From positions 160,001 to 224,000 of the forward strand of contig CAWJTV010000042.1 in assembly GCA_963845755.1 (NCBI GenBank): 64,000 nt of DNA. The letters are read 5' to 3'. The position numbers and the translations under genes were made by a program. The notes beneath the pieces were generated by a model. The model had not been told where the DNA came from and ran no database searches. It saw nothing but the letters and a program-made list of their open reading frames with translations. Of this stretch, positions 1 through 64,000 are shown one piece after another; the stretch's first letter is position 1; each line of letters starts with the position of its first letter. This DNA is from an uncultured Planctomycetota bacterium (GTDB lineage: Bacteria; Planctomycetota; Planctomycetia; Isosphaerales; Isosphaeraceae).

Positions 1-3000
1 CCCGAGATGATCCGGGAGAGGTCGAGCAGGTCCTCGATGAGCTGGGTCTGAATCTTGGCGTTTCGATCGATGGCGTCGAGTCCCTGCTGGATGTCGTCCT
101 CGTCGAGCTTGCCCGATTGGAGCAACCGCGACCAGCCGACGATCGCATTGAGCGGCGTTCGGAGCTCGTGAGAGAGGGTCGCGAGGAATTGATCCTTCAT
201 CCGACTCGCCGATTCGGCCTCGGCTCGGGCATCTTGCGCGTTCTGGTAAAGCCGGGCATTGTTCAACCGCTAGGCCGGCGCGGCGGGCCAGTTCCTCGGC
301 GATGCGCAGGTCGCCCTCCCGGAAGCGACGACCCGATCGGGCAACACGGCCGAGCGACATCGCCCCGAGGACCTTCTCGCGGGCCTTCAGCGGAACGGTC
401 ATCGAGGATGCGATCCGGAGCTTCCGCAAGAATTGGAGATGCTGGGCATCGATCGATCCGGATCGCAGCCACTCGTCGGTCACTTCGGGATCGTACGCGG
501 ACCTCCCGCTGGTGAGGACCCGGATGACCGGATGGTCCTTGAACGCCGGCGCCGGGGCGAAGCGGGATATTCCTTCGAGAGTCTCGTTGTCTCCACGCTC
601 GGTGTAAGCTCGGCCGACCCGCCTGAGGATTCCATCTCGTCCGATCACGTCGAAGACGCAGATGTCCGCCAGCCTCGGAACGATCAGGTCGGAAACGCTT
701 TGCAAGGTCGTTTCGTAGTCGAGAGACGAAGCGAACGTGGCGCTGGCCTCGGCAAGGATCCGTTCCATCTGCAGGCCCTGTTTCCGCTCGGTGATGTCGC
801 GGAAATAGACGGCGAGTCCCCCGTCCTTCGACGGATACACCTTGACCTCGAGCCAGCAGTCCCACGGTTCGTGGTGGCTCTCGAATTGGAGGCTGACATG
901 CTCCGCGAGTGCCCTGCGGAGTTCCTCTTCGAACCGGGTGCCCAGAGAGGCTGGAAACAACTCCCAGTAGACTCGGCCAAGCATCTCCTCGCGCGGTCTC
1001 CGATAAGTCCGCTCGGCCTCCGCGTTCATATAAGTGAGCCGCCAGTCGCGGTCCAGCGCGAGGAATCCGTCGGTGATGCTCTCGAGGATGTTCTCGGCCT
1101 CGGCTCGGAGGTCCCGCTCGCGCGTGGCGGCGATGCGGTGGACGCGGGCCAGCTCCAGGTGGGCGGAGACCCTCGCCAAGAGTTCTCGCGCGCTGAAGGG
1201 CTTGATGAGGTAGTCGTCCGCTCCGGCTTCCAGACCTTCGACCCGAGATTCTTCCCCCGCACGGGCCGAGAGAAGGATCACCGGAATCGCGGCGGTCGCG
1301 GGGCTGCCTCGGAGGGCCCTCAATACATCGAAACCGCTGAGTGACGGCATCATCACATCCGAGAGGATCAAGTCAAAGGGCTGCCGTTGCGCAGCGGCCA
1401 GGGCCTCCTGGCCGTCGTGAACGGCCGTCACGTCATAGCGCCTCGGCCAGGAGCCGCGTGACGTAATCGCGCATGTCGGCGTTGTCGTCGGCCACGAGGA
1501 TTCGCGGCCGATCGACCCCCGGGACGCTCCCGGCAGGATCCTCGTGTCGTGAGATCCCTGCATAATCGGCCCCGATCGGTTCGGACATCGGCACGGCTTG
1601 CAAATCCGGCGGCAGCCATCGCATCGCCTCTTCGACATAAGGGGTCGCCCCCATCGCCGTGGATGCCAGGTACCGTGTTCCCTGGATCCGATCTGCCGGA
1701 AGGTGGTCGGATCCCAGGGGGATCGCCACGGTGAGGGTCGTTCCCGAGCCCAGGACACTCGCGACTCCCACCCGCCCGCCATGAAGGCGGGTCAGTTCCT
1801 GGACCAAGGCCAAGCCGATCCCCGTTCCCTCATGGGTGCGCCCGCGGGCTCCCTCGACACGGTGGAACCGCTCGAATAGATGGGGCAGCTCGTCCGCCGG
1901 GATCCCTGTCCCCGTATCACGCACTCGTAACTCGACCGTGTCGGTCTCTGCATGCAGCGTGACCGCGATCGAGCCTTCCAGAGTGTACTTGAACGCATTC
2001 GAGAGGAGATTGAGAACGATCTTCTCCCACATGTCGCGGTCGACGTAGGCCGGCTCGGGCAGGGGTGGGCATTCGACAACGAGCTGCATCCCCGCGCGCT
2101 CGATCGCGGAGCGGAACACACTCGTGAGGTCCGTCGTCAGCGCGGCGAGGTCCGTCGGCTGATAGACCGCCTGGATGCGACCGGCCTCGATCCGGGAGAA
2201 GTCGAGGAGCGTATTCACCAGCTTGAGGAGTCGCAGGGCATTGCGATGGATGATCTCGACGCGCTCGCGCTGCCGGCGTGCGAGTGGCTCGCTCGTCTCG
2301 GCCAGAGCGTCCTCGGCGGGACCGAGCATCAGCGCCAGCGGGGTTCGGAATTCATGGCTGACGTTCGAGAAGAAGACTGTCTTCGCCCGGTCGAGTTCGG
2401 CGAGGGCCTCCGCTCGCCGGCGCTCTTCCTCGTAAGCCTGGGCGTTGGCGACGCTGGCCGAGATCTGGCCGGCGGCCAGGTTGATGAACCCAGAATAGTC
2501 GTCGTCGAAGAGTCGGAAGGGGTTGAGTCCGGCGATCAGGATGCCCGAACGACCGGTTTCCCCCGTCGGGGCGATCGGTGCCGCGATGGCGCGCTGCGGC
2601 GGCCGGTTCCAGGCTCCCATTGGCATGTCCCCGAACGGCGCCACCAGCTCCGAAACGAGGATCGCTTTGTTCGACCGGATGACCTCCAGGAAAGGCCAGG
2701 CGGATCCGGACTCCAGGTCGACGACCTCCGGGGCCGCCGCGTGTCCTCGCTCGATGCCGGATACGCCCGCCAGCGTGGCTCGACGCCGATCCCGGTCGAA
2801 GAGGTAGATCATCGCGAACGGCAGGTCGAGCAGGTTCGAGCCCAGACAGCGCGCGCTCCGCATGCAGGCTTCGTCCAACGTCCGGGCGTCGACGGTCCCG
2901 GCGGCCAGCTCGCGCAACAGGGCGAGCTGGCGTTCGCCGATGATCCTCCGTGTGTCGTCCGTGTTCGCGCAGATGATTCCGCCGGCACCCCCGTAATCGT

Positions 3001-3436
3001 TTGGCACGGGGCTATAGGAGAATGTGTAATAGGTCTCCTCCTGATAGCCGTGCCGCTCCATGATCAGGAGAAGTGCTTCATCGTAGGTCCCCTCGTTCTT
3101 GAGCATCGCCGATTCGGCACGCGGGCCGACCTGGTCCCAGATCTCCCCCCACACCCGCGATGCGGGCTGCCCCAGGGAATCGGGATGCTTGCCTCCGACA
3201 ATTGACCGATAGGCGTCGTTATACAGATTGATCAGCTCGTCACCCCACCATACGAACATGGGCTGGCGCGAGGTCAACATGATTCGTACTGCCGTCTTGA
3301 GGCTCTGGGGCCATTGACAGACGCTGCCCAAAGGTGTCCCGGCCCAGTCCCGGGCACGCATCAGCGCACTCATCTCGCCGCTTCCGGCAAGACAGTCGTA
3401 GCCATCATATAAGTTTAATTTATTATTATTACTCAT
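1..3436 (-). CDS. Large hybrid sensor histidine kinase/response regulator (PAS/GAF-HisKA-HATPase-REC-PAS-GAF-HisKA...), runs off the window start; apparent frameshifts near 1440 and 262
   Basis: ORF 1433-3475 has H-box FFSNVSHEFRTPL, N-box NLLSNAFKYT, G-boxes DTGTGI/GTGIGL and the REC start ILVADDNADMR. After a +1 shift it continues with DLILSDVMMP...GADDYLIKPFSARELLARV, PAS, GAF and a second H-box FLATLSHELRTPLNAI. Start placed at MSNNNKL. Confidence 0.85.
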
Positions 3437-3975
3437 ATCATATCGCTGAGTTATTTGGCGAGCCCCGCGCGGCATCCTGCCGGCTCATCGAGGTCAGTCC
3501 GCCCGATTCCACGGGTGGTCGGTGGTTGTCGATCGCAAACGGTTCGTCGTTCCACCGGGAGAGATCCTGGTACTTCGCGACCAGGCGCGGACTCGGGCCT
3601 CGCGCGATTCAGCGGTTTCGCCGTTCGTCCTGCCTCTGAATCGGCGATATCGCTTTCCTGGAGGATCTTCAACACATGTCACGACTCATGATTTCGGTTT
3701 GCTATCGGATCGAGCCAGTGGCCACAGGACGGCTGGCGACAGGTCCTTTCCCATGTCCGCTGGTCGGACAGAACGGACGGCGATCCCCCCGTAGTCCCAC
3801 GAGATTCGCGCAGGTCGCGTTCGCTTCCGGGACCAAGTCCCAGCGCAACGATCTGGGCTGACCCTTGCTCATTTCCGCCTTCTCTTCGAGTACACGGAGA
3901 GCGAAGGCTTGACAAGAGTAATCTTACGCAGATTCCGTGCCGAACGCTGGACGGTTATCGGAGATACATGAGAGT

Positions 3976-4751
3976 TCAAACCGAGGGATGGGCCGCATAG
4001 AGAGGGTAGATATGGATCTTCAGTTTCGGCAGCAACCGCTGAAGATCTTGGACCCCGGGGAAGCTCACTCGGGTACCGTACAGATCGATCCACCGGAGGC
4101 TTTTCAGTTTCTTGAGATGAACTAGGCTGGCATCGCTGATGTTGGTCCCGCTGAGGGCGAGTCCCTGAAGCCGAATCATGCCCTCCAGGTGTACCAGGCC
4201 GGCGTCGCTGATGTCGGTGTTGTTGAGATTCAACTGCTTGAGGCCGGTCAGTCCTCTCAGGTGGGCCAGTCCGGCTTCGGAAATCTCGTTGTCGCCCACC
4301 TCCAGCACCCGCAACCTGGTCAGTCTCTTGAGGTGGAACAGGCCCTCATTCGTTGCAGATGAGTCTCCGTAGAGCCGTGTAATGTCCAGCTCTTCCAGCC
4401 CGCGAAGTTTGCCGACATGGACAAGAACATCATCTGAACGCGGCCCGTAAAGGCCGACCGAGACGACCTTGCTGAGAAGATCGATTTCGACTCGCTCGAG
4501 CAGCCATCGGGGATAAGGCGGCTTTGCCATCGGGTCCGACTTCCCATCTTTCCATTGTCAGTCATACCAGACCCCGTAACCAACCTCCTCGAGTGCTTCC
4601 ACAGCCGCGCGCTGAGCCTCGGCCGATCGGATTCGGCGGACGATCTCGCCCGGCGTGAGACCGATGACGAGGATGAGCGCTAACATCGCCGCGCACTGAG
4701 ATGAAAGCGAATTCGCCGTCTGGCGGACGGCCGCGGTCGCTGAGGATCCAT
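3976..4751 (-). pseudogene. Leucine-rich-repeat protein with N-terminal membrane anchor; interrupted by an in-frame TGA (4558-4560) and a probable frameshift near 4690
   Basis: LRR units such as LRGLTGLKQLNLNNTDISDAGLVHLEG. ORFs 4558-4794 and 3976-4530 are in one frame, joined as ...VWYD-TGA-QWKDG.... ATG at 4751 has an AGGAG RBS. Confidence 0.65.
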
Positions 4752-4843
4752 CGCGATGGCTCCTGCGGGGCGGGCCGGAATCGTTCGAACGCAATCATCG
4801 AGATCACCGTGTTAGACCTGCACGCGCCGGGAATGGTTCCCCC

Positions 4844-6316
4844 TCAGCGTTTCTCCACGGTGAAGTCGTCCAGCTCCTTGCCATCGCCGGTAACCTGGCG
4901 GACGTTGAGGATCCGGCCGCGGACGTCCACCACCGTGAGCGAGTTCACCTTCGAGACGAACTTGTGGGTGAACGGCTGCCAGGTATCGGGAGCATCTTGC
5001 TGTTCGGGGTCGTAGAGATGCTGACCGCCGGCACCGGTGACCAGATAGATCACGCCGTTCGGGTGAGTGTTGACCCGGCCGTCGAACGATTTGTCGAAGG
5101 TCCAGGTGCCGGCGACCAGCTTCTTCTCGCGAACCGGCCGGCCGTCAGGACCCTTGTTCGGTACGAAGTGCATGGGGAACGTGCGCTGGTAGTTGTGAAC
5201 GTGGCCGCTGAAGACCAGATCGACGCGGCCTTTCTCGAAGACCTCGGTCAGAACTCGCATCTGTTGATCGTCGGCGTGTTCCTTGGAGGAGTGGAGGCCG
5301 GGATGGTGAAACGTGACAAAGCGCCAGGTGGCATTTTGGGCGGCAGCCAGGTCGCGCTCGACCCAAGCTCGGAGCGCCGGCTCGGACCAATCGACGTAGG
5401 GGTTCGAGTCCAGGACCGTCCAGTGGGCGTTGGCGTAGTCGAACGAGAAGTTGGCCATCCGCGGATAGGCCGGTCCCGCCGCGTCCAGGAAGGCTTTCTG
5501 GTTGGAGTCAGGCCCCTTCAGGGGAGGGACCAGGGAGCTTCCTTCGCCTCCGTTTGGGCCATTGAGCGGCTGATCCCAGTAGAGGAAATACGCCAGGCCG
5601 TCGGGGTACTTTTCCAGGTCGCGCGTCGCGATGTCGTGGTTGCCGGGCGCGGCCACGAAAAGGGTCGAGCGCAACAGCGGGGCACCCTGAGACGGCGACG
5701 CCTCGTCGGCGTTGTAGACAGGCCAGAACTTGTCCCGATACTCGGAGATCCGTCCTCGGGCGTAGACGATGTCGCCCGGGATCATGACAAAGTCGGGATG
5801 CTCCAGGTAGGCACGGTGCGCGATCACCTTCTGCTCAGGTGTTCCCGCGGCGCAATCGCCGTACGCGACAAACCGATAGGGCTGATCGGCGGCCTTGGGA
5901 CTCGTAGCCTGCGCCTCGAAAACTTTCTCACCACCCTTGCTCAACCGGTACGAAAAGAGGCCACCTGGCACGAGGTCTTTCAATGCCACACGATAGAGCC
6001 AGTGCGGAGGAATCCCCGCGACGGCGATTGGCCGCATGGAAGGGGCCTCGGCCTTACTCCAGGGCCGATCTTTGCCGGGCTGGTATTCGACCGACCAGTT
6101 GGCACCGTCGTCGCTCGTGTGCCAGAGGACGAGTAGCCCCGAAGCGCCCCGTGATGTCGCCTCTCCCGATTGCAGGTAGGGCTTGACGAGGAAAGGGCCG
6201 TCGGATGCCTTGGGGACGGGCGCCGTGGCTGGCGCTTTCGCGTCCTGAGCCAGGGCAATCTTCGTGCTCGCTCCAACCAGGCACACGGCAACGAACAGGC
6301 AACGTGCGATTCTCAT
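4844..6316 (-). CDS. Secreted metallophosphoesterase (purple acid phosphatase-like)
   Basis: Signal peptide; motifs YGD, GDIVY, PGNHD, FHHP, SGHVHNYQR. Confidence 0.9.
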   Translation of the reverse strand: MRIARCLFVAVCLVGASTKIALAQDAKAPATAPVPKASDGPFLVKPYLQSGEATSRGASGLLVLWHTSDDGANWSVEYQPGKDRPWSKAEAPSMRPIAVAGIPPHWLYRVALKDLVPGGLFSYRLSKGGEKVFEAQATSPKAADQPYRFVAYGDCAAGTPEQKVIAHRAYLEHPDFVMIPGDIVYARGRISEYRDKFWPVYNADEASPSQGAPLLRSTLFVAAPGNHDIATRDLEKYPDGLAYFLYWDQPLNGPNGGEGSSLVPPLKGPDSNQKAFLDAAGPAYPRMANFSFDYANAHWTVLDSNPYVDWSEPALRAWVERDLAAAQNATWRFVTFHHPGLHSSKEHADDQQMRVLTEVFEKGRVDLVFSGHVHNYQRTFPMHFVPNKGPDGRPVREKKLVAGTWTFDKSFDGRVNTHPNGVIYLVTGAGGQHLYDPEQQDAPDTWQPFTHKFVSKVNSLTVVDVRGRILNVRQVTGDGKELDDFTVEKR

Positions 6317-6673
6317 TGACCGGACTCCGGGTCAGATGGAGATTTCCAGAGGTTCTCGGACGGCGACGAGCTGACAGATGGACGACCGCAATGCTCCCGG
6401 GCTCCAAGCCAACGAGCATGGGCGAGCAGGTCGTCAGAAGCAAGGGATGTTCTGATGGAGAATTCATGAAGAATAAGTTAACCGTTCGGCGACCCGGGAA
6501 GACCCATACGCTCGCAAGGAGACCGATTTTCGTTTATACCAATTTGCATCTCGCCGTTTCGGCTGTTAGCGTACCACCCAGGTGCGGCTCGATTTCCTCC
6601 CCGCTCCGGCTTCCTTGCCAGACCGCGCTGAAGCCTCCGGCCGCCGGCAAGAAGAAGAGATAGGGCCACTGCA

Positions 6674-8605
6674 ATGGGAGAGAACTGTCCCGCGGATCGC
6701 CCTGGCCCCGAGGCCGGGGCGGGACTGGCACCGACGACCCGGGCGTCGGACCTGGTCCTTCTGTCGGCCTGGCTTGGCCTGGCCGCAGGCTGGATCGAGG
6801 TTGGGACGAGGGTGTCTCTCAAGAACGCCCTCGGGCCCGGCCAGATGTACCGGATCATGCGGCATTTCTTGTGGGCGGTGCCGCTAGCCAACCTGCTCTT
6901 GTTCCTGGCACTTGGCCTGATCACTGCGGCGGCGGCTCGGCGCTGGCCCAGATCGTCGTGGTGGCTCGGGTGCCGCATGCTCTTGACCGCTGCCATCCTG
7001 CCGCCCTTGCTCCTGGCCGGGCGGCAGATCTATTCCTGGGCCTGGCTGCTCCTGGCGGCTGGTATTGCGGTGCGGGCGATGCCCCGCCTTGAGCGGACCA
7101 GGATCGACTGGCGGTGGTGGGGACGTCGGACGCTCCCCGCGCTTTCGGTACCGGTCGCGGTCGTCGCCGGGATCATCGTGAGCGCCGACTGGCTCGCCTT
7201 GGTTCGGTTGGCCGCGGGCCCGATACCGCCGGCCGGCGCTCCCGACGTCCTGTTCATCGTCCTCGACACGGTCCGGGCGGATCGGCTGAGCCTCTACGGC
7301 TACGACCGGCCAACCAGCCCGGTCCTGCAGCGACTGGCCACGCGCGGCATCCGCTTCGACGAGGCGCGGTCGTCGGCGCCCTGGACGCTCCCCTCTCACG
7401 CCAGCTTCTTCACCGGCCGCTGGCCGCGCGAGCTCGGGGTTGGCTGGCAGGCCCCGCTCCGCACCCCGTTCTCGACCCTGGCCGAGTACCTCGCCTCGCG
7501 GGGCTACGAGACGGCCGGCTTCGTGGCCAATGTCGAGTATTGCTCCTACGATGCGGGGCTGGCGCGCGGTTTCGCCCACTACGAGGACTACCCCTTCGAC
7601 CTGGCGCACCTCCGCCCGCTGCGGACGTCCATCCTCTGGGGGCTCGCGTGGGACACTGCGACCTGGGCGGGCCTCTCGTCCGGAATGAGCCGGTATCATC
7701 CGGTCCTCCGATGGCTCATGGCACCCGACCGCAAGGACGCCGGTACGATCAACGACGCGTTCCTCGGCTGGCTGGACCGCCGCCGTAGCCGCCGCCCTTA
7801 CTTCGCCTTCCTCAATTACTACGACGCCCACGCGCCCTACCTGCCGCCCGAAGGGACGCCGATTCGGTTCGGGTCGGGCCCGCGCTCTGAGCTCGATTTC
7901 TTGCTCCTCGTCGAGCACTGGAGCGAGACCGACAAGCTACACCTCCGCCAGAACTTCGCTGACCTGATCCTCGATTCCTACGAGAACTGCCTGGCGTATC
8001 TCGACGGGCGGCTCGGGCGGCTTTTCGTCGAGCTCGGCCGGCGCGGGTCAATGGATCGCACGCTGGTCATCATCACTGCCGACCACGGCGAGGAGCTCGG
8101 GGATCACGAGCTGTTCGAGCACGGGGAGAGCCTCTATCGGCCCGAGATCCGCGTGCCGCTCCTTTTCATCCTGCCGTCGGGCCGGTACGCGGGGAGCGTC
8201 GTCCGCGAGACGGTGAGTCTTCGCGATCTGCCGTCGACGATCGTTGACCTGGCCGGCCTGACGGACGGCTCCCCATTCCCGGGCCGGTCGCTCGCCCGGC
8301 TCTGGCGCGATCCTCGATCGGGGCACCGCGACTTCGATGCCGACGACGCCTTCTCCGAGCTGCCCGTGCCCAACCCGACCCTCCCCAGCAAGGGCCGGTC
8401 GCCCGCCGCGAAGGGGCCGCTGGTCTCGCTGGCCCGCGACAAGTACGTCTACATCCGCAACGAGGGAGACGGTCGGGAGCAGCTCTACGACGAGTCGGCC
8501 GACCCGCGCGAGCTGACCGACCTCTCCGAAGACGCCCGGTTACAGCCGATCCTCCGGCTGCTCCGCGCGCGGCTCGATCGGATCTCCGGCCCACGCCCGA
8601 GGTGA
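6674..8605 (+). CDS. Membrane-anchored sulfatase-like hydrolase/transferase (alkaline phosphatase superfamily)
   Basis: N-terminal TM helices; VLFIVLDTVRAD, WTLPSHASFFTG, NYYDAHAPY, ITADHGEELGDH. Confidence 0.85.
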   Translation: MGENCPADRPGPEAGAGLAPTTRASDLVLLSAWLGLAAGWIEVGTRVSLKNALGPGQMYRIMRHFLWAVPLANLLLFLALGLITAAAARRWPRSSWWLGCRMLLTAAILPPLLLAGRQIYSWAWLLLAAGIAVRAMPRLERTRIDWRWWGRRTLPALSVPVAVVAGIIVSADWLALVRLAAGPIPPAGAPDVLFIVLDTVRADRLSLYGYDRPTSPVLQRLATRGIRFDEARSSAPWTLPSHASFFTGRWPRELGVGWQAPLRTPFSTLAEYLASRGYETAGFVANVEYCSYDAGLARGFAHYEDYPFDLAHLRPLRTSILWGLAWDTATWAGLSSGMSRYHPVLRWLMAPDRKDAGTINDAFLGWLDRRRSRRPYFAFLNYYDAHAPYLPPEGTPIRFGSGPRSELDFLLLVEHWSETDKLHLRQNFADLILDSYENCLAYLDGRLGRLFVELGRRGSMDRTLVIITADHGEELGDHELFEHGESLYRPEIRVPLLFILPSGRYAGSVVRETVSLRDLPSTIVDLAGLTDGSPFPGRSLARLWRDPRSGHRDFDADDAFSELPVPNPTLPSKGRSPAAKGPLVSLARDKYVYIRNEGDGREQLYDESADPRELTDLSEDARLQPILRLLRARLDRISGPRPR

Positions 8606-8744
8606 GGGGCGAGCTTGACGAAGTGGCCACGCAGAATGATTGTCGTGAAGGCGTTTCGCCTGCCCACCGTGCAGGCTGGAAGCCCGGACCAGAAGTGCCA
8701 AGTCCTGGCTGCGGCGCCGCTGAGCGGCCCAGCGACCGCCTCGC

Positions 8745-9788
8745 TCAATCCCGAGGGTGGACGAGCAAGGCCGTCTGGAACCGGCTGGGGAGTCTGGTCG
8801 CGTGCGGGTCGTTGTCGTAGGTGATCAGGAGCTTGATCTCGGTCCGGTGGCCGGCCGCTTTGACGCCGAGCACGGCCAGGCCCCCGGCCTTCATCCCGGC
8901 CTCGAAGGTCGCATACGAGCGCCCCATATTCGGCTGGCCGTTGTTGACGAGCGAGAGGGTGTTGCTGTGGACCGCATCGTCGGCGCCCACCATCGCCGTG
9001 AGGACGAGGAAGCCGCCCATCGCGGGGACGTACTCCAGCGAGGTGAGTTGCGGGGCGATGTCCTCGCGGCGGCTGGCGTCGAACGCGAACGTGCGACGGA
9101 GGCTGAGCGTGGCGTCGGGCGAAGGCGCATCGGTGATGTCGGCAGCGAACGCTCTGATCTTGTCATCCGGCTTGCGGAGTCCGATGACCAGCTCGCGGTG
9201 GCCGCCGGCCTCGCGGACCGCCAGCCCGCCGACCTCCCGTTCCGCGACCCGCGCGGCATCGAGCCCCTGCGCTCGCAGCGCGGCCTCGAGCGGGCCGGCG
9301 ATGTCCCAGCGGACGACCGAGGCGTCCTCGATGGCGGGAGGGTCGCCGCTCCGGAGGCGGAACCGGACCACCATGCTGCTGGCCGCCCGCTCCTCGACAG
9401 TCTTACCGCTGTGCGAGCCGACCAGGTAGTAGTTCCCCTCCGAGTCGAGGGCCATGCCCTGCCAACTCGGGCCGGTCTTGGTCGTCGGGGGCAACTTCGA
9501 CGAGCCGAGCGGCGCGCCCACGAGCGCGCCTGTGGCGACGTCAACGACGTGGAGCGCGGCGGCGTTGTCATCCGCCACCAGCACCCGGCGGCCGTCGCCG
9601 AGCGGCGCGACGCCGGAGGGCTCGATGTCGACGTCCGCCCGGCCGTCCCGCAGAAACGGGGCCGGTTTGCTCGCTGATTCCAGCCGGTAGTGGTGGGCAA
9701 GGGCGGCCCCGGCGAACAGGCCGGTGAGCCCCAGGCTCACTGCGGCCGCCCGGAGCAGGCTGGTCGGAAGGATTCGCATCGGTGTCAT
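8745..9788 (-). CDS. Secreted beta-propeller-like protein (DUF3616-like)
   Basis: Signal peptide; EPSGV, YYLVGSHS, LVIGLRKP motifs. Confidence 0.55.
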   Translation of the reverse strand: MTPMRILPTSLLRAAAVSLGLTGLFAGAALAHHYRLESASKPAPFLRDGRADVDIEPSGVAPLGDGRRVLVADDNAAALHVVDVATGALVGAPLGSSKLPPTTKTGPSWQGMALDSEGNYYLVGSHSGKTVEERAASSMVVRFRLRSGDPPAIEDASVVRWDIAGPLEAALRAQGLDAARVAEREVGGLAVREAGGHRELVIGLRKPDDKIRAFAADITDAPSPDATLSLRRTFAFDASRREDIAPQLTSLEYVPAMGGFLVLTAMVGADDAVHSNTLSLVNNGQPNMGRSYATFEAGMKAGGLAVLGVKAAGHRTEIKLLITYDNDPHATRLPSRFQTALLVHPRD

Positions 9789-10243
9789 CCAGTCGGACTT
9801 GCCATGTCCAGCGTGAGGTTGGTCGACGTTCTCAAGTCACGAACAAACGGCGATGTCGTCTCGCCGAACGTCAACTCAAGGAGATTCGTGTCGTTATCGA
9901 TTCGCTTTTGCCCGCGCTTTGGCTTCGTGGACTTCTTCAACTTGTCGCGTTCCTCGCGGCGGAGGGTTTCGACCACCGCGATCCGATACTTCCCCGGCCG
10001 GATTCCCTGGCCGTCGTCACCGGGTACCGTGAAGCTCCCATCCTTGCTGTTGTATTCCGCCATTTCCATCTCGCCGCTCGGATCCCTCGACGTGTCGTCC
10101 TTGACCGGACAGAAATAAAGTGCGAGCTTGTGTCCCTCGGGCGGCTGATACATCTGCCCCCCTTTCTGAAGCACGCCCGTCACCCAGATCGTGTCACCGC
10201 CTCCACAACCCGCCAGGAAAGCGGCGCTCGAGCACCATCCCAA
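9785..10243 (-). CDS. Lipoprotein of the type typically found next to DUF1559 genes
   Basis: Lipobox LAGC; DGSFTV...GIRPGKYRIAV; directly downstream of the DUF1559 gene. Confidence 0.7.
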   Translation of the reverse strand: MGWCSSAAFLAGCGGGDTIWVTGVLQKGGQMYQPPEGHKLALYFCPVKDDTSRDPSGEMEMAEYNSKDGSFTVPGDDGQGIRPGKYRIAVVETLRREERDKLKKSTKPKRGQKRIDNDTNLLELTFGETTSPFVRDLRTSTNLTLDMASPTG

Positions 10244-10366
10244 GCCAGAGTGATCTACGCATGGCAGTGTTCAGAATGGGAAAAGAATGAAAGGGGCGGT
10301 CCGAGATGCCGCGGGGCGGCTTGTCGAGACCAGCCGTTTCGATAAGCCGCCATGTCCAAAATTCGA

Positions 10367-11546
10367 TCAATACTGGTCACTACTGAGGACGACGCCGTCA
10401 TTCTTGGCCTCGATTGCAAGCCAGACGGAGAACGAGATCGAGTTCTTGACGAAGTGCACGCTGCCGTCGCCGAAACCAACGTTCACGCCGCCCGGGTGCA
10501 TGCTCCGGCTCTGGCCGCCGCTGTTATACATGCCGCTGCCGCAGTTGAAGCCCATGCCTTGCTGAGCGGCATTCGGTACCTGCAAGCCCAAAACCGGGCC
10601 GGCTTGCATCTCGTCACCGCCGTCGTTGCAGCCCTGCGATAATATTGAAACCATTCTTATTGTTCGGAGTCGGGTTATACGGCTTCCCATGACCGCCGAG
10701 GCTCGCCATGCCCAGCCCCATCGCCCATACGCCTCGGACGTCGCACGTGGTGAGCCCCGCTCGCAGCTCGACAACGGCGGCTGTATTTGATAGTCCGTCC
10801 GTCACTGACGCAATCGTCGAGCCGAAATTCTCGCCCATCATGCCGACATGGCTCGGGAACTTCTGGCTGGCACCGGGATCATTGATTCCATTGATCTGGT
10901 GGTCGGGGTCGGTATTACCCTGAACCGCTCCGTAATTGCCGCGTGCCCAGTTTGTGAGCGTAATTCCCTTCATTTTATCCTGAGGATACGTGACCCCCTG
11001 CGCCGAGAAGAGTGCGATATCGCTGGGTTGGAAGAAATTGTTAGACGGATCGTTAAAGGGATCTGTCGGGCAGACGAACACATTCAAACGGGTCGAACGG
11101 ACCGTGGTATTGCACCAGTCCAAGTTGTACAGATTCTGATTGGGTGCCGTGCTTGCATACGGCACCGCGTAAGGCCCCGGCCAGCCCGGATATCCCAGCA
11201 CATTCGACGAATTGTAAAGAGTGGCCTGCTCGATGTAGGGCAGAATCATGATAGCCCAGTTGGGCCCAAATGGTTCTGAAAAATCGCTCCCGAGGGCGTC
11301 TGAGCCGGTGTTGTAGTTCAGGCCGGTGAGATAGGGCTCATTCACACCCTTGGGAAACGTGGCGTTGGCCGACTCGAAGTTGTGCAAGCCGAGCAGAAGC
11401 TGCTTCACGTTGTTGACGCACTGCGCTCGCCGGGCCGCTTCCCGCGCCGCCTGCACGGCCGGAAGCAAAAGCGCGATGAGCACGGCGATGATCGCGATGA
11501 CCACCAGCAGTTCGATAAGAGTGAACCCGCGACGGCGTCCGGTCAT
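10367..11546 (-). CDS. DUF1559 prepilin-type / H-X9-DG protein (frameshift near 10640)
   Basis: [38 protein letters not shown]-terminus; VTDGLSNT; C-terminal [16 protein letters not shown] lies in the adjacent frame (ORF 10367-10774). Confidence 0.92.
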
Positions 11547-11940
11547 GATGCGATGCTCCGATGGAGAGAAGAGGCCGAGGTCGATCCGTAGCTCCGGTCA
11601 TGTACGGACGTAAATTATAGGAATATTCGGATGGTCGTATTGCGTGGTTTGATTGAAGATCAGATGAAGCTGTTGTTAGTTTTCATTTACATTGCGAATG
11701 GCCGACTGGGGATGGGAATCCTGTCGAGAGGGATGGGGACCACCTCCCTCCTTCAGGCGACTCGTGACGCGAGTGGCCAATCAGGTCGTCCGCTTATTGG
11801 CTAATGCGATTGAATTGAGATCCACGGGGCGGGTAGAGTGGATTTCGGCCGCGGTTGCATTCATTGGACTTCGGTTGAGCCGTGCGGACGAATGCCGTGC
11901 GGATCGACCCTTCCGAACGCTTATCGAGGAGTTCCGAGCG

Positions 11941-13188
11941 ATGGCCCACGACGAGACAAACCGTACTGATCGCCGCACGTTCCTCCAGGCCGGCGCGCTG
12001 GCGACGGCCACCGGCATCAGCCTGGCTCCCGGCGTGGAAGCCCAGGAAGCCGCTGCGAAGTCGCAGGCTTCGGCTCCGGTCCTCCCCAAGCGGAAGCTGG
12101 GCAAGACGGGAGTCGAGGTTACGCTCCTCGAGCAGGGAGCCACGCGCGGCCCGAGTGCGGAACGCACGCTACGCTTCGCGTTTGCACGCGGCGTTCGCCT
12201 CTTCGATACCGCCAAGGTCTACCAGACCGAGATCAACTTCAAGAGGTGGTTCGAACAGGATCCTGCGATCCGCAAGCAGATTGTGCTGGTCACGAAGGAC
12301 ATGCCCCGCGAGCCGAGTGACTTCCTGAAGATGGTCGATCAGCGGTTGAAGGCCCTGGGGACCGACTATATCGACTTCTTCTTCCTCCATGGATTGGGGG
12401 ACTCGGGAATCGAGAAGTCGCTAAAGTTCATCAAGAGCCGCGAGTTCCACGAGGTCGCCGACAAGATTCGCACCTCGGGCAAAGCGCGGTTCATCGGCTT
12501 CTCGGCCCATCATCCTCAGCGTGCCCAGCTCATCCAGGCGGCGGCCGAGGGAGGGGCCATCGACGCGATCATGCTCCAGTATCGTCCGTGGCTGGACAAG
12601 GACTCGCCGCTCAACAGGGCGATCGACGCGGCGTGGAAGAAAGGGATCGGCCTGATCACGATGAAGCAGATCGCCAGCCAGACCTTCGGCGACAAGCCCA
12701 AGGGCGACATCCTCAAGGAGGTTGCGGAGCGGGTGCCGGTCCTGGCCGAGCGGAAGTTGACGCCGTTCCAGGGCCTGCTGCACGCGATCTGGACCGACGA
12801 GCGGATCAGTGCGTCCTGTGTCTCGATGAGGAATACCGAACAAATTCGCGAGAACTCCGAGGCCGCGGCCCGGTTCGAGCCGCTGAAGACGGCGGACATC
12901 CTCCAGCTCCGCGACGCAGTCCATGCACAGGGCCTGACTCTTTGCGCCGATTGCGACGGCCGTTGCTCGATCGCCGCAGGTACCACGGCGGAGCTTGGCA
13001 ACCTGACCCGATTCCTGACCTACTACAAGCAGTATGGTGATCGTGCCGTGGCGCGCCGCGAGTACGCCAAGCTCGCCGCGGAGGCCCGCGACTGGTCGGG
13101 CGCCGACCTCGAGGCGGCCCGCGCCGCCTGCCCCGACCGACTCGACTTCGCCAACCTCCTCCCCGAGGTCAACCAGCACCTGGCCTGA
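11941..13188 (+). CDS. Tat-exported aldo/keto reductase with C-terminal Cys cluster
   Basis: DRRTFLQ twin-arginine signal; LGKTG, FDTAKVY, LGTDYIDFFFLH; CADCDGRC. Confidence 0.85.
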   Translation: MAHDETNRTDRRTFLQAGALATATGISLAPGVEAQEAAAKSQASAPVLPKRKLGKTGVEVTLLEQGATRGPSAERTLRFAFARGVRLFDTAKVYQTEINFKRWFEQDPAIRKQIVLVTKDMPREPSDFLKMVDQRLKALGTDYIDFFFLHGLGDSGIEKSLKFIKSREFHEVADKIRTSGKARFIGFSAHHPQRAQLIQAAAEGGAIDAIMLQYRPWLDKDSPLNRAIDAAWKKGIGLITMKQIASQTFGDKPKGDILKEVAERVPVLAERKLTPFQGLLHAIWTDERISASCVSMRNTEQIRENSEAAARFEPLKTADILQLRDAVHAQGLTLCADCDGRCSIAAGTTAELGNLTRFLTYYKQYGDRAVARREYAKLAAEARDWSGADLEAARAACPDRLDFANLLPEVNQHLA

Positions 13189-13234
13189 GCCAGCCCGGTG
13201 TTGAACGGAAACGGCCCGGAGGATCGGGGATCCG

Positions 13235-13660
13235 ATGATCCAGATCAACAGCCGCATCGCGATCGCCGAGGATGAGCTCGCGTTCGAGTTCATCCGCGCC
13301 TCCGGCCCCGGTGGACAGAATGTCAACAAGGTCTCGACAGCCGTCCGGCTCCGGTTCGACGTCCGCGGCTCCGCCTCGTTGCCGGACGACGTCCGGGACC
13401 GGTTGATCCGGCTGGCGGGAAAGCGTGTGGGAGAGGATGGATTCCTGGCGATCCATGCTCGTAGTCACCGGACCCAGGACGCGAACCGTCGCGAGGCCAT
13501 CGATCGACTGGTCGAACTGATCCAGCGCGCCTGCGAGAAACCCAAGCCCCGGCGCGCGACCCGGCCGACGGTGGCGTCCCGCAAGCGCCGGCTGGAGGCC
13601 AAGCGCCGTCGTGGAGAGACGAAAGAGGGGAGACGTTCGCAGAGTCATGGAGAGGAATAA
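13235..13660 (+). CDS. arfB: Alternative ribosome rescue peptidyl-tRNA hydrolase
   Basis: ASGPGGQNVNKVST (GGQ motif) and basic tail RRLEAKRRRGETK. Confidence 0.93.
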   Translation: MIQINSRIAIAEDELAFEFIRASGPGGQNVNKVSTAVRLRFDVRGSASLPDDVRDRLIRLAGKRVGEDGFLAIHARSHRTQDANRREAIDRLVELIQRACEKPKPRRATRPTVASRKRRLEAKRRRGETKEGRRSQSHGEE

Positions 13661-13668
13661 CAAGCGCT

Positions 13669-13722
13669 GACGGGAGAGGGGACTGGCTCCGAGCCTTCGA
13701 GGTGCCTGTCCCCTCTCCCGTC
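13669..13722. repeat. Palindromic intergenic repeat family A, copy 1 (possible terminator for arfB)
   Basis: GACGGGAGAGGGGAC...GTCCCCTCTCCCGTC around the core TGGCTCCGAGCCTTCGAGGTGCC; related copies at 46175 and 55625. Confidence 0.8.
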
Positions 13723-13757
13723 GGGGCTTCCACGGAGCTGTCATTGAGGAGGAACTC

Positions 13758-14609
13758 GTGCTCACATTGGCATTCTTAACGAATATGCTCATCGCGACGG
13801 CGGTCCAGCAGGCCGATCCGGGGGTAGCGCAAGGTGCGTCGCGGTCCGCCGGCGCTCCTTCGACCGACGAGCGCTGGATCCCCCTGTTCAATGGCCGCGA
13901 CTTGACCGGCTGGTACACCTTCCTGCAGAAGCACGGAAAGGACCAGGACCCCGACCACGTGATCGCGATCGAGGATGGCTCGATCCACCTCTATAAGGAT
14001 GCACCCGAGGGCAGCAGCGTGGTGATGGGTTATATCTCGACCGAGAAGGAGTATGGGGATTATCATCTGCGGCTCCAGTACCGTTGGGGCATGAAGAAGT
14101 TCCAGCCGAGACTGGCGCTGAAGCGTGACGCAGGGCTCTATTACCACCTCAACGGCCCGGATGCGGTCTGGCCGCGTGGGCTCCAGTATCAGATCGAGCA
14201 GACGAACGTGGGCGATCTGATCGCCCTCTACGGCGTTCAGCTCGACACCACGATCGACCCCAAGACACGATCGGAAAAGATGCCGACCTTTCGGGATGGC
14301 GAGCAGAAGGGCGAGCCCTACACGATGGGCGGCCGGGGGATTGCGTACTTGAAGCATCTCGCCGGCGAATACGAACGGGATGGCTGGAACACGGTCGAGA
14401 TCATCGCCCGAGGCGCTACCACGAGCCACATCCTCAACGGCCAGGTGGTGAGCAGCGGGCGCAACATCCGGCTCGTGGATCCGGAACATCCGGAATCCAG
14501 TCGGCCCGTCACACGAGGTCGGATCGCGCTGGAGATCGAGGCGGCCGAGCTCTACTTCCGCAAGGTTGAGCTGCGCGTCCTCGATGAGCGCCCCAGCCGC
14601 GACCATTGA
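13758..14609 (+). CDS. DUF1080 / 3-keto-disaccharide hydrolase family protein
   Basis: WIPLFNGRDLTGW, YGDYHLRLQYRWG, GWNTVEI, GRIALEIE. Confidence 0.88.
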   Translation: MLTLAFLTNMLIATAVQQADPGVAQGASRSAGAPSTDERWIPLFNGRDLTGWYTFLQKHGKDQDPDHVIAIEDGSIHLYKDAPEGSSVVMGYISTEKEYGDYHLRLQYRWGMKKFQPRLALKRDAGLYYHLNGPDAVWPRGLQYQIEQTNVGDLIALYGVQLDTTIDPKTRSEKMPTFRDGEQKGEPYTMGGRGIAYLKHLAGEYERDGWNTVEIIARGATTSHILNGQVVSSGRNIRLVDPEHPESSRPVTRGRIALEIEAAELYFRKVELRVLDERPSRDH

Positions 14610-14769
14610 TGCGAACGTTGATGGTCCCTACGTTCCCACCTCGGCGACGTCCGGCACGATTTCTGCTCAGTAGTCGGCCGAGCCGATGAGGTAAACTGGA
14701 TTGTTCGCCGTGGTTCTTCGGACCCCCTGAGGAATCAGCAAGAGATCTCCAGCCATCCGAGGAGCGACC

Positions 14770-15894
14770 ATGCGAGTTCCACAACGATGGAGTGTCGTCA
14801 CGAGCCTCGTGCTGTTTTGTCTCGGTGTCACATTGATGAGCGGTTCGGCGCGGCGCAGTCGGAGTCGACTCCCAAACCCCCGCAGCCTCAATCACCGCCT
14901 CCGCTGGATGGTCCGACTACCGATCTCGCGCCAATTCCGTCGGGAGCCGAGCTACCTCAAACAGGTTCATCGACCGACGAGGACGGAGGTCGGATCACGA
15001 CCCGGGAGACGGTCCCGTACCCGGGTGAGTTGGCCGATTCCAGCCGGGTGCGTGTCCGGAAGGCTCCGCCGCCATCGGTGGTCGAGCGGCCTTCTGGCCC
15101 CCGGCCCGACCGGCGAGCGCAGTGGATCGCGGGACACTGGGACTGGGATGCCTTGAGCGACGACTTCGTCTGGGTTGGCGGGAGCTGGAAGATCCCCCCA
15201 GCCGGATCGACGTGGGTGGCCGGCCGCTGGCAGCATGATGCCGCTGGCTGGTACTGGGTTTCCGGCACATGGAGCCGGCCCCGTGATCGTTCAACGGCTG
15301 CCGCGAACACTCCCGCATGGCGGATGACCGGACCTCCCGAGGACCATCCCGACGATACCCCGCCACCGGCCCCGGGTACTAACTTCTTCTTCGTCCCAGG
15401 CCATTTTGCTCCATCGGCCGGGGATCGGCTTGCCTGGACATCCGGCTTCTGGGCCCGAGTGCAGCCCGGCTGGGACTGGATCCCCGCGCGCTGGGTCCGA
15501 CGCGCGAATGGCTGGGACTTTCGCGAGGGCCGTTGGGTCCGCGACTCAGACACCGCCGTGGTCAAAAGCGGCCCCCGAGGCCGCCGACGCCTCGTCGCCC
15601 GTCCTTTGTTTCCCGGCCGCCGACCGGAGGTGGTCGAGTCGGAGCCCGGCGTTGATCGCCTCCCGCTGCCTCCCGGTCCCGTGACGGAACGCGATCCCAT
15701 CGCGGAGGCCGAGGCGGTCAGACCGTCCTGTTCCTCCCGACGACGCTCCAGAGATCATCGTTGGGCCGGGCGCTCGCATGCCCTACTACGTCATCCGCCC
15801 ACCCGGAGCTTACCCGTATGGTCCAAATGGAGTCGTGCTCCCGGGAGCCGTTCCTCCGTTCGTGCGTCGCCTTCTGGATCGTGTCCTACCGTGA
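14770..15894 (+). CDS. Secreted YXWGXW (WxxGxW) repeat protein; frameshifts near 14845 and 15730
   Basis: Signal peptide in ORF 14770; repeats WIAGHWDW, WVGGSWK, WVAGRWQ, WVSGTW, WTSGFW in ORF 14787; tail YYVIRPPGAYPYGP...RRLLDRVLP in another frame. Confidence 0.75.
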
Positions 15895-15973
15895 TGGCCG
15901 ACGAGTCGCTCGAATTGGAGCAAGGGTCATCGGTGTGTCTCGGCGTCTTGATCTGCTGACTCGACAGCAATCT

Positions 15974-16643
15974 TCAACGGTCAGGTCGCAAGGTTTCAAC
16001 ATCCGGAATGATCATGATCCCCTCATCGGGCCGCCCCACGGAGCGGGTCCGCCCCCGGCGCCAGAGCAGGGCTGTCAAGGCGGCACACGACCGAGTCGAG
16101 CTGATGCTCGGAAGCCTTGGGGTGATTGAGCCCGGGCACCAGCGGCTTGAGGGCCCGATAGATGTGGCGGCGACCTGAAGGTGTTTTCTTTCCCTGACAC
16201 GGCAGACCGAGCAATCTGAGCGTGGCGAACGGGTAGACTTCCAAAGGTTCGTGGCCCTGCTCGCGGATCGCTGTTGCGATCCGCTCGCCGCGACGGGCCA
16301 GGACCTTGATCAAGGCCGTGGCGAGTGTCGGTATACCCATCCGCGCCAGGTCGCGCTCGAGCTGGCGACTCCGCGTTCCCGGGTCGGTCCGGCACGGGCA
16401 ATCGTCGTCGAGGCAGCAGCGTCCTAACGGACGGGTCAAGGGTGCGTTGATCGCCACTGTCCCCCACCGTCCCGCCAGGTTGGCCAGCGAAAGGATTTCG
16501 TCATCGTCCCCTGCCGAGGTGAGATATTCCAATCGCCCGCCGCGCAGGATGGCTACTCCGGTTTCGCGATCTGGTACACCGGCCAAATCGATCCCCACAC
16601 AAATCCCCGGCCTCCTCGGCCTGTGCCTCGCTCGCGCGACCAA
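15974..16643 (-). CDS. DUF429 family protein (RNase H-like fold); frameshift near 16080
   Basis: VGIDLAG, AINAPL, LEVYPFAT, LDSVVC; corrected tail ALTALLWRRG...EGIMIIP. Confidence 0.75.
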
Positions 16644-16879
16644 ATCGACCTCCCTGGTCCCGTTCCTTGGCTTTCATCCGGCATCTCGTCCAGATTCTTG
16701 GAGGCTCTCCTTTAGATCGAGGGACAGAAATCCAACCTGACCTCAATCTGGGCAGTCGGACGATTCAGAACCTCTAGAGGCAGACGGGGCGGCGAAATGA
16801 GAATAGACCGGTCGAGCCAGATCGCGCCAGGGGCCGGAATCACCGAACGTGTCTCGCGGCCCTTTCACACGATAGGGAG

Positions 16880-16968
16880 CGGAGAGGGGGGGATTCGAAC
16901 CCCCGAGACCGGTTTCCCAGTCTAACGGTTTAGCAAACCGTCGCTATCGACCACTCAGCCACCTCTCC
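16880..16968 (-). tRNA. tRNA-Ser(GCT)
   Basis: GGAGAGG acceptor stem, anticodon arm ACGGT-TTGCTAA-ACCGT, long variable arm, GGTTCGAATCC T-loop, G discriminator; CCA not encoded. Confidence 0.96.
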
Positions 16969-17096
16969 AGGCGGGCGGTGACGGTCCGGGTGCTGCTCCG
17001 GATCGTCGTGTCTTCATCGAAAATTACCAGACCAAGACCCCGCTCGTCAATGTTGCGGAAGTCGCGAAGCGCGGCGGTCGCATTTCGTCCCTTGGT

Positions 17097-18506
17097 CTAA
17101 CCATGGATCGCGCGGCCCTCGACGGCCAAGGCCGCCTCGCGCGTGGCTTCGGAGAGCGTCGGATGGGCGTGGCAGGTGCGCGCGATGTCCTCGGCACTGC
17201 CGCCGAACTCCATCACCGCAACGGCCTCCGCAATCATCTCCGAGGCCCGGGGGCCCAGGATGTGGACGCCAAGCACCCGGTCGGTCTCCGCGTCTGCCAG
17301 GATCTTGACCAGCCCTTCGGTCTCGTCCATCGCCCTGGCGCGGCCGTTGGCCTGGAACGGGAACTTGCCAATCCGATACTTGAGCCCGAATTGGTTTGCC
17401 AGCTCTTCGGTATGCCCAACGCTCGCCATCTCGGGCCACGTGTAGATCACGCTCGGGATGGTGTGGTAATTGACATGCCCCGGCTTGCCCGCCAGGACCT
17501 CGGCGCACGCAATCCCCTCGTCCTCCGCCTTGTGGGCCAGCATCGGACCATCGATCAAGTCGCCGATCGCCGAGATCGTCGGCACGTTGGTGCGGTAGTG
17601 CGGGTCAACCGAAACCTTCCCGGACTTGGGATCGACCGTCACGCCGGCTTCCGCGAGTCCCAGGCCTTGCGTGTAGGGCCGGCGGCCCACGGCGACCAGT
17701 ACACGATCGCAGGCGAAGGTTTCCTCGGTCCCGTCCTTCTTCTGGGCACGGACCGTGATGCCCTCTCCCTCGACCGATGCTCCCGTGACCTTGGTCTCGA
17801 GATGGAACGCGAGCCCCTGCTTCGCCAGGCTCTTGTATAGCAGAGTGCCCAGCTCATGGTCGGCCAAGGGGACGATCCTCGGCAGGAATTCGAGCACGGT
17901 CACCCTCGCACCCAACCGTCGCCAGACCGAACCCAATTCCAATCCGATATACCCGGCGCCGATGACGACCAAATGATCGGGGACCTTCTCGAAGCTCAGC
18001 GCGCCCGTGGAATCGACGACTGACCGGCCGTCGAACGGCAGGAACGGCAACCCCGACGGCTCCGATCCGGTCGCCAGCAGGATATGCTTGGACTGGAGGT
18101 TGACACTCCCTCCTTCATTCAGGTCGACATGGACCGAGTTCGGCCCGCTGATCCGCGCTTTACCGAAGACGGGCTCGACCTTGTTTTTGCGGAATAGGTA
18201 GCGGACGCCATCGGTCAACCCCTTGACCACCTCGTCCTTGCGGGCCAGCATCGCGGCCAGGTCGAGCTGAATTCCCTCGACCGCGATCCCGTGCTTAGGA
18301 AACCGCTCCTTGGCCAGGTGGAACAACTCGCTCGAGTCGAGCATCGCCTTGCTGGGGATGCAACCGACATTCAGGCAGGTCCCGCCCAGCGTGCGGCCCT
18401 TCTCGACGCAGGCCACCTTCATGCCTAGCTGGGCCGCACGGATCGCCGCCACGTATCCGCCCGGCCCGGCGCCAATCACGATCAGATCGAACTGCGTTGC
18501 CACCAT
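17097..18506 (-). CDS. lpdA: Dihydrolipoyl dehydrogenase (E3)
   Basis: GAGPGGY, GGTCLNVGCIPSK redox disulfide, HAHPTLSE. Confidence 0.97.
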   Translation of the reverse strand: MVATQFDLIVIGAGPGGYVAAIRAAQLGMKVACVEKGRTLGGTCLNVGCIPSKAMLDSSELFHLAKERFPKHGIAVEGIQLDLAAMLARKDEVVKGLTDGVRYLFRKNKVEPVFGKARISGPNSVHVDLNEGGSVNLQSKHILLATGSEPSGLPFLPFDGRSVVDSTGALSFEKVPDHLVVIGAGYIGLELGSVWRRLGARVTVLEFLPRIVPLADHELGTLLYKSLAKQGLAFHLETKVTGASVEGEGITVRAQKKDGTEETFACDRVLVAVGRRPYTQGLGLAEAGVTVDPKSGKVSVDPHYRTNVPTISAIGDLIDGPMLAHKAEDEGIACAEVLAGKPGHVNYHTIPSVIYTWPEMASVGHTEELANQFGLKYRIGKFPFQANGRARAMDETEGLVKILADAETDRVLGVHILGPRASEMIAEAVAVMEFGGSAEDIARTCHAHPTLSEATREAALAVEGRAIHG

Positions 18507-18570
18507 GAACTCCTTCGAATTTCAGGTCTTCAGCGATCGGTTTTCAGTGGAGTGGACGACAGGTATCCTG

Positions 18571-18933
18571 CTACGGGTGTGCGCCCGCTTCTTCCAGGAT
18601 GGTCACGATGTCCTCGTGTCCGTTGGATCTCGCCGCGCGGAGAGCGGTTGTTCCATCCTCCCAGTGGGCGTCAGGACTTGCCCCGGCGGATATCAGGGCC
18701 TTGACTCGAGCCGTATTACCTTGCGCTGCGGCAATAAAGAGGCGTTCATCCAGCCCATACACCTGGTACAAGTACCGGCCGAGTATCGCCAGTATCACCA
18801 CACCTCCGAGCCACAGCCCGCAGCGGCGCCAACGCACTGGAGAACGCATGATGAAGAGCGAGGCCACGTAACAACCGCCGGCGATCAACCCGATTGCGAG
18901 GAGGCCAAAGAGAATAAAGCCACCGAAATCCAT
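18571..18933 (-). CDS. Small membrane protein with C-terminal ankyrin repeat
   Basis: Two TM helices, then LFIAAAQGNTARVKALISAGA...GTTALRAARSNGHEDIVTILEEAGA. Confidence 0.8.
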   Translation of the reverse strand: MDFGGFILFGLLAIGLIAGGCYVASLFIMRSPVRWRRCGLWLGGVVILAILGRYLYQVYGLDERLFIAAAQGNTARVKALISAGASPDAHWEDGTTALRAARSNGHEDIVTILEEAGAHP

Positions 18934-19008
18934 GTACCACTCTCCGCAAGGTCATAGGCCGAATGCTGAGACCGTCTTGAGCAGGTCGATCGCTGTTGTC
19001 GCCGTTCG

Positions 19009-20292
19009 TCAGACCTCCAGCATCATCCGCTCGGGGTTCTCGATTCCGTCCTTGACGCGGACCAGGAAGCTCACGGCCTCGCGGCCGTCGACGAGGCGAT
19101 GGTCGTACGACAGGGCCAGATACATCATCGGACGGATTACGATCTGATCATCGACGACCACCGGGCGCTTCTTGATGGCGTGCATGCCAAGGATGCCGCT
19201 CTGGGGTGGGTTGAGGATCGGGGTCGAGAGCATCGAGCCGAAGATCCCGCCGTTGGTGATTGTGAACGTCCCGCCGCGCAGGTCGTCGACCGAGATCGTC
19301 CCCTCGCGCCCCTTGGCGGCATAGCCGGCGATGGCCTTCTCGATCGCCGCAAACGAGAGGCGATCCGCGTCGCGGATCACCGGGACCATCAAGCCCTTCT
19401 CTGTGCTGACCGCCACGCCGATGTCGTAAAAGTTGTGAGTGACGATCTCGTTCCCCTCGATGCGCGCATTCACGGTCGGGAACGCCTTGAGGGCTTCGAT
19501 CGAGGCCTTGACGAAGAAGGAGATGAAGCCCAGCGCCATGCCGTGTGCCTTCTGAAACGGCTCCTTGTACCGGGCGCACAGGTCCATCACCCGCGACATA
19601 TCGGCTTCGTTGAATGTGGTCAGGATGGCCGCCGTCTGCTGGGCCTCGACCAGGCGCTGGGCGATGCGCTGGCGCAGTCCGCTCATCCGCCGGCGCGTCT
19701 CGCGTGGGTCGGCGGGCTTGATCGCGGCGGGTGCGGCTTCCACCGCGGGCGCGGGCCGGGACTGCTCGCGACCCGTCGGCCAGGGTGTTGCCGCGCGCAC
19801 GACCGGGGCCGACGCGGTTGCGGCGTTCGCTCCTGGGGACGACTCGAGGAACGTCAGCACGTCTTCCTTGGTGACGCGGCCTCCGGGCCCGGTGCCGGTG
19901 ATACGGGCGATGTCGACATCCCGCTCGGCGACCAGTCGGCGGACCGACGGCGAAAGGGGACGATCGTCGCTCTCCTCCGGCGGCTGGGGCGCGGGTTGCG
20001 ACGAATGCGCTTTCTGGCCGTCAGGCTCCGGCGCCGCCACGGCCGTCGGTGTGCCCGATGGGTCGATCGTGCCGACCGTCGCGCCAATCGCCACCGTCTG
20101 GCCCTCCGCCGCGCCGATCTTCAACATGCCCGATCCCGGTGCCGGAACGGTCGTTGTCGCCTTGTCGGTCTCCAGCTCCAGCAGCGGCTCGCCGGATTGC
20201 ACCGGCGAACCATCAGGCTTGAGCCAGCGCGACACGATCCCCTCGGTTATCGATTCACCCACGCTGGGTACGGTGATTGGAATGGCGGGCAT
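19009..20292 (-). CDS. sucB: 2-oxoglutarate dehydrogenase E2 (dihydrolipoyl succinyltransferase)
   Basis: Lipoyl motif LETDKAT; E3-binding [13 protein letters not shown]; catalytic SYDHRLVDG. Confidence 0.96.
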
Positions 20293-20436
20293 GGGCTCAC
20301 CAATGGTCAGTGGTCGGTGGTCAGTTGGAATGCAGTGGTCGATGCTTCGTGGATAGAACCAAACCGGCGCGGGCCTCGTCTAGGGACGTGGTTTGATCGC
20401 AGGACGGCAGCGAGAAAGCGCAGAACTCCAGCCACT

Positions 20437-23252
20437 TCAGGATCCTGTCGCTTCCTTCGACGGCCCATTGCCCACGGACCACGGACCACTCGTTACCAGA
20501 TGCGGCACGGCCGCGCCGATGGCGGCCTCGACGATCTCGGCCTGCTCGCGGTCGTGGACGACCTTCGAGCCGGTGGCCGGGCTGGCGCTGGCGTCGCGGC
20601 CGACGTACGGAATCTCGACACCGAGGAGAGCCTGGAGCCGCGGGGCCACGAACGTCCAGGCGCCCATGTTCTGCGATTCTTCCTGGACCCAGACCCACTC
20701 CCGTGCCGATTTGTACCGATCCAGAACCGATTTCAATTCGACGGCCGGCCAAGGATAGAGCTGCTCGAGGCGGAGGATGGCCACGTCCCGCGGGCTGCCG
20801 GCCTCCGCGCGGCGGGCGATCAGGTCGTAGTAGATCTTTCCCGAGCACAGCAAGACGCGGCGGGCGCGCTCGGGGGCCGAAGGATCGTCGAGCACATCGC
20901 GGAAGTTCCCGACGGTCAGGTGGTCGACCGGGGAAACCGCCAGCTTGTGCCGCAGAAGGCTCTTGGGAGTCATGACGATCAGCGGCTTGCGGAACTCGCG
21001 ACGGACTTGCCGCCTCAGCAGGTGGAAGTACTGCGCCGGGGTGGTGGGGACCGCGACCTGGATGTTCTCCTCGGCACAGAGCTGGAGGAATCGCTCGAGT
21101 CGGGCGCTGGAGTGCTCGGGCCCCTGCCCTTCGTAGCCGTGAGGAAGGAGCAGCACCAGCCCGCTGGCACGGCCCCACTTCGACTCGGCCGACGCGATGA
21201 ACTGGTCGATGATGACCTGGGCGCCGTTGACGAAATCGCCGAACTGGGCCTCCCACATGATGAGCATGTGGGGCTCGTCGAGCGAATAACCATAGTCGAA
21301 TCCGAGCACGGCCGCCTCGGAGAGCAGGCTGTCGTAGACGCAGAACTCGGCCTGTCCGTCCTTGATGTGGTTGAGCGGGATCCAGCGGTCGCCGGTCTTC
21401 ATGTCGACCATCACGGCATGCCGTTGGCTGAACGTGCCGCGACGGCTGTCCTGGCCGCTAAGGCGGACGGGAGTGTCCTGCTCGAGCAGCGAACCGATCG
21501 CCAGCATCTCACCCGTGGACCAGTCGAGCGCACCCGCTCTTCCACGGCCTTGACGCGGCCGGCCAGCAGGCGGGCGAGCTTCGGGTTGACGGTGAATCCC
21601 TCGGGGACCCGGGTGCTCGCCGCGGCGACTTGCCGCAACGTCTCGTAGGAAACTCCGGTCTCAACCGTGTCGAAGGCGTGCCGGGAGGCCAGGCCGGCCC
21701 AGGTCCCGGCGAACCCGTGCGGCGTCGGCGGCTCACCGGACCCGCGCCGCACCTCCTCGAAGACCTCCTGCATCTTCTCGCTGAATGTCTCGGCGACCGT
21801 CTCGGCCTCCTGGCTCGAAAGCTCGCCGTTCATCACGAGCTGCTCGGTGTAGAGCTCGCGGATGCTGATCCGGTTCTTGATCTTCTCGTACATGATCGGC
21901 TGGGTGAAGGCGGGCTCGTCCCCCTCGTTGTGCCCGTGCCTGCGGTAGCAGACCATGTCGATGACCACGTCCCGGCCGAATGTCTGCCGGAAGTCGAACG
22001 CCAGCTCGCCGACGGCGATTACGGCTTCCGGGGCCTCGCCGTTGACGTGGAAGATCGGCGCCTCGATCATCTTGGCCACATCGGTGCAATACCGGGTCGA
22101 ACGGCCCTCGCTCGGCGCCGTGGTGAAACCGATCTGGTTGTTCACGACGATGTGGACGGTGCCGCCGGTCTTGTAGCCGGGAAGCTGGGAAAGGTTCAGC
22201 GTCTCGGCGACCAACCCCTGGCCGGCAAATGCGGCGTCGCCATGGATCAGGATCGGCACGCCCAGCCGCCGGTCCTTATCCTGGAACCGCCGTTGCTTGG
22301 CCCGCATCCGCCCCTCAACCACCGGGTTGACCGCCTCCAGGTGACTCGGGTTGGGGGTCAAGGTCAGGTGAACCGTCTGCTTGTCCGCCGTCACGTGATC
22401 GGCCGAGAAGCCCAGGTGATACTTGACGTCCCCGTCGCCGCCCACGGTCTCGGGCAGGTTCCCCTCGAACTCGTTGAAGATCATCCCGTACGGCTTGTCC
22501 AGGATGTTCGCCAGCACGTTCAGCCGCCCCCTGTGCGGCATCCCCATGACGATCTCCCGTACTCCCTGCAACCCGGCCCGTTCGATGATCGCATCCAGCA
22601 GCGGGATCAGCATCTCGCCGCCTTCGAGCGAGAACCGCTTCTGCCCGACGTAATTCTTGTGGAGGAACGTCTCGAACAGCTCGGCCGCATTCAGCTTGTA
22701 GATGATCCGCCGCTTCTTCCGGAGCTCGAAAGCCGGATGGTTCCGCGTGGGCTCCATCCGGTCCAGCAACCACCGGCGGATCTGGGTGTCGCGAATGTGC
22801 ATGAACTCGACGCCGATCGTACGGCAGTACGTCTCTCGCAGGATGGCGATCACCTCGCGCAGGGTGGCCGCGCCGCCCTCCGTCCCGCTCAGTCTGTTGA
22901 AGAAGACCCGATCGAGGTCCGCTTCCGTCAGCCCAAACGCCGAAGGCTCCAGCAGTTCGTGCATCTGCCGGCGCGGGCTGAGCTTCAGCGGGTCCAGGTC
23001 GGCCAGGTAGTGACCGTACTCGCGGTAGCCGTCGATCAACCGCGTGACGGCCGCCTGCGCCCGGGCGGCGTCGAGGTCCTCCGGACGGCTACTATCGACC
23101 GGCCCGCCATTGCTGCCCTGCTGCCCTAACTCGTAGCCCTCGAAGAAGATCCGCCAGGATTCCTCGACCGACGCCGGAGCCTTCCGCCAGCGGTCGTAGT
23201 AGTCCTCGATCAGGTCCACGTTCCACCGGTTCCCTACCGTCGCACGTTCCAT
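20437..23252 (-). CDS. sucA: 2-oxoglutarate dehydrogenase E1; frameshift near 21520
   Basis: [28 protein letters not shown], then [37 protein letters not shown] in the next frame. Confidence 0.95.
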
Positions 23253-23607
23253 ATTTCGTTGGGTTCCAAGTCGATCGGCGCAGGAGGCGCGGCGGCGCCT
23301 GCTGCGTCTTATTCCGATCGATCCGAAGTCAAGGGCCTGCCGCCCGCCGCGAGCGGCGATTCCCAATGGATATCATACGCCAAGAAGAAGACGGTGTGCC
23401 AATCCGCAGATCGTGTTCCCATCACCAACGCGAAGAACCGAGGAGAGCCGTCTTGAGTGAGCTGCCAACCTCAGCACGGACAGCGGTCCGGCCGGGGCCA
23501 GGGGGGAGACCAAGGCGGGGGGCCTTCCTCCTACGAGCCGGCCGAGGGGAATGCACCAACCGACGCGTTGGTCCGCGCAGTCTCGAGAACGCACCTGGGA
23601 AAGTTTA

Positions 23608-23767
23608 CGCAATCAATACATTCCGCATAATCGTGGCTTCGATTTCGCGGTTTCGACGCCGGGTGATGCTGGCTTCGATCGCGCGATTTGGAGATCGGCC
23701 TCGCAGGCGCTTGCGCAATCGATACATTCCGCATAATCGTGGCTTCGATTTCGCGATTTCGATGCCG
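23608..23767. repeat. 54-bp direct repeat x2 (period 106 bp) upstream of sucA
   Basis: CGCAATC(A/G)ATACATTCCGCATAATCGTGGCTTCGATTTCGCG(G/A)TTTCGA(C/T)GCCG at 23608-23661 and 23714-23767, 3 mismatches. Confidence 0.85.
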
Positions 23768-24328
23768 TGCGATCTGGCATCGCTCCGACAATCCGGCCCA
23801 ACGGGAGATAGCATGCACGATTGGTGGTTTTTCTCGTTGTCAGGCAAGTCACATGGCATCATGAATGAGACGTGCCGCGTCATCGCGGGCGATGTTCCCG
23901 ACTCGGGGCACTGAACCTTGGCGAACCTCAGTGAGTGACGAACGCTTGGGACGCGATGACGAAGGCGACCTATTATTCAGGATGCCGCAACTTTGAAAAA
24001 ACGAGAACGCATTTCGGCCGAAATCGGCAGGATTTTCGAGTTAAGTCTTGATTTTACAAGGAGATAAAATTCTTCAAAATTTCTAGGTGTCGGTGGATTG
24101 TACGGGAGCGCGGTCGATCGACGCTCGAACCGGCTTGCGCAGGGTCACCGGCCGATACTCTCAAGGGCGCTTCGGGTTAGCTCGAGAGACGTCCGCGTCG
24201 AGTTGGGCGAAAGCCCTGTGTGGCGTGCGTTAGAGCAGGTCGAGGGACGTCCGTGTCCTTGCGGCGGATCAGCAAGCCGTTCCGCTCGACCATACTCATG
24301 CGGCTGCCCAGGCGCCGAAAGACCGGCG

Positions 24329-24718
24329 TCAACACTCATCGAGGTGATGGAGAATAGTACCAGTAGCCGGTGATCGTCCCCGGATTCGACGCCGGAAGCT
24401 GGTAGACGGGTTGAGGAGAATAGTACCAGTAACCTGTGATCGTCCCCGGATTCGACGCCGGAAGCTGGTAGACGGGTTGAGGAGAATAGTACCAGTAGCT
24501 TGGGGTCGTTCCCGGATTCGGCGCCAGAAGGTGGTAGGTAATCGGGAGGTTGGAGTATCCGCCATTACGACCTGGCCCAGAGTTCTGGTCACCAGCCGGG
24601 CGCCGGAGGAATAGAAGCGTACCTCTCGGTCATCGGCGTGGGCGGAAGCCCCAAGAATGCCGTTTGCCGTCGCCGCGACAACGGTAACGCAGACGAACGT
24701 TCGCAATTCTGAACGCAT
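24329..24718 (-). CDS. Small secreted protein with three 22-aa tandem repeats (probably YWYYSPQPVYQLPASNPGTITG after a frameshift near 24600)
   Basis: AGGAGG RBS, ATG 24718, signal peptide MRSELRTFVCVTVVAATANGILGASAHA; 66-bp tandem repeats at 24350-24548. Confidence 0.6.
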   Translation of the reverse strand: MRSELRTFVCVTVVAATANGILGASAHADDREVRFYSSGARLVTRTLGQVVMADTPTSRLPTTFWRRIRERPQATGTILLNPSTSFRRRIRGRSQVTGTILLNPSTSFRRRIRGRSPATGTILHHLDEC

Positions 24719-25473
24719 GACGAACCTCCTGGTCAGAAGCAGCTTGGTTTTATCCTTCGCGAAGATACGCCGCGGATTACCCCGAAGGGCCGGGCGTATG
24801 AACGGGCGCCACTTGATTTTTTCGATGAAAAGCGGCGAATTTCCTCCGCTCACCACCACCTCGGTGCCGTTGGTGTTCAGCGTGCGCCCTCCGGCGACCA
24901 CGAGGTGGGTGCCTTCGATCACGACCGCGACTCCGTCGTAGGTCGCGTGCAACTGCACGGACTCTCCCGACACTCCCTTCACACTGCACGCCCTGTGCCT
25001 GTTGGCGACTTCGTGACCATCGTTCGGATTGAGAACGCGCCTCGACGAATCATGGCCGCCTGTCCATGCCGCGCGGGATCTCCATGATCTGGTCGGGTTT
25101 GTCAACTTCACTGCGTTGGTTTGCATCCATGATGGCCTGTCGAGCCGAACGTACGAATGCCACCAACGCCGATAAGAGCCGCGCGACGTCACCACGGCCG
25201 TTCACAGTTGTGGCTGATCGCGATCCTGCGACGTGAGCGCACGCGAAAACTCGAGGAGTTCGAGCGCTTCACAGATGGGTTGCGCACGCAAACAGCGGAT
25301 CTTCTGCGGCCTGAAGGGCCGCCAGAGCCTATCCCGGGGTGAAAACCCGGGACTCGGTCGTACCGCCGCGACGGGTGCACCCTGACGGGGTGCTGGCGGG
25401 GGTCTCCTGCGGCCCTACAGGCCGCTCGGATGCGGGTTTGCTGTCGGACCCCGGGTTTCACCCGGGGCTGGAC

Positions 25474-27485
25474 TTCTATGACCCCAACAGAGTGGCATAT
25501 AGCCCGTTGATACCTGATACTGTCATCCCTCTGAGCCGCCTCAGAGGGCGTTGAACCCGACCCTGACGCCGGATTGCTGCTTGCATGGAGGTGATCGTCC
25601 TCGCGACGTCCTACCACGGAGAGCGGACATGACACGACGATCGGCCTTGGGACGGCACAGCCTCCGCATCCACCGGGAGTTCGTCCCCTCCCGCTGCCAG
25701 CTCCGCGCCCTGGCCTTGGCCTTCGAGCAGGCCCTCCCCATCATCCGGAGGCCGCTGACGACGCCGGCACGACCACAAATGTTCGTTGATTCTGATTTGA
25801 ATTCGTTCACACAACCAGGCCGTTCGGGGGCCCTCCGATGACCGAACCCATCGACCGCCGCGCCGCCTTGTACGCCAGGGTCTCCACCGAACAGCAGGCC
25901 CAAGAGGACACGATCGCCAGTCAACTCGATCTGTTGCGCCGGCGGATCCAGGCCGATGGCCTGACCGTCGCCCAGGAACTCCAATTCGCCGACGACGGTT
26001 ATTCGGGCGAGACCTTCCGGCGCCCCGCCCTGGAACGGTTGCGCGACACGGCCGCCGCCGGGGCGATCGACCGGATCTACATCGAGTGTCCCGACCGATT
26101 GGCACGGGATTACCCGTATCAGATGGTCGTGGTCGACGAGCTGCGCCGCCAGGGCGTCGAGGTCGTCTTCCTCAATCACGACCTCGATGAGAGCCCCGAG
26201 GGTCGACTGCTGTTGCAAGTCCAGGGGATCATCGCCGAATACGAGCGGGTCAAGGCCCGTGAGAAGTGTCGCCGCGGCCGGCTCTACGCGGCGCGGTCGG
26301 GCCAGGTCAGCGTCCTGGGCGGCGCGCCTTACGGATACCATTACCACACCAAGCAGGAGGGAGGTGGCGCGGCCCGGTATGTCGTCCAGTTCGCCGAGGC
26401 CCAGGTGGTCCGAGAGATCTTCACCTGGGTGGGGATCGAAGGATGTTCGCTCAGTCAGGTGTGCCGACGATTGCGAGAACGCGGGCTCCTTACCCGCACG
26501 GGCAAGGCGCATTGGGATCGGGCCACGGTCCTGGGCATGCTGCGCAACCCGGCTTACATGGGGACAGCCCACTTCAACAAGGTCCATTGCGTCCCGGCCC
26601 GTCCCCGGTTGCGCCCGCGTCGGGGAGTCCCCGAGTTTCCACGGCGACACACCGCCAAAGCGGCGACGCCCCCCGAGGACCAGATCCCGATCCCGGTGCC
26701 GGCGATCGTGGAGCCGGCCCTGTTCGAGGCCGTGCAGGAGCGGCTGGCGGAGCACCGCCGACATCCCGGCCAGGCGGCCCCCCGGCCGCGCCATCTGCTG
26801 GCGGGCTTGGTGGTGTGCCAGCGGTGTGGTTACGCGTATCGCGGTCGGGCCATGAAGAAGAAGGGAGGGAGTCGCTATGGCTATTACCGCTGTTATGGGG
26901 CGGAGGCCGAGTCCTTCGCCGGCCGGGCCCGGATCTGCGACAATCCGGCGATCCGGATCGAACGTCTGGACGAGGCGGTGTGGTCCGATGTGCGCGGGTT
27001 GTTGCTGGAGCCGGAGCGGTTGGCTGAGGAATTCGAGCGGCGGTTGAGTCGGGCGAACCGAGGCGAGGGGACGACTCAGTCGAGTCGGAGCCTGGACAAG
27101 TTGATCGGTCAGGTCCGCCGCAGGCTGGCGCGGCTGGTGGAGATGTACGCCGACGGATACATCGAGAAGGAGAAATTCCAGAGAGATATGGATATTTCTC
27201 GAACACGAATGTCAGAATTGGAGTCGGAGCGTCGGGCGATGGACCAGGAGGAACAGCAACGGGAGGAGTTACGGTTGGTGATGGGTCGGATCGAGGAATT
27301 CGGGCGCAGGTACGCGCCGGTTTGGATACCAGCGACGTGGCGACGCGTCGTCGGATCATTTGTGCACTGGTCAAGAAGGTCGAGATCGATGCCGAGGCGG
27401 TTCATATTGTGTATCGTGTGAGCCCTCGCCCTTTTGCCCAAACGGCCCCGACAGACGGTAACATGCCACACTGTTGGGGCCGTTC
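25474..27485 (+). mobile_element. Minimal large-serine-recombinase integrative element (~2 kb)
   Basis: 23-bp terminal inverted repeats at 25478-25500 (ATGACCCCAACAGAGTGGCATAT) and 27461-27483 (19/23 match); shared TTC at both junctions (25474-76, 27483-85); carries only a small ORF and the recombinase. Confidence 0.8.
25629..25841 (+). CDS. Small basic accessory protein of the recombinase element (possible directionality factor)
   Basis: GGAG RBS, 70 aa, ATGA overlap with the recombinase start. Confidence 0.55.
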   Translation: MTRRSALGRHSLRIHREFVPSRCQLRALALAFEQALPIIRRPLTTPARPQMFVDSDLNSFTQPGRSGALR

Positions 27486-27510
27486 CTGCGGCCTTTCAGG
27501 CCGCCGGTGA
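25838..27510 (+). CDS. Large serine recombinase (resolvase + recombinase + Zn-ribbon/coiled-coil); frameshift near 27303
   Basis: YARVSTEQQ catalytic Ser, DDGYSG, RPALERL, DRLAR, APYGY, CQRCG...YYRC; the tail RRRIICALVKKVEI...HCWGR needs one extra G at TTCGGGCG. Confidence 0.92.
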
Positions 27511-27674
27511 TCGGCTAGCCTCGTGTGTGCAACGCAAGCGTGATGCGCTCTAGCCCGTTCCTGCCGTCGTAGTGTTCCTGAATGAGGCTAGCGACACGAC
27601 CGTCGTAAACATATCCTCAAACGGAAGCGGCCGCAGTTCTGGGCCGGAGATCGCGTCGGAGGGCCCGGGCCGTC

Positions 27675-28262
27675 ATGTGCAAGAATCGCATCTTCGTCAG
27701 CGCGACCATCCGCGATCTGGGCAGCTATCGCGAGCTTGCCAGCAAGACCCTGCGCGAGCGCGGCCACGACGTCGACGATCGGGCCGTCTTCAACCTGACT
27801 TATCTCGAGATCGGCGAGAAGCTGAAAAGCCGGATCGCGGCGTGCGATGCCGTGGTCTGCCTGATCGGCTGGGTCTATGGCGGCGAGCCGTTGCAACGCC
27901 CGCCGGACCAACCTCGCCGGTCGTATACCCAGTGGGAGTATTTCCTCGCCCGGGAGCTCGGGAAACCGCTCTACCTCCTGTTGGCCGGCGAGACGACAGC
28001 GTTCGTCTCCGATCCGCGCGGACCGGAGAGCGACGACCTTCGGCAATTCCAGAAAGACTATCGCGCCGAGGTCATCCCCAAGCGGGACTGGCGGCCGTTC
28101 GCGAACAACGACCAGCTTCGCGCCGAGCTGGCCCTGCTCCGCTTCCCCTGGGAGATCCCTTCATTACCACACAAGCCCAACAACCTGCCGCTGATCTGTC
28201 GCCCCGTCGGGGCTCGCCGGAGGGGAGGGAGCCGAGGCGTGGCGAGTGGTCCCGGGGGTTGA
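27675..28262 (+). pseudogene. DUF4062-domain protein, apparently truncated after PHKPNNLP
   Basis: RIFVSATIRDL, CDAVVCLIGWVYG, SYTQWEYFLARELGKP; runs into palindromic repeat DNA at ~28196. Confidence 0.65.
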
Positions 28263-28298
28263 CATCCCTGGGCTTTGCGATCCCGTCCCGTTGGGACT
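28196..28298. repeat. REP-like hairpin cluster
   Basis: GCCCCGTCGGGGC; CCCGGGGGTTGACATCCCTGGG; GTCCCGTTGGGAC. Confidence 0.6.
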
Positions 28299-28379
28299 GG
28301 CCGGAGCGTCTCGGTCGGGAACCGGTCGATTCTTGGGTGGACTCTGATGCGCCTGTCGCCTTATGACGCCGGCAAGCAC

Positions 28380-28424
28380 GTAGGTCAGGCGTTCCAGCCT
28401 GACGGGATGGAAAGCCTGACCTAC
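28380..28424. repeat. GTAG-type REP palindrome, family B copy 1
   Basis: GTAGGTCAGGC...GCCTGACCTAC; second copy at 53146-53204. Confidence 0.8.
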
Positions 28425-28432
28425 ATGACGTG

Positions 28433-29424
28433 TCAGCGATCGATCGACTTCATCGCCTGCGCGTGGTACCGGTCTCCCGAGGCGACGCCCACCGGCAGGA
28501 TGGCATCGATCTGGGCCAGCTCTTCGGCCGTCAGGCGGACGGGGACCGCACCCAGGTTGTCATCGAGATACGTGACCCGCTTCGTGCCGGGGATCGGCAC
28601 GATGTCCTCCCCCTGGGCCAGCACCCAGGCGAGCGCGAGCTGGCTCGGCGTGCAGCCCTTGGCCGCGGCGAGCTGCTCGATCGTCTTGACCAGGTCGAGG
28701 TTCTTCGTGAAGTTCTCGCCGTGGAAGCGGGGCAGGTTGCGGCGGGCGTCGTCGGCCGGCAGGTCGTCGATCGATCGGATCTGGCCGGACAGAAATCCCC
28801 TCCCCAGCGGGCTGTAGGCCACAAAGCCGATCCCCAGCTCTCGCACGGCCGGCAGCACTTCGGTCTCGACCTCGCGGGTCCAGAGCGAGTACTCCGTTTG
28901 CAACGCCGCGATGGGGTGGATCCTCGCCGCGCGACGGATCGTCGCGGGGGCGGCCTCCGAGAGTCCCAGATGGCGGACCTTGCCGGTCGTCACCAGGTCG
29001 GCCATCGCCCCGACGGTTTCTTCGATCGGTGTCTTGGGATCGACCCGGTGCTGGTAGTAGAGGTCGATCGCCTCCACGCCCAGCCGCCGGAGACTCGCCT
29101 CGCAGCAATCCTTCACGTACCGCGCGTCGCCGCGGAGGCCCAGGAACTCGCCGCTCGCGCCGCGGACGTTGCCGAACTTGGTCGCCAGCACCACCCGGTC
29201 CCGGCGCCCTGGATCGCCTTGCCGACCAGGACCTCGTTGCGGCCCACGCCGTACATGTCGGCCGTGTCGAGGAAGTTGCCGCCGCTGTCGAGGTAGCGGT
29301 GGATGACGCGGATCGACTCGGCGTCGTCCATCTGTTTCGGGTCGTAGAACTCGCTCATGCCCATGCAGCCGAGGCCGATCGCCGAAACCTTCAGACCGCT
29401 CCGACCCAGTTCACGCTCGGTCAT
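28433..29424 (-). CDS. Aldo/keto reductase; frameshift near 29205
   Basis: [27 protein letters not shown], then [31 protein letters not shown]. Confidence 0.92.
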
Positions 29425-29973
29425 CGTCTTTCCTTTCCGTTGTCGAGACTCTCGCATCACCTCCGGGTCAGAAACCGCTTGTGTCCCCGCGCCGAAGGGG
29501 CCGCGACGATCCGGTGCAGGAAGGATATCGCGGCTTCGGCCGCTGGCTGACCGTCGGCCGCCGTCAGGCCGGAGCTGGGCTCGACGGCGACGCCAGAGAG
29601 CAAGGACTGGGTGCACGCGATGCTGTAATCATCCTCGGGATTCGGTTTCGGCAGGTCCTGGTTGCGCTCGGCGCCCGAGTTGTCCATGCCTGAAGCTTCC
29701 GGAAGTTGCGTGAAATCGTGTGGACAGCCTCCCAGCACAGGGAAGTCTCCGGCGGCCCAAGCGACGCGGCGCAGTTGACCGGATTATCACATCCCAAGGT
29801 CAGACGTCGCAACTCTCACTATGGAAAAGTGGAGATCAGTGGGGTGGATTCGCATCGGCCCTGGGGTTTGCGCCTCTCAGTCGCCTGGCTCCCTAGACTT
29901 GTCCGGACGGCGTGAACCCGTTACTTTGGCAGGATCGGGTGGCGTGTCGGCAGATCGCAAAGGAACTGGATCG

Positions 29974-31811
29974 ATGATCACACCGGAGGAAGCGGCCGAT
30001 CGGCTCGGCCAGGCCGAATCGGCGGGCCACATTTCCCCGTCGGCGTTGAACAACATCCGGCGATGGCTGACGGAGGCCCCGTTCGCCAAGTACCGTCCCC
30101 AACTCCTGGAAGACATGACGCAGGGCCGGTGGGCCGAGCTGGACGAGGCGTTCTTCACCGTGCTCGAATTCGGCACGGGAGGCCGCCGCGGCAAGATGTA
30201 CCCCGTGGGGACGAACGTCCTCAACGCGCGGACGATCGCCGAAAGCGCGCGCGGCCTGGCCGACTACGTGACGTCGCAGAAAGGCGAGGGCTCGCGCCGG
30301 ACCTGCGTCATTGCCCGCGATACTCGTCACCATTCCGCCGGGTTCGCCGAGCTCTGTGCCTCGGTGCTCGCGGCCGCCGGTTTCCACGTGATCCTGTTCC
30401 GGGATTACCGTTCCACGCCGCTCCTCTCCTTCGCCGTGCGCCACCTGCACTGCGACGCCGGAATCATGATCACCGCGTCGCATAATCCGCCGTCGGACAA
30501 TGGATTCAAGTGCTATTCCGCCACCGGCGGCCAGGTCATCCCGCCCGACGACCTCGGCATCATCGACTGCGTGAAGGCCGCCTCCGATCGCGAGATCCCG
30601 GAGAAGCCGCTCGCGGCGGGCCTGGCGGACGGCTCGATCGTCTGGGCGAGTCCCGAACTGGACGCCGCCTACTTGACCTCCGTCGAGAGCGCGTCGGTCA
30701 GCCACGCGCGAGACCTGTCGATCGTGTACACGCCGCTCCATGGCGTCGGCGAGACGTCGGTGGCCGCCGCGCTGCGGATTGCGGGCTTTGCCGACGTCCA
30801 CATCCTCGAATCCCAGCGCACACCCGACGGCGACTTTCCCAATGTACCCGACCACGTCGCCAACCCCGAGTATCCCCGGACGCTCGAGGCCGCGATCCGC
30901 GAAGCCAGGAATCGGGCGCGGACCTCGTGCTGGCCAGCGATCCGGACGCCGACCGCATCGGTGTCGGCGTCCCGGTCACCGGCGATCCGAAGGGCGACTG
31001 GACGACCCTCGACGGCAACCAGATCGGTGTCCTCCTGGCCGCCTTCGTGATGAAGGAATGCGAGTATCACGGCTGGCTTCGGTCCGACCACTATCTGGTC
31101 ACGACCCTGGTCTCGACCGAGATGGCCCGCGCCCTGGCCCATCGCGAGGGGATCCATGTCGAGGACGACTTGCTCGTGGGCTTCAAGTGGATCGCCAACC
31201 GAATCGAGGAAGCCGGGCCCGCCAGTTTCTTGTTCGCCTTCGAGGAGTCGCACGGCTACCTCCGAGGGACCGACGTGCGCGACAAGGACGCGGGCGTGGC
31301 CTCGCTGCTCTTCGCCGAGTTCGCCGCCACCGTCAAGGACCGGAAGCAGACTGTCCTGGAATACCTCGATGATCTGTACATCGACGTGGGACACTATGCC
31401 GAGCGGCTGGTCAGCAAGACCTACGAAGGCCGAGAGGGCCACGCCAAGATTCAGACGTTGATGGAGGCGTTTCGCAACCGTCCGCCTGGCAAGCTCGGCG
31501 GGTTGACCCTCGTTGACGTGAGCGACTACCAGGCGCATGAGATCCGCTCGTTGAACGGGACTGGTCCAACCCGGCCTCTGCCGCAGCCTTCCGGCGACCT
31601 GCTCATTTTCCACGCCGATCGGCCCGGCTGCCGATTCGCCGCGCGGCCTTCGGGAACCGAGCCGAAGATCAAGTTCTATCTCTTCGCCCGGACCCCCGTG
31701 GAAGGCCCCGACCATCTGCCCGCCGCGAAGGAGCAAACGCGACGCGTCCTAGATGCGATGTCGTCCGACCTGGAGCGCTATGTCGAGGAAGCGCTGAAGG
31801 GATCGTCGTGA
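29974..31811 (+). CDS. Phosphoglucomutase/phosphomannomutase family protein; frameshift near 30910
   Basis: FGTGGRRG, ITASHNP phosphoserine loop, DPDADR metal loop, FEESHG, RPSGTEPKIKFY. Confidence 0.92.
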
Positions 31812-31863
31812 AGCCGGCCGATGGGGTGGATCCGATTCGGAGGGTATCTCGTCGGTACGATTC

Positions 31864-31929
31864 GTAGAGTGGGTGAAACCCACCGAATCTTCTCGGACTG
31901 AACAGGTCGGTGGATTTCACTCACGCTAC
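31864..31929. repeat. GTAG-type REP palindrome between convergent genes
   Basis: GTAGAGTGGGTGAAACCCACCGA...TCGGTGGATTTCACTCACGCTAC. Confidence 0.7.
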
Positions 31930-32441
31930 TGGGTTAGGGTCTTGGCCCCGGTCAACTTCGCGGTTTCGTCCCGCAGCGTCTGGATGCTCCGCTCGAAATA
32001 ATCCTGGATCACTGCCAGCTCGTCGGCATTGTACCGGCGGCTCAGATCGGCCATCGCGCGCCCGAGCGAGGCGAAGATCGGCGTGACCGCGTCGCGAAGG
32101 TCGTCGTTCCGGAGCGGTTGGATGATGACGCTACGGCGGTCCCGCGGGTTGGGTTCTCGTCGCACGTAGCCGGCTCTCTCGAGGCGGTCAACGATGCCGG
32201 TGATCGCGCCGGTCGTGAATCCGGATCGCTCCGCCAGACGGCCCGCCGTAGCCGGCCCGTGTTGCGATAACAGGCCCAGGCACTTCCATTCGGCGGCGCT
32301 CATCCTCAATCGCGAAGCGACCGCTTCGTGAAACAGGATCACTGCCGTGCTGAGCTCCCGCCCCAGCATCTCCCCCAGGTTCAATGTAGCCGGCAAGACC
32401 GGCCGCGCGGAGTCAACTCTGGACAATTTTGTCTTGCGCAT
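31926..32441 (-). CDS. MarR family transcriptional regulator
   Basis: TAGRLAERSGFTTGAITGIVDRLERAGYVRREPNPRDRRSVII. Confidence 0.92.
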   Translation of the reverse strand: MRKTKLSRVDSARPVLPATLNLGEMLGRELSTAVILFHEAVASRLRMSAAEWKCLGLLSQHGPATAGRLAERSGFTTGAITGIVDRLERAGYVRREPNPRDRRSVIIQPLRNDDLRDAVTPIFASLGRAMADLSRRYNADELAVIQDYFERSIQTLRDETAKLTGAKTLTQ

Positions 32442-32495
32442 GAGATACTTATCCGCGAGATACTGATCCCTGAAGCTTTCATTCTAGGAACCGAG

Positions 32496-33518
32496 ATGGA
32501 CTTTGGTAAAGATTCCGCCTGGCAGCGTGTGGCCCCGTCAGTGACCTTGCTCGTTCTGGCGCCGATTGTTTCCGAGGTACTCTTCGGGGCGACGCGGCTC
32601 AGCGTGATCTTCGTACTCATCCCGCAAATCGCCATCTGGGGTTGCGGCACCCTGTTGATTCGCGAGGGCGTGACGCGATGGCGGCGTAGCTGGGTCAGTC
32701 TGTTGCTCCTGGGGATGGCCCTGGCGATCGCCGAGGAATGCGTCATCCAGCAGACGTCCATCGCTCCGATGGTCGGACTGGCCGAGCAGGAGTATGGGCG
32801 CGCCTGGGGTGTGAACTGGGTTTACTTCATCTGGGCGCTGGGTTACGAGAGCGTCTGGGTGGTGGTGCTGCCTATCCAACTCACGGAGTTGCTGTTCACG
32901 GACCGGCGCCACGAGTCCTGGATCGGCCGGCGCGGTCTCATCCCGGCAGTGGTGTCGTTCATGTTCGGCTCGTTTATCGCCTGGTATGCCTGGACCCAGC
33001 GCACGCGGACCAAAGTCTTCCACATGCCCGAATACCAGCCTCCTTTGGAGTATATTCTGCTCGCGGTCGTGGCCATCGTGCTGCTGGTGACAGCCGCCTT
33101 CAGCCGATGGACCTCGCCACGCCCCAGACGGGAGGAATCGGCGCCGCGGCCGTGGTTCGTCGGGCTCACCGCTCTCCTGTTCGGGTTCCCGTGGTGTCTC
33201 CTTGTCTTACTGGCCTTCGGTTATCTACCGACGATCCCGTTCGCATTTCCCATGATCGCCGCGATTGGCTGGGTGGGAGCCGTGTTCTGGCTGATCTCGC
33301 GCTGGACGTCTCGCCAGGACTGGAACGACACGCATCGATTTGCCGTGGTCTTCGGAGGAGTGGGTGCCTGCATGGTGGCTGGGTTCATTGTCTTTCGCGT
33401 CGGCGGTGCCCTGCCCATCGACTGGGTGGGAAAGGCGGTCCTCAACCTGCTCGCCAGCTACTTGATGGCTGGTCTGGGCCGGCGCCTCTGGTGCCAACAA
33501 GTTTCTACGCTGGTATGA
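32496..33518 (+). CDS. Multi-pass membrane protein, divergent from marR
   Basis: About 9-10 hydrophobic segments; LAIAEECVIQQT motif. Confidence 0.75.
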   Translation: MDFGKDSAWQRVAPSVTLLVLAPIVSEVLFGATRLSVIFVLIPQIAIWGCGTLLIREGVTRWRRSWVSLLLLGMALAIAEECVIQQTSIAPMVGLAEQEYGRAWGVNWVYFIWALGYESVWVVVLPIQLTELLFTDRRHESWIGRRGLIPAVVSFMFGSFIAWYAWTQRTRTKVFHMPEYQPPLEYILLAVVAIVLLVTAAFSRWTSPRPRREESAPRPWFVGLTALLFGFPWCLLVLLAFGYLPTIPFAFPMIAAIGWVGAVFWLISRWTSRQDWNDTHRFAVVFGGVGACMVAGFIVFRVGGALPIDWVGKAVLNLLASYLMAGLGRRLWCQQVSTLV

Positions 33519-33582
33519 GTCGGCCCTATTGAGAGTCGCAAGAAGGTCAGACGAGCCTGGAATCGTCGGTCCTGAGTTTGAG

Positions 33583-33853
33583 GTCAGGTACCGCCCGCTG
33601 AAGCAGGCGGCTTGTAAGCAACCTCCACCTCAGTTCTCGTTTCTCTTGCGAGGAACAAGCTTTGGCTTCAACGGTCCCTACGATAGGCGCCCTGACACGG
33701 GTCCATCCTGTGCGCCCTGAGCGTGACGACCGGCGGTTAACCGTTTCCCCAAAGGGGTGCCTTTCCGGTGCCTGGGCTCGTGGTCGGCCGGTCTTTTACG
33801 GAGGCCTTTTCCCGCCAACACGGCATCCACCTTGCCGAAGACCGGTTCCAACA
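33583..33853 (-). ncRNA. Candidate omegaRNA/reRNA-like structured RNA (~270 nt)
   Basis: Helices CCGGTCTT/AAGACCGG, CGGCA/TGCCG, CCCC-TTT-GGGG, CTC-GCAA-GAG, GCTTGT/ACAAGC; internal GTCAGG complementary to the terminal CCTGAC. Confidence 0.55.
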
Positions 33854-33859
33854 GGGAAC

Positions 33860-33888
33860 AGATTACCAGGTTCGGTCTGACTTTACAA
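33860..33888 (-). promoter_or_regulatory. Sigma70-type promoter inside the IS605-like element
   Basis: TTGTAA-17 bp-TAATCT with an extended -10 TG. Confidence 0.6.
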
Positions 33889-34058
33889 GATACGTTCATC
33901 ATTATCAACATACAGGGGCAGCCATTCCTCCGTCGCCTGAACGCGACGGTATCCTGGCTGGGAATTTATGATCCTGTCCACTGTCGGCACGGCGCGTTAC
34001 CCTGATATTGGGTGAAGCCGCTGGGTTCGGGAAAATCTCGACGGCGGCCGAGACCGTG

Positions 34059-34643
34059 ATGAGACAGGCATTGAGGACCATGATCATGGCTAACATCAAC
34101 AGGGTTGCCGCGGCCGGGTTCTTCATCGGCGCACTGACCTGTTTGGCCACCGGCCTGATTGCCTCGGGGCCGCTTGTTGCCGAGGAACCTGTCAAAGACC
34201 CGGTGAAGCTTTCCGGGGATGTCAAAGCCGGGACGCGGCTCAACCGGGGAGATAGTCTGTTCTCCCCGATGTGTGGCTTCCGGCTCCAGATGCAAGAGGA
34301 TGGAAACCTCGTTCTCAGCCCCCTCGATGATACGCAGATGCCCGATGCGCAGAGTGTCCTGGCCCACATTCCGCAAGCGTTGAGTTGCTACCACACTCCC
34401 ATCTGGTCGACCGTCACGAATATTCCCAGGGCAGGCGTTGGGTCGGGCTTGTATTGCGAGATGCAGGACGACGGCAACTTCGTGATGTACGACGAGGACT
34501 GGCGCCCCTGCTTCAGCACAGGTTCAAATGGTCATCCCGGCGCGTTCCTCCGATTGCAAAATGATGGGAACCTGGTCATCTATTCGGCCGACCTGAAGGT
34601 CCTCTGGACCTCACATACCGAGGCCAGGGCGCCCGGGCAGTAG
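34059..34643 (+). CDS. Secreted bulb-type (B-type) lectin domain protein
   Basis: Three QxDxNxVxY-like motifs: QEDGNLVL, QDDGNFVMY, QNDGNLVIY. Confidence 0.85.
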   Translation: MRQALRTMIMANINRVAAAGFFIGALTCLATGLIASGPLVAEEPVKDPVKLSGDVKAGTRLNRGDSLFSPMCGFRLQMQEDGNLVLSPLDDTQMPDAQSVLAHIPQALSCYHTPIWSTVTNIPRAGVGSGLYCEMQDDGNFVMYDEDWRPCFSTGSNGHPGAFLRLQNDGNLVIYSADLKVLWTSHTEARAPGQ

Positions 34644-34737
34644 CACCAATCGCCGGTGGATTCGACGACTTCGGGCCAGGGATGACGGTTCCGTCGCTGC
34701 GATCAGACTGGCTTCAACTCTTTCCGGTGTCTCATCA

Positions 34738-35490
34738 ATGAGCGATTTCTACGACCGGATGGCTCGGCTTTATCATCTGATCTTCCCGGACTGGGATGAG
34801 AGCATCGAGCGTCAGGCCGAACAGCTCACGGGGATCATCCGGGAGCGCTCGGGCGCCGGCTGCCGTTCGGTCCTCGATGTCTCGTGCGGGATCGCCACCC
34901 AGGCCATCGGCCTGGCGAAGCGCGGGTTTGCCGTCACGGCGTCGGATTTGTCGGAGAACGCGCTTGCCAGGGCGAAGGTTGAATCGCAGCGCCGCGGTGT
35001 CGCGATCGATTTCTCGATCTGCGACATGAGGTCGGCCCATGCTCACCACCGCAGGCAATTCGACGTCGTGCTCTCGGCCGATAATTCGATCACTCACCTC
35101 CTAAACGACGATGAGCTGTTGCTCGCCCTCCGGCAGTTTTTCGACTGCACGCGCCCCGGCGGGGGCTGTCTCCTGACCGTCCGGGACTACGACCGCGAAG
35201 AGCGAGGGACCGGACTGATCAAGCCGTACGGCGTCCGCGAGGAGGGGGGCAATCGCTATGTCATCTTCCAGGTCTGGGACTTCGTCGGTTCGATCTACGA
35301 TATGGCGATGTACTTCGTGGTCGATGACCGGACCTCCGACCCGATCGCAACCCACGTGATGCGGACGCAATTCAATGCAGTCGGCACCGACCACTTGCTG
35401 GCCTTGATGCGTCAGGCCGGTTTTACCGCGACCGAGCGTCTCGACGGGCGATTCTACCAGCCCGTCCTGGTGGGCACCCGTGAGGCGTGA
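34738..35490 (+). CDS. Class I SAM-dependent methyltransferase
   Basis: VLDVSCGIATQ, ASDLS, CDMR, FDVVL, TRPGG. Confidence 0.88.
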   Translation: MSDFYDRMARLYHLIFPDWDESIERQAEQLTGIIRERSGAGCRSVLDVSCGIATQAIGLAKRGFAVTASDLSENALARAKVESQRRGVAIDFSICDMRSAHAHHRRQFDVVLSADNSITHLLNDDELLLALRQFFDCTRPGGGCLLTVRDYDREERGTGLIKPYGVREEGGNRYVIFQVWDFVGSIYDMAMYFVVDDRTSDPIATHVMRTQFNAVGTDHLLALMRQAGFTATERLDGRFYQPVLVGTREA

Positions 35491-35520
35491 GCAGGTTCGT
35501 GGTCGTCGAACGCGTCTCGG

Positions 35521-37762
35521 TCATTGTCCCGGCAAGATGAGCTTGGATCGCTCCTGTCCCGGGTCGGACGCGGCCTCGGAGCCGGGCGTCCAGATCGTCG
35601 AGCCGCCTCGTGCGGCCTCGGGAGTCCAGAGTCCGCCCGCCGCGGGGGCGGCGCCGAGGTCTCCGGCGGCGGTGGTGACCCGCGGGCCGTACTCGGTCAA
35701 CAAGTGGTCGAGGATCCGCGTGTCCAGAACAATCTTGTCGGGTTGTTTCGGGTCGGGCACGACGCTCACTAGACCGAACTCGGCGAGTCGGAGCAGCACC
35801 GCGGAGAGGGCTTCGCGGTTGCCGCGATAGCGTTGGAGGATGGCTGCGAGGACGGGGACCCAGACCTCCGGATCGTCGAAGACGAACTGGACCTGGAGGT
35901 CGATCAGCTCCCAGAGCAGCGCGCGTTGGGCGAGATCTTATGCGACGGCTCGGACTCGCGACCGCGGCGGATCCAACCCTGGGCCTCGGCTCGGTCGCCC
36001 CGCCGGGCCGCATCGTGTGCCAGGTCGCCGTAGAGGGTCGTCAGCGGGATTCGGCTCTTCATGGGGAGGGAGGGTCGCTGAGCGATCGCGCGACCGGCCC
36101 CATTCATCACCGTGCGCATACCCCAGACTCGGGACAAATAGTAGAGGTGCAGCAGCCCCTCGTCGTCGAGCTCCGCAGTCGGGATCAGCGACCAGCGCGA
36201 CATGTGGACCCGATCGAGGTCCAGGCCCTGGACCGCCACAGCCGGTTCGGGTTTGACCCCCAGCCGCGCGCGGAACTGGCTCCAGTCGAGCAGCTCGGAG
36301 GAATCCTCCTCGGACGTTTCCAGGAGACGAACCGCGGCGCGGAGTGCTGTCTCGGAATCGCCGGCCTTGGCCGCCTGAAGGGGCGTCCGGCCGCGGAGTG
36401 CCGGATGGGCGCCTGCGGCCAGATCTCGCTGATGATGTGCGATTTCTGATCGCGGGTGATCCGCTCGACGTCGTCCTCCGGGAGGCCCGTGGGCAATCTC
36501 CACTGCCAGCTCATGGCCAGGAGATGCCGCGAGACTTTCTCGATGATCTTGGTCCGGGGATGGGCCGGGGGGATGTTCGCCCGCGCCGCGGCCGTGAACC
36601 GATCGCTGAGCCGGTCGAGCCGGCCGTCGTCGTAGGTCTCCAGCACGACGGTGTCCCGGCCGACGATCACGTCGCCTTCGACCGTCGGGATGTCCCGTCG
36701 GGTGAGCCCCGGCCGCGCCTCGATCCGGGGCCGGTCGAGCAGGTGGAACCGCTCGGTCGGCGCGGCCTCGGGATCGCTGGGATCCAGGGGCCGATTCGGT
36801 CCGGCTTCGAAGGCCGGGTCGGCCCGGAGGGCCTCCAGCAGCCCTTCCCGGTTGCGGATCGCCCAGCTCAAGCGAACGAACTCTACGGGATCGGCGATCG
36901 TGCTGGGACCGATCCGCTGGCAAAGGGCCTCGAGGTCGACCGCCTCGACGGTCGGCCCCGTCTTCGTGATGAAGCGGCGCAGGGCCGCGACGGCGGCGGC
37001 ATTGTCGGCGATCCACAGGCAGCAGATGCCGCGATTCCGCTCGGCGATCGCGCCGGCCGACGAGGCGGCGGCCAGCAGCTCGAACGCCGACGCCGCCGAC
37101 GCCCAGAGGCCCTCGTCCGCCCAGCCCATCGCCCGCTCGAACGACTCGCGGAACGCGTCGGTCACCCCCTCAGGCGGCGGCCAGACATCATAGGCGTTCT
37201 TCTCCCAGACGGAGAACCCCGCGTTCGTTCGCAGAGCCTGGATCACCCGCGCGGTCGAATCGTCGATGGTGCCGCCCCACTGCTGCGTCAGCTCCAGGTG
37301 CCGGAAGCCGGCGATCGGCAACCCGGACCGACACAGCGTGATGCCCAGCATGGTGGCCATCGGCGCCAGTTGACGCCGCTTCTCCGGCGCCATGGCCGAG
37401 ATCCCTTGCTGAAACTGGGCGACGGCCGCCACGATGCCCTCGGTCTCCAGCACCAGCCGCGTCATCAGGATCGTCCCGCCCAGGTGGCCGGGGTCCTTCT
37501 TGAGCAGGGCCTGCAGGCTCTGCTTGGCCGGCTCCGCCCGCTCGAGCTGGATCTCGATCAGGGCTTTGCGCGTCAGCAGCCAGGGATTGTCGGGGAACTT
37601 GGCCAGACCCTCGCCCAGGGGTTTCAGTGCCGACTCATGCTGGCCGCTCTCCACCATCCGCTGCGCGCGCTCGGCGTAGGATTCGACCTTCTGGCAGCAA
37701 AATTTGAACTTCTCACCACTCCCGCACGGGCAGGACGCATAGGGGTTAACCGACGCCATCAT
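35521..37762 (-). CDS. SEC-C motif / TPR-like protein; frameshifts near 36400 and 35920
   Basis: CPCGSGEKFKFCC N-terminus, helical repeats; continues in ORFs 35904 and 35521 to end KLILPGQ. Confidence 0.75.
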
Positions 37763-38043
37763 CAGCCTCTCTCATCGAAAAAATCGCGCCAGGGACGGGG
37801 ATCCGGCAAGGGGCGTCGAGGGACATCCTCGACCACCGGCCACCCCGCCCGAGTCCGTATCACCGAGGATCGCGGAGCAAGCGGGGGCGTCCGACATCCT
37901 TGACGATGCAAGAGCCCGCGCACGCCTTCTCTCTTGATGGTATCCTGTGTCGGGGCCGATGGGGAGTCCCGTTCGGCACGGGTTGCCGCCCGGAGGCTCC
38001 CGAGTTTGGAAGCACGGACGATTCGTCGAGGAGAGAAGCCGTC

Positions 38044-38946
38044 ATGATCGCGAACGACGGACGGGGCCAAACCCCCGAGATTCGACGCCCTATCCCGCGG
38101 CATCGGGGATCGCGGATCCCGGCCGGGCGGCGGTGTCTCCGCGCCGGGGTCGTCTGGCTGGCGGTCCTCGCCCTGATCGGGGGCTCCCCGCGACCGGCCC
38201 GAGCCTGGGGACGGCTGGGTCATCGGGCATCGGCCCGGCTCGCCGAGTCGCGCCTCTCGCCCCGCGCGCGGGCGATCATCCAGGAGCTGCTCGAGCCGGA
38301 TGAATCGCTGGCCGATGCCTCAACCTGGGCCGACGAGCACAGCCGCGAGATCCCCGGCAGCGCCTCGTGGCACTACGTCAACGTGCCGATCGCGTCCGCC
38401 CGATATGACCCCGGCGACTGCAGGGGTCGACGATGCGTCGTCGCCAAGATCGCGGAATTCCGGGAGATCCTCGCCGATCGTCGTGCCCCCCGCGCCCGTC
38501 GGCGCCAGGCCCTGCGATTCTTCGTCCACCTGGTCCAGGACCTGCACCAGCCGATGCACGTCGCCGACCGGGGCGACCGCGGCGGCAACAGCCTCCAGCT
38601 CCGGTCCGGCCGCTACGAGAACACCAACCTGCACCAGCTCTGGGATTCCGGGCTGCTGCGGTCGCGCTATCGCGCGCGCGACGAGCCCGAGCTGGTCGCC
38701 GACCTGAAGGTGCTGGCCGATCGGCCCGAATCGCGCGGCTGGGCGCACGGAGGGCTCGAAGACTGGGCCGATGAGAGCCTCGCACTGGGCCGCCGTGCCT
38801 ATCGCGTCCCGGGTACCGATCGGACCCTGCGCAACGGCGACGAGATCGGCCGCGCCTACGAAGAGGCCAATCTCCCGGCGGCCCTCGATCGTCTCGCCCA
38901 GTCGGGCGTCCGGCTCGCCACACTGCTCAACGAGATCCTCCATTGA
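38044..38946 (+). CDS. S1/P1 nuclease
   Basis: AWGRLGH, WAD, WHYVN, HLVQDLHQPMH, NLHQLWD. Confidence 0.92.
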   Translation: MIANDGRGQTPEIRRPIPRHRGSRIPAGRRCLRAGVVWLAVLALIGGSPRPARAWGRLGHRASARLAESRLSPRARAIIQELLEPDESLADASTWADEHSREIPGSASWHYVNVPIASARYDPGDCRGRRCVVAKIAEFREILADRRAPRARRRQALRFFVHLVQDLHQPMHVADRGDRGGNSLQLRSGRYENTNLHQLWDSGLLRSRYRARDEPELVADLKVLADRPESRGWAHGGLEDWADESLALGRRAYRVPGTDRTLRNGDEIGRAYEEANLPAALDRLAQSGVRLATLLNEILH

Positions 38947-39022
38947 GACGGATGGACCTGGGCGACGGCCGAGAGATCCGAAGCCGAGGGTCCAGCCAGC
39001 AGGATTCCCCGACCGAAGCTCA

Positions 39023-39217
39023 TCACGACGCCTTCGGTTTCTTCCGTGAGGAGCCTTTCGGCTTGGCCGACTTCTCCAGTTTCCCCTTCGTGGGACCCGA
39101 CTCCCCGGCCTGGTCTTCCGGCTGCTCCGACTCCTCGACACCATGTTCGAGAGGGCGCTCGCCAAAAATCTTGTCGAAGTTCGGGAAACCGTAGCGGCGT
39201 ACAATAGGTCCACTCAT
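39023..39217 (-). CDS. Small basic protein (MSGPIVRRYGFPNFDKIFG...), integration target whose 5' end is supplied by the island
   Basis: AGGA RBS; the same N-terminal peptide is encoded again at 40712-40754. Confidence 0.65.
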   Translation of the reverse strand: MSGPIVRRYGFPNFDKIFGERPLEHGVEESEQPEDQAGESGPTKGKLEKSAKPKGSSRKKPKAS

Positions 39218-39242
39218 GATCATATTTCCTATTGGCAGAACC

Positions 39243-39965
39243 TCAGGTCGATTGTGCTTCTGGCTCAGGGTCGTCGGGCTCTAGATCCAAGACCTCCTGA
39301 TAAGGTCGGGGATCTTCACCGCCGGCCGGTAGTGGGCCCTCCGCCCGGCACAGCCCTCTTGTAAGCTGGTAGAGATCAAAATCATATCTCTTGCAAATGC
39401 CCCACCAGTCGCGGAAGATGAACGCACTCAGGGAGCGGTTCACACCGCAACACGCCTCGACGGGTGCTCTTCCGAGACAATCGTCGAGTTCCTCCATGCA
39501 GGCAATCTTGGGCAGATCGAAAAACCGGAAGCAATCGAACTTGCCCTTGTAATAATTACGATTGCCGTGCTCCTTAAAGAGCCGTTGGTTCTGAAAAATC
39601 CTCCCCCGATTCTCCCCTCTCCATTCCCATCTGCGGACTTCTGAATCCACCATCTGGAAGAAATGTGGATCGACTATCGCTAAGTCGAGATCCGATGAGG
39701 GACCGTATTCCATCCAGACCTTCGCCGCCTTCGGTGCAATGCTGAATCCGATCTTCGTGCTCCCCTTGAAAAAAAGGCAGTTCGGATGGATGCCTATACA
39801 ATCGGAAATATGGTGCAGCAAATCATGATGCAAGGAATGGGTTTGGATGGCGCGGGGGGTCCCTGGAATCAGGATCGAGTTGATAAGCTTATTCTTGTCT
39901 GTGAGGGCTAGTTCATGGACCTCTCTGGGACTAACGATGATGTGCCCTTGGGCATCGAAATGCAC
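39243..39965 (-). CDS. Pol-beta superfamily nucleotidyltransferase-like protein
   Basis: FKGSTKIGFS...SDLDLAIVD (GS...DxD); GTG start at 39965 with a GGAGG RBS, 4 nt after the upstream stop. Confidence 0.7.
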   Translation of the reverse strand: MHFDAQGHIIVSPREVHELALTDKNKLINSILIPGTPRAIQTHSLHHDLLHHISDCIGIHPNCLFFKGSTKIGFSIAPKAAKVWMEYGPSSDLDLAIVDPHFFQMVDSEVRRWEWRGENRGRIFQNQRLFKEHGNRNYYKGKFDCFRFFDLPKIACMEELDDCLGRAPVEACCGVNRSLSAFIFRDWWGICKRYDFDLYQLTRGLCRAEGPLPAGGEDPRPYQEVLDLEPDDPEPEAQST

Positions 39966-39969
39966 GGGA

Positions 39970-40494
39970 TCAACCCTCCGCACGCTCGACGACAACCAAC
40001 GGCTGATTGTAATGCCCCTTCGAGTCAAAAAGCGGATCGGTCATCCGGAGACGTACTCGACGATCACATACTGGGCATCTGAACATATCGCCGCTCATAG
40101 GAATGTAGTCTTGCCGGGCGATCTCTTGGTGGCAATAAGGACAGGCCGAGATATCTCTGAATCTGCAAGTCGGACAGATAGTGGGCAATACCGGCCCTGC
40201 GATATGTCCACAGTTGGTGCACTCTGGTCCCGAACCTTCCGTCACGATCGACACACCAGCCCGAGGAGCATACCCGAAGGCGTCGATGACCTTCTGAACT
40301 TCATCGGGGTAATTTGTGGCGAACTCAAAATACGCATTGCGATCCGAATCTCTGTGTGTCCCGTGTGTAGGACTGTCAGGGACAATCTCGACGGGCGAGC
40401 GGGCCCAAAGGTCGCGCCGCACTCGCGCGGCGATGCGTAGATCATCGGCAGAATCGGTGGGGTTGTGCTTGATGGTGATTCGGACTTTTGTCAT
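39970..40494 (-). CDS. Double zinc-ribbon protein
   Basis: Four CxxC pairs (CTNC, CPTC, CPYC, CPVC) after an ~85-aa N-terminal domain; GGAG RBS; TATAAT at 40535-40530. Confidence 0.75.
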   Translation of the reverse strand: MTKVRITIKHNPTDSADDLRIAARVRRDLWARSPVEIVPDSPTHGTHRDSDRNAYFEFATNYPDEVQKVIDAFGYAPRAGVSIVTEGSGPECTNCGHIAGPVLPTICPTCRFRDISACPYCHQEIARQDYIPMSGDMFRCPVCDRRVRLRMTDPLFDSKGHYNQPLVVVERAEG

Positions 40495-41002
40495 GGCGGT
40501 CTCCGGAGCATGGCGAGATCCATGATTCGATTATAACGACTCTGATCGGGCCAACAGAAGGCGCCTCGGAACCCGATCAATCTGGGTCCGACCCGGAGCA
40601 GTGCCGAATCCGAAATCGCTCATACGATGGACGTCGGGCAAGGGCGAGGGGCGCTTCTGGTAAACCCCTTCTGGGTTTCAGGTTAAGAATTCGGGGCAGT
40701 TCTTGGATTTTGAAAGTTCGGGAAACCATACTTACGAACGATCGGACCTGACAATTCGCACCTCCGTTTCCGAGAGATCCGGGCAATCAACAACTGGCCA
40801 AGCGGATTCGATGAATCACGCAAGGTTCGCCGGAGAGTCGGAATCGAACTCGTCGTGCACCGGTTCTCGGCGTCCCTCCTCTGTGGTCTTGCCTCGTTCA
40901 TGATAAACGAAAGGCTGAGCGTCGGGCGACTGGTGCGAAGAACCAGTTGGCGCGGTATCCTTGAGAGATGACGGACATTCACCAACTTCGGGGGCATCCC
41001 CA

Positions 41003-41299
41003 ATGAAAGGCAAGGATACGGGAGAGTCGGGTGGGCGTGAGTCATCCGGGATGCTCGGTTGGGCGTTCAGCGTCTTTGGATACGTCACTTTCGCCGCATT
41101 CGTGTGGTTCGCCGCATGTGTGTGTATCTTGCCCGTCTTTGCGGTGATGAAGTTCGTGGAATCCCTGGGGAATGCCTTCGATGGTCTCTCGTGGGGGTTC
41201 CTCGGGATTGTCTGGTCGATCAGGATCATGCTCTCCTACGCGTGGAACGAGTTCGAATGGCTGCTGCTCGAGCTTCTGGGCTGGCTCCTGTTCGGCTGA
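41003..41299 (+). CDS. Small membrane protein
   Basis: Strongly hydrophobic 98-aa ORF. Confidence 0.5.
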   Translation: MKGKDTGESGGRESSGMLGWAFSVFGYVTFAAFVWFAACVCILPVFAVMKFVESLGNAFDGLSWGFLGIVWSIRIMLSYAWNEFEWLLLELLGWLLFG

Positions 41300-41491
41300 C
41301 TCCTGCGAAACGCCAGGAGAGACGAGCCCTCGGGCCGAGCCGTCTTGACGGGTCACTCTTCGGTCGATGCAAGATCGGGCCGATCGTGGACGCGGGGAAG
41401 TCGCAGTGCAGCCGGCGGGGCCGCAACCACGGATCTCTCGGTGAGCCGGATCGCGGCCTTGGCCGGGGGTCGGTCGCAGGGGAGCAGACGC

Positions 41492-42445
41492 ATGGCGAAA
41501 CTCGGCTATGAAGACAGCTTGACCGGAAACATGATCGGCAAGGGTGAGGCAACCACGCAACTCAAGGACATCGTCAAGGCGCTGCCGCTCCGGGTCCTCT
41601 CGGAGGCCGACTGGCACCACTGGACGACCCGGGGTTACGTGATCGTCAAGGATGCTGTGCCGCCGGAGAACCTGCGCCGATCGGTCGAACTCCTCTGGGA
41701 GTTCCAGGAGATGGATCCGAACGATCCGTTGACCTGGTTCAAGCCTCAGCTCCGCGAGAACGAGATGAAGGAGCTCAATAATAGCGGCATGGTGGAGATC
41801 TACAATCACCAGTACCTCTGGGATAATCGACAGGCTCCGCGCGTCTATGACGCGTTCGTCAACATCTGGGATCGCGAGGATCTCTGGGTCAAGATCGATC
41901 GCGCGAACCTCAACCCGCCGAACCGGGGGATCCGCCAGTTCTCGGGATTCATCCACTGCGATGTCGATACCTCGCTGGTCCCGATGCCGGTGAATGTTCA
42001 GGGCGTCTTGTCGCTGGTGGATACCGATCCCGATATGGGCGGATTCCAGTGTGTCCCCGAGCTGTTCCGGACGCTCGAGGACTGGATCCCGACGCAGCCC
42101 GCGGATCGAGATCCCTGGGCGCCCGACCCGGCCGGATTCGAGATCGTCGATGTCTCCACCCGGGCGGGCGACTTGTTGATCTTCAACAGCCTGCTGCCTC
42201 ACGGCATCCGCCCCAACCGATCTCCGGACCGTGTGCGCATCGCTCAATACATCGCCATGCGGCCGGCCGAGGAAGCGAACGGGGAGCTCCGCGAATGGCG
42301 CATCCGCTCGTGGCGCGACCGCGAGCCACCCCAGGGCTACGCGTTCCCGGGCGATCCGCGCAACTGGGAGAAGACGCGATACCCACGCGCCCAGCTGACG
42401 ACGCTCGGCGAGAAGCTGCTCGGCTCCCGGGGCTGGGCCGAATGA
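41492..42445 (+). CDS. Phytanoyl-CoA dioxygenase (PhyH) family protein
   Basis: GYVIVKDAV, HCD (HxD), AGDLLIFNSLLPHG. Confidence 0.88.
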   Translation: MAKLGYEDSLTGNMIGKGEATTQLKDIVKALPLRVLSEADWHHWTTRGYVIVKDAVPPENLRRSVELLWEFQEMDPNDPLTWFKPQLRENEMKELNNSGMVEIYNHQYLWDNRQAPRVYDAFVNIWDREDLWVKIDRANLNPPNRGIRQFSGFIHCDVDTSLVPMPVNVQGVLSLVDTDPDMGGFQCVPELFRTLEDWIPTQPADRDPWAPDPAGFEIVDVSTRAGDLLIFNSLLPHGIRPNRSPDRVRIAQYIAMRPAEEANGELREWRIRSWRDREPPQGYAFPGDPRNWEKTRYPRAQLTTLGEKLLGSRGWAE

Positions 42446-42452
42446 GGCCGAC

Positions 42453-42743
42453 TCAGGTGCGCGTTCCGGCCGAATCCATCGGCGATCGTTCCCCGTACTT
42501 CAGGCCGGACAACGCCACTGCGAAGACGACGACCGAGCCAACGATCAAGCCGGCGATGAGTCCCTGGGTGATGCCGAGTCCCACGCCGACCTGGACGGGG
42601 TCGAACTCGGGCCCGTGGCCCGCGAAGACCGCGCGATAATATCCGGGCATGACCTGACCCAGGGTCGATCCGATCAAACCTCCGGCGATCGCGAAACCGA
42701 ACGCACTGGCGATGATGATCGTGAAGCCCCGCGTGACGGTCAT
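42453..42743 (-). CDS. Small two-TM membrane protein
   Basis: Two Gly-rich hydrophobic helices; GGAG RBS. Confidence 0.6.
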   Translation of the reverse strand: MTVTRGFTIIIASAFGFAIAGGLIGSTLGQVMPGYYRAVFAGHGPEFDPVQVGVGLGITQGLIAGLIVGSVVVFAVALSGLKYGERSPMDSAGTRT

Positions 42744-43108
42744 GACATGACTCCGTCGAGCGTTTCCCAACGGCCCGTCAGCCTGAAATCGCCGAGGAGC
42801 CGCTTCTCTCGGGTCGCCTACGCTTCGTTCTCCAGGTGCTGCCGGATTCGCGCGGCGAGCGATTCGGTCATCGGCAACAGTCCCTCGGGGTCGTCCGCAT
42901 GGAGCGCGGTGAGCCGGCCGTCCAGGAACCGGAGCAGGTCGCGGACGACCTCAACGTTACCCAGCCGAAGTTGATACCGGGCGAAGGATTCGGCGCAGGT
43001 ACCCCGGCCGCTCGGGCCGCAAGCTTTCCCATAGAGGATCTGTCCCTTGCGAGCGAGCTGGCGCGACGCTCCGGCGATCGCTCCGAGTCCGTGCGATTCA
43101 TGACCGAC

Positions 43109-43333
43109 TCACGACTCGTCCGAGGAGGGGCCGATCACGTCGCCGAAGAACTCCTCGTCGCTGGCCCCGTCTTCGGCATCGACCTTCTCGATCGTCGCCT
43201 GGATCTCCTCGGGGGTGCAGATCCCCTTAACGGTTAGCAGGCGATAGAGGGTCGCGATATGGAGCCTGAGCCCGTAGATTTGACGCTCGAGATCGTCGAT
43301 CTCGTCCGAGTCAACATCGTTCTCATCGGCCAT
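43109..43333 (-). CDS. Small acidic hypothetical protein
   Basis: Purine-rich RBS before MADENDVD; LYRLLTVKGICTPEEI. Confidence 0.55.
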   Translation of the reverse strand: MADENDVDSDEIDDLERQIYGLRLHIATLYRLLTVKGICTPEEIQATIEKVDAEDGASDEEFFGDVIGPSSDES

Positions 43334-43612
43334 GGTCGTATTTCCCTTTTCTGAAAACATCGAAGCTCGCCACCGCCGCATCAATCGGCGTTTCTCGACC
43401 GTCTGGAGGATCCTCGCGGCGCGCTCGGCGTCAGCCGCAGGCACCTGGAGCCGGATCCAGCCCAGGGCAGTGCCGAGGAGCCAGTTCATGTCGACGATCT
43501 CGGCATCGGCCAGGAACGCCGGGATCCCCTCCGCTTCGAGGCGCAACCGGGCCGCTTCCGCGGCGGTGCGAAACGGGTATTGCGCAACGGTCACAGGCTC
43601 GCTCTCGGTCAT
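43334..43612 (-). CDS. DUF2007 (putative signal-transducing) protein; in frame with the downstream ORF in this assembly
   Basis: AEAARLRLEAEGIPAFLADAE...IRLQVPAADAERAARIL. Confidence 0.7.
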
Positions 43613-43750
43613 GAGAGTCCCTCCCGCGCTCCCGGCCCCAGCGACCCAGTTCGCTGGGCCGGTGTGCCGAACATCAGCAAAGATTGTACCAGGTTCTCCG
43701 TGGTGAGGAGTTCATCCGACTCCGCACTTCCGCCGAACGCGGCATCGTGC

Positions 43751-44053
43751 TCAGCTCTCGACCCGGACGCACCGACCGAAAATCGCCCCTGCCGAGATCC
43801 AGCCATTGATCCGGCCCCGGTTGTTGCCGATCTGGAACCGCTCTCCCTGGATCGCCTTGATCAGGTGCAGGTACTCGCGGCCGTTCACCTTGCACAGCAC
43901 GATGTCGCCCACACGGAGCGAAGCGGCTTCCACCGGCTCGAGCGTGCAGAGCTGCCCCGACTCGATCTTGCCCGACATCGAGTGGCCCCTCGGGCGGAAC
44001 GAGACGGTCTCGCCGCTCCGGAGCTTCTCGAGATACGCCGACGCCCAGCCCAT
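43751..44053 (-). CDS. S24/S26 peptidase-like small protein
   Basis: RPRGHSMSG, VGDIVLCKV, YLHLIKA. Confidence 0.65.
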   Translation of the reverse strand: MGWASAYLEKLRSGETVSFRPRGHSMSGKIESGQLCTLEPVEAASLRVGDIVLCKVNGREYLHLIKAIQGERFQIGNNRGRINGWISAGAIFGRCVRVES

Positions 44054-44101
44054 TGCGTACAACTGCCTCTCGCGATCGGGTTCGTTGCAGCGGCGAACCG
44101 G

Positions 44102-44518
44102 TCAGGAGCGGAACCACGGCTCAACGCCCTCCGGGCTCGACTCCAGGCGCGATCGGATCCTGTCCAGGACCTGGGCCGTTGCCCGCGTGTTCTCCTCCAG
44201 GTGGATCATCAGCCGACAAAGCGTGCCCAGAGCGATCATTTGTAGCCCGGAAACCAGCAATGCCACCGACCAGACGAATGCGACGGTCACGGGCACCCAG
44301 GGAACCATCGGCAGCACGTTGACCGGGGGACCCCCGAACGGACCCACGTCTCGCGGGGGCGCGGCCGACGTGCCCCAGGCAAGGGCGTAAAGACTGACGG
44401 CCAGGAGAAAGGCACCGCCTGCCATCAGCACCGTTCCGATCAGGCCGAAGAGGAGCCCGATCACCCGCAGGGATCGATAACGTTCGTCCGATCGTTGGAA
44501 TGACTGGATCTTTTTCAT
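44102..44518 (-). CDS. Two-TM membrane protein
   Basis: RYRSLRVIG...LMIHLEENTR; AGGA RBS. Confidence 0.65.
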   Translation of the reverse strand: MKKIQSFQRSDERYRSLRVIGLLFGLIGTVLMAGGAFLLAVSLYALAWGTSAAPPRDVGPFGGPPVNVLPMVPWVPVTVAFVWSVALLVSGLQMIALGTLCRLMIHLEENTRATAQVLDRIRSRLESSPEGVEPWFRS

Positions 44519-44593
44519 GGTCCTGGCTCAACGCGAGAACGGATGTCGATCACACCACAGATCGAATCGCAATGTCGGCACCGGCCGCCGATG

Positions 44594-44872
44594 TTATTCA
44601 TCGTCCTCTTCGCCGTCCCATGGCATCTGGGGCAAGGCGTGAAGCCCCGCGATATAACGGGCCTCGTTATAGACCTCGTTCTTCTTGAGGATGTCGAAGA
44701 CTTCCGAGGTGACCACGCAGGCGATTAGCTCCACGGCCCGCTCTCGGGAATAGCCTTCGGCCATGAGCCTGGCCAGCGTCTCGGCGGTCTCGGGCGGTGA
44801 CTCGTCGCGAAGCTGGTTCTCCACGATCTCCAAGAGGACACGACGCAGCCGCGGGTTGACAGTCTGACCCAT
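44594..44872 (-). CDS. Small hypothetical protein
   Basis: EIVENQLRDESPPETAETLARLMAEGYSRERA; GAGG RBS. Confidence 0.65.
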   Translation of the reverse strand: MGQTVNPRLRRVLLEIVENQLRDESPPETAETLARLMAEGYSRERAVELIACVVTSEVFDILKKNEVYNEARYIAGLHALPQMPWDGEEDDE

Positions 44873-45114
44873 GAGACACCTCGCGATGGTTGCACCGGCC
44901 GTTTTCCAGCCGTTCCGCCGGAAGTGATTGCTCGGCGGTCCGATCCGCCGGACCTCCCTCTCGATCCTAACATAATCCCGAGGGGTGGACAGTCTCCTCG
45001 CCACTTCCGGGCTGAGCGACTTGGGTCATTCTACCGGGAACGGCCCGAACTACTGCACCGATGCGGTCTCCGTGACAGTCGTCTTGACGCGCATTTGCTT
45101 CTCCGGCGAGATCT

Positions 45115-45447
45115 TCAAGGCATCCCCCGCTGGCGTGACCGGGAGGCCGGCGCGGTGGATCTGCGCGACCACCACAGACCCAGAAGAGTGATCGCCCCGG
45201 TGATCTGGACGACGCCCAGGAACCAGAAAGGGAGTGTCCATTGGAACATTCCGCCCGGGTTGGTCAGGAGCTTACCGCCACCCGGCACCGGGACGACATT
45301 GTCCGCGCCCAGAGCACGCTCCTCGCCGACCAGGTGGATGAGCCAGAGCATGAGATCGCTGGACCACCAGAGCGTTGCGACACCGGATGCGAGCAGGACA
45401 ATGGCATGACCTACGACGAGTGCTGCGAGGAAAACGGATCGCGCCAT
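45115..45447 (-). CDS. Small membrane protein
   Basis: Two hydrophobic segments. Confidence 0.55.
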   Translation of the reverse strand: MARSVFLAALVVGHAIVLLASGVATLWWSSDLMLWLIHLVGEERALGADNVVPVPGGGKLLTNPGGMFQWTLPFWFLGVVQITGAITLLGLWWSRRSTAPASRSRQRGMP

Positions 45448-45464
45448 GAGAAGCTCGCGGATCG

Positions 45465-45860
45465 TTAGCGTTCCACCGGAGACGACTCCGCCGGACCATT
45501 CGAGTAAGACTTGGTGTATCGCGGCTGGTAGAGTTGGACCTCGAACCCGCCTGGAACGCGGAAGAAGGTCACCAGGCCATAGCCGCGGTCGACGACCGGC
45601 CCGGTAAACTCCACGCCGTGCGCCTGGAGCTCGGCGACCGTCTCCTCGATGTCGTCGCAGTAGAACGAGATGTTATGGGTCCCCGACGGTGCACCGCCGG
45701 TCTCATCGGCCGGGTGACAGCCCATGTCGGCTTCGGGCAGGTCAAATATGAGCCAGCCTTCGCCCAGGTTGACAGCAGGGAATCCCAGTTTGTCACGGAG
45801 GAAGGCGCGCAGTGCCTCGGGCTCTGCGGAATAGAACATCGTATGAACGCCGCGGATCAT
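45465..45860 (-). CDS. VOC/glyoxalase family protein
   Basis: GVHTMFYS, ISFYCDDIEETVAEL, DRGYG; GGAGG RBS. Confidence 0.85.
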   Translation of the reverse strand: MIRGVHTMFYSAEPEALRAFLRDKLGFPAVNLGEGWLIFDLPEADMGCHPADETGGAPSGTHNISFYCDDIEETVAELQAHGVEFTGPVVDRGYGLVTFFRVPGGFEVQLYQPRYTKSYSNGPAESSPVER

Positions 45861-46174
45861 CAGAACCTCCCGGATCAGTCCCGTGGAAGGGGCGCCGCGC
45901 ATCGCGACGCCGCTCATCCACGTCCCTGGAAGAAACACGTCTATTCTACCATGATCCGTCGCGACAAGGTGACCTTGGTTACGACCTGAGATCAGTCGTG
46001 GCGCTTCGACGCTGTCAGCAGCCCTCGGCATTCGACCGCATCCTTCACAGCCTGGAGGTGCGCGCGGCGGCCAACGAACAGGATCCGCCCAGGACGACGG
46101 CTCGACGGTCAGGACGGCCGAGATCACCCTCGATTCCGCCGCGAGGTTTCTTGGTAGAATCGTTCGAAATGGTG

Positions 46175-46230
46175 GTTTCAAGACGGGGACAGGCACCTCG
46201 AAGACACGGAGCCAGTCCCCCTTTTGAAAC
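46175..46230. repeat. Palindromic repeat family A, copy 2
   Basis: GTTTCAAGACGGGGACAGGCACCTCGAAGACACGGAGCCAGTCCCCCTTTTGAAAC. Confidence 0.75.
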
Positions 46231-46320
46231 AGCGTGTCAGTGGAATCTCTGCGCGGTGCGCGCATCATCGGGAATTTTGAATCAGCAATCCCTCTTGGGT
46301 TGCGGCTCCGCCGCGTCAGG

Positions 46321-48108
46321 ATGCTCATGGGAAACCCCGAATCCGAATCCCCGAATCTCGAATCCGAGTTGTGGCTGGTGCGAGCGGGCTGGGATCACCT
46401 GAAGTCCCAGCGTCCGCTGGCGGCGTGGGCGACGTGGCGTCGTGCCTTGCGGCGGGACGCAGGCCAGCCGGCCGCCACTCAGGCACTGGCGACGCTCGCG
46501 TCCGCGGCAGATTTTCCGGCGGCGGCCCGGTCCGTACACCGGCTCCGCGAGCCCGAGGATCCCAAACGTCGGGCCGCCTGGGACGATCGGTTGAGGGGCG
46601 ACGACGGCGCTCCGGATCTCGAGGCGATGGCCGACGCATTCGGCCGGCTGGCCGCGGAGGGACCGTCTGATCCCGCAGCCTGGTATAACCGGGCGCTCTG
46701 CCTGGCCTGGCTCGGATACAATCGCGAGGCCATCGGCTGCCTGGACCGCGTGGTCGCCCTGGAGGCCAGCCCGGCATTCGACCGCGCCGTCGCGGCATGG
46801 TCCTTGGCCGAGTTGCTCCGGCAAGGGGGCGGTGCCGAGACGCTGGCCGACGACCTGCGCTTTGCCTGCATCCTCGACGCTGCGCCTCCGGATGTTCCCG
46901 ACCGCCTCGACGAGTTCCCCGAAGTTCGGCGAGTGCCAACTCCCCAGGTTCCGGGCATCGAGCTCGGCTCGGATCCGGAGGTCGTGCTGTTCGAGTGGCT
47001 GGATCGACGCGTCCCGGACGAGTCGGCCCCGGATGCGGGCATCCCTTCGGGGGCCGGCGACCTGCCGGTCGTGCTGGCGAGCGTTGCTCTCAACCGGTCG
47101 TCGCGGACGCTTCGGCTCTCCAGCCCGCGAGTCGAGACGCTGCGTCAGGCCGAGGAGGTGCTCTTTCCCCGGCTCGGGCTCGATCCGGGATCGGCCCGGC
47201 GCGAGGCCGCGCCGCTGCCGCTCCCGTTCCTCGACGCCGACGTCTGGACCGTCCGGGTCCCGCAGGGCCTCGAACCGGCCCGTGCCGATGGTCTGTTGCG
47301 CGACTGGGTCGAGCACTTCTATGAGAACCTGTGGATTCACCGGGCTCGTCAGGGATTGAACGACCTTTCGCCCCTGGCCGCGGCCCATCAGGCCCAGCAA
47401 GGCGATCCGATCCTCAGGGCGAAGCTGGCGGCGGTCGTCGGCTTCCGCGAGCAGCTCGGCAGCCGCGCCAGTGCCCTGCGGCTCTATCAGGGCTATCCGT
47501 TCGATCGGCTGCGGAGGCGGCTCGGACTCGAGCCGTCGGATCCGGCCGCCATCGACCCGTTGGACTTGACCTGTGCCAGTCCCTGGGAGCTGGATCGGCT
47601 GGAACCGTCCACCCTCGACGACTATCGCCTGGTCGAGGCGGTCGCGTCGTCCGCCGGACTTCGCGAGGATGCGCGGACGGCGCCACTGGCGGCCGAACTG
47701 CTCCGGCGCCGGCCCCGGGAAATCGCAGCACTCGATCTGGCCGATGCCGTATCAGCTCTGGTGCGGCCGGCAATGGCCCGCAACGATTGCGACGCCGCCC
47801 TCGGCTGGATCGATCGCGCCCGGCCCCTGGGCGATCCCAGGACGGCATCGCTCCTCGGTGTCTGGCGCGCCGAGATCCTTGCCCGCACCGGCCGTCCCGA
47901 TGGGGCCCTGAGTGCCTATCGAACCCTCGTCCGCGCCGACGATCCGGCCGCGGGAGCCGTGATGGCCCTCGACGCTGCCGAGTCGCTCCTCGACAACGGC
48001 CACGTCGATCAGGCCAGGTCCCTCCTGGAGATCGCGATTGACCTGGCCCACTCCACCGGACGCCTCGGAATCGAATGCCGGGCGCAAGAACTTCTCGACC
48101 GGCTTTGA
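46321..48108 (+). CDS. TPR-like helical protein, probable paralog of 35521-37762
   Basis: AWYNRALCLAWLG TPR; GLNDLSPLAAA and LRRRLG resemble GRTPLQAA and FRARLG in the SEC-C protein. Confidence 0.75.
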   Translation: MLMGNPESESPNLESELWLVRAGWDHLKSQRPLAAWATWRRALRRDAGQPAATQALATLASAADFPAAARSVHRLREPEDPKRRAAWDDRLRGDDGAPDLEAMADAFGRLAAEGPSDPAAWYNRALCLAWLGYNREAIGCLDRVVALEASPAFDRAVAAWSLAELLRQGGGAETLADDLRFACILDAAPPDVPDRLDEFPEVRRVPTPQVPGIELGSDPEVVLFEWLDRRVPDESAPDAGIPSGAGDLPVVLASVALNRSSRTLRLSSPRVETLRQAEEVLFPRLGLDPGSARREAAPLPLPFLDADVWTVRVPQGLEPARADGLLRDWVEHFYENLWIHRARQGLNDLSPLAAAHQAQQGDPILRAKLAAVVGFREQLGSRASALRLYQGYPFDRLRRRLGLEPSDPAAIDPLDLTCASPWELDRLEPSTLDDYRLVEAVASSAGLREDARTAPLAAELLRRRPREIAALDLADAVSALVRPAMARNDCDAALGWIDRARPLGDPRTASLLGVWRAEILARTGRPDGALSAYRTLVRADDPAAGAVMALDAAESLLDNGHVDQARSLLEIAIDLAHSTGRLGIECRAQELLDRL

Positions 48109-48188
48109 CGCACGAAGATACGGACGAAACATTCGTGGCGTCGAGACGCCTCAAGGAGGAGGAGATCCTTGCTGCTTCCACGTCTCGA

Positions 48189-48722
48189 TCAGGAAAACCA
48201 GGGCCGTCGCGTGGTCCGCAACGTGACCAAACGTCGCCGGCCATCGATCGTCAAGTGGAGGTTCGCCCACCGCAAGGCGCGGAGCCCGAGGAGGGGCAAG
48301 CGCGGCGCGCGCGTCGCCTCTTGGGGATAAACGACGATCCCCGAGGGGAGATCGAGCCGGAAGGGATTTCGATCTGCTGGCCGATCACGCTCTCCCCGCG
48401 CGTTTGGTCTGAGCCAGATGTCAGCGTGATACGAAGGAACGTGGTCTCCGCTGACGCGAACGGCTCCGTACTTCGATAGGTATCGCGGATCCAGTCCAGC
48501 CCATCGGACCAGGTGATCCTCTCGAATCGAGAAATTGTGGGTGTGCCCCGTATCGAGAATCGCTGGGAAAAAGGGATAGGCAGGATCGTATTCGGTCTGG
48601 CCGCGCTCCGTGAGGCCAACCCATACGATAATCTGATCGGCTTTGATCGAGACATGATGGCCTTGAAAAACGACCGTCGTGGTCGTGACGAAGAAAGGAA
48701 GGTCCCGACTAATGATCGTCAT
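48189..48722 (-). CDS. Retropepsin-like aspartyl protease
   Basis: AILDTG catalytic motif; PLLGLRAL C-terminal motif; GGA/GGAT RBS. Confidence 0.75.
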   Translation of the reverse strand: MTIISRDLPFFVTTTTVVFQGHHVSIKADQIIVWVGLTERGQTEYDPAYPFFPAILDTGHTHNFSIREDHLVRWAGLDPRYLSKYGAVRVSGDHVPSYHADIWLRPNARGERDRPADRNPFRLDLPSGIVVYPQEATRAPRLPLLGLRALRWANLHLTIDGRRRLVTLRTTRRPWFS

Positions 48723-48745
48723 GGAGGCATCCTGCCTGTATGGCC

Positions 48746-49384
48746 TCAAATATCGCAGAACTCTTCCCAGTCGAGTTCATCCGGCGGCTCCGGCTCGATG
48801 CCCCGGACGACGAATTCGTCGTGGTCCAGACCTTGGCGGAGACATTGCTGATAGAGCTTGTTTTTGGAGCGTCCGATCCCAAGTTGCCGATCACCGCTGT
48901 AAGCCACCCACTTGCCTGCATGCTTCTTGAGCAACTCCGGCAGGTCGCGGCTAAACGCTTCCTGACCGCTCTGGATCAGCGGAGGGACCGGTCGATGGAC
49001 CCAGGAGCGATCGTTGGCGATCTGAGGGTCCAGTTCTTCCTCGACCGGATTGAGCGACTCGACCATCTTGCAAAACTCTTCCCAATCCACTTCCGGCTCG
49101 ATGCCTCTTACGACGAATTCGTCGTGGTCCAGCCCCTGGCGGAGGCATTGCTGATAGAGCTTGTTTTTGGAGCGTCCGATCCCAAGTTGCCGGTCACCGC
49201 TGTAGGCCACCCAATGGCCTGCGTGCTTCTTGAGTAGTTCGGGCAGGTCGCGACTGAACGCTTCCTGACCTCGCTGGATCAGTGGCGGGACCGGTCGATG
49301 GACCCAAGAAGAGTCGCTGGTGACCTGAGAGCCCGGTTCATCTTCGACCGGACGACTCGGATCGGCAGGCGATATCGAGGACAT
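48746..49384 (-). CDS. DUF5678-like protein made of two tandem ~101-aa copies
   Basis: AFSRDLPELLKKHAGxWVAYSGDRQLGIGRSKNKLYQQC twice; 303-bp period. Confidence 0.7.
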   Translation of the reverse strand: MSSISPADPSRPVEDEPGSQVTSDSSWVHRPVPPLIQRGQEAFSRDLPELLKKHAGHWVAYSGDRQLGIGRSKNKLYQQCLRQGLDHDEFVVRGIEPEVDWEEFCKMVESLNPVEEELDPQIANDRSWVHRPVPPLIQSGQEAFSRDLPELLKKHAGKWVAYSGDRQLGIGRSKNKLYQQCLRQGLDHDEFVVRGIEPEPPDELDWEEFCDI

Positions 49385-49588
49385 GATCGCGACCCTCGCG
49401 AGCAGTGACTGCGGGAACACGGGGACCTCCACCACATTATCGACCATCGCTCCCGGGTTGACAAGCCGGAATGCCAAGCTTCACCGTCCTATGAAGGGGC
49501 CAGGGTCTTGGGATTTGCGGCCGGTTCGATTAGTCTGATGCGACACCAGGGATCGTTACGCACCTCAATCGACGACGAGGACGCTCCG

Positions 49589-51001
49589 ATGTCGCAGACG
49601 GTTGCCAGCGCCGCGACTAACCTCCAACCCGGCGCGTCCGGTCCGGGCGTGGATCGCCACCCGACCGGGCTCATCATCCTGTTCGCCACCGAGATGTGGG
49701 AGCGGTTCGGCTTCTACACGGTCCTGGCCGTGATGACCCTGTTCCTCCAGGACAAGGTCGAGGGATTCGGCTGGACCAAATCTCAGGCCACTGGTCTCTG
49801 GGCCAACTATCTCATGTTCGTCTATCTCACGCCCTTCATCGGCGGCTGGATCGCCGACCGGTACCTGGGATATCGGCGGTGCATCCTGCTCGGAGGGGTC
49901 ATCTTCGTCGCGGGGTACTTTCTCCTCTCCACGGGCTCGATCGCGTCGTTCTACATCGCGCTCGGCCTCATCTTCGCCGGCAATGGGCTCTTGAAGCCCA
50001 ACATCTCGACGATGGTCGGCAATCTCTATTCCCCTTCGAGTCCGCTCAAGGACTCGGCCTACAACATCTTCTACATGGGGATCAATGTCGGCGCATTCCT
50101 GGCGCCCGTGTCCGCCGAGGTCCTCCGTCAGAAGATCGGATTCCGGGCGGCGTTCTTCTCCGCGGGCGTGGGAATGATGATCGGGACGATTCTCTTCAGC
50201 ATCTGCTATCGCTACCTCACTCAAGGCGAGCGGAAGAAGCCCGTCGATGACGCGCGGCCCATGGAGTTGGCCGAGGACATCCTGCCCACCCGCGAGAAAA
50301 CCCCCATCGACGAAGTTCCCGAATGGAAGCGAATCGGGGCGCTTCTGGTCATCTTCGGCATCGTCATCGTATTCTGGATGGTCTTCCATCAGAATGGCAG
50401 CACGATGACGTACTGGGCCAACGACAACACAGATTGGGGCGCTTCCCGGGTCACCCCGATCTTGATCCAGATCTTCACCCTCGGGCTGATCGACGGCTCG
50501 AACGTATCCGGCGTGATCTCGAACGCGATCAATCCCTTCTGGGTCGTCGTGCTCTCGATACCGCTGGTGCGATTCTGGCGCTGGCTGAACTCCAAGGGCC
50601 TGGAGCCATCCACCCCCACGAAGATCGGCCTGGGGATGGTCCTGACCAGCGGGGCCTTCCTGATCCTCGCCCTCGGTGGACTGCTCGGCGGTGACACGGG
50701 CCGTGTCTCGCCCTGGTGGATCATCGGGGCCTACTGCGTCATCTCGCTCGGTGAGTTGATGCTCAGCCCGATGGGGCTCTCGCTGGTCTCGAAGGTGGCA
50801 CCGGCTCCGATGCGCGGGCTCATGATGGGGGGCTGGTTCGTCGCGACGGCCATCGGCAACAAACTCACGCAGATTGGCCAGATCTGGGAGACGTGGCCCC
50901 ATTCCCAGTTCTGGTTGCTGCTGTCGATGTTGGCCCTGGGTATGGCCTTCGTCCTGTTCGCCCTGCTCAGGCCGTTGAAACGTGCGATGCCCGGCGTGTA
51001 G
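49589..51001 (+). CDS. POT/PTR family proton-dependent oligopeptide transporter
   Basis: EMWERFGFY (ExxERF), GGWIADRYLG, KPNIS, FYMGINVGA. Confidence 0.93.
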   Translation: MSQTVASAATNLQPGASGPGVDRHPTGLIILFATEMWERFGFYTVLAVMTLFLQDKVEGFGWTKSQATGLWANYLMFVYLTPFIGGWIADRYLGYRRCILLGGVIFVAGYFLLSTGSIASFYIALGLIFAGNGLLKPNISTMVGNLYSPSSPLKDSAYNIFYMGINVGAFLAPVSAEVLRQKIGFRAAFFSAGVGMMIGTILFSICYRYLTQGERKKPVDDARPMELAEDILPTREKTPIDEVPEWKRIGALLVIFGIVIVFWMVFHQNGSTMTYWANDNTDWGASRVTPILIQIFTLGLIDGSNVSGVISNAINPFWVVVLSIPLVRFWRWLNSKGLEPSTPTKIGLGMVLTSGAFLILALGGLLGGDTGRVSPWWIIGAYCVISLGELMLSPMGLSLVSKVAPAPMRGLMMGGWFVATAIGNKLTQIGQIWETWPHSQFWLLLSMLALGMAFVLFALLRPLKRAMPGV

Positions 51002-51071
51002 CCGAGAGACGGGACGTCCGAACTCCCGATTCCCGATTCCAGCGGGTTTTCATTGCGATAAGGGAAGCTTT

Positions 51072-53132
51072 ATGCGATTGCTCTTGATCTGCTTGCTGTT
51101 GCTGGCCACGGCGTCTCCCCTCTTCGCGGCCGGGCGGGCCATGAGGGTTGACGATCTGCTGGCCGTCAAAGGGGTCTCCGATCCTCAGCTTTCGCCCGAC
51201 GGCACGCTGGTCGTCTACGCGGTCTCGGAGATCGATCGCGCGACCGACAAGACGAACACCAGCCTCTGGCTGGTACCGGCCTCCGGCGGTTCGCCGAAAC
51301 GACTGACGACCGCGCCCGGCGCGAACAACCATCCTCGCTGGAGTCCCGATGGGAAAACGATCGCGTTCGTCTCCAGCCGAGGCGGCTCGTCCCAGGTCTG
51401 GCTGTTGCCGATCGACGGCGGCGAGCCGCGGCAGTTGACCAAGCTGGCCGTCGACGTCTCCGGCCCGATCTGGTCGCCAACGGGAGACAAGATCGCCTTC
51501 ACGGCCGAGGTCTTCCCGGGAAAATCCGCCGAAGAGACCGCTGCCAGGGACAAGGAGAAGGAAGCCTCAAAGAGCAAGGTCCGCGCATACGACCGGCTGA
51601 TGGTCCGCCACTGGAACGTCTGGGACGAAGGCAAGCGAAGCCACCTGTTCGTCGCCGATGCCACGACCGGTGAGGCGAAGGACCTGACGCCTAAAATGGA
51701 GGTCAATACGCCGCCTGCCCCATTCGGCGGCTCGTCCGACTACACCTGGTCGCCCGACGGCAAGGAGCTCGCCTTCACCGCCGAGCCGGCCCACAACGCG
51801 GCCTGGTCGACCAATACCGATATCTGGACCGTCCCCGCCGACGGTGGGGAGCCGAAGAACCTCACGGAGGCGAACAAGGGTGCCGATGGTCAGCCGGCCT
51901 ATTCGCCGGACGGCATCTGGCTCGGGTACGTCAGCCAGGCCCGCGCGGGGTTCGAGTCGGATCAGTGGTCGATGAAGGTCCTGTACCGAGGTAACGGAGG
52001 CAGCCACGATCTGACAAAGTCGCTGGATCGCCCGGTCCAGTCGTTCACATGGGCTGGTGAAGGGGCCTGCCGTGCGGTGATCGACGACATGGGAACGGAG
52101 CCGATCGTGACGTTCAGCTTCGGCTACCTCACCGATGGCACATCGGTAACGGTCATGGGACCGACCCAGTTCCCCCGTCTGGTCACCGACGGTGTCCAGT
52201 CGGGGCTCAACGTCAATTCCAAGTCGGGCAAGATGGTCTTCACTCGTCACAACGCCGCGACCCCGGCCGAGGTGTTCGTCGCCGCGTCTGACGGCTCGGG
52301 CCTGACGCAGTTGACCCACCACAACGCCCCCCTGATCACACAACTGGATTTGCCCAGGCTCGAGGGCTTCGCCTTCTCCGGCGCCGACGGCAACCAGGTC
52401 CATGGCTGGCTGCTCCGCCCGCCGGGTTTCGAGGAAGGCAAGAAATACCCGGTCCTCTTCCTGATCCACGGTGGGCCGCAGGGCGCCTGGCACGACGAGT
52501 GGCACAATCGCTGGAATTACCAGTTGTTCGCCGCGCCGGGGTACGCCGTCGTGGCGATCAATCCCCGCGGCTCGACTGGCTACGGACAGAAGTTCACCGA
52601 CCAGATCAGCCAGGACTGGACTGGGCGCGTCTACGAGGACCTCATGAAGGGACTGGATCACGCGTTGAAGACCTATCCCTTCCTGGATGAGTCCCGGCTG
52701 GCGGCCTGCGGCGGCTCGTATGGCGGATTCATGGTCAACTGGATCGCCGGGCATTCCGACCGGTTCAAGGCGTTGATCAGCCATGCCGGCGTCTTCGACC
52801 TGACGAGCAAGTATGGCACGACCGAGGAGCTCTGGTTCCCCGAGTGGGAGTTCGGCGGGCCTCCCTGGGAGAAACCCGAGCATTATCGCGAGCGGTCACC
52901 CAGCACATACGCGGCCCATTTCCAGACGCCGACCCTCGTGATCCACGGGGCGCTGGATTTCCGCGTGCACGAGGCGCAGGGCCTGGGGATGTTCACCTCA
53001 CTCCAGCGCCGAGGCGTGCCGAGCCGCTACGTGTGGTTCCCTGATGAGGGGCACTGGATCGCCAAGCCCGCAAACCGCGTCGTGTGGTGGCATGAGGTCC
53101 ATGCTTGGTTGGACAAATACCTCAAGCACTGA
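51072..53132 (+). CDS. S9 family peptidase (WD40/PD40 propeller + catalytic domain)
   Basis: Signal peptide; WSPDG repeats; IHGGPQ, GGSYGG, HGALDFRV, EGHW. Confidence 0.93.
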   Translation: MRLLLICLLLLATASPLFAAGRAMRVDDLLAVKGVSDPQLSPDGTLVVYAVSEIDRATDKTNTSLWLVPASGGSPKRLTTAPGANNHPRWSPDGKTIAFVSSRGGSSQVWLLPIDGGEPRQLTKLAVDVSGPIWSPTGDKIAFTAEVFPGKSAEETAARDKEKEASKSKVRAYDRLMVRHWNVWDEGKRSHLFVADATTGEAKDLTPKMEVNTPPAPFGGSSDYTWSPDGKELAFTAEPAHNAAWSTNTDIWTVPADGGEPKNLTEANKGADGQPAYSPDGIWLGYVSQARAGFESDQWSMKVLYRGNGGSHDLTKSLDRPVQSFTWAGEGACRAVIDDMGTEPIVTFSFGYLTDGTSVTVMGPTQFPRLVTDGVQSGLNVNSKSGKMVFTRHNAATPAEVFVAASDGSGLTQLTHHNAPLITQLDLPRLEGFAFSGADGNQVHGWLLRPPGFEEGKKYPVLFLIHGGPQGAWHDEWHNRWNYQLFAAPGYAVVAINPRGSTGYGQKFTDQISQDWTGRVYEDLMKGLDHALKTYPFLDESRLAACGGSYGGFMVNWIAGHSDRFKALISHAGVFDLTSKYGTTEELWFPEWEFGGPPWEKPEHYRERSPSTYAAHFQTPTLVIHGALDFRVHEAQGLGMFTSLQRRGVPSRYVWFPDEGHWIAKPANRVVWWHEVHAWLDKYLKH

Positions 53133-53145
53133 AACGGGCTCCCAT

Positions 53146-53204
53146 GTAGGTCAGGCTTTCCGGCCTGACGGTTTACCTTCGTCAGGCCGGAAAGCCTGAC
53201 CTAC
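53146..53204. repeat. GTAG-type REP palindrome, family B copy 2
   Basis: GTAGGTCAGGCTTTCCGGCCTGACG...CGTCAGGCCGGAAAGCCTGACCTAC perfect inverted repeat. Confidence 0.85.
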
Positions 53205-53208
53205 TTCC

Positions 53209-54003
53209 TTGTCTGATACTCCGGTGATCGAGCTCCACGACGTGACGCAGCATTATGGTGTGCGGCCGGTGATTCACGGGATCACCCTGCGCATCGAGCG
53301 GGGCGAGGTCGTGGTCATCCTCGGTCCCAACGGCATGGGCAAGACGACGCTTCTGGGTGTGATGGCCGGCGTGATGTCACCCCAGAAGGGCGAGGTCTTC
53401 ATCGACGGCCTGAGGCGCCGCGGCTCGGAAGACGAAGAGCTGGCGATCCGCAAGATGACCGTCTATCTCCCCGACCAACCCTGGCTCCCGGCCCAACGGA
53501 CGCCGCGCGAGTTCCTCCTGGCCGTCGGCCGGCTCTATGACGTCGAGGCCGAACGGCTGATGAACCACATCGATCAGCTCCTCCATCTGTTCGACCTCTC
53601 CGAGCAAAGTGATAGTCCGATCCGATCGCTTTCCGCCGGTCAGAAGAAGAAAGTCGCGCTCTGTTCGGCCCTGGTGACGGAGGCACCGCTGCTCTTGCTC
53701 GATGAGCCGTTCTCCGGCGGGCTGGACCCCTCGGGGATCCTGACCTTGAAGCGGGTGATCCAGCATCGGGCGCACCGCAAGGACGTGACCATTGTCCTGA
53801 CCAGCCCGGTCCCGGAACTGGTCGAGGAGATTGCCACGCGGATCATCGTCCTGCACAACGGCGAGGTCCTCGCATTCGAGACGGTGGACGGCCTTCAGCG
53901 GCTCACGGGCCATCGCGGCGCGCTGGATCAGGTGCTCCAGCGATTGATCTTCCCCGAGACCACTCAGAAGCTCGACGCGTATTTCCAGGAGTTCGGCCGA
54001 TGA
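53209..54003 (+). CDS. ABC transporter ATP-binding protein
   Basis: GPNGMGKTT, LSAGQ, LLLLDEP. Confidence 0.92.
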   Translation: MSDTPVIELHDVTQHYGVRPVIHGITLRIERGEVVVILGPNGMGKTTLLGVMAGVMSPQKGEVFIDGLRRRGSEDEELAIRKMTVYLPDQPWLPAQRTPREFLLAVGRLYDVEAERLMNHIDQLLHLFDLSEQSDSPIRSLSAGQKKKVALCSALVTEAPLLLLDEPFSGGLDPSGILTLKRVIQHRAHRKDVTIVLTSPVPELVEEIATRIIVLHNGEVLAFETVDGLQRLTGHRGALDQVLQRLIFPETTQKLDAYFQEFGR

Positions 54004-55145
54004 TCCGTCGCCTGTTCTCCCGGTTCCGGCTGGTCGCGCCACCGGGCTGGGCGGTGGCCGTATTCCTGGTATTCTTCATGGCGTTCGAGGGACTGATTCG
54101 CTATTCCGAGCGGTTCGGCATGCCGTGGCCAGTCCCGTTCCGCCCCGGATGGTCCTGCTTGATTTTCGCCAGCGTCATGCTGGGTTTTTATTGCGCAGTC
54201 GCGTTTCACCCCTTCTTTCAAGGGGACTATCTCCGCTGGCTGAAGTCAACGCCCTGGACGGTGCGCAAACCCTTGCCAGCCGGCCCCGTGGACCTGGTCC
54301 TCGAAGACAGCCTGGCGATCGGCGCGTTGATGTGCCTGAGTCTGACCCAGCCCGGAGGTGGCTCGATCGAGGTGCTCAATGCCTTCTTGTTCACCCACGC
54401 GGCCATCCTGGTCCGGACGTTCTGGCGAACGGCGGTCCCGGGCTTCGGCTATTGCGGAGCGTTGTTCCTGGGGTTCGTCCCGAGGTTGTGGGCGCAGCCC
54501 TGGATCGACCTCGCCGTACTGACATCCATCTACCTCTTCGTGCATGAAGGGCTCTGGCGGTCGCTGGCTCGTTTTCCCTGGCCCACGGAAGGGGTCTTGG
54601 ACGATCAATACCCCGGAGTGCGCATCGAAAGGGAGTACGGCCCATCCTGCGGCTGGCCCTACGACCGTTTCCATCGCGATGTGAGAATGGCCAGAGGCAT
54701 TGGTCGAGGCGATGCGATCTTGATCAGCATGCTGACCGGTTGGTGGTTTTTCGCCCTGGGTGCCTGGATCCCCACGCAATGGTTGTCCACGTTCCTCTTC
54801 AGTTTGGCCATTGCGCTGTTGATGCGACGCAGTGTGCTCTACTTCCAAGGTTACGAGTCTCCGATCAGTGTCGGAGGGCGAATCGCCACGTTCCGTTGGA
54901 TCATCCCGGGTTACGATCAAGCGGCGCTGTTCATCGTGCTTACCCCCCTGGCCATTGCGATGATGATCGGCCTGACGATGTACCTGCAGATGGATCGGTA
55001 CCAAACCATTCCCGCCTTTGCCGCCCTGCTTGTCCTGATCGCCCTTACGACTCCTCCGAAGCTGAGACGCTGGCGGCTGACGGGTCAGCATCGCCTGGTG
55101 CACGCGATTCACAAGACCAGCCAGGAATATGTTCAGGTCGGCTAG
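54000..55145 (+). CDS. Multi-pass membrane protein (probable ABC permease partner)
   Basis: ATGA overlap with the ATPase gene; many TM segments. Confidence 0.7.
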   Translation: MIRRLFSRFRLVAPPGWAVAVFLVFFMAFEGLIRYSERFGMPWPVPFRPGWSCLIFASVMLGFYCAVAFHPFFQGDYLRWLKSTPWTVRKPLPAGPVDLVLEDSLAIGALMCLSLTQPGGGSIEVLNAFLFTHAAILVRTFWRTAVPGFGYCGALFLGFVPRLWAQPWIDLAVLTSIYLFVHEGLWRSLARFPWPTEGVLDDQYPGVRIEREYGPSCGWPYDRFHRDVRMARGIGRGDAILISMLTGWWFFALGAWIPTQWLSTFLFSLAIALLMRRSVLYFQGYESPISVGGRIATFRWIIPGYDQAALFIVLTPLAIAMMIGLTMYLQMDRYQTIPAFAALLVLIALTTPPKLRRWRLTGQHRLVHAIHKTSQEYVQVG

Positions 55146-55147
55146 AC

Positions 55148-55624
55148 ATGAAAACAACTGATGAACCCGAAGACGTGCCCCAGGGATACTCCGCCCTCGC
55201 GGGGATCCTGCGGCGGTCCTGCCCGCGATGCCGGCGCGGGCCGATCTTCGCCGCACTCTGGACCATGCACGACGATTGCCCGGTGTGCGGCCTCGACTTC
55301 GACCGCGGGGACCCGGGCCATTTCACCGGTGCCATGTACGTCAGCTACGGCCTGGCAATCCCCCTGATCGCTCTGCTAACCTTGATCGAATATCTGATCG
55401 TCCCGGCGTGGTCGCTCTTCCGGCTGGTGGTGCTGGCCTCGCTGATCTGCGTGCCGCTGATCCCCTGGATCTGGCAGTATTCCCGAGTCATCTGGATCTA
55501 TTTCGATCGGTACTTCGACCCCGAGGATGACCCGCAGGCAGGGGGCGAACCGGGAAACCCGGCGACTTCGGAAGGGCCGAACCCCGCCGCGGACCCGGAC
55601 GAACGAGGCGAATCCACTTCATGA
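55148..55624 (+). CDS. DUF983 family protein
   Basis: CPRC...CPVCG followed by two TM helices. Confidence 0.8.
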   Translation: MKTTDEPEDVPQGYSALAGILRRSCPRCRRGPIFAALWTMHDDCPVCGLDFDRGDPGHFTGAMYVSYGLAIPLIALLTLIEYLIVPAWSLFRLVVLASLICVPLIPWIWQYSRVIWIYFDRYFDPEDDPQAGGEPGNPATSEGPNPAADPDERGESTS

Positions 55625-55692
55625 GAGGCTCTCGAAAGACGGGGACTGGCTCCGAGTCTTCGAGGTGCCAGTCCCCGTCTTTCGAGAGCCTC
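55625..55692. repeat. Palindromic repeat family A, copy 3
   Basis: GAGGCTCTCGAAAGACGGGGACTGGC...GCCAGTCCCCGTCTTTCGAGAGCCTC. Confidence 0.85.
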
Positions 55693-55714
55693 CAGCTCAA
55701 GGGAAATCGCAGAC

Positions 55715-57374
55715 ATGTCCGAAACTCCGAATGCGAGACTCAGGCCGATCGCCGAGGTGGCCGGCGAGCTGAAGATCGCGGCCGATCATCTGGAGCCCTA
55801 CGGGCGGGACAAGGCGAAGGTCCGACTCGAGGCGTTGCATCAGGCGGCGGCCACCCGCTCGCCGGGCCGTTTGATCCTGGTCTCGGCGATCACGCCGACG
55901 CCGGCCGGTGAGGGGAAGACGACGACCTCGATCGGGCTGGCCCAAGGGCTGCACCGGATCGGCAAGCATGCGGCACTGGCGCTCCGCCAGCCGTCGATGG
56001 GTCCGGTCTTCGGTCGCAAGGGAGGCGCGACTGGAGGCGGGGCCAGCCGCGTGGAGCCGTCGAACACGATCAACCTCCAGTTCACGGGCGATTTCCACGC
56101 GATCACCGCCGCTCACAACCTGCTCGCCGCGGCGATCGACAACCGGCTCCATTTTCGCGACATCGACCTCGATCCCACGCGCGTCCTGTGGAAGCGCGCC
56201 CTGGACATGAACGACCGCGCGCTGCGGAACATCATCATCGGGTTGGGGGGCAGTTCCCAGGGAGTGCCCCGCGAGTCGGGATTCGACATCACGGCGGCCA
56301 GCGAAGTCATGGCCATCCTCTGCCTGGCCGATTCGCCGAGCGACCTCCGCGCGCGGATCGACCGCATCCTCGTCGGTTATTCGCCGACGGGGCGGCAGGT
56401 CCTCGCGCAGGACCTCGGCGTCACCGGCTCGATGGCGGCCATCCTCAACGAGACCCTTCTGCCGAACCTGGTCCAGACGACCGAGTCCACTCCGGCGTTC
56501 ATCCACGGCGGCCCGTTCGCTAACATCGCCCACGGTTGCAACTCGATCCTGGCCACACGAATGGCCCTGGCCACCGCCGATTACGCTGTGACAGAGGCCG
56601 GCTTCGCCTTCGACCTGGGCGGCGAGAAGTTCTTCGACCTGAAATGCCGGGCGGCCGTCCTGAACCCGTCTGCCATCGTCCTGGTCGCCACGATCCGGGC
56701 GCTCAAGATGCACGGCGGCGTCGAGCTCGATGCGTTGAAGGAGGTGGACCCCGCGGCGGTCGAGCGGGGCTTGGAGAACCTCGCCGCGCACCTGGACAGT
56801 GCGGCGCATTTCGGAAAGCCGACGATCGTCGCCATCAACCAGTTCGACACCGACACGCCCGACGAGCTCGAGGTGGTCCACGGCTATTGCGCGGGGCGGG
56901 GTGTCCCGTGCCGCGACGGCCAATGTCTTCGGCGAGGGCGGCGGCGGGGCCATCGACCTTGCCGAGAAGGTCGTCGCGGCCGCGGGGGCACCCGCTACGG
57001 AATATCAGCCCCTCTACCCCCTGGATTGGCCGGCAGAGGAGAAGATCGAGCGAATCGCCCGGATCATGTACGGCGCCGAGGGTGTCACCATCCTGCCGGC
57101 CGCGGCCGCCAAGCTGCGCAAGGCCGTGAAGCTCGGCTACGGGAAGTTGCCGATCTGCATGGCGAAGACCCAGGACTCGCTCTCCGACAACCCCAAACTC
57201 CGCGGCCGGCCCAGGGGCTTCACGCTGACCGTCCGGGACATCGAGATCGCCGCCGGCGCGGGCTTCCTCGTCGCCCTGACCGGCGACATCGTCCGCATGC
57301 CTGGCCTTCCCCAGCGCCCCGCCGCGGAGCGGATCGACGTCGATGCCGAAGGGCGGATCGTCGGTCTCGCCTGA
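55715..57374 (+). CDS. fhs: Formate--tetrahydrofolate ligase; frameshift near 56915
   Basis: TPTPAGEGKTT, KGGATGGG, HGGPFANIAHGCNS, VATIRALKMHGG; C-terminal PICMAKTQ...MPGLP in the next frame. Confidence 0.95.
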
Positions 57375-57441
57375 AGGTTTCGTGCGTCTGTTCGGGACGC
57401 CGGGATCGGCGAACGCCCCCTCATGCCGATGGATGGAGCGA

Positions 57442-58509
57442 TCAATCCCGGCGAACCGGGTCCTCGAGGACCCGTACGATGCCCCGATCGGCATCGAGCT
57501 CGACCAGCCCGCCATGCGGCAGGGTGGCATTGAGCGGCGTGTGGCCGACCGGGAACTTCATCAGGACGGGTACCCTCAACTTCCCCAGAGACTCGCGCAG
57601 GACGCGATCGAGCTCTTTTGCATGGGGGTGATCGCTGGGCGAGAAGCTGCCCGCCACCACACCGGCGACAGCCTCGAGGGCGCCCGCCAATCGAAGCTGG
57701 GAGAGCATGCGATCGACGCGATACGGGGCTTCGTTGGTATCCTCGATGAGGAGGATCGCCCCCTTCGGCTGCAAAGCGTAAGGGGTCCCGAGGGTCGCGC
57801 AGATGAGGGTCAGGTTCCCGCCAAGCAACCGCCCTCGCGCCGTCCCGCCGACCAGCTTCTCCGGCTTCGCATCCTCCGGAATCGCAATGGTGTAACCCGA
57901 TTCCCCCTTCGGGTACTGATCGGCGAACACCGCCCGCCGGAACGACCGGGAGGCGAAGGCGAACTCACCCTCCAGGCCCTTCCAAAGGCTGTGCGCCGGC
58001 ATCGGGGAATGGAATGTGATGAGCCGGACCTGACGGGCGACGGCCAGGTGGAGGGCGGTCAGGTCCGAGTAGCCCGTGATGATCTTGGGATCCTTACGGA
58101 GGGCGTCGTAATCGATTCGGTCGAGGATCCGGGTCAGCCCGTATCCGCCGCCGACGGGGAAGATCGCTCGGACTTTCGGGTCGCGAATCATCCGGTTTAG
58201 CTCGTCGGCCCGCTCCTCGTCGGTGCCGGCGAGGTATCCGTTCTTCCGATGATCCATTCCCGGCGGGATGATCACCCGATACCCCATTTCTTCCAGGTGC
58301 GCCGCGTACGCCCTTATTGGGCCGGGATCGGCCGGCGCGGCCGGGGCGACGAACGCGATCGTATCGCCGAGTTTGAGTGCCGCCGGCCGGATCCAATCGG
58401 TCGCCGGTGTCGGATCCTGGGCGAACACTGAGGACGCCCCGGCGGCGAGGATCGCGAGTGCGGTCGTGAAACCCCAGAAGGGGATACCGTATGGCGGGAA
58501 CGCTGTCAT
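57442..58509 (-). CDS. LD-carboxypeptidase (S66 family), secreted
   Basis: GGYG, GYSDLT, GGNLT, IED, PVGH. Confidence 0.9.
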   Translation of the reverse strand: MTAFPPYGIPFWGFTTALAILAAGASSVFAQDPTPATDWIRPAALKLGDTIAFVAPAAPADPGPIRAYAAHLEEMGYRVIIPPGMDHRKNGYLAGTDEERADELNRMIRDPKVRAIFPVGGGYGLTRILDRIDYDALRKDPKIITGYSDLTALHLAVARQVRLITFHSPMPAHSLWKGLEGEFAFASRSFRRAVFADQYPKGESGYTIAIPEDAKPEKLVGGTARGRLLGGNLTLICATLGTPYALQPKGAILLIEDTNEAPYRVDRMLSQLRLAGALEAVAGVVAGSFSPSDHPHAKELDRVLRESLGKLRVPVLMKFPVGHTPLNATLPHGGLVELDADRGIVRVLEDPVRRD

Positions 58510-58535
58510 CGAGGAGGCTCCGTAAGAACTCCTAA

Positions 58536-58643
58536 TTCAACCACGAAATACACGAAAACCCGAAATAAGAAAAATCGAGAATTGGCTATCCATCTCCTTC
58601 CCTCTCTGGATTCTTGGTGGATTTCGTGAATTTCGTGGTTGAA
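58536..58643. repeat. AT-rich inverted repeat
   Basis: TTCAACCACGAAATACACGAAA ... TTTCGTGAATTTCGTGGTTGAA. Confidence 0.75.
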
Positions 58644-58994
58644 CACTTCAAGGGAGAAGGGTCAAGAGCTGTGAGAGTCCGGGTCGTTCCAGGCGCTCTG
58701 AGGCAGGGAGGCGCTCACGCGGTCTTCCGTCCGAGACCGCGCGGATCGTCGCACTGGGCGGGAGTTCGTACTCACTCTCATCCGCGGCTGATGAGAACGA
58801 CAAATGGGGACGGGATTCCGGCGGACCGGCTGCGGGTCACCGCGCGAACAGGTCGGCGGCCATGGCCAGGCCCGACATCGGGGGTCTTAAGGATTGAATC
58901 ATTCGTTCCGTCCCCTCCGCGCAGAATTCGTTCCGTCCCCTCCGTTCAGTCTCGGCATTTCCGTCCGAAGTCATACACAGGGCCAGGCCGAAGT

Positions 58995-60469
58995 TTACTC
59001 TCCGACGATATCTTTCACCTCTTTACGAGTCATCTGATATTTCTCCGAGAGTTCGGTGACGATCTCTTGCTTCCTGGTCCGCAAATAGTCGAACACCCGA
59101 TTCTGGCGCTTGCCCCTGGCGACTCGTCGGGCTTGCACCATTTCTCCAGGTAGTCGGCGAGGACCTGCTCCCGGAGTGATGGCTCTTTCGGTGCAGCCTC
59201 CGGAACGACCGATGAACGCGGCGATGGTTGGGGAGCCGCCACCGGTGGAGTCGAATCGGTACGCATCCGCGGTGGAGTACCGGCTGACGCCAGGATCTCA
59301 TCGAGTTCCTCGACGGTGATCGTTAGCCCTCTCGCCACGTCTTTCTTGTAATCCCGAAGCGCCTCCAGTTTTTTCGCTTGCTCCAGGGACTCGTCACCGG
59401 CAATATCCCTGTCGTACTCCTGGAACTTCCGAAGCCACCCCTCGGATACGGTCGAGCGAAACTCCGGGGTCCACTCCGACAAATCGTAGTGGTTTCGCGC
59501 CTTCGACCCGGCACGCGTGAACGTCACCTCGCGCCAGCACTCGCGCGCCTTGGATTCGGGCGTGTACTGGAATAAGCTTTTCCAGACGATCGGCATGTGT
59601 TTCGCGGCGAGGCCCGGCTTCTCCGGTGGGAACGAGATCTCCACATCGGCCATCGCGTACCAGAGCCAGGGGATTCTCCGCTCGTCGACAGGGGAGGGGT
59701 TAATCTTGATGCTCTGGATGGTGACTTCCTCGGCTTTGACGGATTCCCGAAGCACGTCGATGATCGTGAACTGGATGAAGAACTCCGCCGCCGCCGGTAT
59801 CTCGTCGTCCGTCAGGTGGATCGGTTCTTCTGGCTTGGTCGTCTCGCCTTTCTCCCCATCAGCTTGAGTCTTCGCACTGGCCTCTTTGTCGCCGAGGAGC
59901 CTGGGCTTCTTCTGCGCCTCCACGACAGCCAGGAGTCGATTCCTGGATGTCGTCGCCGAAGCGACGATTCGACGATAGCGGCCGGCGCCGAAGCGCTTCT
60001 GCTCGATCATCGCCAGGAGATTGTCGTACTTCTCGACGGCCGTCCGAGATTCTCCGGAGCGTGCCAGGTCGTCCGCTTCAATCTTCAGGTGCGTAACTCG
60101 GCCTTCAAACGCCTTCTCGGCATGATTGACGTACAGGTAGCCGAGGAAGACCATCATCAGGAGACACGAGACACCGGCTCCAGCCAAGGCCACCGGGTTC
60201 TTCCAAAGAGGCCGTTTCTGTTCATCGGCAGGCTTTACTCGCGGGCGACAGGGCTCGGGCTCGTCGGACCATTCCGGGTGCTCCTGCGGCTTTGCGGCTG
60301 GCACTGGCTCTCTTGGCAACGGCGGAGGGGCGTGGTCCGCACGCCATGTGCTCCGCAAGGGAACTTCGAACTCCGCCCCACATGCCGGGCATTTCGACCG
60401 TTGTCCTGCGTGTTCATCCTCGGCCGTTAACTTTTTCCCGCAGTTCACGCACGAGAATTCAATCCCCAT
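58995..60469 (-). CDS. Membrane protein with N-terminal Zn-ribbon; probable frameshift near 59116
   Basis: IEFSCVNCGKKL...KCPACG, one TM helix; the shifted tail KRQNRVFDYLRTRKQEIVTELSEKY looks more protein-like. Confidence 0.7.
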
Positions 60470-60748
60470 CGCGGCCACTCTCCCGGGTGAGACACCAAGG
60501 CGCAGCCTGCGTTTATCGTAGCGATCGCCGATCGGGACACAAGGTGGCAGCGATGACTTCATCGAATCATCGGAGAGGCGACAGGGGACATCGGGGATGG
60601 ACAGGAGGGCAGGAGGTCGAGCCTGGATTCCGGGGCAGTTCGCGGCTCTTGAATGCCGGGTCCGGGAGCGCTGGGTACGACATCGGGAATAGGCGAGAGC
60701 GGTCTCCGTCGCCTCCGCTTGCCGCACTTGCTCTCGACGTGAAAGGCC

Positions 60749-62725
60749 TCATTCCACGCGGCGCCCGGCGTCCTCGAGTGCCGCGGCGATCGTGCGCTCG
60801 GTCCGGCCGAGCGTGGCGTCGGTCGCCCCTTGTTCGACATGGAGGATCCGGCCGCCGCGATCCACCACGACCATGGTCGGATAGAACTGGACCTGGAACG
60901 CCTTCTGGAGCTGGCAGTTCCCGTCCATGCTCGAGACGAGCACGGGATATGGGATACCGAGCTGACGGACGGCCTTGGTCGCCGAGGCCCGGCGTTCCTC
61001 CGGCGTCGCTCCCTTCTCACAGGCGATCCCGATCACCTGGACTCGCTTCCCGCCCAGCCGAGCTTGCAGGTCGCGTTCGTAGGCGATCGACTTCCGACAC
61101 TGAAGGCACCAGCTCCCCCAGAAGTCGAGGAGGATCACGTCGGCGTCGAAGTCGCGGAACGAGACCATCTTGCCCGCGAGGTCGGGGAGCTGGAAGTCGA
61201 TGATGCGGCGCTCCGCGGTATCGATCTGGCAGGTGCTCTCCCCGGTCTCAGACCCCTCGGCCGCCGGCTGTGGCACAGACGGCCTGCGATGCTGGCTGGT
61301 GTTGGCTTCTCGCTCGGCATCGGGGTTCGTACGGTTGCCGACGACCCTCACGACATCGCGTGCACCGGCCTCGTCCACGACCGAGGTTCGGCGCACCGAT
61401 TCGTCGAGCGGCACGGCGCGCGGGCTGATCGATAGCTCGCGCCAGGTGGGTCGCCGTTGAAGCTGCGGGCTCGGTTCGGCGTCGGCGCCCTCCGGCGATC
61501 CGTCGGATCGGGCGGGATCCGCCGGCTCCGACGACTTGCGGGATCGGTTGGTCGACGGTGCGGTCGCGGGCCCCCCGCGGCGCTCGCGCGAGGATCGAGA
61601 TGAGCGAGACACCGGCACGGTACCGCCATCGGTACCGATCGGATCGATCTGTCCATACGACGCCCGCGCGACGCCTTGACTCGGGTCGAGGACATCGTTG
61701 GGAATCAGGCGAGGTTCCCCGGAGTCGGCTCGTCGGACCCTGGTCCGCGACGGTGCAGCGGATGGGTCGTCGCCGGTCATGCCGAGCGGGCGCCCGTCCT
61801 CACGGGTGTTCGATGCCGAGGCGGCCGACTCCCCGGGCTCGAGCGCCGGCGGGAGCGGATTCTCGCCGTCGTCGTCGTACTCGCGGCCGATCGACTCGCT
61901 CCTCCCCGGCTCGTCACGAGAGTCGGCGCCGGCGTTGGCGTCGTTACGCGGCCGGGCCGTCTGGCGAGCCCCGGTCGAGCTGGAACGCGGGTTCGTGCTC
62001 CATCCGGCGCGGATCGGTGCCGAGGACGCACCGGATGCCAGCCGTGTCGCGGTTTGGCGGTTCATCCTCGAGGAGAGGGGTGCGGCCTCCTCGGCGGGCT
62101 GTTCCCGCTCCTCACCCTCATCAGGAAGCACTCCACCCGGCGGGATGATCGACGGGAACCCGTCGTCTTCGCCGGACTCGGGCTCCGCCGCCTGCTGGTT
62201 CCGCGTACGGACGGGGCGAATCGTCGTCGTCCGCGACCCGGCTCCGCTACTGTGCGTCGCCACATCGATACGGACGTCGGTCTGCGAAACCCGCGCCTCC
62301 GATCGACCCGACATCATCCCCTCGTCACCTTGGGACTCCGCGATCAGCGTATAGGACCGACCGGGGCGAAGCCCCCGCAACGTGAAGGCCCCGGCTCGAT
62401 CGGTCGTTGCGGAATTGTCCCGACCCCCGGGCGCACCCCCGACGACAAGCCGCACGCGCGCATTGGGTACGGGCTTCCCGAGATCATCATACACCCGCCC
62501 GGAGATCCGCCCACCCGGCGAGGGGGACAGGTCCACTTGCTCTGTCTCGGCGCTCGTCGTCGAACCCGGTTCACCCGCCACGATCGGCAGAGGTTTGTCG
62601 CCGATTGTGGCGACCGTCTTCACCTTCGAGCCTTCGTTTGGACGCAGCCAGCTCGTCTGGGAACATCCCACTAGGTTGCCAACGGCCAGCGCGAGGAGGC
62701 AGAACGTCAATCTTGGGATGCGCAT
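60749..62725 (-). CDS. Lipoprotein with carboxypeptidase-regulatory-like domain, long disordered linker and C-terminal TlpA thioredoxin domain
   Basis: Lipobox LVGC; GRVYDDLGKPVPNARV; LLDFWGSWCLQCR; FYPT. Confidence 0.82.
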   Translation of the reverse strand: MRIPRLTFCLLALAVGNLVGCSQTSWLRPNEGSKVKTVATIGDKPLPIVAGEPGSTTSAETEQVDLSPSPGGRISGRVYDDLGKPVPNARVRLVVGGAPGGRDNSATTDRAGAFTLRGLRPGRSYTLIAESQGDEGMMSGRSEARVSQTDVRIDVATHSSGAGSRTTTIRPVRTRNQQAAEPESGEDDGFPSIIPPGGVLPDEGEEREQPAEEAAPLSSRMNRQTATRLASGASSAPIRAGWSTNPRSSSTGARQTARPRNDANAGADSRDEPGRSESIGREYDDDGENPLPPALEPGESAASASNTREDGRPLGMTGDDPSAAPSRTRVRRADSGEPRLIPNDVLDPSQGVARASYGQIDPIGTDGGTVPVSRSSRSSRERRGGPATAPSTNRSRKSSEPADPARSDGSPEGADAEPSPQLQRRPTWRELSISPRAVPLDESVRRTSVVDEAGARDVVRVVGNRTNPDAEREANTSQHRRPSVPQPAAEGSETGESTCQIDTAERRIIDFQLPDLAGKMVSFRDFDADVILLDFWGSWCLQCRKSIAYERDLQARLGGKRVQVIGIACEKGATPEERRASATKAVRQLGIPYPVLVSSMDGNCQLQKAFQVQFYPTMVVVDRGGRILHVEQGATDATLGRTERTIAAALEDAGRRVE

Positions 62726-63114
62726 GTCGAATTATCCTCCTCCTGATCGGGACGGCCTGGCGCCTCGTCGAAATCGCATTCAACCAGGGAACGATCGTCC
62801 TGATCGCTCCCCACATCAACCAAAGATGCGGAACAGGTTGGGATCGGCGCCACCGGCGCGCTCGCATTCCGCGAGCGAGTGCCGTATCTACCTTGATCGG
62901 CACATCGGTGCGTCGAACTTTACTCGCTCGGGAATTGTCTCGGGGGATTGGTGCAAGTCGTTATGAGGGAAGTGGGTCGGTACGCGCAACGTCGCCCCTC
63001 GATCCGTGCGGCCGGCTGCGGCGACAATCCACTTCGCGGGAACTTGATCTTGGAAAGGCCGGGGTTTCTGGTTTAACTCAGGGACAAAACCCCTCAAGGA
63101 TGAGGAGGATCCCC

Positions 63115-64000
63115 ATGGCCTTGGAATCCAATTGCCTCGTGGCAGGCGGACCCGATCACGCCGGTGCTCAGGGCACAAATCGCTATATCGCAACAGCTTA
63201 CTTCAAGCAAGCGACGGCCCTATTGACCCGGGGCTTGTACGGCGAATCAGAGACTTACTTTCGCGAAGTGCTGCGCCTCTGGCCGGACCATGCCGGGGCC
63301 TTGAACAATCTTGGCACCTCGCTCTGGCGGCAGGGCCGGACGGAAGAGGCGGAGGCGTACTATCGGCGCGGGTTGACGCTGGGGCCGGCGGATTTCGGGA
63401 TTCTGAACAATCTGGGCAATGCCATCTGGGAGCAAGGGCGGCCCGGCCAGGCCGTGCCGTACTATCGTCAGGCCCTTGAGCTTCGCCCGGATTCCCACGA
63501 GACTCGGATGAATCTGGGCGTGGCGCTGTCCGACATCGGCGAGTTCGAGGAGGCGCTGGCCTGGTTTCGAGCCGCTATGGAACACCAGCCCGATTGGCCC
63601 GATGCCCTGGATAACCTGGGCGTGACCTACTCCCGGCTAGGCAATTGGGCTGAGGCGCTCGCGTATTATGACCGGGCACTCCGCCTTCGTCCGGACTTTG
63701 CGGTGGCACACCGCAATCGCGCCCACGCATGGCTGGCTCATGGCGACTTCGAACGAGGCTGGCTCGAATACGAATGGCGATTGAAGTGTCCGAACTGTCG
63801 CCTGCCGCACGTGAGCCTGCCGCGATGGATCGGAGAACCGCTGGCGGGGCGTTCGATCCTTTTGTGCGCCGAACAAGGGATTGGCGATGTCCTCCAATTC
63901 CTGCGCTTTGTACCGGAGGTCCAGCGAAGGGGCGGCCGCATCGTGCTGGCCTGCGCCGACCCGTTGGTGGGGATCGCGTCCCGATGTTCGGCGCGGACCA
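63115..64000 (+). CDS. TPR protein with glycosyltransferase-like C-terminal region (runs off the window end)
   Basis: GAGGAGG RBS; ALNNLG, ILNNLG, ALDNLG repeats; GWLEYEWR; ILLCAEQGIGDVLQFLRF. Confidence 0.88.
   Translation, partial: MALESNCLVAGGPDHAGAQGTNRYIATAYFKQATALLTRGLYGESETYFREVLRLWPDHAGALNNLGTSLWRQGRTEEAEAYYRRGLTLGPADFGILNNLGNAIWEQGRPGQAVPYYRQALELRPDSHETRMNLGVALSDIGEFEEALAWFRAAMEHQPDWPDALDNLGVTYSRLGNWAEALAYYDRALRLRPDFAVAHRNRAHAWLAHGDFERGWLEYEWRLKCPNCRLPHVSLPRWIGEPLAGRSILLCAEQGIGDVLQFLRFVPEVQRRGGRIVLACADPLVGIASRCSART

Follow-up and report, generated by a model that had tools for sequence, protein, structure and literature searches.

A predicted gene-less IS200/IS605 element of Isosphaeraceae combining a TnpB-type guide-RNA scaffold with a structured 5' leader

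Relation to gene-less omegaRNA elements

PATEs of the IS200/IS605 family that encode omegaRNAs for TnpB acting in trans have been published (Meers et al., 10.1101/2023.03.14.532601), and the role of the stand-alone omegaRNAs of OMEGA systems is called unknown in the cited passages of PMC10691335. In cells without TnpB, the unbound omegaRNA of ISDra2 gave no band, according to the section cited (PMC10097598). Together with the apparent instability of the unbound RNA, this raises the question of how a gene-less element supplies a guide to a TnpB made elsewhere.

In the window (the whole stretch of 64,000 nucleotides analysed), the segment at 33583-33967 on the minus strand, 385 bp in length and with the tetranucleotide TCAT just beyond its left end, is assigned from its sequence as a non-autonomous, protein-free IS200/IS605 element in which a predicted promoter is followed by a guide-RNA scaffold of TnpB type. 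Read on the minus strand, the order is TCAT target, left-end hairpin, predicted promoter, an RNA of ~267 nt and right-end hairpin. Every part named in the preliminary description (TCAT, both hairpins, promoter boxes, the GCAA loop, GTCAGG and CCTGAC) was found at its minus-strand place. Its view that the element holds no credible ORF also stands: only chance frames of 63-82 aa were found, and a profile built from 19 TnpB proteins of local elements found no match in six-frame translations (E 4.6 at best for the window copy). The gene-less omegaRNA design is already published, and the added features are a 5' leader and a GGA-loop hairpin. A search of the window against Rfam gave nothing at threshold except a tRNA (16880-16968), with best weak matches at the element of E 3.9-9.6. 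Elsewhere in the window, a gene for a large serine recombinase (with Resolvase, Recombinase and Zn ribbon) lies at 25838-27421 (+), 6 kb from the element. The right flank (33968-34643, +) is a frameshifted gene remnant that has remained open in its lectin half only; its homolog in genome G046 has an ECF-sigma-like front, judged by eye, and a B-lectin domain (PF01453, E 1.4e-5, below the cut-off).

Ends, scaffold, promoter and relatives of the element

The left end (33920-33967) contains the guide tetramer GATA (33953-33950) and a subterminal hairpin (33949-33930), and the right end (33583-33614) contains the guide CAAG (33614-33611), a hairpin (33611-33591) and the terminal CCTGAC (33588-33583), which ends in the cut site TGAC. 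Both hairpins fold better as DNA than shuffled sequences (left z -3.94, right z -2.39). Under the exact register of guide/cut-site pairing that we take to apply here, GATA predicts TCAT, which is found 14 nt upstream at 33968-33971 (minus strand), outside the element, as left cleavage site and predicted TAM, and CAAG predicts TGAC. This register fits the IS608 pair AAAG/TTAC, and the four bases 5' of each IS608 hairpin choose the cut site by base pairing, as stated in the cited part of PMC3201880. Among the 35 loci examined, the left guide rule was satisfied in 22 of the 22 in which our heuristic detected a hairpin and which alone entered the count (one pick is doubtful), compared to 1/22, 3/22, 2/21 and 0/20 in slid controls. 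The left targets covered in this way are TCAC, TCAA, TCAT, CCAC and TCAG. The right guide rule was satisfied in 26/28 (29 examined), so that the homologs support the ends and TAM proposed earlier. Near-identical left ends precede the tnpB genes in L011, L017 and L031, which makes the minus strand the tnpB orientation, and the TCAT target also heads the intact tnpB elements L013/L078, L017 and L080.

Three near-identical copies with differing flanks (L040-L042) are present in one genome, and near-identical pairs with different flanks in G034 and G067 (named pairs L008/L023 and L112/L125), such copies being what the preliminary description had proposed to look for. Multi-copy relatives part ways just past the terminal right-end motif, and copies in different flanks show no target duplication. 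The occurrence of near-identical copies in different flanks within one genome indicates mobility and fixes the right boundary. When the flanks were rejoined in silico, they aligned across the junction to 4/4 homologous genes, with 27, 2, 30 and 1 of 200 shuffles aligning as well, which lends modest support to a clean insertion. The search for an empty site, also proposed earlier, was uninformative by junction pattern: a 16-base pattern with 2 mismatches matched 118/121 genomes, and the single exact match among those listed falls within unrelated sequence. No true empty allele was found in the family genomes; the orthologous locus of G046 lacks the element but also the target stretch. The guide predicted from TnpB biology would be the flanking DNA at 33563-33582 (minus strand), aimed at the empty site, and a full second target of it was not found in the source assembly. 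The sole site there at which TCAT stands before the guide's first 10 bases (G000:C27 near 99215, +) is probably due to chance.

The predicted TnpB omegaRNA (reRNA) scaffold (33583-33696, minus strand) overlaps the right end and was delimited by homology to the 3' ends of tnpB elements. Over 115 nt it shares 72% identity with the 3' end of L013, an element with the target TCAT whose 367-aa TnpB scores above the NCBIfam cut-off and has intact catalytic motifs. A profile of the 3' part matches 19 of 21 tnpB element ends on the sense strand (E < 0.01), and tnpB elements carry matching ends, in agreement with the link to TnpB drawn in the preliminary description. The scaffold contains a GCAA-loop hairpin (33652-33643, minus strand). 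The terminal hexamer pairs 6/6 with an internal hexamer in 25/28 elements (29 examined), in several sequence variants; the terminal pseudoknot, first suggested for GTCAGG with CCTGAC, covaries across the family. From this homology, the 3' ~120 nt are best read as an ordinary local TnpB scaffold. The earlier remark that the scaffold seems too long for a TnpB reRNA does not hold for this part, but there is indeed extra length, which belongs to a separate conserved 5' module. A TnpB match was present in 9/13 leader-bearing genomes compared to 11/108 others (Fisher p 7e-6, overstated since kin are not independent). The element shares TCAT with L013/L078 and L080, and an element and a TnpB match in target within G034; no TnpB was found in the source assembly.

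The predicted promoter (33860-33910, minus strand) is composed of an A/T-rich TGTTGATAA block (33910-33902), the -35 box TTGTAA (33888-33883) and the -10 box TAATCT (33865-33860), from which an RNA start near 33853 would be expected. A -35/-10 pair occupies the promoter position in 22/35 homologous loci, in the same direction as the minus strand. The family -10 is TACACT or TACAGT, from which the degenerate TAATCT of the window copy departs, being unmatched by the pattern used. Moreover, a generic promoter scan did not list TTGTAA-17-TAATCT, and reported TTGATA-17-TAAAGT at 33908-33880 instead. The boxes given in the preliminary description are thus present at the family position, with a -10 that is off-consensus. 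Loops of GNRA/UUCG type number 11/46 on the minus strand and 0/40 on the plus strand (17 RNAs). By contrast, G.U and A.C counts do not settle the strand, being 18 to 6 in the core of the first leader domain (D1) but with 13 further A.C at flanking positions, and the consensus fold energies of the two strands are alike (-41.2 and -42.2). The minus-strand reading agrees with homologs, promoter direction, tetraloops and tnpB homology. Four DNA runs yielded short contigs only, with no joints and none spanning, and have no bearing on expression.

Relatives with different flanks were found in 13/121 genomes of Isosphaeraceae, and BLAST gave element matches in 16/121. In pattern scans, 10/22 genome matches and 14/24 metagenome matches were real by inspection, the remaining 12 and 10 being dropped by eye as chance; the named loci are from Planctomycetota, mostly Isosphaeraceae, in addition to one Acidobacteriota record. 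A covariance model of D1, termed R1, identified 28 places in 14/121 family genomes, one of which (L121) was dropped as chance. With 33-42 candidates scored per genome, R1 found none in 150 other genomes of the class and 150 of the phylum, and 1/151 in the order of G236. The plasmids searched gave no match to the element, and none of the 43 pattern matches in viral sequences was supported by the D1 model. The left-end profile missed the window's own left end, and genome scans with that profile prove no absence.

In the source assembly (G000, 87.9% complete), a single full copy is accompanied by a decayed 5' part on C41 and by an isolated left end on C24. Apart from a 31-residue remnant, no TnpB was found there, and no IS200 TnpA matched strongly, the best Y1 matches lying just under the cut-off; a TnpB match was also not found in four other leader-bearing genomes. 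With no partner genes found and the copy worn, the window copy is likely an orphan in its genome. The search for tnpA/tnpB with matching ends proposed in the preliminary description succeeded in relatives, where autonomous tnpA+tnpB elements have similar end hairpins (L216, L218), but not in the source assembly.

The decayed second copy (G000:C41:229106-229234) retains promoter and D1 but has unrecognisable ends; a remnant with its upstream stretch in G046 (C25:170996) is similar to it and suggests an old shared insertion. The lone left end (G000:C24:106469-106513) has a target motif that overlaps with the start codon of the following gene. On the opposite strand these targets become ATGA or GTGA, so insertions are often at start or stop codons, as also in L008. 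An autonomous IS605-type left end interrupted by another IS-like sequence (G000:C19:117830-117863) and a short tnpB C-terminal remnant (G000:C1:226070-226162) are signs of partner elements formerly in the source genome. In addition, two further ORF-free classes were seen. One (L028 1452-1891, L029 1452-1891 and L016) has the same left end type, a TTGACA-17-GATAGT promoter, a scaffold identical to that of L013, and a different 5' part with a scrap of tnpB coding sequence (E about 0.02 in L028 and L029). The other (L019 1500-1814, minus strand numbering) has a left end and promoter block nearly as in the window copy, and an unrelated, classical-looking TnpB-type scaffold that ends with TCAC. Elements appear to have exchanged their promoter cassettes and scaffolds.

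The 5' leader and the inserted GGA hairpin

Two features are new here, namely a 5' module of ~130 nt (a three-way junction and a long stem) that occurs in neither tnpB elements nor Rfam, and a hairpin with a GGA loop that is inserted into the scaffold. The leader precedes the scaffold and starts a few bases past the predicted RNA start. Its first domain D1 (33783-33851, minus strand), the predicted 5' end of the RNA, is a three-way junction composed of P1 (7 bp), P2 and P3. Its second domain D2 (33718-33782), as read by eye from alignment A1, forms a long, variable stem on which a conserved AGRCAC motif (33763-33757) sits beside a short hairpin. Within the following first scaffold helix (33686-33717), taken from the consensus fold, lie the inserted hairpin with its GGA loop (33712-33697) and GTCAGG (33696-33691), the strand that forms the pseudoknot. 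This hairpin stands ahead of the pseudoknot strand in 18/22 RNAs parsed, and by eye the tnpB-linked scaffolds L078, L080, L083, L085 and L102 have a 3-nt linker in its place.

In 24 distinct sequences, 96.4% of the D1 cells are paired and 7 pairs have changed on both sides, compared to 26-56% pairing in slid controls; after register correction of the core, 395/408 cells pair. The compensatory changes are spread over the three helices, and loops and junctions hold invariant bases, including the GGA in the P2 loop. Tertiary pairing may occur between GG in the loop of P3 and CC following P1, and between AAC and GUU. The window copy matches R1 at 81 bits, with two broken pairs in P3. Its first 71 nt fold better than shuffles (z -2.73), and its whole RNA no better than shuffles (z -1.37). 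Between two scaffold types, D1 is alike at 0.75 compared to 0.57 for the scaffold, a difference inflated by the recruitment of these loci through D1. In a D1 variant (L127, G006:C158:6821-6912), a whole hairpin is inserted in the P2 loop with the flanking CA and GGA kept, indicating that P2 tolerates extension.

The leader gave no match to 21 tnpB elements as DNA or protein, and the D1 model none to 26 control loci (best E 0.15). Rfam has no family for D1, with 11 related loci giving no match at E 1. A likeness of D1 to parts of SAM-I riboswitches and to small ribozymes was dropped, as the helix order differs and Rfam gave nothing. Every true leader match viewed adjoins a left end or promoter, or sits in a decayed remnant, and never stands behind a gene. 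A literature search gave no account of this leader, or of such RNAs carrying CsrA sites, and supplements may hold related elements. Look-ups by sequence likewise produced no look-alike of relevance.

Proposed mechanism, alternatives and known systems

We consider it quite probable that the element is moved by TnpA in trans, that the RNA from its promoter ends in the flank, and that TnpB in trans cuts the empty site, after which repair would restore the element. In this scheme TnpA would excise the element and insert it after TCAT, the transcript from about 33853 would run through the right end into the flank, and the resulting stand-alone omegaRNA would be loaded by a TnpB encoded elsewhere. 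With its flank-derived guide, TnpB would then cut the empty site for repair from the filled copy, following the model of Meers et al. The leader would take the place of the tnpB mRNA, which normally lies ahead of the scaffold, and would shield the unbound RNA until TnpB loading; this is our best guess for its role and a likely one, prompted by the undetected ISDra2 omegaRNA in cells without TnpB. The family is consistent with this scheme in its guide-matched ends in many flanks, its tnpB-linked 3' homology, the covariation of pseudoknot and D1, and the absence of the leader from tnpB elements. Against it stand a source assembly in which no TnpB or strong TnpA was found, the worn -10, the breaks in P3 and the weak fold of the whole RNA.

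Binding of CsrA to the GGA loops of the leader is one possible way of shielding the unbound RNA, which we hold only tentatively. We regard as doubtful the fuller reading in which this RNA-only family makes a two-part RNA, a TnpB guide joined to a folded leader and GGA hairpins that would bind the many CsrA proteins of the host. If that were true, carbon-storage regulation in the host would gate or protect the guide, or else the element would spread as a mobile CsrA sponge. Rather unlikely, in turn, is a leader that is cargo, a regulatory RNA and most likely a CsrA/RsmA-binding sponge, with the TnpB guide serving only the upkeep of the element. For CsrB/RsmX-type RNAs, the cited text of 10.1101/2025.07.22.666180 gives the CsrA motif as CAAGGAUG in a stem-loop. 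The family RNAs contain 18 CAnGGAnG sites in 17/26 sequences, at two different positions in two scaffold types, compared to 0 on the antisense strand, a mean of 3.2 (max 9) in shuffles and 0/21 tnpB ends. In addition, the D1 loop GGA is invariant, the element has a weak rsmX match in Rfam (E 9.6), and csrA matches number 3-18 in each of the 121 family genomes and 14 in the source assembly. However, the strict CAnGGAnG is missing from the window copy. CsrA has a wider binding consensus, and ANGGA is not enriched (55 compared to 43.8 expected by shuffles, max 59); only 81/251 GGAs lie in local loops, compared to 21/106 and 18/87 in controls. As csrA is universal in the family, its co-occurrence with the leader tests nothing, and the sole carrier outside the group, from Acidobacteriota, gave no csrA match. 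A literature search on Planctomycetes, CsrA and small RNA returned nothing on the family's CsrA matches. A sponge leader would be trimmed off or carried along, TnpB being described in the cited passage as trimming the 5' end of its RNA (PMC10278001).

It is quite unlikely that the RNA serves a different partner, a TnpB-derived or other protein requiring a longer scaffold that includes the leader. Such a partner would suit the closer similarity of D1 than of the scaffold between scaffold types, the invariant loop and junction bases, and the 4/13 carriers in which a TnpB match is missing, but none of the true leader matches viewed lies behind a gene, and the 3' part goes with ordinary TnpBs whose catalytic motifs are intact.

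A decayed tnpB element without a working RNA, whose interior is leftover coding sequence, is very unlikely for the family, although decay may describe the window copy with its worn promoter and missing partner genes. The second element class does retain a tnpB coding scrap, in L028 and L029. The leader shows nothing comparable: its indels are not in triplets, compensatory changes affect three helices, and derivation from tnpB coding DNA was rejected for want of any match to the tnpB elements. The preliminary description had named, as signs against its own reading, an interior aligning as decayed tnpB coding sequence, which was not seen, and a single copy with fixed flanks and no covariation, of which the source assembly provides the single full copy whereas the family is mobile and covarying.

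A plus-strand omegaRNA of IscB/IsrB type (HEARO) whose guide would be 5' and whose TAM, ATGA, would be 3', the alternative raised earlier, is barely credible: the plus strand begins like HEARO (12.7 bits, E 4.4) and iscB genes with similar ends occur in 7/121 family genomes, but four real family IscB RNAs score 109-142 bits, have just the end hairpin in common with the window element, and promoter, tetraloops and tnpB homology alike favour the minus strand. A plus-strand frame (33757-34005) with a by-eye likeness to IscB termini was dropped once the same end was seen heading tnpB genes.

Returning to the scheme of guide supply in trans, the family makes a direct test possible: L008 and L080 are an element and a TnpB that occur naturally in the same genome, and the leader is a defined part open to deletion. 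A leader that stabilises the guide could improve engineered TnpB guides, and one that binds CsrA would connect host regulation with a transposon guided by RNA; even with neither role, the leader remains a structured RNA motif that Rfam does not contain.

The element shares with HEARO (RF02033) the type of right-end hairpin, which is read from the opposite strand, but falls far below the threshold of 83 bits, shares no homology beyond the hairpin and has opposite polarity. Similar to CsrB and RsmX, the RNA holds GGA in hairpin loops, often as CAnGGAnG; it differs in that each RNA has only ~3 GGAs in loops, joined to a guide scaffold within a transposon, and in an Rfam match far below threshold. 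Like the ISDra2 TnpB omegaRNA, as described in the cited section of PMC10097598, it ends at the right end, forms a terminal pseudoknot, takes the 3' flank as guide and is of similar length (247 nt in ISDra2), whereas the dispensable 5' part of the latter (-231 to -117) is tnpB coding sequence and that of the present RNA is non-coding, covarying structure unrelated to local tnpB. Similar to the stand-alone omegaRNAs of OMEGA systems, which work in trans with a compatible effector, it is mobilised without effector or transposase, and it has an extra 5' domain of which the cited passages of PMC10691335 make no mention. The closest likeness in design is to the PATEs of Meers et al. (10.1101/2023.03.14.532601), which, in the text cited, have no protein gene, end guides covarying with TAM and TEM, and an omegaRNA for TnpB in trans; compared to these, the present family has in addition a predicted promoter after the left end, a conserved 5' module of ~130 nt and the inserted GGA hairpin.

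Follow-up and report, generated by a model that had tools for sequence, protein, structure and literature searches.

A two-gene cassette from an uncultured planctomycete, in which a gene for a protein with predicted zinc sites (here termed the zinc protein) precedes a gene for a putative Pol-beta nucleotidyltransferase (NTase), is a real, conserved and mobile NTase module that has apparently not been described previously. Judged from sequence and structure predictions, the pair most likely forms an undescribed toxin–antitoxin or defence module. The more specific reading favoured here, to which we assign a probability of roughly 45%, is that of a mobile toxin–antitoxin-type module, the NTase of which would be a toxin, with the zinc protein restraining it.

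The cassette lies on the minus strand of the window, i.e. the 64,000-nt stretch of DNA that was analysed (positions 160,001–224,000 of contig CAWJTV010000042.1, assembly GCA_963845755.1; Planctomycetota, Isosphaeraceae). The gene for the zinc protein (39970..40494, 174 aa), defined by its CxxC pairs, homologues, predicted model and dN/dS, is proposed to encode an antitoxin or regulatory subunit and is followed after 4 nt by the NTase gene (39243..39965, 240 aa, GTG start), the proposed toxin, in which the motifs GSTKxGFSxxP, SDLDLA and FRDW indicate membership of the Pol-beta superfamily. A TATAAT −10 box upstream (40530..40535, minus strand) is assigned to the cassette's own promoter, based on its sequence and on its conservation in homologous upstream regions. 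The consensus promoter scan demands a −35 box and did not report this TATAAT, for which there is no canonical −35, and support for the promoter consequently rests on conservation: an exact TATAAT was present in 14 of the 33 upstream regions of zinc gene homologues and a near match in 24 of the 33. The GC content of the 1,523 bases between the flanking repeats is 54.2%, compared with a genome mean of 64.4%, and values as low as this were obtained for 0.27% of 9,344 same-size segments of the genome. Besides the start of a host gene, no further ORF was called between the repeats. The operon layout, its AT-richness relative to the host and its position as the only cargo between att-like repeats had all been pointed out in the original prediction and were confirmed. 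Compared with a relative's cassette (L002), both genes are under purifying selection, with dN/dS values of about 0.13 for the zinc protein (dN 0.11, dS 0.81) and 0.18 for the NTase (dN 0.12, dS 0.70). The nearest relatives that carry a name belong to the Isosphaeraceae or elsewhere in the Planctomycetota.

The two genes represent a conserved operon. Among 37 loci retrieved from GTDB genomes, 32 encode close NTase homologues, and the zinc gene is located directly upstream in 30 of these, in support of the pairing noted in the original prediction; of the two others, one begins at a contig end and one holds a decayed NTase. None of the five distant NTase loci in this set carries the zinc gene. 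Within the bacterial family to which the window belongs, an NTase match was found in 16 of 121 genomes (13 close and three distant) and the zinc gene in 15 of 121; all 13 genomes with a close NTase also harbour the zinc gene, and 13 of the 15 genomes with the zinc gene harbour the NTase. In 32 of 33 loci, the small gene precedes the enzyme gene and the two are separated by −17 to +11 nt. Most carriers of the pair are planctomycetes; it is also present in Myxococcota, and a sample of 400 genomes from across the phylum contained no full-length zinc gene (four weak partial matches), indicative of a patchy distribution. Searches of viral contigs for the zinc gene, and of phages and plasmids for copies of the NTase, returned none. 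Pairwise distances of the zinc protein and the NTase are correlated (rho=0.65, exceeded in 0 of 2000 permutations; 26 loci), which, as kin share their history, is indicative of joint travel and not of physical co-adaptation. In the phylogenetic tree, zinc-linked NTases occupy one side of a branch (94/91), with host families being mixed.

Neither protein was assigned to a named family or system, consistent with the original prediction. Matches at curated cut-offs were absent from Pfam, PADLOC and NCBIfam for both the zinc protein and the NTase, and the same three libraries held no curated family for the 48–65 NTase homologues tested; in PHROGs, neither protein was assigned (best E-value 0.0045). 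Literature searches, the coverage of which excluded Nicastro et al. 2023, the original Hailong report and the CloB homologue table, produced no title or abstract in which the pair is described.

The catalytic core of the NTase was located at G68-S69 (GS) and D92-x-D94 (DxD). Homologues of the protein are numerous, with 126 close relatives and, following a profile search, 890 clusters at 50% identity. The previously noted Pol-beta motif, a GS with the DxD on the strand after it, was borne out: none of the 65 distant homologues departs from G68, S69, D92 or D94, and G73 and P78 are likewise invariant in this set. Evidence for the Pol-beta fold itself was less firm. The NTase model was predicted with high confidence (pLDDT 93.8), and its best structural matches are minimal NTases, namely 1no5 (Z 4.9, rmsd 3.6, 93 aligned residues), 8xeh (Z 4.1) and 5yep (Z 3.4), yet the top matches of all three fold searches, although NTases, were weak (Z below 5). 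The best Foldseek matches were terminal uridylyl transferases (E-value 0.26), the NTP_transf_2 model was matched below its cut-off by four of 65 members, PDB sequence searches with two profiles returned nothing relevant, and in the ESM Atlas the NTase fell into unnamed clusters at 0.97, one of which is annotated as NTP_transf_2 in 11% of cases.

The canonical third catalytic acid seems to be absent from the NTase sequence. Residue 180, on the strand formed by residues 179–184, is where this acid would be expected, and it is Asp in six of 62 close and four of 65 distant homologues; this position was chosen by eye on the basis of the secondary structure, a profile alignment to minimal nucleotidyltransferases (MNTs) reached this strand unreliably, and D99, D150 or D186 could substitute. 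A MenT-type autophosphorylation site was considered and rejected. In MenT3 the phosphorylated residue, S78, lies just before the DxD, and the conserved Ser/Thr of MenT proteins is spaced two residues ahead of this motif. At the corresponding position of the NTase, residue 90, 12 of 62 homologues have a Ser or Thr, and the invariant Ser is residue 91, which immediately precedes the first Asp, an arrangement shared with MNTs. Some NTase homologues (P0255, P0267, P0299, P0277, P0107, P0108 and P0114) possess C-terminal tails that, by eye, are leucine-rich-repeat-like, composed of short repeats or zinc-ribbon-like. An apparent fusion, a 1,421-aa frame across the NTase in genome G001, was dismissed as it looks like read-through into an opposite-strand gene.

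The partner had been described as a double zinc-ribbon protein, a description that holds for its four CxxC pairs (residues 92/95, 107/110, 118/121 and 140/143), which correspond to two predicted zinc sites, but which overlooked the N-terminal half. According to the predicted model, residues 1–86 form a ferredoxin-like domain, for which the fold match is generic (best Z 7.8) and the top matches include ribosomal proteins; the fold search barely probed the zinc-ribbon half. The N-terminal domain carries the conserved motifs DDLRxAxxxRxDLW and HGTHRD. The zinc protein has 200 homologues; seven of its cysteines are invariant and one is near-invariant, as are several acidic, His and Arg residues (D18, D28, E36, H44, R48, D49, E57 and D114). 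No helix-turn-helix was seen, ESM Atlas leads were all under 0.9, and none of 8000 scored candidates represented a fused or longer version of the protein, which is weak evidence. Two homologues are named 'predicted RNA-binding Zn-ribbon protein' at source. The mean distance between homologues is 0.50 for the zinc protein and 0.57 for the NTase, the former thus being the better conserved of the two.

Structure prediction of the zinc protein together with the NTase gave a complex score of 0.59, compared with 0.00 for the best control, with a contact agreement between runs of at least 88% and a partner pLDDT of at least 81. In the benchmark, 116 of 157 solved pairs and two of 215 mismatched pairs attained the mark; since few of the passing solved pairs (18) and both passing mismatches scored 0.60 or under, the predicted complex is rated as weak.

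The repeats that bound the cassette mark a site-specific insertion at the 5′ end of a small core gene. This gene (39023..39217, minus strand; 64 aa), identified as the integration target through a survey of 5′ patterns in genomes of the family, starts with MSGPIVR(R/K)YGFPNF, is invariant in its N-terminal 25 residues and has no Pfam or PHROGs match. An exact 14-bp repeat occurs at only two places in the 14.27-Mb genome (39177–39190 and 40714–40727), and both copies encode, on the minus strand, the start of the core gene. The left att-like repeat (40713..40754, minus strand) is the displaced host-type 5′ end of the gene, which retains the common host wording (RKY) and has lost its ATG, while the right att-like repeat (39176..39223, minus strand) is a recoded start (RRY), supplied by the cassette, that restores the gene. 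A chance repeat was ruled out, as the sequence is unique in the genome and recurs in relatives, as was an att site of the tRNA type, there being no tRNA nearby; the only tRNA in the window, tRNA-Ser(GCT) at 16879–16968 (minus strand), is 22 kb from the cassette. The usual upstream neighbour of the core gene, a sugar isomerase-like gene, is located on another contig in this genome.

The same site is used in several members of the family. The 5′ pattern of the core gene was detected in 112 of 121 family genomes, with multiple occurrences in seven of these, compared with zero for a control pattern. The zinc gene–NTase pair is present between the same repeats in two other genera (G056 and G071), as a tandem array of three copies in G071, and DNA homology to a relative's cassette (L002; G071) begins exactly at the left repeat. 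The mobile islet that the original prediction had proposed is thus a site-specific one that is shared, with its repeats, by three genera. In a genome of the same genus (G046), 27 kb of other DNA is found at the insertion place, and other cassettes of 0.3–1.1 kb lie between such repeats in G012, G014, G022 and G069. Overall, these cassettes measure 0.3–1.6 kb, with one of 11.6 kb, and none contains a recombinase gene. The junction between the NTase gene and the host gene was recovered at about 90% identity on a contig of an independent run; a joint across the cassette was not found in the contigs of four DNA runs. These data point to the core-gene start as a conserved attB of one bacterial family that would collect small accessory cassettes. 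The same att site is occupied in several genomes (L095:1908–2902, L097:13242–14099, L093:859–1778 and L076:11420–13508) by a second two-gene cassette, provisionally labelled 'HEPN-like', whose proteins of about 130 and 175 aa match nothing in Pfam or PHROGs; one copy of this cassette is present elsewhere in the window's own genome.

The geometry of the cassette ends suggests that a serine integrase acting in trans may insert them. A 9-bp motif of the host gene reappears in the cassette end (40696..40704, minus strand), displaced outwards by 5 bp, an arrangement that would resemble serine integrase attP/attB sites, in which an outer motif is shifted by 5 bp between attB and attP (PMC3783163). 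Out of 15 shifts tried on 11 orphan repeats from nine genomes, +5 was the best in eight repeats, three of which derive from one cassette family, one arm being measured; the mean motif score was 2.0 at +5 and −11 or lower at the 14 other shifts. The window's own genome contains 27 Recombinase-domain matches, none of which is tied to this site, and inspection by eye of the regions read did not reveal an integrase next to the insertion site. A large serine recombinase domain within a 541-aa frame is encoded elsewhere in the window (26396–26752, plus strand), has equal-scoring copies on three other contigs and looks like part of a multi-copy mobile element. Flanking direct repeats were sought in about 40 pair loci and were clear at the three att-site loci and at L020 and L084, where the pair is flanked by duplicated ends of different genes, and were not clear at the others, which indicates that the core-gene site is one route among several. 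On two metagenome contigs (L084:1880–3250 and L087:1100–6023), the pair resides within NADH dehydrogenase gene clusters, and the duplicated 49-bp gene end at L084 resembles the end of subunit D.

The gene neighbourhoods of the pair are for the most part not defence islands. Among 123 neighbours at 37 loci no recurrent third gene was observed, blastp links being restricted to near-identical loci or to repeat and ABC domains, and most of the named products among 89 scanned proteins (82 of them drawn from the called neighbours of the pair) are housekeeping functions. Defence or toxin–antitoxin genes adjoin the pair in a minority of loci, given here as raw counts: type I RM (L016), BREX genes (L029), DACNG with DUF6602 (L023), DUF4062 (L003), PIN (L015), an MNT (L017) and an Rv0078B-like gene (L018).

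Distant relatives of the NTase, by comparison, pair with DUF262 genes or terminate an Rhs protein, which links the NTase family to biological conflict. In nine loci (L033, L035, L036, L037, L123, L129, L130, L131 and L133), the NTase precedes a DUF262 gene (GmrSD_N, ParB-like); these pairs occur in Proteobacteria, in one planctomycete and on two plasmids, their NTase lacks a PADLOC model, and they are a candidate for a system in its own right. In two unrelated bacteria (L127:708–2064 and L132:3241–4495), the gene of another distant subgroup directly follows one for a transglycosylase-like protein, and one distant relative stands alone. At L122:6079–11190, the C-terminus of an Rhs protein from a member of the window's bacterial family is related to the NTase (hhalign 95.9%, pairwise E-value 6e-9), although this domain sits on a long branch and its placement in the tree is unsure; a 111-aa gene follows in the immunity position, and the domain is possibly an undescribed interbacterial toxin domain.

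In the mechanism that we favour, a 1.5-kb unit without an integrase is inserted at the start of the core gene, the 5′ end of which it replaces, and a large serine recombinase encoded elsewhere would perform the insertion. The zinc protein, made first and translationally coupled to the NTase, would bind the enzyme and keep it off; upon loss or displacement of the zinc protein through cassette loss, stress or phage infection, toxicity would be released. By analogy with MenT/AbiEii, the NTase would modify an essential target by nucleotide addition, an RNA 3′ end being the most plausible candidate. Gene decay leans towards an NTase toxin and a zinc antitoxin, and against the polarity of Clover and Hailong. 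With five loci truncated by contig ends set aside from the 46, eight combine a whole zinc ORF with a disrupted or missing NTase, and two (L003 and L125) combine a whole NTase with a broken zinc gene; in one further locus the NTase is gone along with the end of the zinc gene, and another retains NTase fragments only. Allowing for gene length, this asymmetry is not significant (P=0.13, or 0.09 when L147 is counted), and some breaks are possibly assembly errors. Together with this asymmetry, the conserved pairing and correlated distances, the gene order, the cassette's own promoter, the scattered insertion sites, the use of the core-gene site by other two-gene cassettes, the Rhs-linked relative, which lies at the usual position of a toxin, and the weak predicted complex favour a toxin–antitoxin-type module. 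Counted against it are the mostly non-acidic residue 180, fold matches below Z 5, a zinc protein with a generic ferredoxin-like match and without a helix-turn-helix, and the unsure placement of the Rhs domain; moreover, the whole NTase ORFs at L003 and L125 would need to have lost expression. Of the three roles put forward originally for the zinc protein, namely antitoxin, sensor or substrate, that of antitoxin or regulator fits best.

Several of these observations may also be read as the signature of a two-subunit enzyme, in which the zinc protein would be an activating or specificity subunit whose ferredoxin-like domain and zinc ribbons bind the substrate, either RNA or protein, and perhaps contribute the third acid in trans, much as in Trf4-Air2 a separate RNA-binding subunit serves a eukaryotic non-canonical tailing enzyme. 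The zinc protein is conserved beyond the level usual for an antitoxin and exceeds the NTase in this respect, its near-invariant acidic, His and Arg residues and the non-acidic residue 180 of most NTases would be accounted for, and the ribosomal-protein fold matches, the two homologues named as RNA-binding, the weak complex and the additional C-terminal zinc ribbon of some NTases all point the same way. However, the eight loci in which whole zinc ORFs accompany dead NTases would be unexplained, NTase relatives without a zinc partner (next to DUF262, alone or at the Rhs tip) also lack an acid at this position, and the fold matches are generic; we consider this alternative unlikely, if the foremost of the competing readings. 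A composite version is about equally unlikely: the pair would be a new kind of two-subunit nucleotidyltransferase system, its NTase drawn from a large conflict family that is missing from the catalogues and its zinc-ribbon protein gating or completing that enzyme, and it would move as one of many integrase-free cassettes that a serine recombinase stacks in tandem at the core-gene start, in the manner of an integron.

Reversing the roles, the NTase might constantly produce a nucleotide whose inhibitory action holds back a toxic zinc protein until a phage removes the signal, following the logic of Clover and Hailong. The HGTHRD patch could then be an active or ligand site, and distant NTase relatives occur beside DUF262 (ParB-like) genes at nine loci or alone, contexts that are also listed for CloB homologues. 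Conversely, no effector domain is recognisable in the zinc protein, CloB's third acidic motif was not found in the NTase, no dGTPase neighbour was seen, and the eight loci with a whole zinc ORF and a broken NTase, of which L014, L018, L026 and L032 retain an intact TATAAT, are at odds with a toxic zinc protein, making this explanation rather improbable. Less probable still is a CBASS-like arrangement, with the NTase synthesising a diffusible messenger that activates an effector and the zinc protein acting as a phage sensor. Besides the Pol-beta fold, the few loci in a defence context (L016 with type I RM, L029 with BREX and L023 with DACNG/DUF6602) would suit it, but the absence of a recurrent third gene among the 123 neighbours, of any PADLOC match and of a CdnD match above background (Z 2.8) speaks against it. 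The CD-NTase signal synthase idea raised in the original prediction accordingly found no support, no effector gene travelling with the pair.

Small Pol-beta NTases have lately been a source of new chemistry, including tRNA-tailing toxins, p3diT and protein-primed oligo-dA. The family described here is without a model in four libraries and has at least four types of partner, its zinc-linked branch representing a compact two-gene unit, and the insertion site is a place to mine for further toxin–antitoxin or defence modules. Elsewhere in the window, a 243-aa ORF (48740–49477) composed of two 261-nt repeats that are 87% identical is followed by a 186-aa ORF (48189–48749), an arrangement suggestive of two small accessory genes that form a pair and contain an internal duplication. 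Two long genes (29821–31811 and 35521–37762) are split across frames, and the SEC-C/TPR gene encodes 525 aa in the window, compared with 746 aa in G046, suggestive of indel assembly errors or recent frameshifts.

Among known systems, CBASS differs most plainly, as the query and 48 homologues gave no PADLOC match and no third gene recurs. MNT-HEPN modules share a GS...SDxD core with the NTase, whose best structural matches are MNTs; however, the NTase comprises 240 aa, compared with about 100–120 aa for the matched MNT chains, and has N-terminal and helical insertions, its partner has no HEPN match, and MntA was matched below threshold only (two of 65 members, best E-value 0.016). The pair resembles Clover and Hailong in possessing a stand-alone Pol-beta NTase of about 200–240 aa in a two-gene operon. 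In these, Clover consists of the dGTPase CloA and the NTase CloB, the latter described with a third acidic motif (PMC12265719), Hailong consists of HalA and HalB (PMC13434031), and a dead NTase is the toxic state in both (PMC12265719; PMC13434031). In contrast, no dGTPase or membrane effector accompanies the present NTase, and gene loss leans towards the opposite polarity. HalA is transmembrane, whereas the modelled partner is a soluble ferredoxin-like and zinc-ribbon protein, and HalB was absent among the structure and PDB matches listed for the NTase. CloB homologues are depicted next to a dGTPase, a patatin or a ParB-like/HNH gene, as single genes or in 'other' contexts (PMC12265719, Extended Data Fig. 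1a); a zinc-ribbon partner lies outside the named effector classes and could be hidden within the last of these. The ParB-like and single-gene contexts that distant relatives of the NTase share with CloB homologues suggest that the NTase may be related to CloB. An HD-domain gene was found among the 89 scanned proteins at L003 only, two places upstream, and none of the three new loci contributed by 400 plus 401 proteobacterial genomes is linked to a dGTPase, a number too low to decide against such kinship.

With regard to mobility, the insertion site resembles those of large serine integrases (PMC3783163) in being about 40 bp long, alike around a central dinucleotide, shifted by 5 bp in its outer motif and subject to tandem accretion, differing in that the cassettes lack a recombinase and that the shifted motif is a few bases more distal than that of the solved example. 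With regard to function, no NTase member among the 62 or 65 examined matched a DUF1814/AbiEii model of Pfam or NCBIfam at an E-value of 0.1, the partner is a ferredoxin-like zinc-ribbon protein, and the Ser/Thr two residues before the first Asp is unconserved, yet by analogy the zinc gene–NTase pair would seem to work most like MenAT/AbiE, with which it shares a two-gene operon that places a small gene before that of a DxD nucleotidyltransferase, and the antitoxins of which are diverse and can act by binding (PMC11375011).
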